From Nitrospirota bacterium (lineage in GTDB: Bacteria > Nitrospirota > JACRHJ01): a DNA stretch of 64,000 bases. A program made the position numbers and the translations under genes. The notes beneath the pieces are model-generated. The model saw nothing but the letters and a program-made list of their open reading frames with translations. It was not told the DNA's origin and did no database searches. Shown one piece after another: positions 1 through 64,000 of the stretch. How positions within the stretch are numbered: the stretch's first letter is position 1; every line of letters starts with the position of its first letter. The stretch is from contig CAWJRJ010000011.1 of the NCBI GenBank assembly GCA_963845245.1, positions 1 to 64,000 on the forward strand, read 5' to 3'.

Positions 1-1337
1 GTGTACGTCACCTGCTGCGAGTGCACCGTCGGGCACGTCGACCGAGCCCGGCGGGCGTCGCGTAGAGCGTCGACCTCGTCGGTGCGCGCGTCGTAGGTGT
101 AGATGGTCGGAACCGTGGTGTGGTCGGTGAAGACGAACCAGGTGACCGGTCCGCCGTCGATGTGCTCGACGGGGCCGCCGATCGTGCCGGCACCGGGCAG
201 CTCGATGTCCTTGAGGTGGCCGCCGTCGGCAGGCGCGGTGCAGCGACATGTGCGCGACGCCGTGGCTGGTGCGCACGACGAGCAGCCGGTCCTCGTCGAG
301 CGTCGCGCCGTCGAGGACGGTCACCGACTCGAGCACCGCCTCGGGATCCTCGGGGATCAGGTCGGTCCAGTCGTCGGACGACCAGGTGCCGGGCGCTGGT
401 GACGGCCAGCGCGCCCGCGCGGGGCGTCCGAGATCCGTGCTGACGAGGATGCGGCCGTCGCGGCCGAAGGTGAGGCCCGTCTGCGCGTCGACGTCGCCCT
501 GCACGAGCGTGAACGCCGGCGCCTCCGAGCGGGCTGGTCGTCAGGTCGGCGACCCACAGGTCGTTGCGGGGCTCGGTGCCCTCGCTGCGCCGGACACCTG
601 CAGCCAGTGGCCGTCGCGGCTGACCTCGACGCCGTAGTAGTTGGTCATCGTCTGCCGGCGCCGAACACGAGCGATCGTCGGTCTCGGGCGACGCGCCGAC
701 GCGGTGGAGGTACACGCGACGGTGGAAGTTCTGCTCGGACTCGGGCAGCAGCTCGGGCGCGATCCGCCGCACGTAGTAGTACGACCGGCCCGCCGAGCAG
801 CCAGGCGACGGGGGAGTAGCGGCAGCGGTCGATCGGCCCCTCGATCGTCTCGCCGGTCGCCACGTCCATGACGTACAGGAGCGACTCCTCGTTGCCGCCC
901 ACGGACAGCTGGTAGGCGATGCGGTCGCCCTCCTTGGAGGGCTGCCAGCTGTCGAGCGTCGTGACCCCGCTCGGGTCGATCGCGATCGGGTCGATCAGCA
1001 CCCGCTCGGTGCCGTCGGCGTCGACCACGTAGAGGACGGAGAACTGCTGGCCGGGCTCGCGGCGGGTCAGGAAGTGGCGGCTCGCCGCGCCAGTAGGGCG
1101 GGGAGACGGTGCCGGCGCCGAGGAGCTCCTCGACGCGCTCCGGCGAAGCGCGTCGCGAGGGTCCACGCCGTCGCGCTCGTGCGCCATCAGCGCGGCCTGC
1201 TCGCCCAGCCACTCCTGCGGTGCGCGGGTCGTCGGCGGTCTCGAGCCAGCGGTACGGGTCGGCGACGGGCGTGCCGTGGAAGTCATCGACGAGATCGAGC
1301 CGAGGGGCGACGGGGTACGAGGGCGCGGGGCAGTCAC
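1..1337 (-). CDS. Prolyl oligopeptidase (S9A), N-terminal/beta-propeller part; runs off the window edge and has several frameshifts
   Basis: Across frames it reads '[16 protein letters not shown]' and '[27 protein letters not shown]'. GTG start at 1337. Very high GC; the indels are probably read errors. Confidence 0.85.
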
Positions 1338-1413
1338 GTCCCCCACCCTACGTATGACGCGCGCCCCCCACCCCGTCGAGCGGTGAGTTGCTGCCCGAAT
1401 TCGGGCGTGCTCT

Positions 1414-1457
1414 GTCTCAGGACATCCCGGACGGTTGAGTCTCAGGACATCCCGGAC
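1414..1457 (+). repeat. 19-bp direct repeat x2 (GTCTCAGGACATCCCGGAC), putative transposase-binding sites in the IS left end
   Basis: Identical copies at 1414-1432 and 1439-1457, 25-bp period. Confidence 0.9.
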
Positions 1458-1469
1458 AGTTCGGGGCAT

Positions 1470-2260
1470 GTGGATGAAACGAGCTCGCCGGTCGTTGTTC
1501 GTCTGGCGATCGCGAACTGGCCGGTCGATGCCGGTCATGGCGCGGTAGCGGAGTTCTGCCGGTCGAACGGGATCAGCCGGTCGTGGTTCTACGACCTTCG
1601 GGCTCGTGCGCGCGGGGACAGCCCGCTGGCGGTGGTGCGGCCGCAGTCGCGACGACCGTTGACGTCCCCGTCGAGAATCGTTGATGACGTCGAGGAGATC
1701 GCCCTGCAGGTCCGCGCGGACCTGATCAAGAACGGCTGGGACGGCGGCCCGATCAGTGTCCGTCACGCGATGCTCGAGGCCGGGTTGCCGGCTCCGTCGC
1801 GGTCGTCCTTAGCGCGGATCTTCTCCCGGCGCGGGGTCGTCACACCCAGTCCGAAGAAGCGGCCCAAGGCCACGCGCCGGTTCAGTACCCGGCGCCGAAC
1901 GAGTGCTGGCAGCTCGACGGGTTCGATCACGAACTAGCCAACGGCGTGACCGTGACGGTCCTGCAGGTCATCGACGATCACTCCCGTCGTATCCTGGCTT
2001 CCCGGGCCGCGCCGGGCGAGCGGACCGCGGACGTGCAGGCCGTGCTCGCTGCGGCGATCGCCAGAGTCGGTGCCCCGCAACGCTTCCTGTCTGACAACGG
2101 TGCGGCGCTGAACCCGTCCCGGCGGGGGCGGCGCGGCATCGTGGAGACGTGGCTGCGTGCGCTGGGCGTGCAGCCGATCACCTCCACCCCCGGGCATCCA
2201 CAGACCCAGGGCAAGTCCGAACGGCATCATCAGACGAGCCAGCGCTGGCTCGCCGCATCG
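1470..2260 (+). CDS. IS481-family DDE transposase (frameshift near 1884, 3' truncated)
   Basis: HTH 'VAEFCRSNGISRSWFY', then 'PNECWQLDG', 'VIDDHSR', 'FLSDNG' and 'QTQGKSERHHQT'. Confidence 0.85.
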
Positions 2261-3523
2261 CGGCATACTAAGCACCTTGACTACAAGTATGTAAACAAGT
2301 TTGTTGAAAAACTGGTATTTCTGGTCGATAATAGGCGCAAAGCTATCTATGCCTCAGTATTGGTTATTATGATAATTAGTGCTTATGGGATTACAAAAAT
2401 AAAAACAGAAAGTTTTATAATTGACGATATTCCAAAAAATGATCCGATTTATATGGATTTGAAGTTTCTTGAAACGAATATTGGTGGAGTAATGCCTTTG
2501 GAAATTACCATTGACACAAAAAAGAAAAAAGGCGTTGTTCAGTACAATACTCTTAAAAAGATGGATCAACTTACCAACAGGCTGGCTTCTCTGAAAGATT
2601 TATCAAAACCCACATCTATTGCAGATGCACTAAAATTTGCCCGTCAGGCCTACTACAATGGTAGTGAAAGTGCATACAAACTTCCTTCTCAACAAGAACT
2701 GGCATTCATTTTTCCATATTTGCCAAAACAAAGTGAAAATTCAAATTTCAACATTTTGAAATCATTTGTAGATAGCACAGAGCAAACAGCACGTATAAGT
2801 TATCGAATAAACGATATTGGTACAGCAAAAAACAGGGTTTTACTTGATAGTATTAACCGGATTGCTAGTGAGGTATTTCCTGAGCCGAAATATCATGTTG
2901 TAGTAACAGGTTCAAGTGTAGTATTTAATCAAGGAACATCATTTATGGTCGAAAATCTTTTTTCGAGTGTCATCCTTGCTATTGTGCTCATAGCTATTTT
3001 TATGGCTTCTATGTTTGTTTCATTAAGGATGATTATCATTTCTTTGGTTCCTAATTTTGTACCATTGCTTTTAACTGCGGCAGTTATGGGATATTTCAAT
3101 ATTCCACTCAAACCATCTACTATACTGGTTTTCAGTATTTCATTCGGAATTTCTGTCGACAATGCCATTCGTGTATTAGCTAAATATCGTCAGGATTTGA
3201 TAATCACAGGAGGAAAGATTCCTGAATCTACATTTCTGGCACTGCGAGAAATTGGTATAAGCGTAATTTATACGGCACTTATATTGTTTTTCGGTTTTGG
3301 AATTTTTACCATATCCAAATTCGGTGGAACTCAATCTCTCGGTTTATTGGTATCGATTACCCTGTTAATTTCTATGTTTTCAAATATGATATTTTTACCT
3401 GCCTTACTTTTGTCAATAAAACATTCTGTATCAGGTAAAGCATTTACCAAACCACTAATTGTATTTGAAGAAGTTAACGGAGATGGCTTTCAAAATTCCG
3501 AAGAAACATCAGAAAAAGAATGA
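2261..3523 (+). CDS. MMPL/RND-family transporter, C-terminal half (5' part missing)
   Basis: Periplasmic loop followed by TM helices with 'LVPNFVPL' and 'FGISVDNAI'. AT-rich codon usage, in frame with the transposase fragment. Confidence 0.85.
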   Translation, partial: RHTKHLDYKYVNKFVEKLVFLVDNRRKAIYASVLVIMIISAYGITKIKTESFIIDDIPKNDPIYMDLKFLETNIGGVMPLEITIDTKKKKGVVQYNTLKKMDQLTNRLASLKDLSKPTSIADALKFARQAYYNGSESAYKLPSQQELAFIFPYLPKQSENSNFNILKSFVDSTEQTARISYRINDIGTAKNRVLLDSINRIASEVFPEPKYHVVVTGSSVVFNQGTSFMVENLFSSVILAIVLIAIFMASMFVSLRMIIISLVPNFVPLLLTAAVMGYFNIPLKPSTILVFSISFGISVDNAIRVLAKYRQDLIITGGKIPESTFLALREIGISVIYTALILFFGFGIFTISKFGGTQSLGLLVSITLLISMFSNMIFLPALLLSIKHSVSGKAFTKPLIVFEEVNGDGFQNSEETSEKE

Positions 3524-4504
3524 AAAATTTGGATGATTTTGGTGAACTTTATGAAATAATTCAATCATCAATTGCTCAGCTCAAAATTGATGATGAACCT
3601 AAGGAACTATATCAACCTATTCAATACAGTCTTGATGTTGGGGGAAAACGAATCAGGCCAATACTTGTTTTGGCCGCATGTAAAATGTTTTCTGATGACA
3701 TAAAATCAGCTATCGCTCCAGCTCTTGCAGTTGAAATTTTTCATAATTTCACCCTGCTTCATGATGATATAATGGATAAGGCAGATTTAAGACGCAATAT
3801 GCCAACTGTGCATAAAAAATGGAGCGAAAACATTGCAATACTTTCAGGGGATGCAATGATGATAAAAGCATTTGAACAAATTATTAAATCTCCTGCACAA
3901 AATCTAATCCCCATTGTTGAATTATTCAATAAAACAGCTATAGAAGTTTGCGAAGGACAGCAGTTGGATATGAATTTTGAAACCCGTGAAACCGTTACAG
4001 AGAATGAATATATTGAAATGATAAGACTTAAAACTTCGGTTTTGCTTGCTGCAAGCCTTAAAATAGGTGCACTTTCAGGTTTGGCCAGCAAATCGGATGC
4101 TGATAAATTATATAACTTTGGACTTAATCTGGGATTGGCTTTTCAACTTCAGGACGACTATCTGGATGTTTATGGAGATCAGCAGAAATTTGGGAAGAAA
4201 ATTGGGGGAGATATAGTTGCCAACAAGAAAACCTATTTACTCATTAAAGCTGTTGAACTTGCCGGAAAAGAGGATCAATTTACAATTGCTAAACTTTTAA
4301 CTGACCATAACATTGATGCTGAGTTTAAAATTAAAAAGCATGATTTCTATTTTTAATAAATTAAAAATTAAACAGTTGGTTAAAGCAAAAATGGAACTGT
4401 ATTATAGACAGGCAATGCAGGCTATAAATTCAGTTGATGTAATCCATTCAAATAAAATTCTACTGATTGAATTTGCTAATAAATTGATGGAAAGGGAAAG
4501 ATAG
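3520..4504 (+). CDS. Polyprenyl diphosphate synthetase (one frameshift in the A-run near 4335)
   Basis: 'GGKRIRP' and two DDxxD motifs (LLHDDIMD, QLQDDYLD). The C-terminus continues in ORF 4313-4504. Confidence 0.92.
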
Positions 4505-4555
4505 AATTTCACAAAGCCTAGAAGAGATTTTAGATTCTAATCAACATCAAATAAA

Positions 4556-5636
4556 ATGAAACATTATGGAAAAATTGATGGATTAAGATTTATAGCAATA
4601 GCTCTGGTTTTAGTTCATCATTTTAGCTATTCAATTGGTAGAAATTTTACTATTGGATACTATGGTGTTGATTTATTTTTTGTAATTAGTGGATTTCTGA
4701 TTACCTTAATTTTATGTAAATCTAAAGGAAACTTTAAAAGTGCGTATAAAAACTTTATTGGAAGAAGAACTTTGAGGATTTTCCCTATCTATTACTTAAC
4801 GGTCTTGATACTTTATCTTTTAAATCTGGAAGTAGTTAGAAATTATTTACTTACTATTTTAACATATACATTTAATTATACAATTGCTTATAACAAACTT
4901 CCATTAACACCTATCAGTCATTTTTGGTCGTTATGTGTTGAAGAACAATTTTATCTTTTTTGGCCCTTCATTGTGCTCCCTTTGAGAAATAATTACAGAT
5001 ACTTAGTTTGGGCTATAATTACAATTTCAATATTTAGCTTTTCTCAGTTGGCAATAGGTTATATAAGTTGGATGAAACCATATTATTATCTTCATCTGTT
5101 TACAAGAATGGGTTCGCTGGGATTAGGCGCTTTAGCAGCAATGTTGCGTTATTACCAATAATCTGCCAATCAAATTACTAGAAGATAAATTTTTTGAATA
5201 TCTAATATTTTTAATTTTAATCTATTCTTTGTTTGATGATTCTCAACTTAAATATTTAGCATTTTCATTTTGTTCACTCTATTTTGTGCTCAAATCTGTT
5301 CATTCAGGTTTTAATTTAGGATTTATTAATTTTATCCTTGAAAACAAAACAATTAGATTTATTGGTACAATTTCATACGGGATATACATTTATCATCTGC
5401 CGTTAGGATATTACTTTTCAAAATATATATTCGATCCCATTTGGTTAAATAATGATTTCTGGAATTATTTCGATTCTCATCATTTGAGTCACTTAAGAAT
5501 ATTTTATTTGAATAAGTGGCTCATTCAAATTCCATTGTATAGTACACTAAGTATTCTTATTGCACTTATTTCGTACAAATATATAGAATCACCTATTCTC
5601 AGGTTAAAGAATAAGTTTTTCAGCCGGGAATTTTAA
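4556..5636 (+). CDS. Acyltransferase family 3 (OafA/YrhL-like), frameshift near 5160
   Basis: 'IDGLRFIA', 'GVDLFFVISGFLI', 'HFWSLCVEEQFY' and 'ISYGIYIYH', split over two ORFs. Confidence 0.88.
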
Positions 5637-5669
5637 ATTCCTTTCTAATTGAATTAAACTAAGAAAAAG

Positions 5670-6428
5670 CTATTGAAAAAACATTAACCGTCCTTTTCCA
5701 CAAGTAGCATCACCCCAAAAACCAAAGAAATAGTTCACTTCTACCATTAATTTTAATGTAAATGGGTTAGTACTTGAATTAAAGGTACCTGTTGGATTAT
5801 AAACCCCATCATTCAATACATAATAATTATCATTAATCACAAAATCGCCAAAAGTATAACTTCCTCTCAGGCCAAGGTTAACCTGAAGACGATCACCATT
5901 GACAACTGCAAAACCTAATCCACTTGTCAGACTGGTAAATTTTTCACTGAAATTAGCCATATAATCACCATTTTCGGAAGTAAATGATCCATCCTTGGAA
6001 TTTTCGACACTGGCAGATTTTAAGGTTGAAAACTGAGGGCCAACTTCAAAATAAAAACCATAACTGCTTATGTATCTTAAAGAAACAAAATAATCAAGCG
6101 ATTTAAATTTTTGTATCTTCGAATAAGTTGCTACGCCATCATCAATATTATACTCCTGGCTAAATCCAGAGAACAAAGGCTCAAAATTGATTCCAATATG
6201 ATCGCCATAGGTTATGCCAAAGCGTCCTCCATATGAATATGATGGGCTCAAGAAACTGATTGATACGTTGTTATCAGCCATAACATCACTATTAAATAGC
6301 AATGATCCACCATATCCTCCTTTTATTGCCAGACTAAGCCACTTAATCTCTCCATTTCCTCTGCGGTGCTGACCAATAGCCGAACCAATAAAAACCATGC
6401 ATAAGGCAATTAATATAAGTTTTTTCAT
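5670..6428 (-). CDS. Outer-membrane beta-barrel protein (Bacteroidota type)
   Basis: Signal peptide and alternating Gly/aromatic beta-strand pattern ('GFYFEVGPQFSTL', 'LQVNLGLRGSY'). Confidence 0.7.
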   Translation of the reverse strand: MKKLILIALCMVFIGSAIGQHRRGNGEIKWLSLAIKGGYGGSLLFNSDVMADNNVSISFLSPSYSYGGRFGITYGDHIGINFEPLFSGFSQEYNIDDGVATYSKIQKFKSLDYFVSLRYISSYGFYFEVGPQFSTLKSASVENSKDGSFTSENGDYMANFSEKFTSLTSGLGFAVVNGDRLQVNLGLRGSYTFGDFVINDNYYVLNDGVYNPTGTFNSSTNPFTLKLMVEVNYFFGFWGDATCGKGRLMFFQ

Positions 6429-6573
6429 ATTTTTAGTATTAAATATTTCGAAACATTGTAGAACTGTTTATAATAGATTCAATATCCATCGATAAAGTTG
6501 CATTTCAATTAAAAAAAGCAAGAAGAACAAATAATGTAAAAAACATTCGTTGTATACTAACAAGTTTATTTAA

Positions 6574-7581
6574 TTAATGATCCTGTTCAACAGGATATTG
6601 AAAATCAGCATAAATCCTGCCAACTTCATCAATTAGTTCCAATACTTTTTCAGGCTCAGTTGTTGTAACCAATTTGAATCTCATATCTTTAAAATCGGGC
6701 AATCCTTTGAAATAAGTAATTAAATGCCTGCGCATTTCGTTAACTCCACGCCGCTCGCCTTTATATTCGACCGATTTGGTGAAATGAAGTTTGGCCATCT
6801 CCACTTTTTCCAAAACCGAAAATGGTTTCATTTCAGATCCTGTATCAAGAAAATGTCTGATTTCTTTAAAAATGTATGGCCTTCCAATTGTGCCCCTCCC
6901 AATCATTACTCCATCAACTCCATATTTATCAAAAGCCTCTTTAGCTTTCTGAGGAGATGTTATATCTCCATTACCAATTACCGGAATTTTTACTTTAGGA
7001 TTATTTTTTACCCTCCCAATAGTTTCCCAGTCAGCACTACCTTTGTATAATTGGGCCCTTGTTCTACCGTGAAGCGTAAGAGCCTTAATGCCTACATCCT
7101 GCAACATTTCAGCAAGTTCAACAATGATGATTTCATCAGAATCCCAGCCAAGACGGGTTTTAACAGTAACCGGCAAATGTGTTGATTTTACAATCTCTGC
7201 CGTCATTTTTAACAACTTTGGAACATCGCGGAGCATTCCGGCACCTGCGCCTCGTATTGCAATTTTTTTAACCGGACAACCAAAATTGATATCTATTAAA
7301 TCGGGACCTACATTGGTAGCAATTTTTGTTGATTCTACCATAGCATCTATATTATGACCATAAAGCTGAATGCCGATAGGCCGCTCTTTTTCAGTTATTT
7401 CCAATTTTTTAAACGATTTTTCTACGTCCCTTATCAAAGCTTCCGATGCAATAAATTCGGTATACATCATATCAGCTCCAAAATGCTTGCATAAATGACG
7501 AAATGATGGATTTGTTACATCTTCCATCGGTGCAAGAAATAGTGGGTAATCGGGCAATTCTATATTCTCAATTTTAAGCAA
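6574..7581 (-). CDS. dusB: tRNA-dihydrouridine synthase B
   Basis: 'LAPMEDVT', 'IDINFGCPVKK', 'TVKTRLGW', 'LHGRT' and 'VIGNGDI'. Confidence 0.95.
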   Translation of the reverse strand: MLKIENIELPDYPLFLAPMEDVTNPSFRHLCKHFGADMMYTEFIASEALIRDVEKSFKKLEITEKERPIGIQLYGHNIDAMVESTKIATNVGPDLIDINFGCPVKKIAIRGAGAGMLRDVPKLLKMTAEIVKSTHLPVTVKTRLGWDSDEIIIVELAEMLQDVGIKALTLHGRTRAQLYKGSADWETIGRVKNNPKVKIPVIGNGDITSPQKAKEAFDKYGVDGVMIGRGTIGRPYIFKEIRHFLDTGSEMKPFSVLEKVEMAKLHFTKSVEYKGERRGVNEMRRHLITYFKGLPDFKDMRFKLVTTTEPEKVLELIDEVGRIYADFQYPVEQDH

Positions 7582-7606
7582 TGAGTATCAAATTAGTTTT
7601 GGCGCG

Positions 7607-7614
7607 CAAAAATA
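7607..7614 (-). promoter_or_regulatory. Bacteroidota-type -7 promoter box for dusB
   Basis: Minus strand TATTTTTG(C) matches TAnnTTTG, 25 bp upstream of the dusB start. Confidence 0.55.
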
Positions 7615-7789
7615 TAGAATCATTATACAATTTGAAAATCATTAGCCAACTAATTTTCTGGTTATCAATCTAAATTAACTATTTCAGTACTTTTTAACAA
7701 TATTTAATTTAAACTCAATTTGGAATCTCAGATTTAGATTATGTTTCTTTACCATTAAACCATTTCGGTCGAATAGAAAATAAAAATGC

Positions 7790-8206
7790 GAGTACTTCAG
7801 CTGCATTACTACCAATTTCGTCCAGAAAAGGGTTGACCACAGGTACAGCAAGGTCTTCGAAGGATTCCTGAAGACCATACACGAACCCGAGATAAAAAAG
7901 ACCCTTCAGTTCGCACTGCCCTACCTGCGCCCGACGTTCCAGGGCGAGGCGATACTCAGCATGGGCAAGAGCGTGGACTACACGAAGCATGGAGTCACCG
8001 GCATCATAAACGCGATGCCCTTCAACTGCATGCCGGGCACTATCGTCACCGCACTACTCAAGAAGTTCTCGGACGACCACGACGGTTTTCCGCACATCAC
8101 CATGACCTACGACGGGCATGAGCAGGCAAACGCGATGACCAGGCTTGAGGCCTTCATACACCAGGCAAAGCAGAGGCATGAGGAAAGGAACCTTGCAAGG
8201 ACCTGA
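7790..8206 (+). CDS. C-terminal fragment of an acyl-CoA dehydratase activase-associated protein (5' end lost at the junction)
   Basis: The frame is open upstream of the called ATG: 'YLRPTFQGEAILSMGKS...IINAMPFNCMPGTIV...YDG...TRLEAF'. Confidence 0.8.
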   Translation, partial: EYFSCITTNFVQKRVDHRYSKVFEGFLKTIHEPEIKKTLQFALPYLRPTFQGEAILSMGKSVDYTKHGVTGIINAMPFNCMPGTIVTALLKKFSDDHDGFPHITMTYDGHEQANAMTRLEAFIHQAKQRHEERNLART

Positions 8207-8223
8207 TCCGACAAAAATGTCGC

Positions 8224-8253
8224 TTGACAAAAAGTGATTCCTTACTGTATAAG
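8224..8253 (+). promoter_or_regulatory. Sigma70-like promoter, probably giving a near-leaderless transcript of the 8262 ORF
   Basis: TTGACA at 8224-8229 and TATAAG at 8248-8253. The ATG is 8 nt further on with no SD sequence. Confidence 0.55.
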
Positions 8254-8261
8254 TTAAGTAT

Positions 8262-8669
8262 ATGAGGACTGTATTCAGGGTATTACTTACTGCGGTTGTG
8301 GTCTTGAACCTCGCCATGGGCGGCGTGGTTCCGGCTATGGCATGCCATACAGCAAAGCCCGCCATGATGCAGGGCTGCAGCTGTTGCGGCGGACAGGCGA
8401 TGCAGGAAAGCGGCTGCTCTGAGGATAGCGTAAATATCGTCCCGGCCAACGGTTGCGGCTGCAACATGAAGACGGGCGACGGGCAATCGTCCTCTGAATT
8501 TACACTTAACAATACACCCGATAAACTTCAATACAGTATCATGCCGACGCGTATCACGACCGCGGCGGCAGATATCAAAAACGGCCTCCTGGGCGCAAAG
8601 TCCGTAAAGGACTTCTGCGCCTTCGAGTCGCCTCCCCTTTACGAGCTGACCTCGTCCTATCTCTGCTGA
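8262..8669 (+). CDS. Secreted Cys-rich putative metal-binding leader protein (DUF2946/CutF-like architecture)
   Basis: Signal-like N-terminus, 'ACH', 'GCSCCG' and 'GCGC', C-terminal 'SPPLYEL'. First gene of the metal efflux operon. Confidence 0.6.
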   Translation: MRTVFRVLLTAVVVLNLAMGGVVPAMACHTAKPAMMQGCSCCGGQAMQESGCSEDSVNIVPANGCGCNMKTGDGQSSSEFTLNNTPDKLQYSIMPTRITTAAADIKNGLLGAKSVKDFCAFESPPLYELTSSYLC

Positions 8670-8811
8670 ACCTCATCTTCTGCGACCGACATCCGACGGG
8701 AAAATTGCCCCTTAGCTATTGCTCCGCAATTCGCCTGGATGCCGCAACACCTTTATTTACCTAAGTTTTTAGGAAAACCTGACGAAGAGAAGATGTATAC
8801 GGGAGGAAACC

Positions 8812-9087
8812 ATGAAGAAACTGACAGTCTTATTTGCGGTATTTGCATTTCTTTCGCTCACATCCCTTGCGGCTGTTGCAGGTCAACACGAAGGTCATGA
8901 AACCCCGGCACCCGCAACCGACGTAACCAAGGGTGTATTCAAGGACCCGGTCTGCGGGATGGACGTAACCATCAAGGGCGCGAAATACATGTGCGAATAC
9001 AAGAAGAACAAGTACTACTTCTGCTCTAAAGACGACATGGAGAAATTCAAGAAGAGCCCGGCGAAATATCTCAACAAAAAAAAGTAA
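8812..9087 (+). CDS. Periplasmic YHS-domain protein
   Basis: Signal peptide, 'HEGH', 'KDPVCGM...YYFCS...KFKKSPAKY'. GGAGG RBS. Confidence 0.9.
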   Translation: MKKLTVLFAVFAFLSLTSLAAVAGQHEGHETPAPATDVTKGVFKDPVCGMDVTIKGAKYMCEYKKNKYYFCSKDDMEKFKKSPAKYLNKKK

Positions 9088-9213
9088 TGGAAGCATATAC
9101 GAGGGGGCGGGTCTGCTCCCTCTCCCCTTCTCACTGTAAACAGCCCTTTTCTTTGACGGGAGGATGTGCATCTGTTATATTTCATAAAGGTTATCACATT
9201 TAAAGGGTTTGAA

Positions 9214-10488
9214 ATGCGAAAGAATCTGGTAGCAGTATTCATAATGGCGATTGCCACTATTCTGAACTCCAGCATTGCTATGGCTGACGACGTGCCTGCG
9301 CCTATCAAGCTTAGTGACCTGCTGGTAGAAGCTGAGAAGGCCAACCCGATGCTCGCGGCCAAGCGTAGCGCGTATGAGGCGGCCAAGGAGCGCATACCCC
9401 AGGCGGGCGCGTTTGACAACCCGATGTTAGGGTTAGGGGTCCAGAGCGTCCCTGTGGACACCTTCGCGTTCAACCGCGACGGCATGACGGGCAAGATGCT
9501 TGAGCTGTCGCAGGCCGTCCCATTTTTTGGCAAACGGGAGCTGAGGCGGCAGGCGGCAAGCTACGAGGCGGCCGCGGTGGAAGCCGAGTATTTGGGACAG
9601 GCATTGATGCTGCGCTCAGAGGTGAAACAGGCATTCTTTGACCTCTACTCCATACGAAAATCGCTCCAGACGGTGGAGAAGAACCTAGACCTTATGGACA
9701 CGTTCAAGAAGGCTGCCGAGGCGCGCTATTCGGTCGGCAAGGGCATGCTGAAGGACGTCATCAAGTCCCAGGTCGAGATATCCATGCTGGTCGAGAAACG
9801 CATAGACCTGGAGCGGGAGGAGCAGGCGAAGAGGGCGTACCTGGCATCCCTGCTCGGGCGCGAGACGCCTGCCGTCGGTGAGGTTGAAGACATCACGCCC
9901 ACACAGATAAAGCTCGACCGTGAGGCGATAGTAGCGCAGGCAGTCCAGATGAGGCCAGCAATAGCCGCCGCGTCTTCGAAGGTAGAAGAGGCGAAGGCAA
10001 AGGCCGGGCTTGCATACAGGGAGCGCTACCCCGATTTCAGCTTTAAGGTCAACTATATGCAGCGGGACAAGCTGAAGGGCGGGATGGACCAGCCGGATAT
10101 GGTGTCGGCGATGGTATCTGTCGACCTTCCGGTATGGTACGGGTCAAAACTGAACCCGATGGTGCGCGAGGCGGCGGCGGAGCAAGCGATGGCTGCAAAC
10201 GAGCGGGGCGCCGCACTCGTCGAGACCCGGTCGAAGATATACACGATGGCAAGCGAGATAGATCAGTCTGACCGGATGCTGAAGCTGTACAAGGACGTGC
10301 TCATCCCGCAGGCGAACGAGGACGTGGCCGCAGGGCTCGCAGCGTACGAGACGGGCGGGGGCGACTTCCTGATGCTGCTCGATTCCAGACGCACCCTCTT
10401 CGACCTGGAGCTTTCCTACTACAAGACGCTCGCTATGCGCGAGAAGGCCGTGGCCGAACTTGGTGCCATGGCCGGCAAGGAGTTTTAA
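9214..10488 (+). CDS. TolC-family outer membrane efflux protein (CusC-like)
   Basis: Signal peptide, 'ANPML', duplicated OEP repeats and 'YETGGGDFLMLLD'. Lies upstream of cusBA-like genes. Confidence 0.9.
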   Translation: MRKNLVAVFIMAIATILNSSIAMADDVPAPIKLSDLLVEAEKANPMLAAKRSAYEAAKERIPQAGAFDNPMLGLGVQSVPVDTFAFNRDGMTGKMLELSQAVPFFGKRELRRQAASYEAAAVEAEYLGQALMLRSEVKQAFFDLYSIRKSLQTVEKNLDLMDTFKKAAEARYSVGKGMLKDVIKSQVEISMLVEKRIDLEREEQAKRAYLASLLGRETPAVGEVEDITPTQIKLDREAIVAQAVQMRPAIAAASSKVEEAKAKAGLAYRERYPDFSFKVNYMQRDKLKGGMDQPDMVSAMVSVDLPVWYGSKLNPMVREAAAEQAMAANERGAALVETRSKIYTMASEIDQSDRMLKLYKDVLIPQANEDVAAGLAAYETGGGDFLMLLDSRRTLFDLELSYYKTLAMREKAVAELGAMAGKEF

Positions 10489-10497
10489 GGGGAGAAC

Positions 10498-11922
10498 ATG
10501 GCAAATAAAAACAAGGTTTTCATAGCGGTGATAATTGGCCTAGCGGTGATCGCGGGCGTGGCCTTCGCAACTAAAGGCGTCTGGTTGCCGCACCTGCCGT
10601 TCGGACATGAAGACACTGCGGCTGAAACCGCCCAGCAGTGCAAAGAAGTCTATGTCTGCCCCATGCACACCCAGATAATAAAGGAGCGGCCCGGCGACTG
10701 CCCAATCTGCGGGATGACCCTCGTAAAGAAAGAGGTCAAGGAGGGCGGCGAAGCTCAACCCAAAAGCACTGAGGTGCCGGGCGGCGCTCCGAAGGGGACT
10801 GAGGGGCTTGGCAAGGTCACGCTCGACCCGCGCCAGCGCATGCTAGCAAACGTCGCCACCACAAAGGTGACGTCGAAAAGCATATCGCAGGACATCAACA
10901 CCGTCGGCAAGATCGCATACAACGAACAGACCGTGCGCAGGATAACCTCGCGCTATGCAGGACGCGTGGAACAGTTGCATATAAATTTCAGCGGCCAGGC
11001 CGTACGCAAGGGCCAGGTCATCCTTTCCATCTACAGCCCGGACATAATCGCCACCCAGAAGGAATACCTTATCGCCAAGGAGTCATCATCCCGCCTGAAA
11101 AACTCGGAGTTCCCCGAGATTGCAAAGAGCGCCGAAGGCGTGGTGGACGCCGCCAGGACGCGTCTTCGACTGTGGGGCATGACTGACGCCCAGGTCGACA
11201 CGCTCGACAAGACCGGGCACGTGAGGGACACGATAGACGTCTACTCACCTATATCCGGCACGGTCGTGGATATGAAGGTGCGTCAGGGAGATTACGTTTC
11301 CGAGGGCTCGGAGGTCTATACCATTGCCGAGCTGGGCCGGGTATGGATGCTCGCGGACGTCTATGAATACGAATTCTCCAAGGTAAGCCTCGGCTCTGAG
11401 GTGGAGGTTACCGCCGACGCGTTCCCCGGGCGGGTGTTCAGGGGCAAGGTCGCGTTCATCGACCCGTCCGTAAACCCCGAGAGCCGCACGGTGAAGGTGC
11501 GTGTTGACCTTCCGAACCCGAGCGGGATACTAAAACCCGAGATGTTCGTCAACGCGCGGATATTCTCAAGGGCCATCAAGGGCCTTACCATACCGGCATC
11601 TGCGGTGCTCTATACAGGCAACAGGAATGTCGCCTGGGTGGAGACCGGGCCTAACGTGTTCGAGCCGCGCGACCTCAAGCTCGGGCTTCGCTCGGGTGAT
11701 GATTACCTCGTGCTATCCGGGCTCAAAGAGGGCGACTCTGTGGTTTCCCAGGGCGGCTTCCTGATAGACTCCGAGGCGCAGCTCCGCGCAAGCGCAAGCG
11801 GCTCGATGCCTGGGATGCCGGGCATGGACATGGGTACTGGGAAAACTCCCTCTGCGGAGAAATCACCAGCTACCGGAAGCGGCAAACCCAAAGATGACAT
11901 GAAAGGCATGCCGGGGATGTAA
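10498..11922 (+). CDS. cusB: RND periplasmic adaptor with N-terminal heavy-metal-binding domain and Met-rich tail
   Basis: 'YVCPMH...CPICGM', 'IYSPDI..Q.EYL', 'LKPEMFV' and C-terminal 'MPGMPGMDM'. Confidence 0.9.
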   Translation: MANKNKVFIAVIIGLAVIAGVAFATKGVWLPHLPFGHEDTAAETAQQCKEVYVCPMHTQIIKERPGDCPICGMTLVKKEVKEGGEAQPKSTEVPGGAPKGTEGLGKVTLDPRQRMLANVATTKVTSKSISQDINTVGKIAYNEQTVRRITSRYAGRVEQLHINFSGQAVRKGQVILSIYSPDIIATQKEYLIAKESSSRLKNSEFPEIAKSAEGVVDAARTRLRLWGMTDAQVDTLDKTGHVRDTIDVYSPISGTVVDMKVRQGDYVSEGSEVYTIAELGRVWMLADVYEYEFSKVSLGSEVEVTADAFPGRVFRGKVAFIDPSVNPESRTVKVRVDLPNPSGILKPEMFVNARIFSRAIKGLTIPASAVLYTGNRNVAWVETGPNVFEPRDLKLGLRSGDDYLVLSGLKEGDSVVSQGGFLIDSEAQLRASASGSMPGMPGMDMGTGKTPSAEKSPATGSGKPKDDMKGMPGM

Positions 11923-11924
11923 TG

Positions 11925-11959
11925 CCCTCACCCCATCCCCTCTCCCGGAAGGCGAGGGG
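11925..11959. repeat. REP-like palindromic element
   Basis: CCCTCACCCCATCCCCTCTCCCGGAAGGCGAGGGG, a hairpin of the common CCCTCACCC...CTCTCCC...GAGGG REP type, between cusB and cusA. Confidence 0.6.
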
Positions 11960-11985
11960 TTTTAAATTGAAATCCAGGATCTATA

Positions 11986-14900
11986 ATGATCAATAAAATA
12001 ATAGAGTATTCCGCACGCAACAGGGTAATAGTACTGCTCGTATTCGCCCTCATAATAGGCTGGGGCGTATGGGCGGTCTACAACACGCCGGTCGACGCCA
12101 TCCCGGACCTCTCAGACAACCAGGTCATCGTGTTCACACAGTGGCCCGGCCGAAGCCCCCAGGTTATCGAGGACCAGATAACCTACCCCCTCGCCTCGAA
12201 CCTGCAGGGCGTCTCGAAGGTGAAGGCCGTCAGGGCGACGTCCGCCTTCGGCTTCTCGCTCATCTACATAATCTTCGACGACGACGCAGATATCTACTGG
12301 GCAAGGACGCGTGTGCTGGAGCGCCTGAACTATGCGACCTCACTCCTGCCGCCTGGTGTGCAGCCCGCGCTAGGACCGGACGGCACCGGCGTAGGGCACG
12401 TCTACTGGTACACCGTGGAAGGCAAGGGCTACGACCTGGCCCAGCTCCGGGCCATACAGGACTGGTTCATAAGATACCAGTTAAACGCGGTGCCGGGCGT
12501 TGCCGAGGTTGCCTCCATAGGCGGCTTCGTCAAACAGTACCAGGTCGACCTCGACCCGAACAAGCTTGACGGCTACCACGTGCCTGCCTCCGACGTCGTA
12601 AAAGCGGTAAGGATGAGCAACAACCAGGTAGACGGCAGCGTACTGGACCAGAACTCCATGACATTCATGGTGCGCGGCCTCGGTTACATTGAGGGAATAC
12701 ACGACCTTGAAAACACACAGGTGGGCGTGTACAACAATACCCCCATACTGGTTAAGGACGTAGGCCGTGTGCAGATGGGCGTGGAGGTGCGGCGCGGGAT
12801 GCTTGACAAAAACGGTGAAGGCGAGGCCGTCGGCGGGATAGTCGTGATGCGATACGGCGAGAACGCCAAGGACGTGATCGACCGGGTCAAGACAAAGATA
12901 AAGGAGATAGAGCCGGGCCTGCCCGAAGGCGTACATATCGTTGCGTCCTACGACCGCTCTGACCTCATAGAACGGGCTATCGACACCCTCAAACACGCCC
13001 TGACCGAGGAATCGATAATCGTCTCGATTGTCATTCTCTTGTTCCTGCTCCACTTCAGAAGCGCGCTCGTAATCGTGATTACGCTGCCCATCGCCGTGCT
13101 GATTGCCTTCATCACCATGAAGTATATGGGAATAACCTCGAACATCATGTCGTTAGGCGGCATCGCGATCGCGATAGGCGTGCTGGTGGACGCGGGCGTT
13201 ATCATGGTGGAGAACTGCTACCGGCATCTTTCCGAGCTGCACCCGGAAGAGAGGGACGCAAAGCGGCTTGAGACGGTAATCATGTCCGCCAAGCAGGTCG
13301 GGCGCGCAATATTCTTCTCTCTGATGATAATAGTGCTTTCGTTTGTGCCTGTCTTCCTGCTCACCGGGCAGGAGGGCAGGATGTTCCACCCGCTCGCATT
13401 TACCAAGACGTTCTCGATGGCTGGCTCCGCCATAATTGCTATCACGCTCGTCCCTGTCCTGATGTACTACCTGATGCGCGGAAAGATGCCGCACGAGGAC
13501 AAAAACCCTATCTCATCCTTTTTCATTGCAGTCTATTCACCTATTATCCGCTGGGCGCTGAAATGGAAGAAGACAGTCATAGTACTGAACCTTGCGGCGC
13601 TTGCAGTCGGCGTTTTCATGCTGGCAAATATAGGCAAAGAGTTCATGCCCTCGCTCGACGAGGGAAGCCTGCTGTTCATGCCTTCAACGCTTCCGCCCGT
13701 CTCCATTACTGAGGCAAAGCGCCTGATCACGGTACAGGACGCGATCATAAAATCCGTGCCGGAGGTGGACCACGTGCTTGGCAAGGTAGGCCGCGCCGAG
13801 ACCGCGACCGACCCGGCTCCGGTATCGATGTTCGAGACGTTGATACTGCTCAAGCCCAAGGAGCAATGGCGAAAAGGCATCACCAAGGCCGACATCCAGA
13901 ACGAACTGGCATCGAAGCTGAACATACCGGGTGTCTCGCAGGGATGGACACAGCCGATCATCAACAGGATCCAGATGCTGTCCACCGGCGTGCGCACCGA
14001 TCTCGGCGTAAAGATAATGGGCAACGACCTGGACACCCTCAACCACCTGGCGCAGCAATCGGAGGCGATACTGAGAAAGGTGCCGGGCGCGACCGACGTA
14101 TTCGCCGAAAGGGTTACGGGCGGCAAGTACCTGGATATCAAGGTGGACCGCGAGTCTGCGGCCCGTTACGGCCTAAAGGTGGCGGACGTAGAGGACGTCA
14201 TAGAATCCTCAATCGGCGGGATGAGCCTTACCAACACCGTGGAGGGCAGAGAGCGATTTCCCGTCGCAGTGCGTTACGCACGCGACTTCCGCTCCAACCT
14301 TGACGAGCTGAAACGCGTGCAGGTTTCGGTCGGTAACATGCTCCATGTCCCTCTCGACCAGCTCGCAACCATAAGTTATACCGACGGGCCGGACATGATA
14401 AGCTCGGAGAACAGCCTGCTGCGCTCGATTGTATACCTTAACGTCAAGGGGCGCGACCTGGGCGGCTTTGTGGAAGAGGCCAAAAAGACGCTCGACAGGG
14501 AGTTGAAACTGCCGCCCGGCTATTATGTCCAGTGGTCGGGCCAGTGGGAAAACCAGGTGCGCGCAACGAAGCGGCTCCGGATACTGGTGCCGATCGGGCT
14601 TCTAATCATCTTCATACTGCTCTACTTCACATTCCACTCGGCTATTGAGGCAAGCATGGTTATGCTCTCGGTGCCCTTTGCGCTTGTCGGCGGGATATAC
14701 CTGGTGTGGCTGCTGGGGTATTACTGGTCTACCGCTGTCGCGGTCGGTTTTATCGCGCTCTACGGCGTGGCGGTGGAGACCGGCGTGGTGATGGTGATCT
14801 ATCTGCACGAGGCGCTGGACAAGAAGCTGATGGCCGGGCCGGTGACAGAACAGGATATCTATGACGCGACGTTCGAGGGCGCGGTACTGAGGCTCCGTCC

Positions 14901-15120
14901 GAAGCTTATGACCGTCTCGGTCGCGCTTATGGGCCTCGTCCCCATCATGTGGTCGACAGGCACCGGCGCGGACGTTATGAAGCCCATAGCCACACCGATG
15001 ATCGGCGGGATGATCTCTTCCGCAGTACATGTGCTCATTATGACGCCGGTTATATTCGTCCTGATGAAGAAGCGCGACCTGAAGAAGGGGCGGCTGAAGG
15101 CGTCCGGGATGCAGCACTGA
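11986..15120 (+). CDS. cusA: CusA-family heavy-metal (Cu/Ag) RND efflux permease
   Basis: 1044 aa, with 'DAIPDLSDNQV', 'LGPDGTGVG', 'GVLVDAGVIMVEN', 'DPAPVSMFET' and 'RLRPKLMT'. Confidence 0.95.
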   Translation: MINKIIEYSARNRVIVLLVFALIIGWGVWAVYNTPVDAIPDLSDNQVIVFTQWPGRSPQVIEDQITYPLASNLQGVSKVKAVRATSAFGFSLIYIIFDDDADIYWARTRVLERLNYATSLLPPGVQPALGPDGTGVGHVYWYTVEGKGYDLAQLRAIQDWFIRYQLNAVPGVAEVASIGGFVKQYQVDLDPNKLDGYHVPASDVVKAVRMSNNQVDGSVLDQNSMTFMVRGLGYIEGIHDLENTQVGVYNNTPILVKDVGRVQMGVEVRRGMLDKNGEGEAVGGIVVMRYGENAKDVIDRVKTKIKEIEPGLPEGVHIVASYDRSDLIERAIDTLKHALTEESIIVSIVILLFLLHFRSALVIVITLPIAVLIAFITMKYMGITSNIMSLGGIAIAIGVLVDAGVIMVENCYRHLSELHPEERDAKRLETVIMSAKQVGRAIFFSLMIIVLSFVPVFLLTGQEGRMFHPLAFTKTFSMAGSAIIAITLVPVLMYYLMRGKMPHEDKNPISSFFIAVYSPIIRWALKWKKTVIVLNLAALAVGVFMLANIGKEFMPSLDEGSLLFMPSTLPPVSITEAKRLITVQDAIIKSVPEVDHVLGKVGRAETATDPAPVSMFETLILLKPKEQWRKGITKADIQNELASKLNIPGVSQGWTQPIINRIQMLSTGVRTDLGVKIMGNDLDTLNHLAQQSEAILRKVPGATDVFAERVTGGKYLDIKVDRESAARYGLKVADVEDVIESSIGGMSLTNTVEGRERFPVAVRYARDFRSNLDELKRVQVSVGNMLHVPLDQLATISYTDGPDMISSENSLLRSIVYLNVKGRDLGGFVEEAKKTLDRELKLPPGYYVQWSGQWENQVRATKRLRILVPIGLLIIFILLYFTFHSAIEASMVMLSVPFALVGGIYLVWLLGYYWSTAVAVGFIALYGVAVETGVVMVIYLHEALDKKLMAGPVTEQDIYDATFEGAVLRLRPKLMTVSVALMGLVPIMWSTGTGADVMKPIATPMIGGMISSAVHVLIMTPVIFVLMKKRDLKKGRLKASGMQH

Positions 15121-15141
15121 TCAGGGCCGGCTTCCGGCCGA

Positions 15142-15630
15142 TTATGCGGCCGAAAGCTCCCTCGCTTTTTTGGCGTACAGGTGGGTCCTGGTAATTATTA
15201 CGTCGCAGGGTGCACCATCGACTAAATTGTGTATGTTCCTCCCGAAGAGGAAATGTTCAAGCCTTGTCTCCTCATGGTGACCAAGCACAATAAGGTCGAT
15301 CTTTTTCTCCTTCGCGACGTTTAAAATCATCTCCATAGGTTCTTTGTCTTCGATTTCCAGCTCCTCCACTTCAAGCGAGAGCTTAAGCCTCTTCAGCTCC
15401 CTCCGGACAAACTCGTCGAGCCTTCCGACGTTTTCAGCCCTTTCCTGCTCCATTGACTTGGAGAAAAATACCCCTCCCACGCTGTAAAACAGCCGCGGCG
15501 GGGTTTTGTAAACATTCAGCACATAGAGTTTCGCCTTGAAAACGGTCGCCATCCTGGCCGCCATCTCCATCGCCTTATCGCACGAAGGGGCAAAGCTTAC
15601 CGGCACTAGGATGTTTTTGATATTAACCAT
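15142..15630 (-). CDS. Universal stress protein
   Basis: 'KNILVPVSF', 'IDLIVLGHH' and 'APCDVII'. Confidence 0.88.
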   Translation of the reverse strand: MVNIKNILVPVSFAPSCDKAMEMAARMATVFKAKLYVLNVYKTPPRLFYSVGGVFFSKSMEQERAENVGRLDEFVRRELKRLKLSLEVEELEIEDKEPMEMILNVAKEKKIDLIVLGHHEETRLEHFLFGRNIHNLVDGAPCDVIITRTHLYAKKARELSAA

Positions 15631-15756
15631 GTCCGACCTCCTTACTTACCTTATATTTTACCACAATAATGCGGTTCAAGTAAGGGAACTGGACAGCAGA
15701 GGCTTATGAACAATGATTGGCACGAGGGGTTATTGCCTTGGGAATTGTTTCTCTTT

Positions 15757-16069
15757 TTACTCTTTCTCATTTTCTTCCAAGTCTTCCATGCTATCTACAA
15801 GGTCGAACATGTTATATCTGTCGTTTCCCAATTGAATGCCTGGAATAATATTTATGCCATCTTCAGTCAATTTATATTGATAAACGGTCTTGTTTTTAAG
15901 AGGGACTACCTCTCCCTCTGTAATAAGCTCAGAATGGATAACTGTTTCCCATGAGGTCTTAATCCACAGGTTACGAACTACCATACCATCAATATCTATC
16001 GTGGTCTTGCCGAGAAAAGCCTTAGGTATCACTTTTGGGTCCTTTATAACTCCATACTGGAATGAGACA
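15757..16069 (-). other. AT-rich open frame with no clear start; possible foreign gene remnant
   Basis: About 100 protein-like codons ('VIKDPKVIPKAFLGK...DLEENEKE') starting right at the antiporter stop. About 39% GC by hand count over 15721-16020. Confidence 0.4.
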
Positions 16070-17077
16070 CTAATGGTAGAACGCCACCAGGTAAACAATA
16101 AACGCTACGTAAAAGCCGCCGCATAGCAGAAGTACCTGCGCAGGAAGGGTCTTCTTCACCTTAAGCACGACATATAGCATTGTGGCCGAAAGGAGCGCGA
16201 TTATGGCCGAGACCATCGTCGGGCCTTTCAGGTCCCAGTGCGTGAACGCCACGCCCACCGCGACAGGGAAGCTAGACTGAAACACCATCGCGCCGGTGAT
16301 ATTGCCGAGCGCAAGGGTGTCCTTCCTCTGGCGTATCCAAAGGACGCTGTTCATCTTTTCCGGCAGCTCTGTGGCTACCGGGGTGATGATGAGCGACAGG
16401 AGCATTGTCGATATGCCTATCATCTTCGAGACATGTTCCACGGCGACAACGAAGAAATGCGCGCCTCCCACTATCAACCCCAGGCTTACTATGATCTGGA
16501 GCAGTATGAACCTCTTCCTGACCCTTGTCCTGAAGAGGCGGGAGAGGTGCAGGTCATTGAGTTCTCCGTCGGAATGCCCCTCATGCCGCAGGGTAATGTA
16601 CATGTAGATGCTGTACGAGAAGGCGAGGCAGAGTGCTATTGCAACCCTCGCCGGGTGGCCTGGGACAAATGTGGCAAGAACCGCAACGCCATAGATTATT
16701 ATGAAGAAGCCCAGGTCGCGCTCCTTTACGGCTATGTCCAGGTGGAGTTTCTTCGACCTCCTGCCCTTCGCGGCATAGTAGTAGACCGCACAGCCCGAAA
16801 CGAACATGGCAAGCGTTGCCAGCATAAAAGGCGCGCCCGCTATCGCACCGATAGCCACCTCGGCGCTCTCACTGCTTCCGGCCATGAGCGCTATTATGGG
16901 TATGGTGGTCTCGGGAAGGGCAGTGCCGACTGCGGCGAGTATAGAGCCTGTAGCGCCGTGGGAGAGGTTCATCTTCTTGCCGAGCCATTCGACGGCGTTC
17001 GTAAAGAGCTCGGCGGCAAAGAGTATTACGGCAAGGCTCGCGATAAGGAGTGCCGGATAGGCTAAAAAGTCGTTCAA
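16070..17077 (-). CDS. Sodium:calcium antiporter (CaCA/YrbG family)
   Basis: Two alpha repeats, 'VGTALPE' and 'VATELPE', plus 'ALGNITGA'; about 10 TM helices. Confidence 0.9.
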   Translation of the reverse strand: MNDFLAYPALLIASLAVILFAAELFTNAVEWLGKKMNLSHGATGSILAAVGTALPETTIPIIALMAGSSESAEVAIGAIAGAPFMLATLAMFVSGCAVYYYAAKGRRSKKLHLDIAVKERDLGFFIIIYGVAVLATFVPGHPARVAIALCLAFSYSIYMYITLRHEGHSDGELNDLHLSRLFRTRVRKRFILLQIIVSLGLIVGGAHFFVVAVEHVSKMIGISTMLLSLIITPVATELPEKMNSVLWIRQRKDTLALGNITGAMVFQSSFPVAVGVAFTHWDLKGPTMVSAIIALLSATMLYVVLKVKKTLPAQVLLLCGGFYVAFIVYLVAFYH

Positions 17078-17131
17078 TATTAATTATCCTTAACTTAACA
17101 GGTTTGCGTATTCAGCTAACTGTCCGACGTC

Positions 17132-17225
17132 ATTGTATTATTCGGCCGGGTGGTTGTCAAGCCAAATGGGGCAATGCTTTCCAGGCGGATTTCAGGATTG
17201 ACAATTTTCAAATTGAGGTTAATAT
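17132..17225. promoter_or_regulatory. Divergent sigma70-like promoters for the antiporter and the DMT transporter
   Basis: Minus strand: TTGACA(17160-55)-17 bp-TACAAT(17137-32). Plus strand: TTGACA(17198-203)-16 bp-TAATAT. Confidence 0.55.
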
Positions 17226-17268
17226 AGATGAATTAAATCGGCAGCCTTGCGAATACGGAGCGGTCTGG

Positions 17269-17706
17269 ATGCCTGACATTTTCTTCTTCATTCTGATGCT
17301 CGTCGCCGGGGTAACCGTGGCCCTGCAGCCGCTCATCAACGCGAACCTGGCGACCAGGATCGGGGTGATCCAGAGCTCGTTCATATCTTTTCTGGTTGGT
17401 ACGCTGGCACTGGCCGGTGTAGCGCTTTTCCGTAATGACGGGAACCTGAAGGCTATAACAGGGGCTCCGCTCTGGCAGCTTTCTGGCGGGCTTCTTGGGG
17501 CTTTCTTCGTTACGGTATTGATTATTGCCGTACCCCGGATCGGCACTCTGGCCGCGCTATCAGCTGCCATTGCGACCCAGCTTGCGGCGGGCGTGGTACT
17601 TGACCATTTCGGCCTTCTGGGTGGACGGCATATCCCGATGGATGTGTGGAGGATATCCGGCACGGTCATGCTTGTAATAGGGGCAGGGCTTGTCCTTAAG
17701 GGCTAA
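17269..17706 (+). CDS. DMT-family transporter (YdcZ-like)
   Basis: 'LQPLINANL', 'WQLSGGLLGA' and 'LDHFGLLG'. GGAG RBS before ATG 17269. Confidence 0.88.
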   Translation: MPDIFFFILMLVAGVTVALQPLINANLATRIGVIQSSFISFLVGTLALAGVALFRNDGNLKAITGAPLWQLSGGLLGAFFVTVLIIAVPRIGTLAALSAAIATQLAAGVVLDHFGLLGGRHIPMDVWRISGTVMLVIGAGLVLKG

Positions 17707-17735
17707 TAAAGAAAGATCCTGGAGGCAGATATACG

Positions 17736-17984
17736 ATGGCTTGGGAATGGCATATGATCGAAGAGGAGAAGGCCCTGAGGGCGCTGCGCAAGGTTGTGGA
17801 CGGCACTGCAAAAAAACTCAAGAACCCGGGACTCGACGAGACGGAGGCCGAACAGCTTATGGAGCTGGCCCGCCACTGGGTATCGAAGGTATTCCCCGAC
17901 AAGCTGCAGGCGTACGACGCTATATATAAGCCGCGCCTCGAGAACATCTACTACAAGGAAAACAACATCCGCCATGAAAGATGA
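17736..17984 (+). CDS. Hypothetical protein
   Basis: GGAGG RBS, helical composition, operon position. Confidence 0.7.
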   Translation: MAWEWHMIEEEKALRALRKVVDGTAKKLKNPGLDETEAEQLMELARHWVSKVFPDKLQAYDAIYKPRLENIYYKENNIRHER

Positions 17985-18252
17985 CAAACTCATAGCAGCG
18001 CTTGAAGAAGTCGCCGGGATGGTCGGCGCGAGGGTCAGTTACGAGGTGATAAAGAAGACCACCGGCAGGCAGCCCAAAGGCGGGCTTTGCTATATAACCG
18101 AAGGGCCCCGGATAATAATCCACAAAAAACTCTCCGACAGCGAGAAGGTTCAGGTGCTGATAGACGCACTGCACGAGTTCGACCTGGAGAACCTATACAT
18201 CGCCCCAGAGGTCAGACAGGCCATCGAGGGCGTAACAAACCTGATAAAGTAA
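17974..18252 (+). CDS. Hypothetical protein
   Basis: Overlaps the previous stop; 'GGLC...IIIHKKLS...DLENLYIAPEVR'. Confidence 0.7.
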   Translation: MKDDKLIAALEEVAGMVGARVSYEVIKKTTGRQPKGGLCYITEGPRIIIHKKLSDSEKVQVLIDALHEFDLENLYIAPEVRQAIEGVTNLIK

Positions 18253-18367
18253 GTCTCCGCATGATGTTGCCGTTCTAGCTTTCCTTTTCCGTTTATTATT
18301 CAAGACTTGTGTTATATTTATAGTAGGGCGCGAGAAACGGCTTCCTGATTGTCACAGGTGTGCATAA

Positions 18368-19891
18368 ATGGACAGGATTGACGAAATACTGCCGCATGAC
18401 AGCTTCAACGACGAGTTGCTCAGGAACGTACACCCGGAGTGCTGGGTAAACCCCAAACCGGCAAAAGTTTATAACCTTGTCGTCCTTGGCGGCGGCACGG
18501 CCGGGCTGGTCGCAGCAACCGAGGCCGCATCTCTTGGCGCAAAGGTCGCACTCGTCGAACGCTACCTTGTTGGCGGAGACTGCCTGAACCTCGGCTGCAT
18601 CCCTTCCAAGACCATCATCAGTTCTTCACGCGTGTCCGAGGAAGTAAAGGAGGCCTCAGGCCACGGTGTGCGGGTGCGGTGCGGTGCAGAGGCCGACTTT
18701 GGGGCCGTGATGGAGCGTATGCGCCGGCTACGCGCAATGATCAGCAAGCGCGACTCAGTCTCGCGGTTGAGGGATATGGGCATCGACGTCTTTCTGGGCG
18801 AAGGCAGGTTCACCGGCCCGGATTCACTCGAAGTCTCAGGGAAAGCACTGAGGTTTAAAAAAGCGGTCATAGCAACGGGCGCAAGACCATTCCACCCGCC
18901 CGTAGAAGGGCTTGCCGAGGCCGGATACCTCACCAGTGAGACCGTCTTCTCGCTTACAAAACGACCTGCCAGGATGGCAGTGCTAGGGGGTGGGAGTACG
19001 GGCTGCGAACTGGCACAGGCCTTCCAGCGGCTCGGCACCCAGGTAACCCTGCTCCATAACAAGGCACGGCTGATGGACAGGGAAGACCCGGAGGCTTCGG
19101 CAATATTGCAGGATGTTTTTTTACGCGAGGGAATACGCATTGTATTGGGGGATTGGGTGCTCAGGAAGGTTGAGGTTATCGGTACGAAGAAAGTATTGCA
19201 CATAGAGAGGGACGGCGTCAGCGAGCAGGTCCCGGTGGATGAGATATTTGTGGCAACCGGCCGTTCCCCGAATGTGAAATCTCTCGGCCTTGAAGAGGCC
19301 GGCGTTGCTTACGACAGCCGCGCTGGCGTTAATGTAAACAACTACCTGCAGACCACCAACAGGCGCATATACGCGGCTGGCGATGTTTGCCTCAAGCTTC
19401 GGTTCAACCATACGGCCGAGGCGGCCGCAAGGATAGCCGTTCACAACGCCCTGCTTGCGGACCGTCAAAGGTTCGACCACCTCATAATACCATGGTGCAC
19501 ATTTACCGACCCTGAGGTTGCTCATGTCGGGATGTACGGACATGAAGCGCCTTCGAAGAGGACAGGGATGGAGACCTTGACGGAATACCTCGAAAACGTG
19601 GACAGGGCAGTGCTTGAAGGCGAGGATAAGGGCTTTGTTAAGGTACATATACGAAAAGAAACCGGCGAACTCCTCGGCGCGACTATTGTATCGAAACATG
19701 CGGGTGAGATGATCGGCGAGTTGACCCTCGCCATGATGGCCGGAATCGGCCTTGAACAACTGTCTCACCTGATACATCCCTACCCGACCCGCTCAGAAGC
19801 CCTGGGGCATATCACTGACAGTTTCACCCGCCGGCTAAACGCGACAAAGAAAGAGACTGCCACAAAAAGACTTGCATCCGGCAGTCGATAG
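18368..19891 (+). CDS. Class I pyridine nucleotide-disulfide oxidoreductase (MerA/LPD-like, no C-terminal Cys pair)
   Basis: 'GGGTAG', redox motif '[13 protein letters not shown]', 'IYAAGD' and 'HPYPTRSE'. Confidence 0.9.
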
Positions 19892-20003
19892 CATTTTATT
19901 TATATTCATTCAGCCCAGACCAAGCATACCAACACCCTTTTATGATATTATTACATCATACGCGGTGTTTGTTTCATGGCCACTCAGTCACAGGAGGCTT
20001 ATC

Positions 20004-20963
20004 GTGTCTTTAATATTTAACGACAACTCCCTCTCCATCGGCAGGACCCCGCTTGTAAGACTCAACAGGATAACACAAGGCGCGAAGGCCACCGTACTTG
20101 CAAAGATCGAGGGGCGAAACCCCTCGTATTCGGTGAAATGCCGCATCGGTGCGGCTATGGTATGGGACGGCGAGGCAAGGGGCACGCTTCGCCCTGGTAA
20201 AGAGATACTGGAGCCGACCAGCGGGAACACCGGTATTGCGCTCGCATTCGTCGCCGCAAGCCGCGGCTACAGGGTCACGCTTACGATGCCGGAGACTATG
20301 AGCCTGGAGCGGAGACGCGTCCTTGCAGCTTTGGGGGCAAACCTTGTCCTGACGCCCGGGCCGGAGGGAATGGCAGGCGCCGTCAGGAAGGCGGAAGAGA
20401 TGCTGGCCACTGACCCTGGACGCTACTTCATGCCCCAGCAGTTCAAAAACCCGGCCAACCCGGAAATACACGAGAAGACCACCGGCCCTGAGATATGGTA
20501 CGATACCGGCGGGCTGGTGGACGTACTGGTCTCGGGCGTCGGCACCGGAGGGACTATCACCGGCGTGTCGAGATACATCAAGAACACCATGAAGAAACCG
20601 TTTGTCTCGGTCGCGGTAGAACCTGCGGCCAGCCCTCTAATCACCCAGAAACTTGCCGGGCAGGAACTGAAACCGGGCCCGCACAAAATACAGGGGATCG
20701 GAGCCAACTTCATACCTGACACGCTAGACCTTTCGATCGTGGACAGGGTCGAGCGCGTTGACGAGTTGGAAGCTGTCGAGTACGCCCGGCGGCTGATGAA
20801 GGAAGAGGGCATACTGTGCGGCATCTCATGTGGCGCGGCTGCAGCGGCTGCGGTAAGGATTGCCAGAGAACCTGAGTATGCCGGTAAGACGATTGTGGTC
20901 ATCCTCCCGGACGCGGGCGAGAGATACCTTTCTACCGTCCTCTTCGACGGAATCGGTATTTGA
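20004..20963 (+). CDS. cysK: Cysteine synthase A
   Basis: '[11 protein letters not shown]', 'EPTSGNTG', 'GVGTGGT' and 'PHKIQGIG'. GTG start after AGGAGG. Confidence 0.95.
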
Positions 20964-22162
20964 TGGAAAAATACGACATTGTCATTGCAGGAGCAGGGAT
21001 AAGCGGCCTTAGCCTCGCACACTTCTGCACAAAGGCCGGCCTTAACGCCCTGGTGCTGGAGAAGACGGCCAGGACGGGCGGCTGCTTCCATTCGCACGAG
21101 TTCTGCGGCGATGCAGCCGGGTTCTGGCTCGAGCTGGGCGCGCACTCCTGCTACAACTCATATGCCCGCCTCATAGGCATCCTGGAAGACCAGGGGTTGA
21201 TTGGAAATCTTCTGCCCCGGGAGAAGGTGCCTTTCAAGATGTTTGCTGATGGCAGCCTCGTTTCCATCCCTTCACAACTAGACTTTATCGAGCTGTTGCT
21301 CTCACTTCCGCATGCCTTCACGGCAAAAAAAGAAGGCGCGAGCATGGAGTCCTACTACTCCGGTATCCTCGGCAAGAAGAATTACAGCCGTGTGCTCGGG
21401 CCTGTCTTTAATGCAATAATATCCCAGGATGCCGCCGGGTTTCCCGCCGACGCGCTGTTTAAAAAGAGGGAGAAGCGCAAGGACGTCCTGAGCAGCTACA
21501 CCTTCACCAAGGGGCTTCAGACAGTGACAGACGCATTATCCGCCGTAGCGGGGCTGACAGTAATGCACGGGCATGAAGTAGAGTCAGTAAAGTTTTCAGA
21601 CGGAGTTTTCATAACGGCAGCTGGCGGCAACCAGTACGAGTCGCGGTTCGCGGCGGTCGCATCCCCGCCGCCATCTGCTTCGAAGATCCTGTCCGGCTCA
21701 TTCCCGGAGCTATCCGCCCACCTCTCAAAGATACCAAGCGGCACGGTGGAGACTGTCGGTGTGGCGCTCCACAAAGATGAAGTAACCGTCCCGCCCGTTG
21801 CAGGAATAATCGCGGCTGAAGACATATTCCTGTCCGCAGTGTCGAGGGATGTAGTCAAGGATGACAGGTTCAGGGGGTTCGCGTTCCATTTCAGGCCGGG
21901 AAGAGCTGGCAGGGATGAGAAGCTTGCCCGTATCGCAGCGGTCTTGAAGGTAAGACCGGAGCAGCTCACGAGAGTGGCGTATAAAGACGATAACTCCGTG
22001 CCATCCCTGGCGGTCGGACACTCCAGATGGGTTGCCGAGGCCGACAGGCTTGTGGCGGGCCGTCCGCTCCTTCTTACAGGGAACTACTTCTCAGGCGTGG
22101 CGATAGAGGACTGCGTCGTCAGGTCTTACGAGGAATCGGAACGGCTCAAGCGGATGTTGTGA
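20963..22162 (+). CDS. FAD-dependent oxidoreductase, protoporphyrinogen oxidase (HemY)-like
   Basis: 'GAGISGL', 'LELGAHS' and 'GNYFSGVAIEDCV'. TGATG coupling with cysK. Confidence 0.75.
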   Translation: MEKYDIVIAGAGISGLSLAHFCTKAGLNALVLEKTARTGGCFHSHEFCGDAAGFWLELGAHSCYNSYARLIGILEDQGLIGNLLPREKVPFKMFADGSLVSIPSQLDFIELLLSLPHAFTAKKEGASMESYYSGILGKKNYSRVLGPVFNAIISQDAAGFPADALFKKREKRKDVLSSYTFTKGLQTVTDALSAVAGLTVMHGHEVESVKFSDGVFITAAGGNQYESRFAAVASPPPSASKILSGSFPELSAHLSKIPSGTVETVGVALHKDEVTVPPVAGIIAAEDIFLSAVSRDVVKDDRFRGFAFHFRPGRAGRDEKLARIAAVLKVRPEQLTRVAYKDDNSVPSLAVGHSRWVAEADRLVAGRPLLLTGNYFSGVAIEDCVVRSYEESERLKRML

Positions 22163-22199
22163 GGTTCCTTTGACTTCCCTCAATAAAAACCTGCACTAT

Positions 22200-22905
22200 T
22201 TATTTTGATATTTCTATAAAGTCGAGGTATGACACGGAGTGCTCTTTTGTGTTGTCGGAGTCGTTCATTATGGAAATGCTCGCTATGGCCGGCGGGTCCT
22301 CGCCGAAGGCATCCTTGTAGTCTTTCACAATATTGGCCTCCTCAGCTTTCCACTGCCCTACATCAACAGGCAGGCTTTTGACTATTATCTTGGACCTGCC
22401 TGAGAACGGGCTGGTGTAAATTGTTTTCCCGTGGTCTTTGTTCGCCCAGACGTAATTCAGAGAGCTTTTCGGTGGATAATCTCCATATACCAGTTTTGCC
22501 GCATTATATTCCAACCTCTCTCCGAACCCCGCCTTCTTCGGCTCGAATTTAAACAGCACATAGATCCTGATCACATAATCGTCTCCGCCCTTAGTCTCCC
22601 CGCAGTCTCCTTTTTTATAAACATTGTCGGCCTTCCAACGCCACTTTAGTTCAGGGTATTCGTACACGTTGAAGGTCTTGTTCAGGACAAGGGCCGATGC
22701 GGACGCGTCGCTCTCGGTCTTCAGGATGTTTTTTCCCGCGCCGGGAACTATCGTATAAATGGTATGCTTTTTTACTTTAGAAAAACAAAACGGCTTCCAT
22801 GCTTCAAGTGTGCTGAATTCATCTTTAAAAAATACATTATCGGCAAGCGCATTTGAGGCATAAAGTAATGGACAAAGAACCAGGATAATTATAAATAGTC
22901 TTCAT
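22200..22905 (-). CDS. DUF3047-family secreted protein (indel just after the ATG)
   Basis: The frame extends upstream of the called ORF through 'ESDASASAL' to a signal peptide. 'LKWRWK', 'GDDYVIRIYV', 'LNYVWAN' and 'IMNDSDNT'. Confidence 0.8.
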
Positions 22906-22938
22906 GTACTTTCATTTCAGGCCACGTCTCGGTTTTTT

Positions 22939-23163
22939 TCATAATCCTGTTTGGATACTCAATTTCTGTTTTACGCTGGCCAACGTAATTATCACGTCGT
23001 CTATCTCTTCCGGCGCCAGGATGACCGTGTCGTTTGTCTCGGCAGCGCATTCCCCCGTATTGCAGATGTAGGCATTAGGGCTGTCCCCTCTTATGCCTAT
23101 GAGAAGAACCGTTCCCGATTTGAGAGGTATCATCTTTTTCCCATCTCTTAGGGCCGTTATCAT
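22939..23163 (-). CDS. Hypothetical 74-aa protein downstream of a Pho-box-like promoter
   Basis: AAGGGA RBS before the ATG; plausible composition. Confidence 0.6.
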   Translation of the reverse strand: MITALRDGKKMIPLKSGTVLLIGIRGDSPNAYICNTGECAAETNDTVILAPEEIDDVIITLASVKQKLSIQTGL

Positions 23164-23219
23164 TTTGCATCCCTTATTGATTGTTATCCAGTGGGCTTAC
23201 TTTTTGTTCTAATGGATAC

Positions 23220-23253
23220 ATATTACCACTACGTTGTTACAGCCCCGTTACTG
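23220..23253 (-). promoter_or_regulatory. Pho-box-like promoter, minus strand
   Basis: CAGTAAC-N4-CTGTAAC (23253-23236), then 10 bp, then TAATAT (23225-23220). Confidence 0.6.
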
Positions 23254-23287
23254 TTGAGCTAAACATTGATGAAAATGCTACTGCATA

Positions 23288-23343
23288 CTGCAATCAAAAC
23301 TTTATCAGCCTGTAATTTTATTGTCACATATCCCTGCTAATAT
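23288..23343 (+). promoter_or_regulatory. Pho-box-like promoter for the CBS histidine kinase
   Basis: CTGTAAT-N4-TTGTCAC (23310-23327), then 10 bp, then TAATAT (23338-23343). An extra in-phase CTGCAAT at 23288. Confidence 0.65.
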
Positions 23344-23411
23344 TACTCCGGTTATGTCCACTAAATTCTCGGCATAGCCGGGCTTCGTTCACGTTTGTTT
23401 TTGTGGAGGTA

Positions 23412-24579
23412 ATGATGCAGGACGGTTCTGTTTCAGTTGGTCAGCTAGTCGCATCAAGGGAGCAGGTAGCACCCTCGGTCCGGGTAAAGGATGTGGCGGA
23501 AAGGTTTTTCCAGGAGCAGAACCTGGACGCGATAGCCGTAGTAGATTGCCGTGAACCGGTCGCGCTTGTCGCAAGGAGCAAACTTCTTTTCTCCCTGTTC
23601 AGGAGATTCGGGTTCGAGCTATACGAAAGAAAACCTATACTGAGGATCGCAGACACCGAGCCGCTTCTCGTGCATGAGGGTGAGAGCATCGACGTCGCCC
23701 TTGATAAAGCTCTGTCACGGCCATTTCAGGACATCTATGACGACATAGTGGTCGTCGACGACAACTCCTTCTTTGTCGGGCTGCTCTCTGTCAAAGGGAT
23801 AGTCATAGAGCAGAGCAACGCTCTGGCCAACAGCATGGTCCAAAAGGAGCTTGCAAACGAACGGGCCAAGGAACTTGAGAAGGTAAGCAAGATAAAATCC
23901 CAGTTCATCGCAAACGTGACACACGAACTTCAGGGCCCCAGTAAACGCCATCATCGGGCTTGCCGACCTTATGAGGATATCCTGCGAAAAGGGTTATACA
24001 GAACAGGTAAACGACAGGCTTTCTCTCCTGCTTTCAAGCGCGGTAAGCCTCAGGGCTATCATCACAAACATCCTTGACCTCTCAAAGGTGGAGGCCGGAA
24101 AGATGGAGGTGATAGTCGAGCGTTTCGACGCCGTGTCCGTAATAAAGGAGGTCGTGGAGACTACACGTATATTAATAGGCAACAAACGGGTCGAGGTTAC
24201 TGCCTCGTTCAGCGTGGAGCCTCTCTTGATCGAGAGCGACCCTGTCAAGTTCCGTCAGATACTCAACAACCTTTTAAGCAACGCAGCCAAGTTCACCGAG
24301 GCAGGATGCATCACTGTCAACGCTTCAAATACGAGCGGTGTTCTATCCGTTTCTGTCAGCGACACTGGGATAGGCATACGGGAGGAAGACATGGGACGGC
24401 TGTTCTCAGCCTTCACCCAGATCGAAGACGCCCAAACAAAGCGATATGAAGGCACTGGACTCGGCCTCACCATAACGAGACACCTTGTGGACCTCCTCGG
24501 AGGCCAGGTTTCTCTTCAGAGTATCTTCATGAGGGGGACTACATTCACGGTCAACCTGCCACTTGCTATAAACAGATAG
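23412..24579 (+). CDS. Cytoplasmic CBS-pair sensor histidine kinase (frameshift near 23933)
   Basis: Tandem CBS domains, H-box 'FIANVTHELR.P', 'NLLSNAAKFT', 'DTGIGI' and 'GTGLGL'. Confidence 0.88.
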
Positions 24580-24587
24580 GGGGAACT

Positions 24588-24968
24588 ATGGCGGTTAGCA
24601 AAAAAAAGATAGTACTGATAGACGACGATGTGAATCTTCTTGAGACCACCAAGGCCATACTTGAGGATGAAGGATACTCCGTCTATGTCTATAGCAAGGC
24701 TCTAGGGTCCTTAAACAGGATCAGGGAGGACGAACCGGACCTGATCATGCTGGACATGAACATGCCTGCGCTTTCCGGCGAGGGGCTGGCAAAGTTACTC
24801 CGTTCATACATCGGCACGCGGGACATACCTATCGTCTTTTATTCGTCGAACGACGAGGACACCATGAGAAAGGCCGTATCTGAACACGGCGTTAGAGGAT
24901 ATATATGTAAGGGCAACCTCTATGACTTAAGGAGCAAGGTCCACGTTTACATGCATAAGCAGCAGTAA
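24588..24968 (+). CDS. Single-domain response regulator
   Basis: 'LIDDD', 'LIMLDMNMP' and 'YICKG'. Confidence 0.9.
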   Translation: MAVSKKKIVLIDDDVNLLETTKAILEDEGYSVYVYSKALGSLNRIREDEPDLIMLDMNMPALSGEGLAKLLRSYIGTRDIPIVFYSSNDEDTMRKAVSEHGVRGYICKGNLYDLRSKVHVYMHKQQ

Positions 24969-24995
24969 ACAACTAAACCAGAAATCATATAACGA

Positions 24996-25029
24996 TAAAG
25001 GCCGCTCCACATCCGGGGAGCGGCCTTTA
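24996..25029. terminator. Bidirectional intrinsic terminator
   Basis: TAAAGGCCGCTCC...GGAGCGGCCTTTA between convergent genes. Confidence 0.8.
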
Positions 25030-25053
25030 ATATTATCCTGTCGAGATTAATTA

Positions 25054-26211
25054 TTATGCGACGGCCGATTCGGCCTCATCCCTGCAAGGGGACAAAAATG
25101 AATCCTTGCCGATTATATATCTGTCTCCCCTCCACTCGACCTTGTTCGAAAATACAGGGACAAACCAGGCCATACCGATAAGAACGTCCTTTAACGGCGA
25201 AAGAAGGTAGAGGGCCGGGTTCGCTCCCACCTTTACCAGCCTGCCCATTAAATAATCGCCGGCCGCCTTCAAGGAGAAGGCCGCAAGAGGCAAAAGAAAC
25301 GTCATGCGTGAAGGACCGAGAACCAGCAGCGGGACCAACGACATGCAGACTGGGTTTCCTATAAGCTCTAATAAATACGCCGCACTGCCTATCTGCCACC
25401 GCAGCTTCCCCCACCTGATATGCCTTGCGAGGAACTGCCGCACGTGCCAGGATTCGTTGATGGTGTTGATGATGTGGTTTGACAGTACGACTTTCTTGCC
25501 TAGCTGCTTCATCTTCCGCCCTAATATATAATCCTCTGCAAGGTGGTCTTTTACCTCCCCAAACCCTCCAAGTTCCTCAAGATGTTCTCTCCTGATAAGC
25601 ATGGACTTGCCGACTACGCATGGCGATTTCAAAAACCTGTCGAGAAAACAAACGCCGCCGACTACAAAGGTGTTGAGGTGGAGGTTCTCAAGGGCCGAGC
25701 CGATGCTCCTGCCTCCGATACCCCTGATCAGGCTGCTGACAAGCCCCACCTCTGGGTCTTCCATATGCTTCACTAGCTCTTTTAAATATTCTTTTTCCAC
25801 CCTGACGTTGCTGTCGCTTATCAGAATGAAACCATATCTTGATGCCCTGTAGGCCGGCACGAGGGTGTCTACCTTGGGGTTCAGCCCCTCCCCGCACCAC
25901 TCGGCTACGATTGAAATATCCCTCGCCGGGAACTGCTCCTTTATCCTCTGGGCGACACGGTAGGCCGGGTCGTCAAAAGACCTCAGGGCAAATATAATCT
26001 CGTATTCCGGGTAGTCCTGACGGCAGAAGCTCTCAAGGTTTTCAAACAGGCTGTCGTCCAGCCCCTTCAGAGGCTTCAGTATGCTGACCGGCGGCATATA
26101 AAGCCCCGCCACTAAGTTTGGCTGCGAGAAACAGCTTCGCACAGCCGCAACCTGTAAATAATAAATTACCAGCCCAAAAGCTGTCAGCAGGCTGAATACA
26201 ACAAAAATCAT
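25054..26211 (-). CDS. Ceramide glucosyltransferase / HpnI-like glycosyltransferase (GT21-like)
   Basis: 'VSILKPLKG', 'GLNPKV', 'ISDSN', 'HLAEDY' and 'RHIRW'; N- and C-terminal TM helices. Confidence 0.88.
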   Translation of the reverse strand: MIFVVFSLLTAFGLVIYYLQVAAVRSCFSQPNLVAGLYMPPVSILKPLKGLDDSLFENLESFCRQDYPEYEIIFALRSFDDPAYRVAQRIKEQFPARDISIVAEWCGEGLNPKVDTLVPAYRASRYGFILISDSNVRVEKEYLKELVKHMEDPEVGLVSSLIRGIGGRSIGSALENLHLNTFVVGGVCFLDRFLKSPCVVGKSMLIRREHLEELGGFGEVKDHLAEDYILGRKMKQLGKKVVLSNHIINTINESWHVRQFLARHIRWGKLRWQIGSAAYLLELIGNPVCMSLVPLLVLGPSRMTFLLPLAAFSLKAAGDYLMGRLVKVGANPALYLLSPLKDVLIGMAWFVPVFSNKVEWRGDRYIIGKDSFLSPCRDEAESAVA

Positions 26212-26912
26212 GTCTGGTTACACCTCCTGAATAGCGTTATTGACACCCCTTCGTTCCTTTTTATGCATTTCTTTATTGCATCCAGTTTCTTCTCGCAGTT
26301 AAGGAGCGTCTTCCAGGAATAAATATGCCTTGGTTTGTGGAAGTCGCTGTTTGCGATGTATGGATATTTCTTAAGGCTTATCACATTGAAGACGTCGTCG
26401 CGGTTCGCTATCTCCCAGGCGTCTATGTACTTGGCGTATTTCTCCCTGTTGTTCCACAGAAACAGGGTGTCAATGAACGTCGTTTCAGAGGTGTGGTGCG
26501 GGTGACATGCAACGGTCAAGGCCCCTTGGCGTTTTGCCTCCAGGAATATCTTCTCGTAGTCCCAGCAGGCGAAGATGAACTCCTTGATGTCAAGGACGAG
26601 CAGGTGCGCCGCCCTTTTTGACAAGAAAGAGTTCTTCGATATCTCCACGCCCGGTATGACAAGCATCCCGTATTTTTCCCGCGCCCGCTCGGCCTCTTCC
26701 CTGACGTGAGCAAGGTATCCGTCAAAGTTGTCCTTGTTTATGGTAAATTTCAAGCGGTGGGCGAGCTTCCCCATAAGGTTGTCGCCGTTGACTACGTGGT
26801 CCGTAATGCTGATCACGTCGAACCCGGCCTGGCCGTAGAGGTCAATTACTTTCCGCAGCCCTACCGAGCCGTCGGAATAGTTTGTGTGGATATGAAAGTC
26901 GCACAAAAGCAT
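26208..26912 (-). CDS. PHP-domain metallophosphoesterase
   Basis: 'DFHIHTNYSDG', 'ITDH', 'PGVEI', 'ACHPH' and 'NSDFH'. Overlaps the GT start (ATGA). Confidence 0.9.
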   Translation of the reverse strand: MLLCDFHIHTNYSDGSVGLRKVIDLYGQAGFDVISITDHVVNGDNLMGKLAHRLKFTINKDNFDGYLAHVREEAERAREKYGMLVIPGVEISKNSFLSKRAAHLLVLDIKEFIFACWDYEKIFLEAKRQGALTVACHPHHTSETTFIDTLFLWNNREKYAKYIDAWEIANRDDVFNVISLKKYPYIANSDFHKPRHIYSWKTLLNCEKKLDAIKKCIKRNEGVSITLFRRCNQT

Positions 26913-26933
26913 AGCTGTTTAAACCTTTTATCC

Positions 26934-27062
26934 TTAATAGTACGGGCATGAAACGTGTTTTGAAGTCCTGCAAAACTCTCTTATGTTATGCAGGTCGGGG
27001 TTGTTCGGAGCCCTGTAAGATCTGCATATGAACAAGAAGTTGTATTTAAGGAATGGACACAT
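26934..27062 (-). CDS. Cys/His microprotein, paralog 4 (42 aa, absent from the ORF track)
   Basis: MCPFLKYNFLFICRSYRAPNNPDLHNIREFCRTSKHVSCPYY*. AGGTG RBS; same motif as the three upstream ORFs. Confidence 0.8.
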   Translation of the reverse strand: MCPFLKYNFLFICRSYRAPNNPDLHNIREFCRTSKHVSCPYY

Positions 27063-27071
27063 TTTGCACCT

Positions 27072-27290
27072 CTATTCTTCCCAAAGTCCGAAATGGAAAA
27101 TTCTGCCCTGTTTTTTCTGGCCCATGAAATACGGGCAGCCTATGTGATGGATTTTTTCACAGAATTTGCTAAGCCTTGCGAGGCTGGGGATGTATGGGAT
27201 GTCGTCGGACGTACAGGTGAAAAGGTACCCCTTGACCAGGTAGGGGCACCTGTCCGGCCCCTTAAATGCTGTAGGAGAAGAGTTCGACAT
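27072..27290 (-). CDS. Cys/His microprotein, paralog 3
   Basis: CPYLVKGYLFTC-x17-CEKIHHIGCPYF. Confidence 0.8.
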   Translation of the reverse strand: MSNSSPTAFKGPDRCPYLVKGYLFTCTSDDIPYIPSLARLSKFCEKIHHIGCPYFMGQKKQGRIFHFGLWEE

Positions 27291-27435
27291 TTTCCAGGAA
27301 CGCCTTATAGAAACTACAGTCTGTGTGTGCCTGGCTCAGACAGCAACCTGCCAGATTGTGTACGCTGGGCACCAGCCACTTGTCTTTGGATACGCAGTAC
27401 AAACGGTCATGCAGGGTCAGGTTCGGGCAGTTCAT
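27262..27435 (-). CDS. Cys/His microprotein, paralog 2
   Basis: MNCPNLTLHDRLYC-x17-CLSQAHTDCSFY. GAGGAGG RBS. Confidence 0.82.
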   Translation of the reverse strand: MNCPNLTLHDRLYCVSKDKWLVPSVHNLAGCCLSQAHTDCSFYKAFLENVELFSYSI

Positions 27436-27452
27436 ATTTTCCTCCTCTGAAA

Positions 27453-27644
27453 TCATCCCAGACCTCCAGCGCTCAAAGATTCCTGAAATTGCGCCTGCCT
27501 CTTTTGGTAGCCCAGATAGAACGGGCAGATGCTGTGCAGGCGTTCCTTGCAGTATTCCATCAACTGGTACTGGCTCGGGCGGTAAGAATCATCGACTGTT
27601 GAGCAGTGGAACGCATCCTTCTTTACCAGGTTCGGACATCTCAT
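27453..27644 (-). CDS. Cys/His microprotein, paralog 1
   Basis: MRCPNLVKKDAFHC-x17-CKERLHSICPFY. AGAGG RBS. Confidence 0.82.
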   Translation of the reverse strand: MRCPNLVKKDAFHCSTVDDSYRPSQYQLMEYCKERLHSICPFYLGYQKRQAQFQESLSAGGLG

Positions 27645-27684
27645 AATCAAACCTCTTTTATTATTGTTTTCTTTCACTGTAGCA

Positions 27685-27740
27685 ATTAAAACATACAAAT
27701 GTTGTGATCATATTAAGGGCTCGTTACATTTGCGTTAAGA
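27685..27740 (-). promoter_or_regulatory. Four in-phase Pho-box-like half-sites plus -10
   Basis: Minus strand TCTTAAC, ATGTAAC, CCTTAAT and TCACAAC at exact 11-bp period (27740, 27729, 27718, 27707), then 10 bp, then TTTAAT. Confidence 0.65.
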
Positions 27741-27831
27741 CGCCCAGAGGCATTTTTTACAATTTGATTAGTCTGCGAGGATGCAATCGGGAATAATGAG
27801 GGAACTTAAACGGACCGGATTATGGTAGTTA

Positions 27832-28035
27832 TCAGGGCTTATGGCCGTGAGCAGGCTTGTGTTTTCTTGAAGACGCCTTTTCGGGCTCGAAGACTTCCTT
27901 CCCCAACAGGCATATGGGGCATAGCCAGTCGTCCGGCAGGTCTTCAAAAGAGGTGCCCGGGGCTACGCCGTGTTCCGGGTCGCCGACCTCTGGGTCATAT
28001 ACGTATTTGCAGACGGTACACACCCACCTTTGCAT
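27832..28035 (-). CDS. Rubredoxin with basic/His C-terminal extension
   Basis: '[17 protein letters not shown]...[16 protein letters not shown]'. Confidence 0.93.
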
Positions 28036-28037
28036 AT

Positions 28038-28379
28038 CTATTTCTCCTTGCCGGGCCTGTACAACAAGACCTTTGCGCGCTCCACCGTGACAAGCCCCTC
28101 CACCATCATCCGGTCGAGGTCCGGCAGGAACGCCTCTATCTTCTCGGGCGAGTCCACTATTTCGATGACAATCGGCAAGTCCTCCGACAGCCTTAGCACC
28201 TTGGCGGTATGTACCCGGCTGTGGGCCCCATAGCCCATCAGCCCGCGGAATACCGTTGCGCCACCAAGGTTCTGCCTTCTGGCCTCTTTGACTATGGCCT
28301 CAAACAGCGGCACGCCTTCGTATCTGTCGGACTCGCCTATGAATATCCTTAAAAGTTCAGCCTCTTCCGGAAGTTTCAT
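28038..28379 (-). CDS. DUF190 (PII-like) protein
   Basis: '[10 protein letters not shown]', '[12 protein letters not shown]' and '[13 protein letters not shown]'; typical crcB neighbour. Confidence 0.92.
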
Positions 28380-28404
28380 GTCATCCCCTTTTTACAGGCC
28401 ATTA

Positions 28405-28782
28405 TTACAGGACCCTGGCAATCCATACCCCGGACACTATCGCGGCGAAACCCAGTACGCAGTTCGCCGCAACATTTAAAAAGGCCAGCATGTACTGGCT
28501 GTCCCTGACATAATTCATCGTCTCGAACGCAAATGTGGAAAAAGTGGTAAATGCACCCATAAAGCCGACAAGTAGGACCGTGCGCGTAAGAACAGATATC
28601 GCCATCCTCTCCTCGGCAAGCGCCCATACCAGGCCGAACAGAAGGCAGCCGATGACGTTGACCGCCAGTGTGCCGTAGGCGAAATCCGCACCGAACATGC
28701 GGTGCATAAACCCGGAAAGCCAGTAACGGGACAGGGTCCCGACAGTTCCTGCAACGGCAATCAATATAAGCTTGGACCACAC
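28405..28782 (-). CDS. crcB: Fluoride efflux channel CrcB/Fluc
   Basis: 'GTLAVNVIG' and 'GFMGAFTTFSTF'; 4 TM helices. Confidence 0.95.
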   Translation of the reverse strand: MWSKLILIAVAGTVGTLSRYWLSGFMHRMFGADFAYGTLAVNVIGCLLFGLVWALAEERMAISVLTRTVLLVGFMGAFTTFSTFAFETMNYVRDSQYMLAFLNVAANCVLGFAAIVSGVWIARVL

Positions 28783-28791
28783 GATGTCTTA

Positions 28792-30091
28792 TTACTCCAG
28801 ATGTAAGGACTGCAAGGCAAATGAGATATTGGCGGCAAGAGAGTCCAGCAAGCCCGTCTCTTCCTTGTCGAAGAAACCCGGCTCGGTGGAGTAGACAGCA
28901 AGGGCACCGACCACTTTGCTGCCCACGCTCAACGGGAACCCGGCATTCGAGCGGTATCCGCGACTCATGGCCGTCTCCACGCCAAAGGCCCATCCGCTCG
29001 TCATTTGCTATATCGTTGCAGATAAAATGCGCGCCGGTGCGTATCGCCGTGCCAACAGGCCCCCTGCCCTCGGGAACATCGTCGACTGATATTTTAATGT
29101 CTTTCAGATAACCATCTTCGCATCCTGCGTATGCAACGGGCTTTACTTGGCGGCCCTCTCCGGTAATACCTATCCACGCCATATGGAAAGAACCTCTGTC
29201 AACTGCAGTATCGCAGACCTTACTGAACAGGTATTCCGTGTTTGGAGCCCTGATTATCACATTGTCGATGCCGGTTATCACGCTGTATAGCCGGTTCAGC
29301 CTCGCTACCCTCTCATCGGCCCGCTTGTGCTCGGTCACGTCCCTGACGACCTCTATCCCGGCAATTATTTCTCCATCCTGGTCCATTAGCGGCGAAGCCG
29401 TGACCTCGATATGCAGCGTGCCTGTTTCTGAAACCGTGGACCTCTGCATAGTGTGCACGCGGCAGTCCTCGAATGATTTTATAACGGGGCAGTCCTTGCA
29501 TGCCTCATCCAGCCGCTCGAAGGCGCGGTAGCAATATTCGCCGATATGCGAGCCTATCAGGTTGCGGTGCGCTTTGTTCTGATAGAGTACCCTTAGGTCT
29601 TTGTCCTGGATACTGATGCCCTCGCCGATATTTTCAAGTATTGCCTCCAGCTTGTTTTTCTCGTGATAAAGGGCCAATTCGGCATCCCTTTTAAACTTCT
29701 CGGAACTCCTGAGCTTTACCGACTGCTCTACGGAATTGATAATCTTTGCATAATAGGCAAACTCTTGTATATCTTTCGTAAAGTAATCGTCGGCACCATT
29801 CTTGAAAGCCTCCCTGGCAACCGCCTCGTTACCCTGGCCGGTGACAAAAATAAACGGTACGTCGTTGTGTTTGCTCCTGAGACTTTTTAGAAGCTGCATG
29901 CCGTTCATTTCCGGCATCTGGTAATCGGAGAGTATACAGTCAACGTGATGGTCTTGCAGGTAGTTGAGGCAGTCCCGACCGCTTTTCAGGACCGTGATGT
30001 AAAAGTGCGGTGCTTCCTTGGAAAGCCGCATTTTCGTCAGGGTGGCGAGGTCAAGCTCGTCATCTACTATTAGTACCTTTAAAGGTCCCAT
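28792..30091 (-). CDS. REC-PAS-GAF signalling protein without output domain (frameshift near 28975)
   Basis: REC 'ILSDYQMP', PAS, and GAF 'MAWIG...PEGRGP'. The corrected frame ends 'LAANISFALQSLHLE*'. Confidence 0.8.
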
Positions 30092-30336
30092 TTCCTCGGG
30101 TAAGTCATGTTACTAAATAGGTTCTAATTTATTAGTGTACCATACGAAGTAGAAGCCTGGCAGGTCAAAGTGAATATATTTACAAAAAATTAACATATTT
30201 CTCAAGATAATGCAAAATATATAGTAGCCAGGGTCTATCAAGAATCTTTTCTTAATTTTCTTATGGAAATTTTTTGCATTTGCAATTATATTTAATTGTA
30301 GTGAACAATTGCTATCATTAATTATGGGAGGGCGAC

Positions 30337-30453
30337 ATGGCCGAACTGGGAAAGCATTATTACTGTGATGTCTGCGGGAACGAGGTGCTTGTTACAAAGG
30401 CAGGCGGCGGCGGCCTGGTCTGCTGCGGCAAGCCCATGAAGAAAATAGATTAA
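30337..30453 (+). CDS. Stand-alone desulforedoxin (38 aa, absent from the ORF track)
   Basis: MAELGKHYYCDVCGNEVLVTKAGGGGLVCCGKPMKKID*: CxxC...CC iron site. GGAGG RBS. Confidence 0.9.
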   Translation: MAELGKHYYCDVCGNEVLVTKAGGGGLVCCGKPMKKID

Positions 30454-30800
30454 GCCGAGCGAATCATAATAAGGACCATCTTGAACCGCTCCACGGCAAG
30501 GAGCGAGTGAGGCTCGTTTGCGGGCATAATCAGCATTTCGCCTTTCTTTGCCGTCTGCACCTTGCCCGAAATGGTTATCTCCGCCTCGCCGTCGACTATC
30601 TGCACGGTCGCGTCGTATGGTGCGGTGTGCTCACTGAGACCCTGGCCCTTGTCGAATGCAAATAGCGTGATCGTCCCTGCCTTTTTATTAAGGAGCGTCT
30701 TGCTTACGACCGCCCCTTCCTGGTAGCTGACCAGCCCCTCGATATCCATGACCCGGCCGGCAAGACCTTTGTCCGCGGATAAGCTTAATTTTGAGTTCAT
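30450..30800 (-). CDS. Cupin-domain protein
   Basis: 'TLFAFDKGQGLSEHTAP' and 'MPANEPHSL'. Start taken as ATG 30800. Confidence 0.9.
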   Translation of the reverse strand: MNSKLSLSADKGLAGRVMDIEGLVSYQEGAVVSKTLLNKKAGTITLFAFDKGQGLSEHTAPYDATVQIVDGEAEITISGKVQTAKKGEMLIMPANEPHSLLAVERFKMVLIMIRSA

Positions 30801-30894
30801 TATCCCCCGCTTTTTTAAAAATTGCGAAAAATGTTTGAAGTTCCGACTTTTCTCATATATTATACAGCAAACATCAATTCGGTCTGATAGATAA

Positions 30895-32733
30895 ATGGAA
30901 AAAATTGCGGTAACATGTCCTAAATGCGGTTTCTCGAAGGAGTTCCCTGCGGAGTCCATCCCAAAGGGGCCTTTCAGGATCAACTGCCCGAAATGCAAGG
31001 AGGCCTCCGTCATCAGGCCTGCCGGACCAGGGACTGCTCCAGCTGCGCCCGTCAGCGCACCAAAACAGGAAGCCCCTGTTCCCGTGCCTCCGGCTCCTGA
31101 ACCTGCTCCGCCTGTTCCCGTGCCGCCGACTCCTGAACCGCCAGCTCCTGAGCCAACGTTGCCAGTGACGCCCATACCTGAGTCTCCTGCACCTGAACCA
31201 CCTGTCCCACCGCAAACGGCCCCGGCTGTTCCACCCGTATCGCCTGATTCCGGGATGGTAACGATAGTATGCCCTGGATGCGGCTTTCGCAAAGACGTTA
31301 AAACGGGGCTTGTACCTGAAGGGGCTGCGATAACCTGTCCTCAATGCAAGGAACGTTTCTTTTTTACGGGCAGTACCTCCGAGGAGACCGGGGAGGATAG
31401 TACCATCGGCATGAAGCCCAGCGAGAAAGAGACATCCGCATCTGAGAAAACCAGGCCCTCATATACGCCGAAGAAGCCGCCAACTGCTCCACAGCCCATG
31501 GCACAGCTTAGAGCCCAGGTGGCGAAGGTCGGGACCGGCGGCGGCCTGCCCGGGATCGGCGAACTGTTCGGAAGCGCCTGGGAGGTATACAAGGAACGCT
31601 TTTTGACCCTTTTCGGCCTTTATCTGGCGACCATTATTGCAGCTATCCTGTCTGCCTCAATATTCATCGGCCCTGGATTTTTTGTTGCGAAGCTGGTCCC
31701 GGAGGCAAGTGTGCCTTTGTTCATGGCCGGACTTCTGGCTGGCATTACGGTCGGATTTATCGTATTAACATGGGGGTTTGCCGCCCTTTTAATAGCGGTA
31801 GTCGATGAGAACACCGGCTTCATGGAAGCGATTGCCAGGGGCAAGGCCAAGATACTGCCGTTTGCCTGGCTCTATACTCTTTTAGCGTTGATCACAATGG
31901 GCGGCTACGTCCTGCTAATTATACCTGGCCTTGCGCTTTCCCTCTACTTCATCTTTGCAAAGTACATATTAGCAGAGAAGGATATCCGCGGTCTTGGCGC
32001 GCTCATAAAAAGCAAATCCTACGTGAAAGGGTACTGGTGGGGTATATTCTTAAGGCTCCTTGTTGTGGGAATTGTTTCGTTAATCCTGAATAAAATACCG
32101 TACGTCGGGCCGTTTCTGGTACTGGCCTTTACGCCTTTTACATACATATACCTCAACATGAATTACAGGGCGCTCAAGGAAATCAAGGGGGATATAATCT
32201 CAGAACCCTCGTCCAGCGACAGGCAGGTCATGATTGCGCTTGGTGTTCTTGGTTCAATAGCCCTTGTCTTGATGTTCGCATTTGCCCTGAACACACTTTC
32301 CAAAATCCCCGGGGGCATGGACAAGCTGCAGGAACTGATTCAAACGGGCGGAGTCAAGAAGCCAGCCGTCGTCGTGCGCGACGAGAGACCCCGGCTCTGG
32401 CTGGATAAAAATACATACGTTTCCGGCGAGCAGATTAAAGTGCATTTCACTGCGCCTGCGTCTTACGAGGACAACGCATGGGTGGGTATATTCCAAGCGG
32501 ATGCGCCGCACGGAAAAGAGGAAGCAAACGACAAGAACAAGCTGATATTCCAGTACCTCAGGAAGCGCACGTCGGGAGACCTTGTTTTCAGCGGCCCCAC
32601 ACGTCCCGGAAACTACGACCTCCGTATGAACGACAGCGACACTCTCGGGACCGAGGTCGCAACCGTCGCCTTCACAGTCACAGCCCCAGTTGCGCAACCG
32701 GAACAGCCCGTCCCGGCCAAGCCGGCCCGCTAG
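30895..32733 (+). CDS. Double zinc-ribbon, Pro-rich linker, multi-TM membrane protein with C-terminal beta-sandwich
   Basis: CPKC..CPKC and CPGC..CPQC, a Pro-rich linker, about 6 TM helices and 'AWVGIF...PGNYDLR'. Confidence 0.8.
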   Translation: MEKIAVTCPKCGFSKEFPAESIPKGPFRINCPKCKEASVIRPAGPGTAPAAPVSAPKQEAPVPVPPAPEPAPPVPVPPTPEPPAPEPTLPVTPIPESPAPEPPVPPQTAPAVPPVSPDSGMVTIVCPGCGFRKDVKTGLVPEGAAITCPQCKERFFFTGSTSEETGEDSTIGMKPSEKETSASEKTRPSYTPKKPPTAPQPMAQLRAQVAKVGTGGGLPGIGELFGSAWEVYKERFLTLFGLYLATIIAAILSASIFIGPGFFVAKLVPEASVPLFMAGLLAGITVGFIVLTWGFAALLIAVVDENTGFMEAIARGKAKILPFAWLYTLLALITMGGYVLLIIPGLALSLYFIFAKYILAEKDIRGLGALIKSKSYVKGYWWGIFLRLLVVGIVSLILNKIPYVGPFLVLAFTPFTYIYLNMNYRALKEIKGDIISEPSSSDRQVMIALGVLGSIALVLMFAFALNTLSKIPGGMDKLQELIQTGGVKKPAVVVRDERPRLWLDKNTYVSGEQIKVHFTAPASYEDNAWVGIFQADAPHGKEEANDKNKLIFQYLRKRTSGDLVFSGPTRPGNYDLRMNDSDTLGTEVATVAFTVTAPVAQPEQPVPAKPAR

Positions 32734-32893
32734 AACCGCTTATCCCAAACATTACATAGACTACTTAATTTTCGTCCTTCCTGTTAGTCCATCTTGGCCG
32801 TTTTCATCGATATGCGAAAATATTAATCCTGTTTTGCATGCTATACTTATGTACGGTGTGCAGGCTCAATCACTTTGACAGTAGGAGGCCGTC

Positions 32894-33766
32894 ATGAGAG
32901 TCTTCTCGCTTATGTTGTCCATAATCGTCCTTTCCTCCGTGGCAGCATTCGCCGCAGAGCCTGACTGGCAGGCGGTGGAAAAGGCCTTCGGCCGGAAGGG
33001 GACGGTGCAGGGAAATGTCTTCAAGGTTACGTTCCCGAGGAGCGACCTGAAGGTGAGTGTTGGTAAAATCCCCGTCTCGCCCGGTCTTGCGCTGACGTCC
33101 TGGGCTGCGCTCAGGGAAGAGGAGAACGGGACCGCCGTGATGGGCGACCTGGTCCTTACGGAAGACGAGGTGACACCGGTAATGAAACAGCTCCAGGCCG
33201 AGGGAATATGGGTCACTGCCCTGCACAACCACCTGTTGGGCGAGTCGCCGCGGGTCATGTACATTCATTACGGGGGCAGGGGCGACAAAGTGGCGGTCGC
33301 AGGTTCTATGATGCGTGTCTTGAAACTCACGCATACGCCGCTCGGCGCTCCCGCGGCGGAAAAAACCTCGAAGGCAAAACCGGATTGGTCAAAGGTGGAG
33401 GCGATCCTCGGGAAGGCCGGCCAGACAAAGGGGAGCATAGCCTCGTTTTCGTACCCGCGCGCCGAACCCGTCACCGAGATGGGCGTGGAGATCCCGCCTG
33501 TAATGGGGCTGGCCACGGCGATAAACATCGAGATGCTCGGAAACAAAGCGGTGGCCGCGGGCGATTTCGTCCTCACTGCGGATGAGGTCAACCCGGTCGC
33601 ATCGGCGCTTTTGGAGCACGGCATTACTGTTACGGCCATACACAACCACATGCTCTTCGAGACGCCCCGGCTTTTCTTCATGCATATCTGGGGGTACGAC
33701 GAGCCGGGAAAACTGGCAAATGGCATAAAAGCCGCGCTCGAAAAGGTCAAACTCAAGGGCATGTAA
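32894..33766 (+). CDS. DUF1259 tandem-domain secreted protein
   Basis: Two repeats with 'GD.VLT.DEV' and 'ALHNH'/'AIHNH'; signal peptide. Confidence 0.9.
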   Translation: MRVFSLMLSIIVLSSVAAFAAEPDWQAVEKAFGRKGTVQGNVFKVTFPRSDLKVSVGKIPVSPGLALTSWAALREEENGTAVMGDLVLTEDEVTPVMKQLQAEGIWVTALHNHLLGESPRVMYIHYGGRGDKVAVAGSMMRVLKLTHTPLGAPAAEKTSKAKPDWSKVEAILGKAGQTKGSIASFSYPRAEPVTEMGVEIPPVMGLATAINIEMLGNKAVAAGDFVLTADEVNPVASALLEHGITVTAIHNHMLFETPRLFFMHIWGYDEPGKLANGIKAALEKVKLKGM

Positions 33767-34004
33767 ACTACACGGGGCAGCTTTGAAAACGCATAAAACC
33801 GCCAATTAATGGCGGCACGCAGCTTGTAATCCGGCACTGCCTGCAGAGTGCCGAAATGCGTGAACTGCTCGAATACCCCATATAAAATGCACCCGGATTA
33901 GCACTATGCGATATAAACATCCCGTTCATTTGACAAATAAGGAATAGCGTGATTAATTATATAGTATTAACAAAATCTAATTATAACTACTCGGGGTAGC
34001 GCGG

Positions 34005-34574
34005 ATGAAAAGGCATCTTTATATTCAGAAAGAGTTCCAGTCCAGGGTTATTATAAACTTCTGCCTGCTTATCCTTTCAGGTTTTTTTCTTTTCTGCGTT
34101 GCCTATTACTACTCTGTCAACGTAAAGCTGGACGGAAATTATGCTGATACGCTCGACAAGGTCCGCTTCTTGAAAAACGCTTTTATGGACAGGTTCTTCA
34201 TCCTCGAGCTTGCCGTTTTGGCTTTCCTGGGAGCAGGCGTGACCCTAATGACCCTTTTCATGTCGCACCGCATAGCGGGCCCGCTCTGGCGTATCGAGCA
34301 GACGGCAAAAGCGGTGGGCGCGGGTGACCTGGCCGTCAGGATCCACCTCCGGGAGAAAGACGAGATACGGGGCCTTGCAGACCAGATGAACAGGATGACT
34401 GAAACGATGGGCACAAAGCTCAAGGAAATAAATGCAAGCGTCATGATACTGGAAGAGAACGTAGCAATCTTGAGGATGCATATAGAAAACAACAATACTG
34501 AAACCGAAACAGCTTTGCGGCTGGCAGAGGAGATAAAACGTGCCAGCAAAGCAGTGGTCAACAAACTTCTATAA
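34005..34574 (+). CDS. 2-TM HAMP-domain membrane protein
   Basis: 'YIQKEFQSR', two TM helices, 'SHRIAGPLWRI...GDL...DEIRGLA'. Confidence 0.85.
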   Translation: MKRHLYIQKEFQSRVIINFCLLILSGFFLFCVAYYYSVNVKLDGNYADTLDKVRFLKNAFMDRFFILELAVLAFLGAGVTLMTLFMSHRIAGPLWRIEQTAKAVGAGDLAVRIHLREKDEIRGLADQMNRMTETMGTKLKEINASVMILEENVAILRMHIENNNTETETALRLAEEIKRASKAVVNKLL

Positions 34575-34626
34575 AAACACCCGTTTCTTATAATATTACT
34601 TCACGGATTTAGAAGGAGTCACGCCA

Positions 34627-35538
34627 TTGTCTTACCAATCAGGACGCACAAGCGGCTTTCGAACCAGGATATTAATCGTTATCGTCTGCGTACTGGCTGC
34701 GGCCGCATTAGCCATCGCAAGCCGTGACAACGGTGAACCCCCGCACCAGTTCTCCCAGAACGACTGTTTCTCGTGCCATTTTACAATCCCTGAAAAAAAC
34801 GACGGAGGGCCGTTACGCTTTACGGATACCGTCTCAAGGCTCTGCGGCCGCTGCCATGACATGTCGAAGGACATATCTCACCAGGTGGACATGGTGCCCA
34901 CCGGAGATATCCAGATCCCCAAGGATATGCCCCTTGACGAACAGGGCAGGGTCACCTGCATCACCTGTCATAACATCCACGGCCCTTACAAAAACCCTCT
35001 TACAGGCACGCGTACGTATTTCCTCAGGCGCGATGCAAGCGGCAAAAATTTCTGTCTTTCCTGCCACACCACAAACGAGTCGCTCGCAAGGATAAGCCTC
35101 GCATCTACCAGCCCGTCTTCCGCAGGTATGGCTATACCCCCGGTCTCGCATCGTCCGGCAATGGACAAAGGCCATGGATTTGCGCAGTTTGCGGTTACAG
35201 ACACCACTACCGAGCTTGACCCGCTCTCGCTCGCATGCCTGGAATGCCATGGAGAGCCCGGCTCTCCGCCGAAGACTACGCTTGGCGCGGGCGTGTGGCG
35301 CCATGCGAAGGAGGGGATCGGCCTCTCGCACCCAATAGGGATTGACTATTACAGGGCAACAAGGGATTTTAAGGACCTGATGCCCATCGACAGGCTGGAC
35401 CCGAGGATCAAGCTGTTCGACGGAAAGATGGGCTGCTGCAGTTGCCATGACCCTTACGTCCCGAACGACGGACAATCCCTTGTAATCGGTTCGCGCGGGA
35501 GTTTCCAGGACCTTTGCTTCGGGTGTCATCTTAAATAA
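34627..35538 (+). CDS. Heptaheme c-type cytochrome (doubled-CXXCH type)
   Basis: Seven CxxCH motifs (CFSCH, CGRCH, CITCH, CLSCH, CLECH, CCSCH, CFGCH) and an N-terminal anchor/signal. Confidence 0.92.
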   Translation: MSYQSGRTSGFRTRILIVIVCVLAAAALAIASRDNGEPPHQFSQNDCFSCHFTIPEKNDGGPLRFTDTVSRLCGRCHDMSKDISHQVDMVPTGDIQIPKDMPLDEQGRVTCITCHNIHGPYKNPLTGTRTYFLRRDASGKNFCLSCHTTNESLARISLASTSPSSAGMAIPPVSHRPAMDKGHGFAQFAVTDTTTELDPLSLACLECHGEPGSPPKTTLGAGVWRHAKEGIGLSHPIGIDYYRATRDFKDLMPIDRLDPRIKLFDGKMGCCSCHDPYVPNDGQSLVIGSRGSFQDLCFGCHLK

Positions 35539-35549
35539 AGGAGTGCGCG

Positions 35550-36176
35550 ATGTTTTTTGGCAAAAAAGACTTGAAGCCCTGGCGACGACGCAATTATTTC
35601 ATAAAGAAGGGGTTCCAGGCCCGTTTCATACTAAAATTCCTTGGCATCGCAGTTTTCGGGAGCGCCGTATCCGGCCTCTTTATATACCACCTTACTTCCC
35701 GGAATATCGAAGGTACTTTTTATAGTTCGCATATTAAGATCTCCTCGACAGGCCAACTTGTACTCCCGACACTGGTCAGCGTAAACTTTGGTGTCATTGT
35801 GCTGGTGCTTTTGGCCGTTGCCATTTTGACCTTGTTTATATCCAATAAAATCGCAGGGCCGGTATACCGTATGGGCAAATACACCGAAAAGATAGGCCTG
35901 CAGGACTTTACGGCCAATTTCGCTTTAAGGTCCGGCGACGAAACGAAATACCTCGCAGAATCTTTTGAAGGGATGAACCGGGAGTTGAAGAACCGTTTTG
36001 ACAGGTTGAGGCGGCGTGCAAGGAACATGGACGCCGCGTCTGACGGCCTTTTGCAACGCTACTCTGCAGGAGCGGAAAACTCCTCTTCCAATATGGGCCT
36101 GGAAATGAGTGAGATTGCGGAACTGACGTCCAGTGTCGATGCATTGAAGAACGAACTCTCAAAGTTCAAGACTTAA
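35550..36176 (+). CDS. 2-TM HAMP-domain membrane protein (paralog of 34005)
   Basis: 'RRRNYFIKKGFQARF', two TM helices, 'SNKIAGPVYR...LRSGDE'. Confidence 0.85.
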   Translation: MFFGKKDLKPWRRRNYFIKKGFQARFILKFLGIAVFGSAVSGLFIYHLTSRNIEGTFYSSHIKISSTGQLVLPTLVSVNFGVIVLVLLAVAILTLFISNKIAGPVYRMGKYTEKIGLQDFTANFALRSGDETKYLAESFEGMNRELKNRFDRLRRRARNMDAASDGLLQRYSAGAENSSSNMGLEMSEIAELTSSVDALKNELSKFKT

Positions 36177-36207
36177 TAAAAGCCGTCCACCTGGCCAGGT
36201 GGACGGC
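36176..36207. terminator. Intrinsic terminator between convergent genes
   Basis: Perfect palindrome GCCGTCCACCTGGCCAGGTGGACGGC with an A-run on the left. Confidence 0.8.
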
Positions 36208-36238
36208 ATATTCAAGCCTGCCCTGTTTCTAACACATT

Positions 36239-37066
36239 TTATTTCGCGTTCGGGTTAAAAAGCGCGTTGCCATACTTATCCTTGAAGCCGCCAATCAACT
36301 TCTGGCCAGCGGGACCGGTAACGTAGCTTATGAAGTCCTTTGCCTCCCTGTAATGAGCGTGGGGGAACTTCGCAGGGTTCACGGCCATCACCGAGTACTG
36401 GTTATACAGGGCCGTGTCGCCGGCATACAGCAAGGTAATATTCTTCAGGGTGTCCTTCATGGCAAGCCAGGTCGCCCTGTCCGAGAGGGTATACGCGCCC
36501 TTCTCATCCGTTATGCGAAGGGCCGCCTCCATGCTCTGGCCCACCGACAGATAACCCTTAAGCACCTTGATGTCTACTCCAGCCGCCTTCCACATCTTCT
36601 TCTCGCGGGCGTCCGTGCCGGACTCATCACCACGTGAAACGAATATTACACCGGCATCGGACATCTTCTTGAATGCGGCCGAGGCTGAAGCCGCTTTTCT
36701 CACCCCCGCCGGGTCCGACGCCGGTCCCATGACCACGAAGTCGTTATACATCACCAGGTGCCGGTCCACACCAAACCCTTCGGCCACAAACTTATCCTCC
36801 TTCTCCTTGTCGTGCACGAGCAGGATGTCCGCATCGCCGCGCCTGGCGATCTCTATCGCCTTGCCGGTGCCGACCGCGATCACGTCGATCTTGATGTCCT
36901 TCAGCTTCGTCCATTTGTAGTAGGCTGGTATAAGCACGTCAAAAAGCCCGGTGTTCTGGGTTGAAGTGGTCGATGCGAGTATGACCCTCGTCTCTGCATT
37001 GGAGTTTGGAACGAAAATGAAAGTGACCGCCACTAATGCGAGTAAAAACCTTAATAACCTGGACAT
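36239..37066 (-). CDS. tupA: Tungstate ABC transporter substrate-binding protein
   Basis: 'LASTTSTQNTGL', 'VGTGKA', 'MYNDFV', 'FVSRGDESGT', 'YTLSDRATW' and 'NQYSV'. Confidence 0.92.
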   Translation of the reverse strand: MSRLLRFLLALVAVTFIFVPNSNAETRVILASTTSTQNTGLFDVLIPAYYKWTKLKDIKIDVIAVGTGKAIEIARRGDADILLVHDKEKEDKFVAEGFGVDRHLVMYNDFVVMGPASDPAGVRKAASASAAFKKMSDAGVIFVSRGDESGTDAREKKMWKAAGVDIKVLKGYLSVGQSMEAALRITDEKGAYTLSDRATWLAMKDTLKNITLLYAGDTALYNQYSVMAVNPAKFPHAHYREAKDFISYVTGPAGQKLIGGFKDKYGNALFNPNAK

Positions 37067-37113
37067 TGATTTTCTCCATTAATAAAAACGTTGATAATAA
37101 ATCCCTGGACAAC

Positions 37114-37152
37114 AAAAAAGCCGATTACCCGCTTTGAGACAAGGGTATCGGC
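37114..37152 (-). terminator. Leader terminator (riboswitch expression platform)
   Basis: Minus strand GCCGATACCC...GGGTAATCGGC followed by TTTTTT, between the aptamer and tupA. Confidence 0.8.
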
Positions 37153-37160
37153 CCGCACGC

Positions 37161-37272
37161 AAGCCTCCTTTCCAAGATAACGGGAGACCATGCCTTTTCA
37201 GACATGACCCTAAGCGGCCGGGGTCCATGGCCTTGTGAGGGGCTTTAGGGCGGTCCGGCTTCGGAGAATATT
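37161..37272 (-). ncRNA. Moco RNA motif, P3-less (tungsten cofactor, Tuco) variant
   Basis: CUCCGA, P2 with CCUAAAG/CAUGG, UAGGGU-P4(GAAA loop)-CUCCCG, then UGGAAAGGAG; upstream of tupA. Confidence 0.88.
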
Positions 37273-37283
37273 AAGTTCTGAGT

Positions 37284-37312
37284 AATATAGTAAAGGCGCG
37301 GGCTTTTGTCAA
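37284..37312 (-). promoter_or_regulatory. Sigma70 promoter for riboswitch-tupA
   Basis: TTGACA (37312-07), 17 bp, TATATT (37289-84). Confidence 0.7.
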
Positions 37313-37316
37313 GGCT

Positions 37317-40300
37317 TTAGGCAGCCAGACGTTCATCGATTACATCGAGGAAGGCTTCAACTATTTCCGGGTCGAACTGAGTGCCTCCGCAACGCCTGAA
37401 CTCCGCAACGGCAAATTCGTAGCCCGGCGCCGGCCGATAAGGCCTGTCGGCGGTCATTGAGTCACACGAATCCGCTATGCAAAGTATTCGGGCAAGAAGC
37501 GGGATATCACTGCCCGAAAGACCAGCCGGGTAACCTTTACCGTCCCAGCGTTCATGATGGTAGCGGATCAGGGGTATGATGTCCTTGAACTGTTTTATGG
37601 GTTGCAGTATGTCAGCGCCCGCATCGGGGTGTTTTTTGACCAGCTCAAACTCTTCGTCGGTAAGTTTGTCGGGTTTATCGAGTATCACATCATAGGTCCC
37701 TATCTTCCCGATGTCATGGAGCAGGCCTGCGAGCTTCAGTTTGTCCTTTTCTTCCTGGGAAAGCCCCATCTGGTCGGCTATCATCAACGCAAAGTTAGTG
37801 ACACGCTCCGAGTGGCCCTTCGTCCAGGGGCTCTTGGCATCTATCGCGGAAGATAGCGCGGTAACGACGTTTATAAACATCTCCTCTACGTCCGAGAGCA
37901 GGCGTGCGTTTTCAAGCGCTATGCCTATCTGACAGGACAGCCTCTCTATAGTCGTTATGTCTTCGCGGGTGTAACCGGCGACACGGAAGCTGCCTACTTG
38001 AAGCAGGCCGACACCATTCCCTTTGCATATGATCGGGACAAACAAGTCAGACCTGATACCCCCGTCAAACAAGGCCTTGTCAAAATCACTCAAACAAGCC
38101 TCCCCGGCCAGGTTATTACGCACCATTGTCATACCGGTTTTGAGGGTAGCGGCGCCCGTACACTGCTCGAGCGTCATTAAATCGCCCTTCTTGCTGCCCA
38201 TACACCATCCATAGTGAAACCTGAGTGAACTGTTATCCTCATCCAGCAACAATACGCATGCTATGTCCGCCGGGACTACCCGCCTTAACTGCGAGACAGC
38301 GGCTGTCAACACCTCTTCCCGGTCGAGCGTGGACAACACCTTGGTGTCTATATCATACAGGACCTTCAGTGTTTCGAGCGACCTTGCCAGCTCTATGCTT
38401 TTGTTCTGGGTCTCCTGGTAAAGACGGCCGCTGTCGTGTGCTACGCCCAACTGCCTTGCAATCCCCTCTATAATTGCCAGGACCCTATGATCCGGCGGAA
38501 TACGGTCGAAGTTGACGCACAGAAAACCTACTGTCTTGTCTCTTGTAATTATCGGGGTCAATACCAGTTCACGGAGCATAAGTGCGTCTGTGAAATCTGC
38601 GAGTCCGAAACATTCCAATTCGTCACTTTTCAATACCATGGTCGATTTCGAAGTAAGCGCATCCTTGAAACAGATTATGTCTTCGACCGGGGCATTCAAG
38701 TCGTAAAACTGTTTAAGTCCGTCACCCGTAAGCCCTACGGAGCATTGCGGCAGAAGTATATCGTCGCTTGACAGCAGGAATATGAAGACGCTTTTGCTCG
38801 CTGTTAGCTCGTGCACCAACCCAGCCACATTGCCGGCAACCTCCTCCCACACCAGGTTTCTGCTGGCGACGTTGGCGGCCTCGAGGAGCGCACCCGTGAT
38901 CGCGGCCTCATTGCGAAGCGCGTCCTCCGACCTCTTGCGCTCGGTGATGTCTACTATGGATACCAGGACGCTGGAAAGAGTCTGCTCGCAGCCAGGTTTT
39001 ACCGAACAATACACCGTAACGTTACGTAGCAGGCCGCTCATTGTTTTAACAACAGCGTCGTTTACCATATCTGTTTCACCCTTCCACAAGGAGATCAATT
39101 CGCTCTGGAAGGCAAAAAAAGACTCTGGTGTAAATGTGTTGGGCAACCCCCTTAACAATTCCTCCTTGCTAGACGCCTCGTGCATCGACAATGCAGCACG
39201 GTTTACATTAATAACTTTGGCCAGTTCGGCACACCGGCGGACCACCTCTGGATGTTGCTGCAGATATGCCTCGATATCGCCGACCCCCTGATCCCTTAGG
39301 TCGTCGAATATGTTTTTAACGGCAGAAAAATCCTCCTCCCATATTGACACGGGCGAGTTTTCGAACACCAACCGGAATCGCTCTTCGCTTGATTTTAGCG
39401 CCTCCGCCGCCTCCTTGCGGTCTGTGATGTCGCGTACGATCCCCCTGTATGAAGTGATTATGCCTTTAGCATCTTTCACTGCGGTCAGGGAGGCACTTGC
39501 TATAAACTTATCGCCGTTTTTTTTCTTGAGAACTATCTCGTATTCAGCGCTTCCCTGAGCATTGACCATCGACAGTATTCGCTGTCTGTCCTGCGGGTCA
39601 GCATAGATATCCCGCGCAAGGTCAACGGCAAATATCTCCTCTTTCGTATCGTAACCAAACATCTTGACGCCTTTTTTGTTCATATCGAGGATATTTCCTC
39701 TAGGGGAGGTGATAAAGAGACCGTCGAAGGACTCCTCGAAGATAGTGCGGTATTTTTCCTCGCTTTCCTGCAATGCCTCCTCCGCCCTCTTCTTCAGCTT
39801 TTCCTGCTCGATGGACTTTAACGCAAATGAAATGTCCGCCGCCATCTCGTCCAGCAGCAGGACTTCATCCTCGCTGAAGAAACCAGGCTTCTGCGAATAT
39901 ACCACAATGGCTCCTATCGACTTGCCATCGCGCATCAACGGAAAGGACGCGCTTGATAGGTAACCGCGTTTTAGCGCTTCGGCACGCCATGGCAGCATAT
40001 CCGGATTATTCGCCGTATCATTGTTGATCTCGTGCAGCCCTTTACGAATGGAGGTGCCGGTCGGTCCCTCGCCTTCCGGTACATCGCCTACGGATATCCT
40101 GATATTTTTCAGGTATCCTTCCTCGCAGCCCGTATAGGCCACTGGCCTCACCGTTTGCGTATCTTCATCCAGCAGGCCCACCCATGCCATGACAAACCTG
40201 CCTTTATCGACGGCTATGCGGCATATATTCTCGAAAAGGGACTGCTGGTCTGTTTCCCTTATTATCAACTGGTTAACGGAACTTAGTACCGCATAGACCC

Positions 40301-40726
40301 TGTTGAGATCGTTGATCTTTCCCTCCGCCCATTTGCGTTCAGCCCTGTCCTCAGCCTCCTTTAGTGCACGGCGGATTGCAGGCGCGAGGCGCGAAAGTTT
40401 GTCTTTCAGCACATAATCCGTGGCGCCGCTTTTAAGGGACTCGACCGCAATGTCCTCACCCATCTTCCCGGACACGAATATGTAGGGAACGTCCGGACAG
40501 TACTCGAGTGCCATTTTCAATGCCGACATGCCGTCGAAGGTGGGTAGGGAATAGTCCGCAAGTATCAGGTCAAACCTGCGGTCTCCAAGCGCCGAGACAA
40601 AGTCGGCCCTGGTGTCCACACGCGTGATATCGCAGTGAACTGCCATCTGAATAGAGCCTGGCCTGAACCAGGTCGGCATCTGAGACGGTCGTCCTCAAGA
40701 TGGAGTATTTGGACCGGTCTTTCCAT
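37317..40726 (-). CDS. REC-GAF-PAS-PAS-GAF-GAF-HD-GYP phosphodiesterase (indels near the start)
   Basis: ATG 40726 'MERPVQILHLEDD', 'GHSERV', 'LHDIGK' and 'HHERWDGKGYP'. Confidence 0.9.
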
Positions 40727-40759
40727 AGACGCACCCTGTTAAACTATTCTTTTGACCGC

Positions 40760-42112
40760 TCAGGCGTCGCCCAATATTACATCCTCTTCGGTAAAATCCC
40801 TCAAGAACACGCCAGCGACCATGGGGTCGAACTGAACGGCTGAAAGGTCCCTGATCTCCTCGGCGGCCTCATGGAAACTCCGGGCCTTCTTATAACTGTG
40901 GCTGCTGGTCATCACGTCGAAGGCCTCGGCCAGGCTTATTATCCTGCCCCCAAGGTCAATATCCTCGCCCTTCAGCCCAGACGGGTAACCGCACCCGTCG
41001 TAGCGCTCATGGTGGTCGCGGATCATTGGGCCAACGTCCTTCCACTGGCTTATATTTTTGACCATATCCCAGCCCAGGGTCGAGTGTAGCTTGTACATCC
41101 CGTTGTCCTGGTTATTATGGAAAGCGTTGCATTTGATCAACCCTATATCGTGCAGTATTGCGCCAAAGTAAATATTCCTGACCTCCTCCTCCGTCAGCCC
41201 CAACCCTCTTGCAAGCTTGACCGCGTACTGAGCCACCCTCTTGGAGTGGCCTTTTTTGTGGGGCATGAAGTTATCTATGGCTGCCTGTATTATATCCACC
41301 AGGTGGACGAAGTCACCTTTTAGGTCGCTTATGGTTTTGCTCCTGTGGATTGCGGCGGCAGCGTGCCCGGCAAGAGAGCCAAGCGAGTTCAGGTCTTCCT
41401 CGCTAAAACCCGCACCCTTGCGCTTGTTTATCGCCTCTATGACACCCATGCACCTTCCGCCGAAGATAAGCGGAACGCAGATTATGGATTTAGTGATAAA
41501 ACCGCTTTCGTCGTCGAAGCGTTTTGAGAAACGCGGGTCTTTATTGACGTCGTTTTTTATTACCGGTTTTCCTTCCTTCGCCGACCATCCGGCTATACCC
41601 TCTCCGGATTTTATCGCTTTGCCCTTGAGCGCATGCACGGCTGGGCCTTCCACATATTCGAAACGCAAAGCCCCGGCGTCGTCGAATAAAAGAAGTGAAC
41701 TGGCCTCGGCGTCAAGCATATCCTTTGCGGCCGCGGCGACGGAGTCCACTAGAGTATCGACATACCCTTCCTCCTCAAAACGTCTTGTATTGGACAGCAG
41801 TCTTCCCATGTTGGAGTTTATGCCCTGAAGGGCTTCGCCACTGTCTTTTATAAGCTTGGAGATAACGTATAGTCCCAGAAGCGAGACTATTATTGCAAAT
41901 GTGAGCATCGCAGTAATTGAAAGGCCGCTTTCCTCCTTGCCGTTTCCCACAAACATTGGAAAAATGTATTCTACATAAAGGTAGGTGATCAGGAGGAGGG
42001 GCACTATGTATATGCCCAGCATCGCAAGCGTCAACTTTTTGAGCATGCCTATAATACCGGCACTTCTTTTTTCAGGTTTGACGTCCGGCCCCTGTTTAAG
42101 CCACTTCATCAT
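40760..42112 (-). CDS. Membrane-anchored GAF-HD-GYP protein
   Basis: Two TM helices, GAF 'GEGIAGW...DPRF', 'LHDIG' and 'HHERYDGCGYP'. Confidence 0.88.
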   Translation of the reverse strand: MMKWLKQGPDVKPEKRSAGIIGMLKKLTLAMLGIYIVPLLLITYLYVEYIFPMFVGNGKEESGLSITAMLTFAIIVSLLGLYVISKLIKDSGEALQGINSNMGRLLSNTRRFEEEGYVDTLVDSVAAAAKDMLDAEASSLLLFDDAGALRFEYVEGPAVHALKGKAIKSGEGIAGWSAKEGKPVIKNDVNKDPRFSKRFDDESGFITKSIICVPLIFGGRCMGVIEAINKRKGAGFSEEDLNSLGSLAGHAAAAIHRSKTISDLKGDFVHLVDIIQAAIDNFMPHKKGHSKRVAQYAVKLARGLGLTEEEVRNIYFGAILHDIGLIKCNAFHNNQDNGMYKLHSTLGWDMVKNISQWKDVGPMIRDHHERYDGCGYPSGLKGEDIDLGGRIISLAEAFDVMTSSHSYKKARSFHEAAEEIRDLSAVQFDPMVAGVFLRDFTEEDVILGDA

Positions 42113-42281
42113 GGCAGACCCCTTTCATGTGGTTTCCGGTGGCGGGCATATATTACAAATATTATACCTCATATATTCATATTTAACCTGGCCAGGCGCT
42201 ATAATTATCAGAGACTCTGGCAATTAATGCAATATACGCTTAGAGCGGTCCAACCTGGCTGCAAGAACTTGCTTTATCGGC

Positions 42282-43193
42282 CTACCTTTCGTGTTTAATG
42301 AATGTACCGTTGTTAAACTCCTCAAAAGCGATACGCAACTCTTCGCGTGTGTTCATCACGATTGGCCCGTACCATGCCACGGGTTCTCCTATCGGCCTGC
42401 CGGATGCCAGAAGGAACCGCACAGGGCTGTCCGCAGTCTCTATCACCAATTCGTCCCCGTCCTCGAAAAGCACCAGGTTTTCCTGCCCTACAAGGCAATC
42501 TCTTTTAAAATCAAAATAATTGGCGCCAACGACGTCCAGGTCATACGAGTCGCGCCTTTGGTCAAAATATGCCTTGCCATCGATTACATACGCAAAGGCG
42601 TTGTACCCCCGCCTGACGACGTGCCTGAACACAATATTTGCCGGCATGGATACATCCAGATATTCCGGGTCTGTGACGATGTCCGTCACCGGGCCAGCCG
42701 TGCCGTTGACCTTCCCGCAGATGACTCTGACGCTCACCCCGGAACCCAGCGCAACCTCGGGGATCTGTCCGCTCTTTACATCCCGGTAGCGCGGGTCCAT
42801 CATTTTATGAGAGGCGGGCAGGTTGGCCCAGAGCTGGAATCCCCCCATCATGCCATCCCCGCGCCCTTTCGGCATCTCCTGGTGTATAATGCCGCTGCCA
42901 GCGGTCATCCACTGCACATCCCCGGAGGAGATAATACCACTGTTCCCCATGCTGTCGCCGTGTTCGACGCTGCCCTGTATGACATAGGTTATGGTCTCTA
43001 TTCCCCGGTGCGGATGCCATGGAAATCCCATTAGATACTCCTGCGGGTTGCTTGAGCGGAAATCGTCCAGCAGCAGGAACGGGTCGAGCTGCGGCACCTG
43101 ATAATATCCGAAGGCCCTCTTCAGATGCACGCCAGCGCCCTCTATGGTCGGCTTGCTCTTCATGATCTTCTTGATTTTTCTGACGGTTTCCAT
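42282..43193 (-). CDS. Pirin family protein
   Basis: 'DPFLLLDDF', 'HPHRGIETITY', 'WMTAGSGIIHQE' and 'GPIVMN'. Confidence 0.95.
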   Translation of the reverse strand: METVRKIKKIMKSKPTIEGAGVHLKRAFGYYQVPQLDPFLLLDDFRSSNPQEYLMGFPWHPHRGIETITYVIQGSVEHGDSMGNSGIISSGDVQWMTAGSGIIHQEMPKGRGDGMMGGFQLWANLPASHKMMDPRYRDVKSGQIPEVALGSGVSVRVICGKVNGTAGPVTDIVTDPEYLDVSMPANIVFRHVVRRGYNAFAYVIDGKAYFDQRRDSYDLDVVGANYFDFKRDCLVGQENLVLFEDGDELVIETADSPVRFLLASGRPIGEPVAWYGPIVMNTREELRIAFEEFNNGTFIKHER

Positions 43194-43383
43194 GGATGGC
43201 CCTCCGTTAGCGGCTTTTAAGTTTTATCTGACTATTTAACTATTATACCAAATTCAACTTTTGCCAGGACCGATTGCCACCCGTCCCTGCGGGACTCACC
43301 CGCAATGTTTTAAATATAGGTTATAATGTATATTAAGATATGCTGGTCTCAAAGGAGAGGCTTGTTATTATAGGAGGCATAAG

Positions 43384-43770
43384 ATGAAGTACTTGGTTCT
43401 GCTGGGAAGAATACTCTATTCGGCTATTTTTCTGATGTCTGCTCCAGGCCATTTCACTGAAAAGACGATCGGATATGCAGCAAGTCACGGGGTGCCTCTG
43501 GCCTCTCTCGCCGTTCCCCTTTCAGGGGCGATAGTCTTTGTTGGGGCCTTGAGCATACTTTTAGGTTACAAGGCCAGATACGGCGCCTGGCTGGTAGTGC
43601 TCTTTCTGGTACCAGTCACGCTTTCCATGCACAATTTCTGGGCGGTTGCCGACCCGACGGCGGCGGGCATTCAGCAGATCATGTTCATGAAGAACCTGTC
43701 CATGCTGGGTGCGGCCCTTATGATCGCACATTTCGGGTCAGGGCCGTTTAGCCTGGACAAAGGAAAATAA
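43384..43770 (+). CDS. DoxX family membrane protein
   Basis: 'LLGRIL', 'HNFW' and 'FMKNLSMLGA...GPFSLD'. Confidence 0.92.
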   Translation: MKYLVLLGRILYSAIFLMSAPGHFTEKTIGYAASHGVPLASLAVPLSGAIVFVGALSILLGYKARYGAWLVVLFLVPVTLSMHNFWAVADPTAAGIQQIMFMKNLSMLGAALMIAHFGSGPFSLDKGK

Positions 43771-43782
43771 AGGATTATCGCC

Positions 43783-44574
43783 ATGCGACATTTGACATTG
43801 ACCTTAATATGCTCTGTTTTGGCGCTCTTTGCCGGATTGAATACAGCCAGCGCAGGGATACGCACCCAGGACGTGGAATACACGCAGGGGGGCATAACCC
43901 TCGTAGGTTACCTTGCATACGACGACAAGATCAAGGGGAAACGCCCGGGCGTGCTTGTGGTACACGAGTGGACTGGTCTGGGGCCTTACGTGAAAAAACG
44001 TTGCGAGGAACTCGCCAAGCTTGGCTATGTGGCCTTTGGTGCAGACATATACGGCAAGGGCGTCAGGCCAGCTACTCATGAAGAGGCGGGTAAGGTATCC
44101 GGCATGTACATAAAGGACAGAGCCCTGATGCGGGCTCGCGTAAAGGCCGGGCTTGCAGAGCTTTTAAAAAACGATATGGTAGACCCTGCACGGGTAGCCG
44201 CCATAGGCTACTGTTTCGGGGGCGCGGCCGTCCTTGAGCTTGCGCGGAGCGGGGCCGACATAGCGGGCGTGGTGACCTTCCACGGGATGCTTGCAAACCC
44301 GGACCCGGCAAACGCCAGGAACATCAAGGCAAAGGTGCTTGTACAGCAGGGAGCTGACGACCCGTTCGTCGACCAGAAGCAGGTGGACGCCTTCATCGAC
44401 GAGATGCGAAAAACAAAGACCGACTGGCGGATGATTATATACGGCGGGGCAGTGCACAGCTTCACGGTACCTGACGCCGGAAACGACCCGTCAAAAGGCA
44501 TGGCCTACAACGAGTCCGCCGACAGTCGCTCCTGGCAGGCGATGATGGACTTCTTCGGGGAGATATTCAAATAA
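43783..44574 (+). CDS. Dienelactone hydrolase family protein (secreted)
   Basis: 'VVHEWTG', 'GYCFGG', 'GADDP' and 'AVHSFT'. Confidence 0.92.
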   Translation: MRHLTLTLICSVLALFAGLNTASAGIRTQDVEYTQGGITLVGYLAYDDKIKGKRPGVLVVHEWTGLGPYVKKRCEELAKLGYVAFGADIYGKGVRPATHEEAGKVSGMYIKDRALMRARVKAGLAELLKNDMVDPARVAAIGYCFGGAAVLELARSGADIAGVVTFHGMLANPDPANARNIKAKVLVQQGADDPFVDQKQVDAFIDEMRKTKTDWRMIIYGGAVHSFTVPDAGNDPSKGMAYNESADSRSWQAMMDFFGEIFK

Positions 44575-44619
44575 CTAGTGACGCGAGTCTTGACTCTTTT
44601 GTAGCGGAAAGGCTGCTAA

Positions 44620-45336
44620 TCAGGCCTGGTGCAACACCTGGTTGCCAACAAACTCGTCGATATAACCTAGGGCTTCCGTAGCTATGTCTATAAACTCTAG
44701 CCCTTCATTTGCAATTACACCGTAAAGGTTCTTGCGCCATGCCACCCTTGCCAGGCATCTCACGGACTTGCCCGTCTCCGGCAGGGTAAACTCCGCGCGG
44801 ACAACGGAGCCCGCACGTGATTTTTTTGCGGTTTGCACCAGCAAACCAGACCGGCTGATATCCAGGATGACACCCTTGGAATGTCCGTGGCCGTCGGCAA
44901 TCACTATCGGGAGATACGGGGCCGAGACCCTCTGCCCTACCCTTATTTTACGCCCGGGCTGCGGAGATAACTGGTTGTGGACATAACCGTCGATCCCCTC
45001 CGCGGTGGCGGAATCAATATCGTCAAACTTGATTCCCATGCGCGAATGGATTTTATACACGTTCCTGCTCCAAACCACCCTGGAACGGCAGTCCACAGAC
45101 GTTTCGGTGCTCGGCAGCACGAAATTCGTTTTTATGACAGACTGCTCGTTCAAAGGTTTGGGTGCTTGTATCATTGCGCCCGAACGGCTTATGTTCAACA
45201 TAACGCAGGGTAGCGGTTCAGGCTCATCCCCGACTCTTACAGGTATCAGAGATACAGGGACACGTGGGTTGGACCTCTTATCGCCGCCCGTTTGATTTAC
45301 AGTATTTCCGTCAAGCCCTTTATTAATTTCCATCAC
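44620..45336 (-). CDS. Tandem PilZ-domain protein
   Basis: 'RSNPR...NISRSG' and 'RVGQR...DISRSG'. Confidence 0.88.
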   Translation of the reverse strand: MMEINKGLDGNTVNQTGGDKRSNPRVPVSLIPVRVGDEPEPLPCVMLNISRSGAMIQAPKPLNEQSVIKTNFVLPSTETSVDCRSRVVWSRNVYKIHSRMGIKFDDIDSATAEGIDGYVHNQLSPQPGRKIRVGQRVSAPYLPIVIADGHGHSKGVILDISRSGLLVQTAKKSRAGSVVRAEFTLPETGKSVRCLARVAWRKNLYGVIANEGLEFIDIATEALGYIDEFVGNQVLHQA

Positions 45337-45446
45337 TGCACATCCTAATTATTATTACGCGCTTAAGGCATGCGGATAACCGGTTCCACACCCGTTTTGC
45401 AGGCCCTTGAGCGCGACAGTTAATTATCAATAAACCCAGGCCGTTG

Positions 45447-48210
45447 TCAAGTTTTTTTCTGTACTACGGAAACGGGTATGAACATTTTGAACGTGCTACC
45501 CTTTCCTGCCTCGCTCTCCAGTTCTACCCTGCCGCCATGCGCCTCGGCTGCAGCTTTGACTATGGCCAGGCCCAAGCCCGTCCCCTTTTTCCCGGACATG
45601 GCGGTGGAGCGGTAGTATTTATCGAATATTTTCCCTCGCTCCTCGGGCATTATACCGGGACCGGTATCGGTTACCGAGACCACTACGTAACCGACTCCTC
45701 CGGATGGTGCAGACTCGGCCTTGAGCGTTATTTCCCCGCCCGAAGGCGTATAGTTTATGGCGTTCTGTAGCAGGTTGGTCACGGCACGACTTACAACCCG
45801 ATGGTCTGCCATTACCAACGGCAGACTTACAGCAACCTCCTCGACCAACGACAGCCCCTTTTCGTGCGCAGCGTTTTCAAGGCCTTTACTCACCCTCTTC
45901 ATTATATCGGATATATCGATCGGGGCAAGGTTGAGATTGAGCATCCCCGACTCTATCCTTGAAAGCGCGAGAAAATCATCAGACATCTGAAGGAGGTTTA
46001 CGCCGGAGTCTTGAATATCAGCCACCATCTCCACAATCTCTGTGTCCAGGCTGTTCGCTCTTACCGTAAGGATGTAATCCGTATAGCCCATAATAGCGGT
46101 TAGCGGGGACTTGAAGTCGTGGGTGATCATCGCATAGAAGTCGGCCTTCTGGCGTTCCAGTTCCTTCCTCTCCGTTACGTCTCTGATTATGGCGCTTATC
46201 TTCCCTTCTCCTTTTTCGTCCCTGAATATCATGGACGACATCTCGCCTTCAAAGGACGTGCCGTCCTTCCTCAGGAACCCGCATTCTCCGACCACATATC
46301 CCTTTTCAGTTCGCTCGCGTACGAGGGCTTGGAAACGTCCGTCCTTTTTATCTGATAATCAGATTATTGTCGAGCCCCAGCATCTCTTTGCGCCCGTAAC
46401 CGAACATGCGGCTGGCGGCGTTGTTCGCGTCCAATATTCGTTCCTCTACAGATACGAGAAAAACTGCGTCGTTGCTATTGTCGAATAATGAATGGTATTG
46501 TTCCTCGCTTGCCCGGAGCGCTTCTTCGGCCCGCTTGCGCTCGGTGATGTCATGGGCCACATGCACGGACCCCAGGAACTCTCCGTCCGCGTCGAACATC
46601 GGAGTAGTGCTGACAATGAAATGCCCCCCCAGTCGAGATTCGCTGACCTCTTGGATATGCTGCCGTCCGTCCGCAATCGTCCTTGCGTGCGGGCAGAATT
46701 CTGGTGGCATACATGTGCCATGCACGCCCTCGAAGCAGTGCGTTCCAATGCAGTCATCGGGGCTCAGGGCCAGCCGGCTCGCCATCGCCTCGTTGACCCG
46801 CAGTATTCGGTGGTCCTTGTCTATAAGTGCAATGAGGTCCGGTACTGTGTCAAACGTCCGTTCCCATTCAGTCTTGGCGCGTATAATCTCTTCCTCGGCC
46901 TGCTTTCGTTCGGATATATCAAGAAGGCTGCCGATGATACACGGTTTCCCCTGATACAGGGTATACGAACTGAGTACCTCGACGAATACGACACCCCCGT
47001 CCTTTTTGAGCATGCGAAACTCGGAATGCAGGTCTTTGACTTCATCTTCTATACGCCTGCGAATATTTTCCCGGACCATTGCCCTGTCATCTGGATGGAC
47101 CAACTCGACAGCATCTCCCCCCAGGACTTCTTCCCTTGCGTAGCCGAGTATCCCGGCCAGCCTCTCGTTAACATAAACGAACCGGTTATCCTGCATGATA
47201 TAAACGCCTACAAGGGATTCCTCGACAAGGCTCTGGAGTTTCTCGCCAAGCTCGTGCGACTCCGACTCCGCCCGCTTCCGCAGTTCCTCCTGCTCCATCG
47301 ACCTGACGGCATGTGATATATCGGCGGCCAATGCATCCAGCAGCTGGACCTCGCCTTCGTCAAAGAAGTACTGCTCACCCCCATACACGGTCAATGCGCC
47401 GATTGCCTTGCCGTCCTGCATAAGAGGAAATGCCGCGCTTGAGAGATATCCTCGCCTGAGGGCGTCTTCACGCCACGGCTGCATCGAAGGGTTGGTACAG
47501 GTATCGTTGTTGATGAAATGCAGCCCTGTACGGACAGCCGCGCCAGTCGGCCCTTCGCCCTCCGGTACAGGGTCTATGGATATTTTAACGCAGTCCAGGT
47601 AGCCATCTTCACAGCCCGAGTATGCGGCGGGACTTACGGTCCTCGTGCCTTCGTCTACAAGCCCTATCCACGCCATCCGGAACAACCCTTCCTCCACCAG
47701 GATCCGGCATGCGCCCTCGAAAAGCTCCTGCCGGTCAGATGTTCTGATTATGAGATGGTTTACCGCACTCAAGACGGCGTAGACCCGGTTGAGTCTTCTG
47801 ACGTTTTCTTCCGCATGCCTGCGCTCCGCGCGGTCTTCTGCCTCCTTTAGGGCGCGGCGTATCGCGGGAGCCAGACGCGAGAGCCTGTCCTTCAGGACAT
47901 AATCAGTGGCGCCACTCTTCAGGGCCTCGACCGCTATATCCTCACCCATCTGGCCTGATATGAATATGTACGGCAGCTCAGGACACTTCTCGCGCGCTAT
48001 CATCAACGCAGATATGCCATCGAACGACGGGAGGGAATAGTCCGCGAGTATCAGGTCGAACGGGCAGCCTTCGAGGGCCGAGATGAAGCCGCCCCTGGTG
48101 TCGACACGCATGATTTCGCAGTCAAACCCGTCGGATTCGAGCCTGGCCTGTACAAGTTCGGCGGCCAGCAAGTCGTCTTCGAGGTGCAGTATTTTAAGCG
48201 GGCTTCCCAT
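45447..48210 (-). CDS. REC-GAF-3xPAS histidine kinase (frameshift near 46350)
   Basis: REC and GAF paralogous to the 40726 gene, 'MITHDFKSP', 'NLLQNAINY' and 'GTGLGL'. Confidence 0.88.
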
Positions 48211-48214
48211 AGAT

Positions 48215-48670
48215 CTATTTTTCTTTCCTCAGGCTCCCCACCGGCGGCTCGTTCAGTATGGCCCAGAAGGCGCCGAGGTGCTTGATGGCATCCACGAAAT
48301 CCTTGAAATCCACCGGCTTTACGACGTAGGCATTGGTGCCGAGCCTGTAGCTCTCGACTAGGTCCTTCTCCTCGTGCGATGAGGTCAGGACCACCACGGG
48401 TATGGCCTTCAGGTTGTCGTCCGTCTTCACCTGCTTTAAGACCTCAAGCCCGTCCACCTTGGGCATCTTGAGGTCGAGCAGGATGACCGCCGGGTTCCCC
48501 TCCGAGCGCAGTTTGTAGTCGCCCCGCCTGTATAGATAGTCGAGCGCCTCGGCACCGTCGCGTGCCACTACCACCTCGTTGGCCAGGTTGTATTCCGAGA
48601 GGGCCTCCAGGGTCATCTCAATGTCGTTTGGGTTGTCCTCTGCCAGCAGTATCCTCTTAAGCTCTTTCAT
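48215..48670 (-). CDS. Single-domain response regulator (Rcp-like)
   Basis: 'ILLAEDNPND', 'LLDLKMPKVDG' and 'AYVVKP'. GGAG RBS before ATG 48670. Confidence 0.9.
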   Translation of the reverse strand: MKELKRILLAEDNPNDIEMTLEALSEYNLANEVVVARDGAEALDYLYRRGDYKLRSEGNPAVILLDLKMPKVDGLEVLKQVKTDDNLKAIPVVVLTSSHEEKDLVESYRLGTNAYVVKPVDFKDFVDAIKHLGAFWAILNEPPVGSLRKEK

Positions 48671-51600
48671 CTTGTCTCTCCTTTGGCTTCCCTGTCTCGG
48701 AAGCGTAAAATAGATTGTGGCGCCCTTGTCCAGGGCGCCTTCGGCCCAAGTCCTGCCCCCGTGGCGGCTTATTATCCGCCGCACGTTGGCAAGACCTATG
48801 CCGGTGCCTTCAAACTCCTCTATCCTGTGCAACCTCTGGAACACGCCGAACAGCTTGTCCACGTACTGCATATCGAAACCTGCACCGTTGTCTCTGACAA
48901 AAAACGTGGATTCGCCACCGTTGCCCGGAATGCTGCCTATCTCGATTACAGCGTGCGGGCGATGTTTCGTGAACTTCAACGCGTTTGAGATCAGGTTGAC
49001 CATAACAAGCCTCATCATCGACGGGTCGCAGTACGCGGTCGGCAGCGTGTCTATTTTCCACTCGATGTCGCGCCCTTCCGTCTCCGTGCGCATCTCCTGT
49101 ATAAGCGTCTCCGCAAGCCTGCCCAGGTCCACCGTGGCCATGCGCATCTCCGCGCGTCCCATCCTGGAGAACATCAGCAGGTCGTCTATAAGTTCGCCCA
49201 TCCTGGTCGCAGAGCTGGAGATAGTATCCAGGTATCTATGGCTCTTCTCGTCCAGCGAGGCCTGCGGCGTTTTTCGCCAGCATCTCCACGAAACCCTGAA
49301 TGTGCCGCAAGGGGGCGCGCAGGTCGTGCGATACGGAGTAGGAGAACGCCTCCAGTTCGTTGTTGGTCTCCGCAAGTTTCGCGGTGCGCTCGATGACACG
49401 GCGTTCAAGGTCCTGGTTGAGCTTCCTTACCTCATCCTCGGCCCGTTTGGCCAATATTATGTCCCACGCGAGGTTGGCGAGCCTGGATACGGTATCTATG
49501 TCCTGGGCCAGGTATTCACCCGGCTTGTTCCCCACGCCAAGCACCCCCATTACCTGTCCGCCCCTGAGGATTGGCACAACCAGTTCCCGGATAACCGGCG
49601 CATGACCGGGGGGCAGACCCTTCCGGTTAGGCAATGGATTCATAATCGTTGTGGACGACCGGGATACGCTTCGCTACAGCCTCCGCCCATACCCCCGCCT
49701 TATCAACAGGATAATGCTGTCCCTTGCCTTCGGCTGAGCACATGTTCTGAAGCGTATTGGTTGACCAGGTCTGAAGCTGCAACGTATTGCCGTCGTCCTC
49801 GACAAAATGGAAAAAGCCGATCCGGCTGCCTGTCTGCGATTCGGCTTCGTCGAGCGCCCTGGTGAGTAATTCGTCCAGGGAATGTTTAAGCCCATATTCG
49901 CTGAGCCGCAAGCTGGCACGCAAGACTTCCTCGTTCCGCTTGCGCTCGGTGATGTCACGGGCCGCGGCAAAAACACCTATGACGTTGCCCGAACCGTCCC
50001 TGTAAACAGATGCGTTATAGAGCACCGGCGTGACATGCCCGTCCCTGTGCTGGACTTCAAGCGGGTAATCTATTACATAGCCCTCGCGGAAAACCTGCTG
50101 GTATCCGGAACGTGCCTCTTCAGGATCGGTGAAGTAGTCCGAGAAGTCAGTGCCGACTAGCTCATCGCGTGTCCGCCCAGTTACCACCTCTGACGCGGTA
50201 TTTACATCGGTGATCTTCCCATCCGGGCCGATGGTGACCAACGCGTCGAGGCTGGCTTCAAGAAGTCTCCTGTTGTAAGCGCTAGCGATACGAAGTGCGT
50301 CCTCCGCCTTCTTCTGCTCAGATATGTCGCGGGCCGCCGCGAAGACGCCAATGACTTCTCCCGCATCGTCCCTGTAGACAGATGCGTTGTATAGCACCTG
50401 CGTGACGAGCCCGTCTGTATGCCTGACTTCGAGCGGGTAATCGGTTACATAACCCTCGCGGAAGACCTGCTGGTATCCGGCCCGCGCCTTCTCCGGTTCG
50501 GTGAAGTAGTCCGAGAAGTCCGTGCCCACAAGTTCGCCGCGTGTCCGCCCGGTAACCTTCTCCGATGCAGAGTTCACGTCTGTGATCTTTCCGTCCGGCC
50601 CGATGGTGACCAGCGGGTCGAGGCTCGCCTCAAGAAGGCTCCTGTTATAGGCATTAGCGAACCGGAGTGCATCCTCCGCATTCTTCTGCTCGGCTATGTC
50701 GTTGAAGGTGACAACCACCCCGACGGGCTTGCCGTTTTCCAGCATGGGAGTGCTTGTATACTCGACCGGAAAGGCAGTCCCGTCCTTTCTCCAGAATACT
50801 TCAGCATATTCATGATGGACGTTGCCTGTTCGGGACGAGTCATAAATCCTGCACTCTTCTTCAGGATACGGGCTGCCATCGGGCCTTGTATGGTGCCAGG
50901 TCGAGTGGCTGTTTCTGCCGATCAGCTCTTCAACTTCCCATCCTAGCATCTTAGCCGCCGCGGGGTTGACAAACATATGATTTCCAAACGAATCCATCCC
51001 CATTATGCCTTCACCTGCAGAGTCCAAGATCAGCTTGTTTTGGTAAACGAGGCGTTCAAGCTTGTCTTCCACGCTTTTGCGCTCCGCTACCTCGCGGTCC
51101 AGGTCGTCTCTCGATGCGGTAACCGCCCTCAGGTTTTCCGCCATACGGTCAAACTCTCTGGATAGCTGCCCTATCTCGTCTTTCGCCTCCGTTCCGACCT
51201 TGTAGCCCAGGTTGCCCGAACCTACCTTCTCCATCCCGGTCCGCAGGTTCATTATGGGCTTGACTATAGACCTTGAGAGCAGAAAGGCCGCCACCGCGCA
51301 GGACAGTACCAAGAGCAGTTCAGCCGCCAGAGCAAACCTCTTGAGCCTGACGACCGGAGCCAAGGCCTCGGAGGAGTCTATCTTCGCCACCAGCCCCCAG
51401 CCTGTGGACGGCACGTGACGCCAGGCGGCGAGCACTTCGTGGCCAAGATAGTCGGTGCTGTCCCCGGCACCGTTCTTATCCCGGAGCGCGTACTGCATGG
51501 GTTTCGCGATCTTCCGGTCGAAGTAAATCCTTTACCTTGATTGTCTTGTTGCGTTCCGGGTGGTAGGGGTTGATAAACACCACCTCGTCCCCGCTTGGGA

Positions 51601-52249
51601 TGCCTATAAAGGTTTCCCCCGTCGCGCCCAGGCCGGTCGTCTCATGCACCAGCTCAAAGACGCGCCCTGCGTCTATCTCAAAAGCCGCCTCGCCTATAAA
51701 AACTCCAGCATTGTCATGGAGCGGAGCGGTGCAGAGCATGCCAAAGCCACTTCTGCGACTGTATATGCCGCTGATATAGACGCCGTGCCTCCCACCTTCA
51801 AAGGACCTTGCTTCGATGGTTGAAAGCAGCTTGCCGAGTCGGTCCTCCTTGTGCGCATCGTTCGCTGCAAGGATAACCTTGCCACTGGGATCCACCAGCA
51901 TGACGTCGGAGTATCCGTATGTTGTCACGAACGGCGTTAATCCGGCCCTCAAGCCGCCTTTTGGCGCTTATATACGACGGGCTATTTTTATCGTGTGAGT
52001 ATTTAAGGAGCAGGGGGAGGCCTGTCTTTGATGACGGGAGATGTCTGTAACAGCTTGATGTCGCTTTTACGCTCGGAGAAAAACGCGTCGACCCGGGCCT
52101 GCTCAAGGTTCGCGATGTTCTCGAGCTGTATCGACGCGCACGTCCCTGACGACGTCCTGCATATGGGAAAAGAGCACGAAAATGCCGAGCATCATCGGGA
52201 GGATTATGAGCCCGAGGAGTATGAGGATGAGTTTTGTTCTTATCGCCAT
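48671..52249 (-). CDS. Cache-HAMP-3xPAS-GAF sensor histidine kinase (several frameshifts)
   Basis: TM, Cache-like periplasmic region, HAMP 'DEIGQL', PAS repeats, '[14 protein letters not shown]' and 'GTGIGLA'. Confidence 0.85.
49940..50690 (-). repeat. Tandem duplication of a PAS domain, 372-bp period
   Basis: For example GCGGGTAATC..TTACATA.CCCTCGCGGAA.ACCTGCTGGTATCCGG at 50061 and 50433. Confidence 0.9.
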
Positions 52250-52371
52250 GGTTTATCCATTGGAGCCGTAGGGGGGGCGGCGACAAATAAGTAAATTAGC
52301 ATATAAGCAGCGTTTAATGATAGCAGCACCTGCGTTTTGAAGTCAAGCTGATTGTACCTTGAAAACACATG

Positions 52372-52404
52372 AAAAAGGCCGCCGCTTATCTATGCCGGCG
52401 GCCT
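52372..52404 (-). terminator. Intrinsic terminator
   Basis: AGGCCGCCG...CGGCGGCCT with a U-run on the minus strand. Confidence 0.7.
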
Positions 52405-52614
52405 CTAGTTACTTGAGCCCGGAACAAGCGGACACAGAGGTTTACCGGTCAGCGGTAGAACCAGATATCGTAATGGTCGTGCATGACGTCCTTGTCTCTG
52501 GGGCCGCCAGCGTACACTCGGCAGAACCCGCTCCCTGTCGTTCACGAGTTCGGCAAGGTAGTCAATCGGCTCCAACTCTTCCAAGCCCTTTTTTTTCGTA
52601 GCTGTCTTTGGCAT
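52405..52614 (-). CDS. Small hypothetical protein (C-terminal frame uncertain)
   Basis: GAGGTG RBS, 'MPKTATKKKGLEELEPIDYL', followed by a terminator. Confidence 0.45.
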   Translation of the reverse strand: MPKTATKKKGLEELEPIDYLAELVNDRERVLPSVRWRPQRQGRHARPLRYLVLPLTGKPLCPLVPGSSN

Positions 52615-52857
52615 ACTGTCACCTCTTTGCTGCATACAACTTTATCCCTCCGGCGCTTTGAACAAGCACTCGCGCCGTGTTCTTTATATTATAATTATAA
52701 CAAACACCGGGTCATTTTGAAACGGTCCGGGGAGGTGACACGATAAACCCTTCCCTTTGGCCATAACTGCTCTATATGGTATTATTAATACTATAATTCC
52801 TGTTTTTTCGAGCTGTACATAGCACCTTGTCCCAGACCATCCCGAAGGCTTTATATT

Positions 52858-55173
52858 ATGTTTAATAAAGAGAAGACAGGCAGCCCCGAAGAAAAACAGC
52901 CCCGGTGGATTACGGTAAAGTTCAAGATGCTCGGCATCTTTTCCATCATGCTTGCCCTGTTGGTCATGTTCCAGGCCGCAAACTATTTTCTGACGCTTCG
53001 TAGCGTGCAGGAGCTTGAAGGAGTTCTACGGCAACGCCCTTGAACTCAACGAAGCGCTGGACTTAAAACATCTTTTGTTACGAAAAACTTCAGGCCCTCG
53101 ACATAGCTACATCCTTTTCCCCGACGAAAGCCACAAGGGCCAACTATTGTATGCCGACAAGGCTTTTGTTAAAAAACTTGGAGAGCTGGGAGGGCGACGG
53201 CAAACACCAGGCGCTTTCGTCCAAAGCGCCCTGCTGGACAGGATAAGGACGCAAAACAGTTTGCACAACAACGCGCTTGAACGGTTGGCCAGGGTACAAT
53301 CGGAGGCCGAGGGAGGCAAGGCCGTTGCAGCTGAGCTGGAATATGTAGAATCTATCGAGAAGGGGATGTTTTCCGATATAGACTATATGTTTTCAAGGAT
53401 TGGCGACAACGGAGCGAGACGGGGAAACTCAGACTGGATGGCACGGGCTCACCAATACCGTCGACTTCCTGTTATTAATCCCGTGGCTAGGGCCGGGCTT
53501 GACATCCACGTTGAATCCAATGAATTATTTGATTATATTAAAATCAGGAACCTTTTTCTGGAGAGGTCTGTCGCAAGCCAACGTTTTCTGATATCCGGCC
53601 AGGAAAAATATGTGAAGGAATTCAAGAAATGCGGCGATGAGCTTGAGGACGACCTTGGCCAGGAGATACTTTCCTCCAGCGGGAAAAACGAGGCTGTGAC
53701 GTCTGTCTTCGAGGGTGCAACAAGAACAGACAAGCTGGTCTCTGCTGCCTTTAATCAGGCTGTGACGGCCTACCGGTCCGGCTCCACTCAGAAAGCGAGA
53801 GCTCGCCTCATGAGCGTATTTCTGGACAAAGAGATGCTCGAGTCGACACTCGGCGATCTGGTCGATGAAGAGAGGGGCCATGTCGCCTCCGCCTTTTCCG
53901 CTCTTACGCCTATAATGAACTACGCCCTTTCACTAGCCAAGATAATGTTCATCTACATAATGCTCGTCGCCTCCCTGATGTCCGCCATCATCTATGTGGC
54001 AGTCAGCAGGATGGTGCGGCCGATAATCAACCTGGACGATGCTGCCCGGAAAATAGCCCTGGGCGACTGGACACAACGGGTGGTGGTCCGATCCAGGGAT
54101 GAGATAGGGAGGATGGCACGGTCGTTCAACAAGATGACGGAAAACCTTGAAAAGGCGGAGTCGGAGATACTTAGAAATCAACTGGAACTGTCCGCCCTTT
54201 ACGATGTCTCGCGTGCGATAGCCCGGACGATAGACCTGGACCAACTCCTTAATGAAATATTGGAAACCATCACAAGGATCGAGGTGTTCAGCCTTGAACG
54301 CAAGGGAGCGATATTTATCGTTGACGGAGACAGGATGAAAATCGCCTCTCATATCGGAGAGTCGCCCGCTTTCACTCAATGTTGTGAGATTAAAACAGGT
54401 GAGTGCCTCTGCGGCCTTGCCGCAACGAGCGGTGAAATTGTAATATCCGACTGATTCACACGGAGGATGAACTTCATACGACTACGTTGCCAAATGTGCA
54501 CCCTCACGGCCATATAATCGTGCCTCTCAAGTCAATGGACAAGGTCGTAGGGGTCTTGTGCCTTTATCTGCCGGCCGGCGTTGTCGTCGACGAGGACAAC
54601 AAGACTCTGCTCTACATCCTGGGCGCCCAGATAGGGGTTGCAATCGAGAACGCGAAGCTGTACGAGGAAACGAAGTCGTTGTCGCTCCGGGATTCGCTGA
54701 CCGGCCTAGCGAACAGGCGCCTGATGGAAATCATGCTTGAAAAGAGTTTTGCCAGGGCCCAAAGGTCCGGGTCGCCTTTTTCTTGCATCATGCTCGACAT
54801 TGACTACTTCAAGAAGTACAACGATACACACGGCCACCCCGCAGGGGACAGCCTGCTCAACAAAATCTCGGAGATACTCTTGAACGAGGTCCGGGCGATA
54901 GACCTTGTGGTCCGTTACGGAGGGGAGGAGTTCTTTATCCTGCTTCCGGACGCAAGATCATATGAAGCGCAACAGGCCGCCGAGAGGATAAGGAGGGCTG
55001 TGGAGGCGGGAACGGAGGTTACAATCAGCCTCGGGGTGTCCTCATACCACAGAGAGGTACAAACAAAGGAATATCTGATAAAGCAAGCCGACGAAGCATT
55101 GTACCAGGCAAAAAAAAGCGGCCGGAACCGGGTCGAAAACAGTGCTGCTCTACCGCGCAGGGCTTGCGGATGA
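52858..55173 (+). CDS. Periplasmic sensor-HAMP-GAF diguanylate cyclase (frameshifts near 53015 and 54452)
   Basis: Two TM helices, HAMP, GAF, 'DSLTGLANRR', 'DIDYFKKYND', I-site RAID and GGEEF. Confidence 0.9.
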
Positions 55174-55195
55174 TACCATAAGCAACTCAGCCTCA

Positions 55196-55435
55196 TCAGG
55201 GCGCGCTGCATGACCATTCCTTCTCCTGCTCATCGTAGCACAGGATATATACAAGGTTGTCGTTGCACTTGACCCTGAAACAAGTCTTTACTCCCCTTTC
55301 CTCAACCTGTTGTTCCCTCCATCTTGCGAGTACCTCGACTACCTCGACCATCATGGAGCCGAAGAAGAACTTGCGCGGCGTCTCCTCTCCCCTGTACCCT
55401 GAATATGAAATAACTTCAAGTTTTTTGCCCGGCAT
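55196..55435 (-). CDS. Hypothetical 79-aa protein
   Basis: 'YSGYRGEETPRKF...VLARW...FRV...LCYD....W'; RBS present. Confidence 0.7.
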   Translation of the reverse strand: MPGKKLEVISYSGYRGEETPRKFFFGSMMVEVVEVLARWREQQVEERGVKTCFRVKCNDNLVYILCYDEQEKEWSCSAP

Positions 55436-55637
55436 GGCCAGCCCTTCTGGTTAACTTTACTTACCATTATAGCATTCTACAGGATCGCAGGATTGTGGCG
55501 TTATTCTCTTTTGTTGTAGCATATTATCGCCTGATGATGTACTTTGGTAACCAGCCTTGTATTCCTCCCTCGCCGCGAAGCGGACTCGTCTGGCGGCATC
55601 ATGTTTTTTACGTCCCGAGCCTAGTCAGGAGGTCCAA

Positions 55638-56249
55638 GTGCCCCAACGGATAGACGAACTGATACTTAAGATGAAGGCCCTGGAAGAAGAGCTAGAGGCG
55701 GAGTTCGATAAAAAAAGGACGGATTTCAAATTCGTCATCGACAAAAAACGGGTCTGCTTCGCCGAAGAGGTGGCCAGGCAGCAACTACGGCTCAGGACTG
55801 GCATCTTTCGCTACGTAATCGATATTCCGCTCCTCTTCATACTTGTCGCGCCAATCATTTACATCGGCATCGTGCCTTTCTTGTTTTTGGACCTGTTCCT
55901 TTTTCTATATCAGACAATCTGTCTCCCGGTATATGGCATACCCAAGGTAAGACGCTCGGACTACCTCGTTTTCGACCGCGAGGACCTGCCCTACCTCAAT
56001 TCCATTGAAAAGTACGGCTGTTTCTACTGCGCCTACGCGAACGGGATGGCTGCGTTCACTCGCGAGATAGCCGCACGCACAGAGCAGTATTTCTGTCCCG
56101 TCAAGCACGCGCGCCGCATCATCTCCGCCCACGAACGCTACCCGCGCTTTTTTGAATACGGGGATGCCGAAAGCTATGTCAAAGGGCTGGAGCGGCTGCG
56201 AAATGATTATGGGGATGATACAAAAGATACAACGGATACGAAAAAATGA
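55638..56249 (+). CDS. Hypothetical membrane protein with Cys cluster
   Basis: AGGAGG then GTG 55638, a TM hairpin, 'GCFYCAYANG...EQYFCPVKHA'. Confidence 0.8.
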   Translation: MPQRIDELILKMKALEEELEAEFDKKRTDFKFVIDKKRVCFAEEVARQQLRLRTGIFRYVIDIPLLFILVAPIIYIGIVPFLFLDLFLFLYQTICLPVYGIPKVRRSDYLVFDREDLPYLNSIEKYGCFYCAYANGMAAFTREIAARTEQYFCPVKHARRIISAHERYPRFFEYGDAESYVKGLERLRNDYGDDTKDTTDTKK

Positions 56250-56255
56250 AACAAG

Positions 56256-56291
56256 CAAAATGCCGCTTACAGCATCGTAAGCGGCATTTTG
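56256..56291. terminator. Bidirectional intrinsic terminator
   Basis: CAAAATGCCGCTTAC...GTAAGCGGCATTTTG. Confidence 0.85.
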
Positions 56292-56320
56292 ATAATAAGC
56301 GCAATAAAGTGGCAGCAGCC

Positions 56321-57196
56321 TTAATTGCCTTTTATTCCCATCGCCTGTTTGGCAACCGTTAAGACATCACCTGCCGGCAGTATCACAGGCATTATCCCTA
56401 GCGCATTCATCCCGCCTGAGAGAAGGCTGCCCATCCGCGATTTATCCGTCGCCTTCGATATCCTGAGAAGGGAAATGCCGACAAGCTTCCCGTCGAGTGA
56501 AAAAACCGGGGCGCCGAGCCTGCTCATTAAGGTTTCGCTGTCGGCGACATATACTTTTCGCGGAAGAGCGATAACGGCTTCGATACGGTTCAGCGAGACT
56601 GAAGGAGTGCGGCCCTCGGTCTTGTCCAGGCGGCCAAGGACCAAGACTGTATCGATTACGTTTGGCTTGCTTTCCCCGGAGATGTCTATGGCGGAGGCAG
56701 GCTTCTTTAGTTTTTCAGCCGGCCTTATAAACGCGAGATCGAGGTCTCCGTCCCTCATTATAACATTGGCCGGTATTTCCTGCCCATCGGACATCACCAT
56801 GGTCAAACCAGCTATCTCGCTTTTTATGTCCACCTCGGGCCCTTCACCTGAAGCCTTTAATTTTTTTAAAAGCCCGCTGTAAATCCTGGTTGGATCGATT
56901 GTTGAACAGGAGAGGACCGCCAGTCCTGAAGGGTCTATCACGGTAGCCAGGGTCTCGACCTCGTTTTCTTCCTTCATCTGCTCGTTCCCCCCGACAACCA
57001 CGCGTACCTTTACCGTCGCCTTTACCGAGATGACCGCGTCTGCCGACCTGCCGAGGATGGCCCTCGCCGCCTCTCCTTCATCGGCCGCATGGGCTGTGGT
57101 CGCCGCCATGGACATTGAAAGTATTAACATAAGACAGAACGTCCGCAGGGCTAACCCGATCCCGGTGCTAAAACTTTGCATTCTCGCTTCCTCCAA
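56321..57196 (-). CDS. Secreted trypsin-fold protein with degenerate catalytic motifs
   Basis: 'ATVIDPSGLAVL', 'DLDLAFIRP' and 'LGAPVFSLDGKLVGI'. Confidence 0.75.
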   Translation of the reverse strand: MEEARMQSFSTGIGLALRTFCLMLILSMSMAATTAHAADEGEAARAILGRSADAVISVKATVKVRVVVGGNEQMKEENEVETLATVIDPSGLAVLSCSTIDPTRIYSGLLKKLKASGEGPEVDIKSEIAGLTMVMSDGQEIPANVIMRDGDLDLAFIRPAEKLKKPASAIDISGESKPNVIDTVLVLGRLDKTEGRTPSVSLNRIEAVIALPRKVYVADSETLMSRLGAPVFSLDGKLVGISLLRISKATDKSRMGSLLSGGMNALGIMPVILPAGDVLTVAKQAMGIKGN

Positions 57197-57211
57197 TGAT
57201 TTCGTGTGCTA

Positions 57212-59302
57212 TCACTTGACATCGGCTTTCGCCGGTTCCAATTCGATAAACATTGTATGAATAGCCCTCTGGACCTTGAAGACCACGCTTTTGGGCTTGT
57301 CGGCCATGGCCCGTTTCATCTCCCTTTCAAAAGAGACAGTACCTGCGACCGGCCTGCCGTCCACCGCCAGAATGAGGTCTCCGATTGATAACCTTGCAAG
57401 CGAGGCCCATCCGCCTTCGCTTACGGATTCCACAAGCACGCCACTGCAATCTTTCCCGGTATCCTCATTCGCATCATCCATAAAACAGACGTCCCGTACC
57501 GTGAATTCAAAATCCTTGTCGGTGTATTTCTTCATCTCCTTCGAAGGTTGGGGGGATTGCTCCAGGACCACTTCGAGTGCGGACTTGTCCGCCCCCCTCT
57601 GTATACTCAACTCAACCTTTGTCCCGATGGCGTACCTGTGCACCATCTCGTCCAGGAGGTCGCCGTCTTCAGGCGAGGACGGGCTGACGGCCTCTCCGTT
57701 TAAGCCTGTGATGACGTCGCCAACCTTGAGCCCGGCCTTTTCGGCGCTGCAACCAGGGTAAACCCTGGTTATCCTCATACCGCGAAGCCCGGGGACGCCA
57801 AGGTTTTCTGCAATCTCCTTCGTGACCACCTGGGTCGCGACCGGCAGCCACGCCTTGCGCGCGTCTATCCCCTGCTCCTGTGATTCTTCCTTGTTGCGAA
57901 GCTTGACGACTGTCAGGACACGTTCTTTTTCCCTGTCAAACGTCACCAGGACCGGCACCGACGCGTCTTTGTCTTTGGTGATTTCGCTACTCAGCTTCTG
58001 GAGTTCTTCCATGTTCTTTACGGTAACGCCGTTAACCAAGACGATAACGTCGCCGGCAGCAATCTTGGGCTCTCCCTCCCTGCACGGCCCGCCCGGCCTT
58101 ACACTCGTCACCATTACCCCGTCCCTGTTGTCCCGTTTCATTTCTTTCGAATCCATCAGGGACAGGTTACGCGCGGTCATCCCCCATTGAAAGAGTTCCG
58201 CGTTCTTCGGCATGACATATTCTCTTTCCTGTGAGGTAACACTCAGGACGATCTCTTTATCATCACGCTGCACAACAGCATCAACCGTGCTGCCCACCGG
58301 GATGTCCATCATCATCTGGTTGACGATGGGTATCTCTTCCGGAAAACTGACGTCCACATCTTTACCAGCTATTTTAACGAGTATGTCGCCCGGCATAAAA
58401 CCGGCCTTCTCAGCCGGGCCGCCCTTCATGACCCCGCTTACAAGGGCCCCCTTTTTGTGGTCCACATGCCTCAGGAGCGGCTGGATGTCGAGACCGAACC
58501 AACTCCGGCTCACCTTCCCGAACTTTATAAGTTTCTCCGCTACGTCCTTTGCCTGGTTGCCGGGGATGGCGCCGCTTATCCCGATGCTTATCTCGTTGAT
58601 CCCCACTATTTCGCCTCTTAGGTTGACCAGCGGGCCACCGGAATTGCCGCCGAATATCTGCGCGTCGTGCCCTATCCAACGAACGATGGACCCGACGTTT
58701 TCACCTTCAAGGATCAATCGGCTCCTCTCAGGCAAAAACTCTGGAAATACGACTTCGGTGTTGCTGACTATGCCCATGGTCACTGACTGGGAAAGAGCCA
58801 GAGGGCTTCCCATTGCCAGCACCCGGTCTCCTACCCGAAGAATGGAGGAATCGCCGAACTCCGCAAAGGGGAACTCCTTTTTTTCATCAGGCCGCAACTT
58901 GATGACCGCTATATCCGCAAGCGGGTCTGTGCCTATCAGGTCTGCCGCTACCTCTTCCTTATCGGACAAGGTGCAGACTATCTGCCTGGCCCGCCCTGCT
59001 ACGTGGTGGTTTGTTATCACGTAGCCGTCCTTTGTTATTATGGCACCGCTGCCGGACGCCTCGTATTTCAGTTCACGGCCGTTCTCGTACCTCGATGCGA
59101 CGACGAATATCCGGACCAGCGCAGGCTTGACCTTTAGTATCGCATCGTCAATTGCCTTTTTGAGGGCGTCGGGCGGGCTTTTCGCCTCGATTGGTACAGG
59201 CTGTTCCGTCCCGTCTCCCAAGGCGGGTGAAACAAAGAACAGTGGAAAAGTGGCCAGGCTTATACATATGGCGGCTGTTATGGAAAGTTTCTTGCTTGAC
59301 AT
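57212..59302 (-). CDS. HtrA/DegP-like serine protease with four PDZ domains
   Basis: 'GSGAII', 'ITNHHV', 'DIAVIKL', 'GNSGGPL' and four 'GD.I....G' PDZ signatures. Confidence 0.9.
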   Translation of the reverse strand: MSSKKLSITAAICISLATFPLFFVSPALGDGTEQPVPIEAKSPPDALKKAIDDAILKVKPALVRIFVVASRYENGRELKYEASGSGAIITKDGYVITNHHVAGRARQIVCTLSDKEEVAADLIGTDPLADIAVIKLRPDEKKEFPFAEFGDSSILRVGDRVLAMGSPLALSQSVTMGIVSNTEVVFPEFLPERSRLILEGENVGSIVRWIGHDAQIFGGNSGGPLVNLRGEIVGINEISIGISGAIPGNQAKDVAEKLIKFGKVSRSWFGLDIQPLLRHVDHKKGALVSGVMKGGPAEKAGFMPGDILVKIAGKDVDVSFPEEIPIVNQMMMDIPVGSTVDAVVQRDDKEIVLSVTSQEREYVMPKNAELFQWGMTARNLSLMDSKEMKRDNRDGVMVTSVRPGGPCREGEPKIAAGDVIVLVNGVTVKNMEELQKLSSEITKDKDASVPVLVTFDREKERVLTVVKLRNKEESQEQGIDARKAWLPVATQVVTKEIAENLGVPGLRGMRITRVYPGCSAEKAGLKVGDVITGLNGEAVSPSSPEDGDLLDEMVHRYAIGTKVELSIQRGADKSALEVVLEQSPQPSKEMKKYTDKDFEFTVRDVCFMDDANEDTGKDCSGVLVESVSEGGWASLARLSIGDLILAVDGRPVAGTVSFEREMKRAMADKPKSVVFKVQRAIHTMFIELEPAKADVK

Positions 59303-59511
59303 TGCTTTGGTTCTTTCGTTAAAGTTAGAGGCTTGGTGAATCGAAGATTTTTTCGGCATACGAGGACTATTTTATATCGACTACCAGCATAATAGCAAAC
59401 AATAAATTCGCCGCCGGGTTCCTTGTTACGCCTTGTTAAGGAACAGGCTTCCGAAAGGAGGTTTTAGCGCGAGATAGCTGGTTTGGCAGGACGGTAATAC
59501 GGACTCCTCAC

Positions 59512-61549
59512 TTATCTGGACTGGTCAACAGGTATCAATAACCTGAAGGTGCTCCCCTTACCCTGCTCGCTTTCAAGTTCAACTCTACCTCCGTGTGCTT
59601 CAGCCACCGCCTTTACGATAGCAAGGCCAAGCCCGGTGCCCTTGATGCCGGCAGTCTTATTGGAGCGATAGTATTTATCAAATATCTTCCCACGCTCTTC
59701 CGGCGCAACCCCTGGGCCAGTATCCGATACGGATACAATGACTTGTTTGCCTGGCCCACCCGATATCGCCTCCGCTTTAAGCGTTACGTTCCCGCCTTCC
59801 GGCGTGTAATTGAGTGCGTTCTGCAGCAGGTTGCCGACTGCCCTCTCCATATGTTTTTTGTCAAGCAAAGTCACTGGTATTTGGTCAGATATATCCGCCT
59901 TGAACACTATACCCGTCTGCCTCGCCAACGGCATAAAATCGTCATAAACCTCTGTCAGCATGACTGCCACGTCAACAGGCTCCAGCTTGATCAGGATGCA
60001 GCCGGGCTCCATCCCCGCCGCAAGGAAGTCGTCCGCAAGCCTCATGAGCTTCACTCCGCTGCGGGCCGTTGCTTTCGCCATTTCCTCAATGTCATTATCC
60101 GCCTTGTCTTTTGCAGCCTTGACGATAAGCGAGGAGTACCCGAGTATGGCGGTAAGGGGCGACTTCAGGTCATGTGTCACCATCGCGTAAAAGTCGGCAC
60201 GTTGGCGTTCCAGGTTTTTCTTTTCCGTTATGTCCCGGAAATACCATACCCTGCCATAATACCTTCCGTCGGCTCCAAACATCGGCGATGTATAGCGGTC
60301 TAGTGTCCTGCCATCTTTAAGCTGGATCTCGTCTCTGCATGTCTCTGTGCGATGTTCGTAGAGATAGTTCACTCTTTCTAAGAATTCATCCGGTTTTTCC
60401 AGGTAACGCAAGACCGATTTGAGGGCAAGCTCGTCTGACCTTGTATCTTCAACCTCCTGCGGAATCGGGATATTCCAGATTTCTATGAACCGCTTGTTGT
60501 ACGATATGATTTTGCCGTCCGGGTCCACCATAAGTATCCCATCAAGAGTCGCCTCCTGCTGGGCGGATAAAAGGACGTTCTTGGTCTGTAAGGCCTCCTC
60601 GGACTGTTTGCGCGCGGTTATATCCCTCACTATTGCCTGTATATACGTTTTCCCTTTTAGATTGATGCGGTTCAGCGAAAGTTCTGAGTCGAAAGGAGTA
60701 CCGTCTCTATGAAGTGACGTCCAATTGAACTTTTGGGGTGAGCCGTTCAAAACAGCGGGTATTACTCTTAGAGCCATTTCTTCCGAGCTTTCGCCGTCCG
60801 GCTGGGATGATGGCGCGAAATCTAGATAAGAATGACCTATGATTTCGCTTTTGTCATCAAAACCGTACATTTCCACGCCCCTTGAGTTACAATCGACGAA
60901 GACGGGGCCGTCGACCAGAAATATCCCGTCGTCTGCAGATTCGAAAAGGGTACGAAAACGCTCTTCACTATCCTGAAGAGCCTCCTCCGCTTGTTTACGT
61001 TCTCTGATATCATGGGTTATACAGTTCAACGCTATTATTTCATCTCTTTCATTACGAAGCGGTACGGCACGGGTTTCCAGCCAAAGGCGTCTTCCTTTCA
61101 GGCTTACCATCTCAAATTCAAACGACCCGGTGCCTCCTTTGGAAATCTTTTCCCCGAACGCTTTAAAACTCTCATGATACTCCGGGGCAACCAAACCAAA
61201 GACCGATCTCCCCTTCACCTGATCGATAGAGTCCGCCTCTATCATAGTAAGCCCCGCCTGGTTCATCGTAAGCACGATACCTTCGACGCTTATTAGTTTG
61301 ATGCACACAGGTGCGGTATCTATAATAGTTTGCAGATATTCTCTGCTTTCATTAGGTGCGCCAGCCATATTTGACTCCACTGGTAATCGAAAGGATGCAG
61401 TATAAATGGTGAGACCTGATGTATTCAAGGCAGTCCTTGCCGCTCTCAACCACGGCAATCAAAACTAGGGGGGATTCTTCATGTATCCGGCGCGCAATAA
61501 AATTGTTTATCTCGGCGGAGGCGTCGACAATCAGCAAACTCAGGCCCAT
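59512..61549 (-). CDS. 3xPAS histidine kinase preceded by a truncated receiver remnant
   Basis: 'MVTHDLKSP', 'NLLQNALNY' and 'GTGLGL'. 61549-61380 resembles the first half of the REC at 30091. Confidence 0.85.
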
Positions 61550-61697
61550 AATTCAACTCCCGGATCGGGGACTAATTACGTCCAGATAGCCATGTCATAC
61601 ACGTCGACAGGATTGATTCTAATTTATACCTTTATGGTTGTAAAGTATATTCGGCAGGCGGCGCGGCTTTGAGACTCTACTGGCAGCACCCTTTGGG

Positions 61698-64000
61698 TCA
61701 GGCCGCTTCCTCCATTTCTGCCAGTATATCGAGGAAGGCTTCCGCCACCTTCGGATCGAACTGTGCCCCTGAGCAACGCCTGAATTCTTCGGCGGCGTAG
61801 TCAATTCCGGCCGAAGGCCTGTACGGCCTGTCGGCTGTCATTGAATCGAAGGAGTCTGCAACGCAGAGTATCCTGGCGAGCAACGGGATCTCCTCACCTT
61901 TAAGTCCCGCGGGGTAGCCGCCGCCGTCCCAACGCTCATGATGGTGCAGGATAATCGGGATTATCCCCTTGAACTGCCTTATCGGTCTCAGTATGTTTGC
62001 GCCTGCCTCCGGGTGTTTTTTCACCAGCGCGAACTCGTTTCCGGTAAGCGTCGCCTGCTTGTCCAGGATAACGTCGTATGTCCCAATCTTTCCGACGTCG
62101 TGGAGTAGACCGGCGAGTCTCAGCTCTTCCAGTCTCCTGATGGCTTAGCCCCATCCTCTCGGCCAACATCAACGCGTACCTTGTGACTCGCTCAGAGTGG
62201 CCTTTCGTCCATGGGCTCTTGGCATCTATTGCCGATGCCAGGGCTGTGACGACGCTTATGAACATCTCCTCCAGGTCTGAGAGCAGGCGCGAGTTCTCAA
62301 GCGCTATGCCAAGCTGGTTGGCTAGGTTCTCAATGGTCCTGATGTCTTCGAAGGTAAAGCCTGCAACGCGGTAGCTGCCTAGATGAAGCAGGCCTACGCC
62401 TTTGCCCTTTGCGATAATCGGTATGAATACATCCGACTTTATGCCGCCTTCAAGCAGGGTCTTGTCCATTTCGGTCAGAACGGTTTCCTCCGTCAGGTTT
62501 TTGCGGGCCAGAGTCTTACCGGTATTGAGTGTCTGATAACCAGGACATTGGTCATAAGTGATTACATCGCCTATTTTAATGTTCAGGCACCAGCCGTAGC
62601 AGAACCGCAGGATAGCGGCTTCCTCGTCAAGCAAGATGACGCTCGCAACGTCGGCAGGGGCAACCCTGCGTATCTGGGAGATGGCTCCGCCCATCATCTC
62701 GTCACGGTCGAGTGTTGATAGTATCCTCTTGTCTATCTCGGAAAGTACCTTCAAGGTCTCGAGCGACCTTGCCAGCTCTATACTCTTGTTTTGAGTTTCC
62801 ATATAAAGGTGGCTGTTGTCGTAGGAAACGCCCAGCTGTCCTGGCGATGCCTTCGATAATCTTTAGCCACACGCGAGTCGGACGGCAGCCGGTCAAAGTT
62901 GACGCAAAGGACGGCTATAACCTCGCCCCTTGTGATTACTGGGGTCAACAACAGGTCACTCAGGCCCAGGGTTCTCGGCATAGCCGGCCAACCCAAACTC
63001 TTTGAGCTCGTCCCTTTCCAGGAGCAAGGTAGCCTTAGAGGTAACTACATCGTTGAATGCGCTTATGTCCTCTACCCTTGCCCTCAAGGTGTAGAAATAC
63101 TTTATGCTGTCGGCAGGCATGCCCGCGGAACTGAGGGGCGAGAGTATCCCGTCGCTGATTATCTGAAATATCATAACGCCTTGGCCGGCAGTTAGTTCGT
63201 TCACCAGCCCGGCGATGTTGCCTGTCACATCCTCCCAAACAATGTTTCTACTTGTTATGTTGGCGGCTTCCAGCAGAGCGCCTGTGACCGCGACTTCGTT
63301 TTTGAGCGCTTCCACGGCCTGCTTGCGTTCGGTGATATCCTTGAAAGTGACAACAGCTCCGACAAGTTTACTGTCTTCCCACATCGGCGTGCTGGTGTAT
63401 TCCACCGGAAGGCTCGACCCGTCCTTTCTGAAAAACACCTCTTCAGTCGTCTGCTGGATACTGCCTCTGTTCAACGCGTTCATGACCGGACATTCGTCCG
63501 TGGGATATGCGGACCCATCTGGCCGTATGGAGTGCCAGGTCTGGTGCGTTTGTCTGCCGATAAGCTCTCTTGTCTCCCACCCCAGCATTTTTGCCGCTGC
63601 CGGGTTTATGAACGTTATCGCCCCCTTCACGTCCACTCCGTAAATCCCGTCACCGGCCGAGTTCAGGATAAGCTCGTTTTTCTGAGAAAGCCGTCTTAAC
63701 TCATCCTCTGACCGTTTGCGTTCTGTGATGTCCCTGGTAACGCCAAGCAGAGCGATTATTTCATCTTTTTCGTTGCGAAGCGGTACGGCATGGGTCTCCA
63801 GCCGGAGGCGTCTTCCCTTGAAGCCTATCATATCAAATTCCAGCGTCCCGGACCCACCCTGACAAACCTTTTCTCCAAGCGCCTTGAAGGCCTCGCGGTG
63901 CTCGGGAGCAATCAAACCAAAGACCGACTTCCCCTTCACCTGATCCAGGGAATCTGCATCTATCATGTCCAGCCCAGCCTGGTTCATCATGATCAGCCTG
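61698..64000 (-). CDS. PAS-PAS-GAF-GAF-HD-GYP phosphodiesterase (5' end beyond the window; frameshifts)
   Basis: 'GHSERV', 'LHDVGK' and 'HHERWDGGGYP'; paralog of the 37317 gene's C-terminal half. Confidence 0.88.

Follow-up and report, generated by a model that had tools for sequence, protein, structure and literature searches.

What are four tandem genes for very small cysteine-rich proteins doing at the head of an operon that otherwise encodes a phosphoesterase and a glycosyltransferase? They lie on the minus strand of a 64,000-nt stretch of Nitrospirota DNA (contig CAWJRJ010000011.1, positions 1 to 64,000), here called the window, and the analysis concerned their reality as genes, their relatives, their promoter and their neighbours in other genomes.

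The microprotein array

The initial annotation of the locus had described four consecutive minus-strand ORFs with a common Cys4-His spacing, and the ORF coordinates and alignment confirm this:

Microprotein A, 27453..27644 (stop included), minus strand: 63 aa; Cys4 domain and basic C-terminal helix
Microprotein B, 27262..27435 (stop included), minus strand: 57 aa counted from the second ATG
Microprotein C, 27072..27290 (stop included), minus strand: 72 aa; 13-residue N-terminal extension overlapping B
Microprotein D, 26934..27062 (stop included), minus strand: 42 aa; bare Cys4 domain, ending in C-P-Y-Y

The start of C lies inside the end of B, the overlap being 29 nt. In the alignment of A–D the columns M1, C3, P4, L6, C14, P23, C32, H37, and C40 are invariant, and all four proteins have the spacing C-x10-C-x17-C-x4-H-x2-C, followed in 4/4 cases by the [PS]-aromatic-aromatic ending recorded earlier. 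B has a fifth cysteine adjoining Cys3 and a hydrophobic C-terminal tail, F-S-Y-S-[IVL], common to the L152, L145, and L143 orthologues and to P0004, P0041, and P0147, and C ends with a conserved F-x-F-G-L-W-E tail. Shine-Dalgarno-like GAGG/GGAGG runs, read from the sequence, are located 5–8 nt 5' of the A, B, and D starts, with no clear run upstream of the C start; three clear ribosome-binding sites had been reported before. The 42-aa D was absent from the ORF track of the initial annotation. A 204-aa plus-strand ORF lying over the array (26988-27602) is not conserved: no ORF of at least 150 aa is listed antisense to the array in L161, a contig that has the same four genes and is 84% identical in DNA.

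Selection and age

A–D are real genes under purifying selection. The array of L161 and the B, C, and D genes of L162 (where B is cut at the contig end and A is missing) recur with almost only synonymous change, and the array is not a product of chance. Pooled over A–D, the comparison with L161 comprises 6 non-synonymous and 43 synonymous changes (dN/dS 0.03), i.e., 1 and 14 in A (0.01), 1 and 11 in B (0.02), 3 and 8 in C (0.09), and 1 and 10 in D (0.02). Against L162 the dN/dS values are 0.04 for B, 0.14 for C, and 0.02 for D; the L162 row for A, in which a paralogue had been aligned because L162 carries no A, was dropped. Orthologues of A and B from two genomes of another genus give 0.08 and 0.14, dN/dS between genera being mostly saturated (dS >1.4 or undefined).

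Each of A–D has orthologues elsewhere that are closer to it than its siblings in the window. Their identities are 90% and 69% for A, 47% for B, 64% for C (P0003; a further orthologue is P0007), and 98% (P0002) and 56% for D (P0084 and P0013, 55-56%), as against 31-37% when B, C, and D are compared with A within the window. Since a single 19-nt stretch is all that the copies still have in common at the DNA level, the duplications are old. The expansion had been called old and selected, and both the orthologue relationships and the dN/dS of 0.01-0.09 against L161 bear this out. A search for sequencing runs containing positions 26200-27850 found no RNA run, and DNA runs with shares of at most 0.10.

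A large unnamed family

A profile of the four peptides finds relatives in other genomes with E-values down to 1e-19, and the family comprises 364 cluster representatives at E<=1e-3. Matches are present in 107 of the 301 Nitrospirota genomes searched, and in 9 of the 11 belonging to the window's own family; this genome-by-genome search covered Nitrospirota, and restriction to the phylum is not claimed. The ESM Atlas holds unnamed 'hypothetical protein' clusters only, with Nitrospirota as the commonest phylum. In an alignment of 135 sequences C14, P23, C32, and C40 are invariant and C3, L6, and Y21 are found in at least 90%; the histidine is not invariant and is replaced in some members. The domain is ca. 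45 residues long and, to judge from its four invariant cysteines, probably binds metal at a single centre, be it Zn, Fe, or a small Fe-S cluster.

The view that the motif belongs to no named family is upheld by searches of Pfam, NCBIfam, and PADLOC, in which A–D gave nothing near the cut-off (best 14.4 bits against a cut-off of 25), and of PDB sequences, among which the family profile matched a single chance-level row (E 1.4). Seven more non-fused members (P0112, P0129, P0099, P0024, P0012, P0043, and P0014) have no Pfam match at E<=0.1, and a full-text literature search found no description of the Cys4 family. The AlphaFold2 model of A has a compact fold, a hairpin plus three helices, with a mean pLDDT of 80.6. 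Foldseek found no match to it in the PDB at E<=0.001, and the best Z from VIA-align, run over 48,161 chains, was 3.5; since small proteins seldom score, the fold may still be a known one.

Several known types were tried and rejected. For a rubredoxin or zinc-ribbon Cys4 protein two C-x2-C knuckles are expected, and A–D contain no C-x2-C; a true rubredoxin encoded next door (27832-28035) scores 83.9 bits, whereas A–D score nothing. The lack of a C-x2-C pair also speaks against a ZAS anti-sigma type, as does the lack of a sigma gene in the part of the window scanned. A WhiB-like type is not supported by the spacing, here C-x10-C-x17-C-x7-C, or by any Pfam match, and the DUF1127 profile does not match A–D at E<=10.

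The operon and its promoter

The array is followed by two enzyme genes and preceded by a promoter element:

PHP-domain phosphoesterase, fifth gene of the operon, 26208..26912, minus strand: Pfam PHP; NCBIfam CehA/McbA metallohydrolase domain, below cut-off
GT21-family glycosyltransferase, sixth and last gene of the operon, 25054..26211, minus strand: Pfam Glyco_transf_21, 152 bits
Pho-box-like promoter element, 27701..27739, minus strand: four hexamers every 11 nt

The end of D is separated from the PHP gene by 21 nt, and the PHP and GT21 genes overlap by 4 nt. The best NCBIfam match of the GT21 protein is the hopanoid enzyme HpnI (269 bits, below the cut-off of 310).

The Pho-box-like promoter, missed by the initial annotation, is the strongest functional clue. 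Its hexamers are of the types TTAAC / GTAAC / TTAAT / ACAAC, and a -10-like hexamer comes no more than about 10 nt after them; this and the fourth hexamer were read by eye from the sequence. A 29-nt weight matrix (three hexamers in 11-nt phase) was learned de novo from the pstS upstream regions of 7 other genomes. Its best match in the 2.88-Mb genome to which the window belongs is at 27738(-), 94 nt upstream of the first microprotein gene, with a score of 22.0, ranking first of 5,755,530 positions. The site is conserved in L161 (score 19.7). In 5 relatives the array promoters reach scores of 5.3-12.9 at best, for which the expectation is 0.002-0.021 occurrences per 300 nt. Box-like sites are also found 5' of HMA_2-microprotein gene pairs in L106, L107, L109, L110, L154, and L155. 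For the other high-scoring matrix sites in the window's genome, no link to phosphate is evident from the genes downstream. A pattern search (regular expression, three hexamers in phase) gave 7 genome sites with uninformative downstream genes, and these were not counted, as the pattern had been designed from the array's own promoter.

Because a motif derived from pstS promoters ranks the array promoter first in the genome, the array-PHP-GT21 operon is probably Pho-controlled, the predicted site having the phased direct repeats near a -10 region that mark Pho-regulon boxes of the pst-promoter type. In the same genome (90% complete) tblastn with relatives' queries at E<=1e-10 revealed no recognisable pstS, pstC, phoU, psiE, HMA_2, or DUF5132, and the PstB and PhoB/PhoR queries gave generic ABC and two-component matches with no clear phoB orthologue; the regulator and the reference Pho genes are thus not demonstrable in this organism.

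Gene neighbourhoods and alternative explanations

Neighbours were tallied in 56 hand-picked loci, many from related genomes, and the tallies are therefore not independent. The pstS/pstC or phoU/pstB genes adjoin a microprotein gene in 9 of the 56, and REC-containing proteins are neighbours in 21. Neighbouring stand-alone REC proteins are encoded at 24588-24968 of the window and at 4638-5024 of L105, and a PhoB-type regulator beside the array in L143. An array is present in 5 further loci, along with GT21 in 4 of them, a response regulator and/or kinase of PhoBR-like type in 4, PsiE in 1, or a porin in 1. Many members lie in contexts with no signalling or Pho gene, e.g., L121, L124, L129, L135, L140-L142, and L149-L151. 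REC fusions, in both domain orders, number 3 among the 150 representatives listed, each present on 3-6 contigs or represented by 3 member sequences; a search with the 135-sequence alignment found no longer (fused) forms at E<=1e-5, a result of little weight. The initial annotation had proposed regulators or adaptors, and the neighbours, the three REC fusions, and the Pho-box-like promoter point the same way, the support being contextual throughout.

According to one rival explanation, the microproteins sense redox state through Fe-S or Zn and bind a sigma factor, in the manner of WhiB-type proteins or zinc anti-sigma factors, tuning transcription directly rather than via two-component proteins. 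A sigma-70 factor (regions 1.2-4) is a neighbour in 9 of the 56 loci, in genomes that each have only 3-7 region-1.2 sigma genes and 42-150 REC matches; a sigma gene adjoins a microprotein gene in 5 of the 5 genomes checked, 4 of which had been chosen for that reason; and in P0081 a sigma-70 gene seems to continue into a microprotein gene. The four invariant cysteines, the multiple paralogues, and the anaerobe hosts would also suit such a sensor. However, there is no sigma gene near the window's own array, sigma adjacency is seen in two genome families only (f5 and f27), and the cysteine spacing departs from both the WhiB and the ZAS motif (given below), with no Pfam match to either. A complex prediction for the L105 sigma-70 paralogue with the neighbouring microprotein scored 0.01 against a mark of 0.32 and is evidence neither way. 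On balance the sigma-binding sensor appears unlikely.

Another explanation holds that the proteins are metal chaperones, metal buffers, or metal sensors required on collapse of the phosphate or polyphosphate pools, working with HMA_2/DUF5132 proteins and a P-type ATPase. The four invariant cysteines agree with metal handling, as do the HMA_2 and/or DUF5132 neighbours in 8 of the 56 loci, the short HMA_2-like ORF directly 5' of the microprotein gene in L106, L107, L109, and L110, and the P-type cation ATPase adjoining an HMA_2-type/microprotein pair in L144. Nevertheless, one site per 42-72 residues would serve buffering poorly, no HMA_2 or DUF5132 gene was found in the window or its genome, and neither the REC fusions nor the sigma and kinase contexts would be explained, which makes this role improbable.

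The microproteins could also serve one of the two enzymes, PHP or GT21, as accessory subunits or as assembly factors; they share an operon with both, and D is only 21 nt from the PHP gene. Related loci were gathered with the PHP protein as a query, and 80 Thermodesulfovibrionales-type loci were kept (2 from cultured or isolate genomes, judging by record titles), across which PHP is 69-84% identical. The array is directly upstream of PHP in the 4 closest of these 80, and the A/B pair directly precedes PHP in the same 4 and in G005. In 58 of the 80, however, there is no microprotein gene in the flanks, in 18 more there is one only elsewhere in the flanks, and most family members are nowhere near PHP or GT21. 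The position at the operon head, next to the PHP and glucosyltransferase genes, was thus correctly described for this locus but belongs to this family-level clade only, and dedicated service to either enzyme seems very unlikely.

Finally, although tandem small Cys-rich ORFs look like an array of precursors of ribosomally made, modified, or secreted peptides (RiPPs), this is scarcely credible, given that neither the operon nor the set of 28 ORFs scanned (15.1-40.7 kb of the window) includes a gene for a maturase, protease, or exporter, that the conserved columns span the whole domain and not a leader alone, with no pattern of conserved leader and variable core, and that the predicted compact fold and the REC fusions speak against it.

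Proposed role of the Cys4 microproteins

The best reading, which we consider about as likely to be right as wrong, is that the Cys4 microproteins are phosphate-starvation-induced, metal-binding, and protein-binding regulators, the metal, the partners, and the induction being predicted. A–D are four long-diverged paralogue types, presumably expressed, that form one operon together with PHP and GT21, and with a PhoB-type box in the promoter exhaustion of phosphate probably turns on all six genes. PHP and GT21 probably remodel lipids towards a phosphorus-free glycolipid. The microproteins are most likely small protein-binding regulators ('connectors'), in which the Cys4 core would stay constant as a scaffold and different partners would be addressed by the surfaces and C-terminal tails, which diverge among A–D. 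Candidate partners are receiver-domain proteins, PhoR/PhoB-type systems, or a sigma-70 paralogue, and through the connectors the phosphate-starvation signal would reach other circuits or be fed back. The interpretation given in the initial annotation is thereby partly supported: the expansion is old and selected and the family unnamed, but the operon position is clade-limited.

A bolder version, possible though doubtful, is that the Cys4 domain is a new Nitrospirota signalling module, a free-standing 'output domain' under REC control in trans (in cis in the rare fusions), which would have as its docking partner either a dedicated sigma-70 paralogue or kinases of the PhoR type. Four PhoB-induced copies might then spread the starvation signal to four targets, forming a connector system that is gated by metal or redox state and unparalleled in known families.

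The Cys4 family comprises hundreds of sequence clusters called 'hypothetical protein' only, with no Pfam or NCBIfam model, and small proteins are routinely missed by annotation. Promoter motif and neighbourhood tie it to the phosphate-starvation response of Nitrospirota, whose sources here are wetland, sediment, and groundwater samples (record titles). If its members are connectors, they would show how phosphate sensing is linked with sigma factors and two-component systems in these bacteria, and the known regulators among small proteins would gain a new metal-binding fold. The 29-nt pstS-derived motif is also new, and the Pho-box matrix is by itself useful for predicting Pho regulons in the phylum.

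Comparison with known systems

WhiB-like and ZAS proteins are small, carry three or four metal-binding Cys/His, have many paralogues, and act on sigma-70-family factors; the ZAS motif is H-x3-C-x2-C, with a co-transcribed sigma factor, and that of WhiB is C-x(n)-C-x2-C-x5-C. The Cys4 family differs from both in ligand spacing and has no profile match to them, with a best structural Z of 3.5.

IraP is induced by phosphate starvation, and we know of no REC fusion of IraP, IraM, or IraD. In the available part of the source, these three are described as anti-adaptors acting on RssB (PMC3877760), i.e., as small proteins, induced by stress, whose docking on a receiver-domain protein controls a sigma-70-family factor. 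The same trio of gene kinds occurs together in the f5 loci of the Cys4 family; unlike it, the Ira proteins have no cysteines, show no homology to it, and are confined to Gammaproteobacteria.

The DUF1127 small proteins of Agrobacterium and E. coli (YjiS) bind PhoR, according to the portion of the report available (PMC12501420). They resemble the Cys4 microproteins in being very small, with several paralogues per genome and a protein contact in phosphate signalling, but their sequence is unrelated and has no Cys4 site, and PhoR, a demonstrated partner there, is a candidate one here. The same portion does not describe proteobacterial DUF1127 proteins as heading a Pho-box operon (PMC12501420).

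As far as the accessible text of the two papers goes, the PhoB box of Desulfovibrio vulgaris is a (c/t)GT(n)AC repeat (PMC3333781) and the cyanobacterial PhoB-type box consists of three 8-bp CTTAACCT repeats with 3-bp linkers (PMC1906773). The Nitrospirota motif, a predicted binding site, differs from these PhoB/SphR boxes in having been derived by computation alone; it resembles them in its direct repeats, 11-nt phase, and location just upstream of the -10 region, and the TTAAC/GTAAC hexamers of the array are similar to both the CTTAACCT and the (c/t)GT(n)AC units.

In the PlcP-Agt lipid-remodelling operons of marine bacteria the gene for a phosphoesterase comes first and that for a glycosyltransferase second; a Pho box is predicted, and phosphorus deficiency induces these operons (PMC4796936). 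The enzymes are PlcP and Agt there and PHP and GT21 here, and the part of that paper available describes no microprotein genes in those operons. The likeness is to the downstream half of the present operon, where the order of phosphoesterase then glycosyltransferase recurs, together with a predicted Pho box.

Organization of the array and its operon

Four Cys4 paralogues under selection, A, B, C and D, lie behind a PhoB-box-like promoter in an operon with a phosphoesterase gene (PHP) and a glycosyltransferase gene (GT21). That A–D are genuine genes and members of one family is nearly certain, and from the sequence the six genes look like a single operon.

Genes of the array and its operon (A–D from ORF reading)
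27456-27644, minus strand, microprotein A, 63 aa
27265-27435, minus strand, microprotein B, 57 aa
27075-27290, minus strand, microprotein C, 72 aa; its ATG within B, 29 nt from the end of that ORF
26937-27062, minus strand, microprotein D, 42 aa
26208-26912, minus strand, PHP-domain gene, 21 nt past the end of D
25054-26211, minus strand, GT21 glycosyltransferase gene, 4-nt overlap with the PHP gene

In the alignment of the four proteins, M1, C3, P4, L6, C14, P23, C32, H37 and C40 are common to all, and B, C and D are 31–37% identical to A. The C-x10-C-x17-C-x4-H-x2-C spacing proposed in the initial annotation is matched exactly, and so are the [PS] and the aromatic pair behind it. GAGG or GGAGG runs are read in the sequence 5–8 nt ahead of the start codons of A, B and D, and no clear run of this type ahead of that of C. 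Upstream of the array there is a 188-nt gap and then the rubredoxin, DUF190 and crcB genes; on its downstream side are two convergent genes, for a histidine kinase and for a stand-alone receiver (REC) protein.

Two of the flanking genes are irregular. The kinase gene (23403-24579, plus strand), upstream of the stand-alone REC gene, consists of two overlapping ORFs, 23403-24077 and 23971-24579, of which only the second has a Pfam match (HATPase_c), and may have been split by a frameshift or an assembly error. A 571-aa REC-PAS-GAF ORF (28376-30091, minus strand) continues, in a different frame, across crcB (28405-28782) and the DUF190 gene; its GAF match ends at residue 371, and the missing part of the GAF domain may lie in the 70-aa ORF at 28792-29004, which would imply a frameshift near 29000.

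Selection and age of the expansion

The same A-B-C-D array is present in the metagenome contig L161 (84% DNA identity), and another contig, L162 (87%), carries B (cut by the contig end), C and D, then PHP. Non-synonymous/synonymous differences from L161 are 1/14 in A, 1/11 in B, 3/8 in C and 1/10 in D, with dN/dS of 0.01, 0.02, 0.09 and 0.02, respectively; the selection presumed in the initial annotation is purifying, with a pooled value of 0.03 (0.01 for PHP). The comparison with L162 covers B, C and D (0.04, 0.14 and 0.02), the row for A having been dropped as a misaligned paralogue. Orthologues of A and B in two genomes of another genus give 0.08 and 0.14, and all deeper comparisons are saturated. 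A 204-aa antisense ORF is not conserved, as no ORF of at least 150 aa lies opposite the array in L161.

The closest relatives of each paralogue are found in other genomes and not among the sibling copies, the best identities being 90% and 69% for A, 47% for B, 64% and 56% for C, and 98% and 56% for D; only one 19-nt stretch of DNA is still common between copies. The types are recognizable by their tails, with a hydrophobic F-S-Y-S-[IVL]-like motif in B (in the window, G005, G002 and G001), an F-G-L-W-E-like motif in C, and D-type proteins ending immediately past the last Cys motif. Four copies were seen only in the window's own genome, in L161 and, within the reach of its contig, in L162. Relatives of the same family, G005, G001, G006 and G008, have two (A and B types), and G002 has three, the middle one (L145 5283-5471, matched at E 1e-5 only) lacking P23 and H37; this copy may be in decay or have taken on another role. 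Identity of window B (27265-27435) to B orthologues from other genera is only 26–37%, compared with 49–58% among those orthologues; taken with the strong purifying selection on B relative to L161 and L162, this suggests an earlier burst of change in the lineage.

The Cys4 family and its predicted fold

The initial annotation could assign the motif to no named family, and this stands: no match was obtained for A–D among Pfam, NCBIfam and PADLOC models, for a profile of the four-Cys family against all PDB sequences, for the microprotein model in Foldseek, or in a complete scan of structures, where Z reached 3.5 at most. With 135 sequences as input, AlphaFold2 gives a fairly confident model of A (mean pLDDT 80.6, pTM 0.57), in which a short beta-hairpin (residues 6–8 and 12–15) and three helices (25–32, 35–39 and 41–59) are predicted.

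When 1.84 billion representatives were searched with a profile, 364 proteins matched at E<=1e-3; of the 150 listed, almost all have 42–99 residues. In the 135-sequence alignment C14, P23, C32 and C40 are invariant, C3, L6 and Y21 are kept in at least 90%, and the His is often, not always, retained. Members occur in 17 of 41 near-relative genomes and in 107 of 301 genomes sampled across Nitrospirota, very unevenly among genome families (f1 9/11, f5 48/64, f11 16/23, f9 3/50, f10 0/28, f17 0/25); the own genome has A–D only. Source records label them 'hypothetical protein', and a literature search found no description of the family. Two weak extra matches, L111 4631-4825 (plus strand, E 1e-6) and L120 736-927 (minus strand, E 2e-4), with another N-terminal Cys spacing and a conserved ending past the last Cys, may form a distant sister subfamily.

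REC domains are present in three of the 150 representatives listed, following the Cys4 domain in P0064 and P0071 and preceding it in P0106. These fusions recur (P0064 on three contigs, P0106 on six, P0071 with three member sequences) and so are not one-off assemblies. P0081 looks like a sigma-70 gene joined by a frameshift to the following microprotein gene. A word-based search for longer forms of the family found none, which by its method is weak evidence.

A Pho-box-like promoter

At seven loci where a microprotein gene lies ahead of pstS, the spacers contain three to four hexamers of the TTAAC/GTAAC/TTAAT type in 11-nt steps, followed by a -10-like box, and the 188-nt region upstream of A has the same phased pattern. 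A 29-nt weight matrix of three hexamers was derived by expectation-maximisation from these seven spacers, taken by coordinates and with the window excluded. Applied to the two strands of the entire 2.88-Mb genome, it was scored at 5,755,530 positions (mean -40, sd 10.7), of which the best is 27738 on the minus strand (22.0); this lies 94 nt before the start codon of A. By eye, a fourth hexamer (27706-27701) is seen next, and after it a -10-like hexamer. The site is kept in L161 (19.7), where sequence farther upstream has diverged. Array upstreams of five relatives score at best 12.5, 12.9, 7.4, 5.3 and 8.0, values expected 0.002–0.021 times per 300 nt under the own-genome null, and in L143, L146 and L148 the array and a divergent PhoB-like gene share the spacer that contains the site. 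Sites scoring 14.7–24.7 also precede HMA_2-microprotein pairs in L106, L107, L109, L110, L154 and L155, a second copy in L154, the L130 copy and the post-array porin gene of L145. The latter, a Porin_5 gene of G002 (5796-7169), has its own box-like site at 5728-5767 (17.8) and may encode a phosphate-starvation porin.

The motif resembles published PhoB-type boxes, which consist of 7-bp repeats with 4-bp spacers in E. coli and a (c/t)GT(n)AC repeat in Desulfovibrio vulgaris (PMC3333781), and of three or more 8-bp CTTAACCT repeats joined by 3-bp linkers in cyanobacteria (PMC1906773). Two observations count against Pho control: other top matches in the genome precede genes without an evident phosphate role, and the own genome (90% complete) has no pstS, pstC, phoU or psiE and no clear phoB. 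Nevertheless, the operon is probably under Pho control from this predicted box.

The second-best match (21.9; 17.4 on the opposite strand) is on contig C22 near 41107 (L159, ~3108), between a DUF2232 membrane-protein gene and ORFs without a family. A PBP_like_2 gene in the window (36242-37066, minus strand) is probably not pstS; a Moco (molybdenum/tungsten cofactor) riboswitch, the sole Rfam match in the window (37149-37278, minus strand, 51.7 bits), lies directly upstream, and the gene therefore probably encodes a molybdate or tungstate binding protein.

Gene neighbourhoods

Across the family, microprotein genes are tied to pst/phoU, to two-component proteins and to one sigma paralogue, and are rarely fused to REC, in both orders. 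Fifty-six matches were hand-chosen for spread over genera and long contigs; in ~10 kb around each, with crude ORF calls, the two nearest ORFs on each side and those overlapping the match were scanned against Pfam. The counts are not independent, the same arrangement being repeated in related genomes.

Nine loci, in genome families f11, f3 and f2, have pst/phoU neighbours: pstS/pstC directly downstream in L106, L107, L110, L111, L125, L134 and L153, and convergent phoU-pstB in L154 and L155. Five more are of the array type of the window's own family, with GT21 and a PhoB-like response regulator in L143, L146 and L148 (in L143 and L146 also a kinase), GT21 and PsiE in L152, and a PhoR-like kinase and a porin in L145. 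The L143 regulator scores highest with PhoB (272.7 bits, cut-off 296), its kinase with PnpS, WalK and PhoR in that order, all slightly below cut-offs. Near their conserved N-terminus the pst-linked ORFs of L106 (~4960-4990), L110 (~5010-5040) and L153 (~1990-2010) lack an ATG, GTG or TTG codon; an in-frame ATT or ATC comes 5 nt after a GGAGG run, which hints at a non-canonical start codon or at coupling with the short HMA_2-like ORF ahead.

REC proteins (stand-alone, REC-LuxR, REC-OmpR, REC-sigma54 activators) adjoin 21/56 loci, chemoreceptors four, and about ten have none of the tallied classes. Sigma-70 factors with regions 1.2–4 are neighbours in nine (L105, L112, L117, L123, L126, L128, L137, L138, L139). 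Since five f5 genomes have 3–7 sigma genes with region 1.2 and 42–150 REC matches each, sigma and pst adjacency is far above gene-density expectation and REC adjacency about threefold above it. One sigma gene adjoins a microprotein gene in 5/5 f5 genomes, four of them chosen for that. The arrangement is a conserved cassette: in f5 (the first seven loci) the neighbour is one particular paralogue of 302–374 aa (region 4 not detected in L126), in f27 (L138, L139) a factor of 510–524 aa. In six of these nine loci the upstream genes include a kinase and a REC-LuxR or REC-sigma54 regulator; in L105 only the regulator and a stand-alone REC were seen. The idea that the microproteins are Fe-S or Zn sensors binding sigma directly, in the manner of WhiB or ZAS, is improbable, and a role in metal handling with the HMA_2 and/or DUF5132 proteins found at 8/56 loci is equally so.

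Among 80 PHP loci, the array is directly upstream of PHP in the four closest, and a single copy lies elsewhere in the flanks in 18; the tie with PHP-GT21 is therefore local and recent, and that with phosphate genes is broader. That the microproteins are accessory subunits of PHP or GT21 is less probable still, weakened by the 58 loci without any copy within the flanks, and modified-peptide precursors are very improbable, no maturase being found among ORFs scanned around the array.

Proposed function

The reading of the array as a phosphate-starvation-induced operon of metal-centred microproteins that bind other proteins has about an even chance of being right. Phosphate starvation would activate the operon through a PhoB-type regulator, and PHP and GT21 would remodel lipids by analogy with PlcP-Agt operons, a phospholipase C and a glycosyltransferase behind a Pho box (PMC4796936). 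The window GT21 scores highest with the hopanoid enzyme HpnI, below the cut-off. The microproteins would fold around a single metal centre and act through protein binding, the four copies with differing tails having four targets. The REC fusions indicate that, within a response regulator, the Cys4 domain can take the role of the effector half, and the stand-alone REC, kinase and sigma neighbours indicate the circuits it touches. This connector mechanism is a tentative proposal, somewhat less probable than the reading as a whole, and that the domain is a new signalling module is rather doubtful.

For the Cys4 family no name, profile or solved relative was found. Cys4 metal sites, like small regulators induced by stress, are already known kinds. 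Functional parallels, with no homology, are offered by the DUF1127 small proteins, which bind PhoR (PMC12501420), and by the anti-adaptors acting on RssB (PMC3877760).
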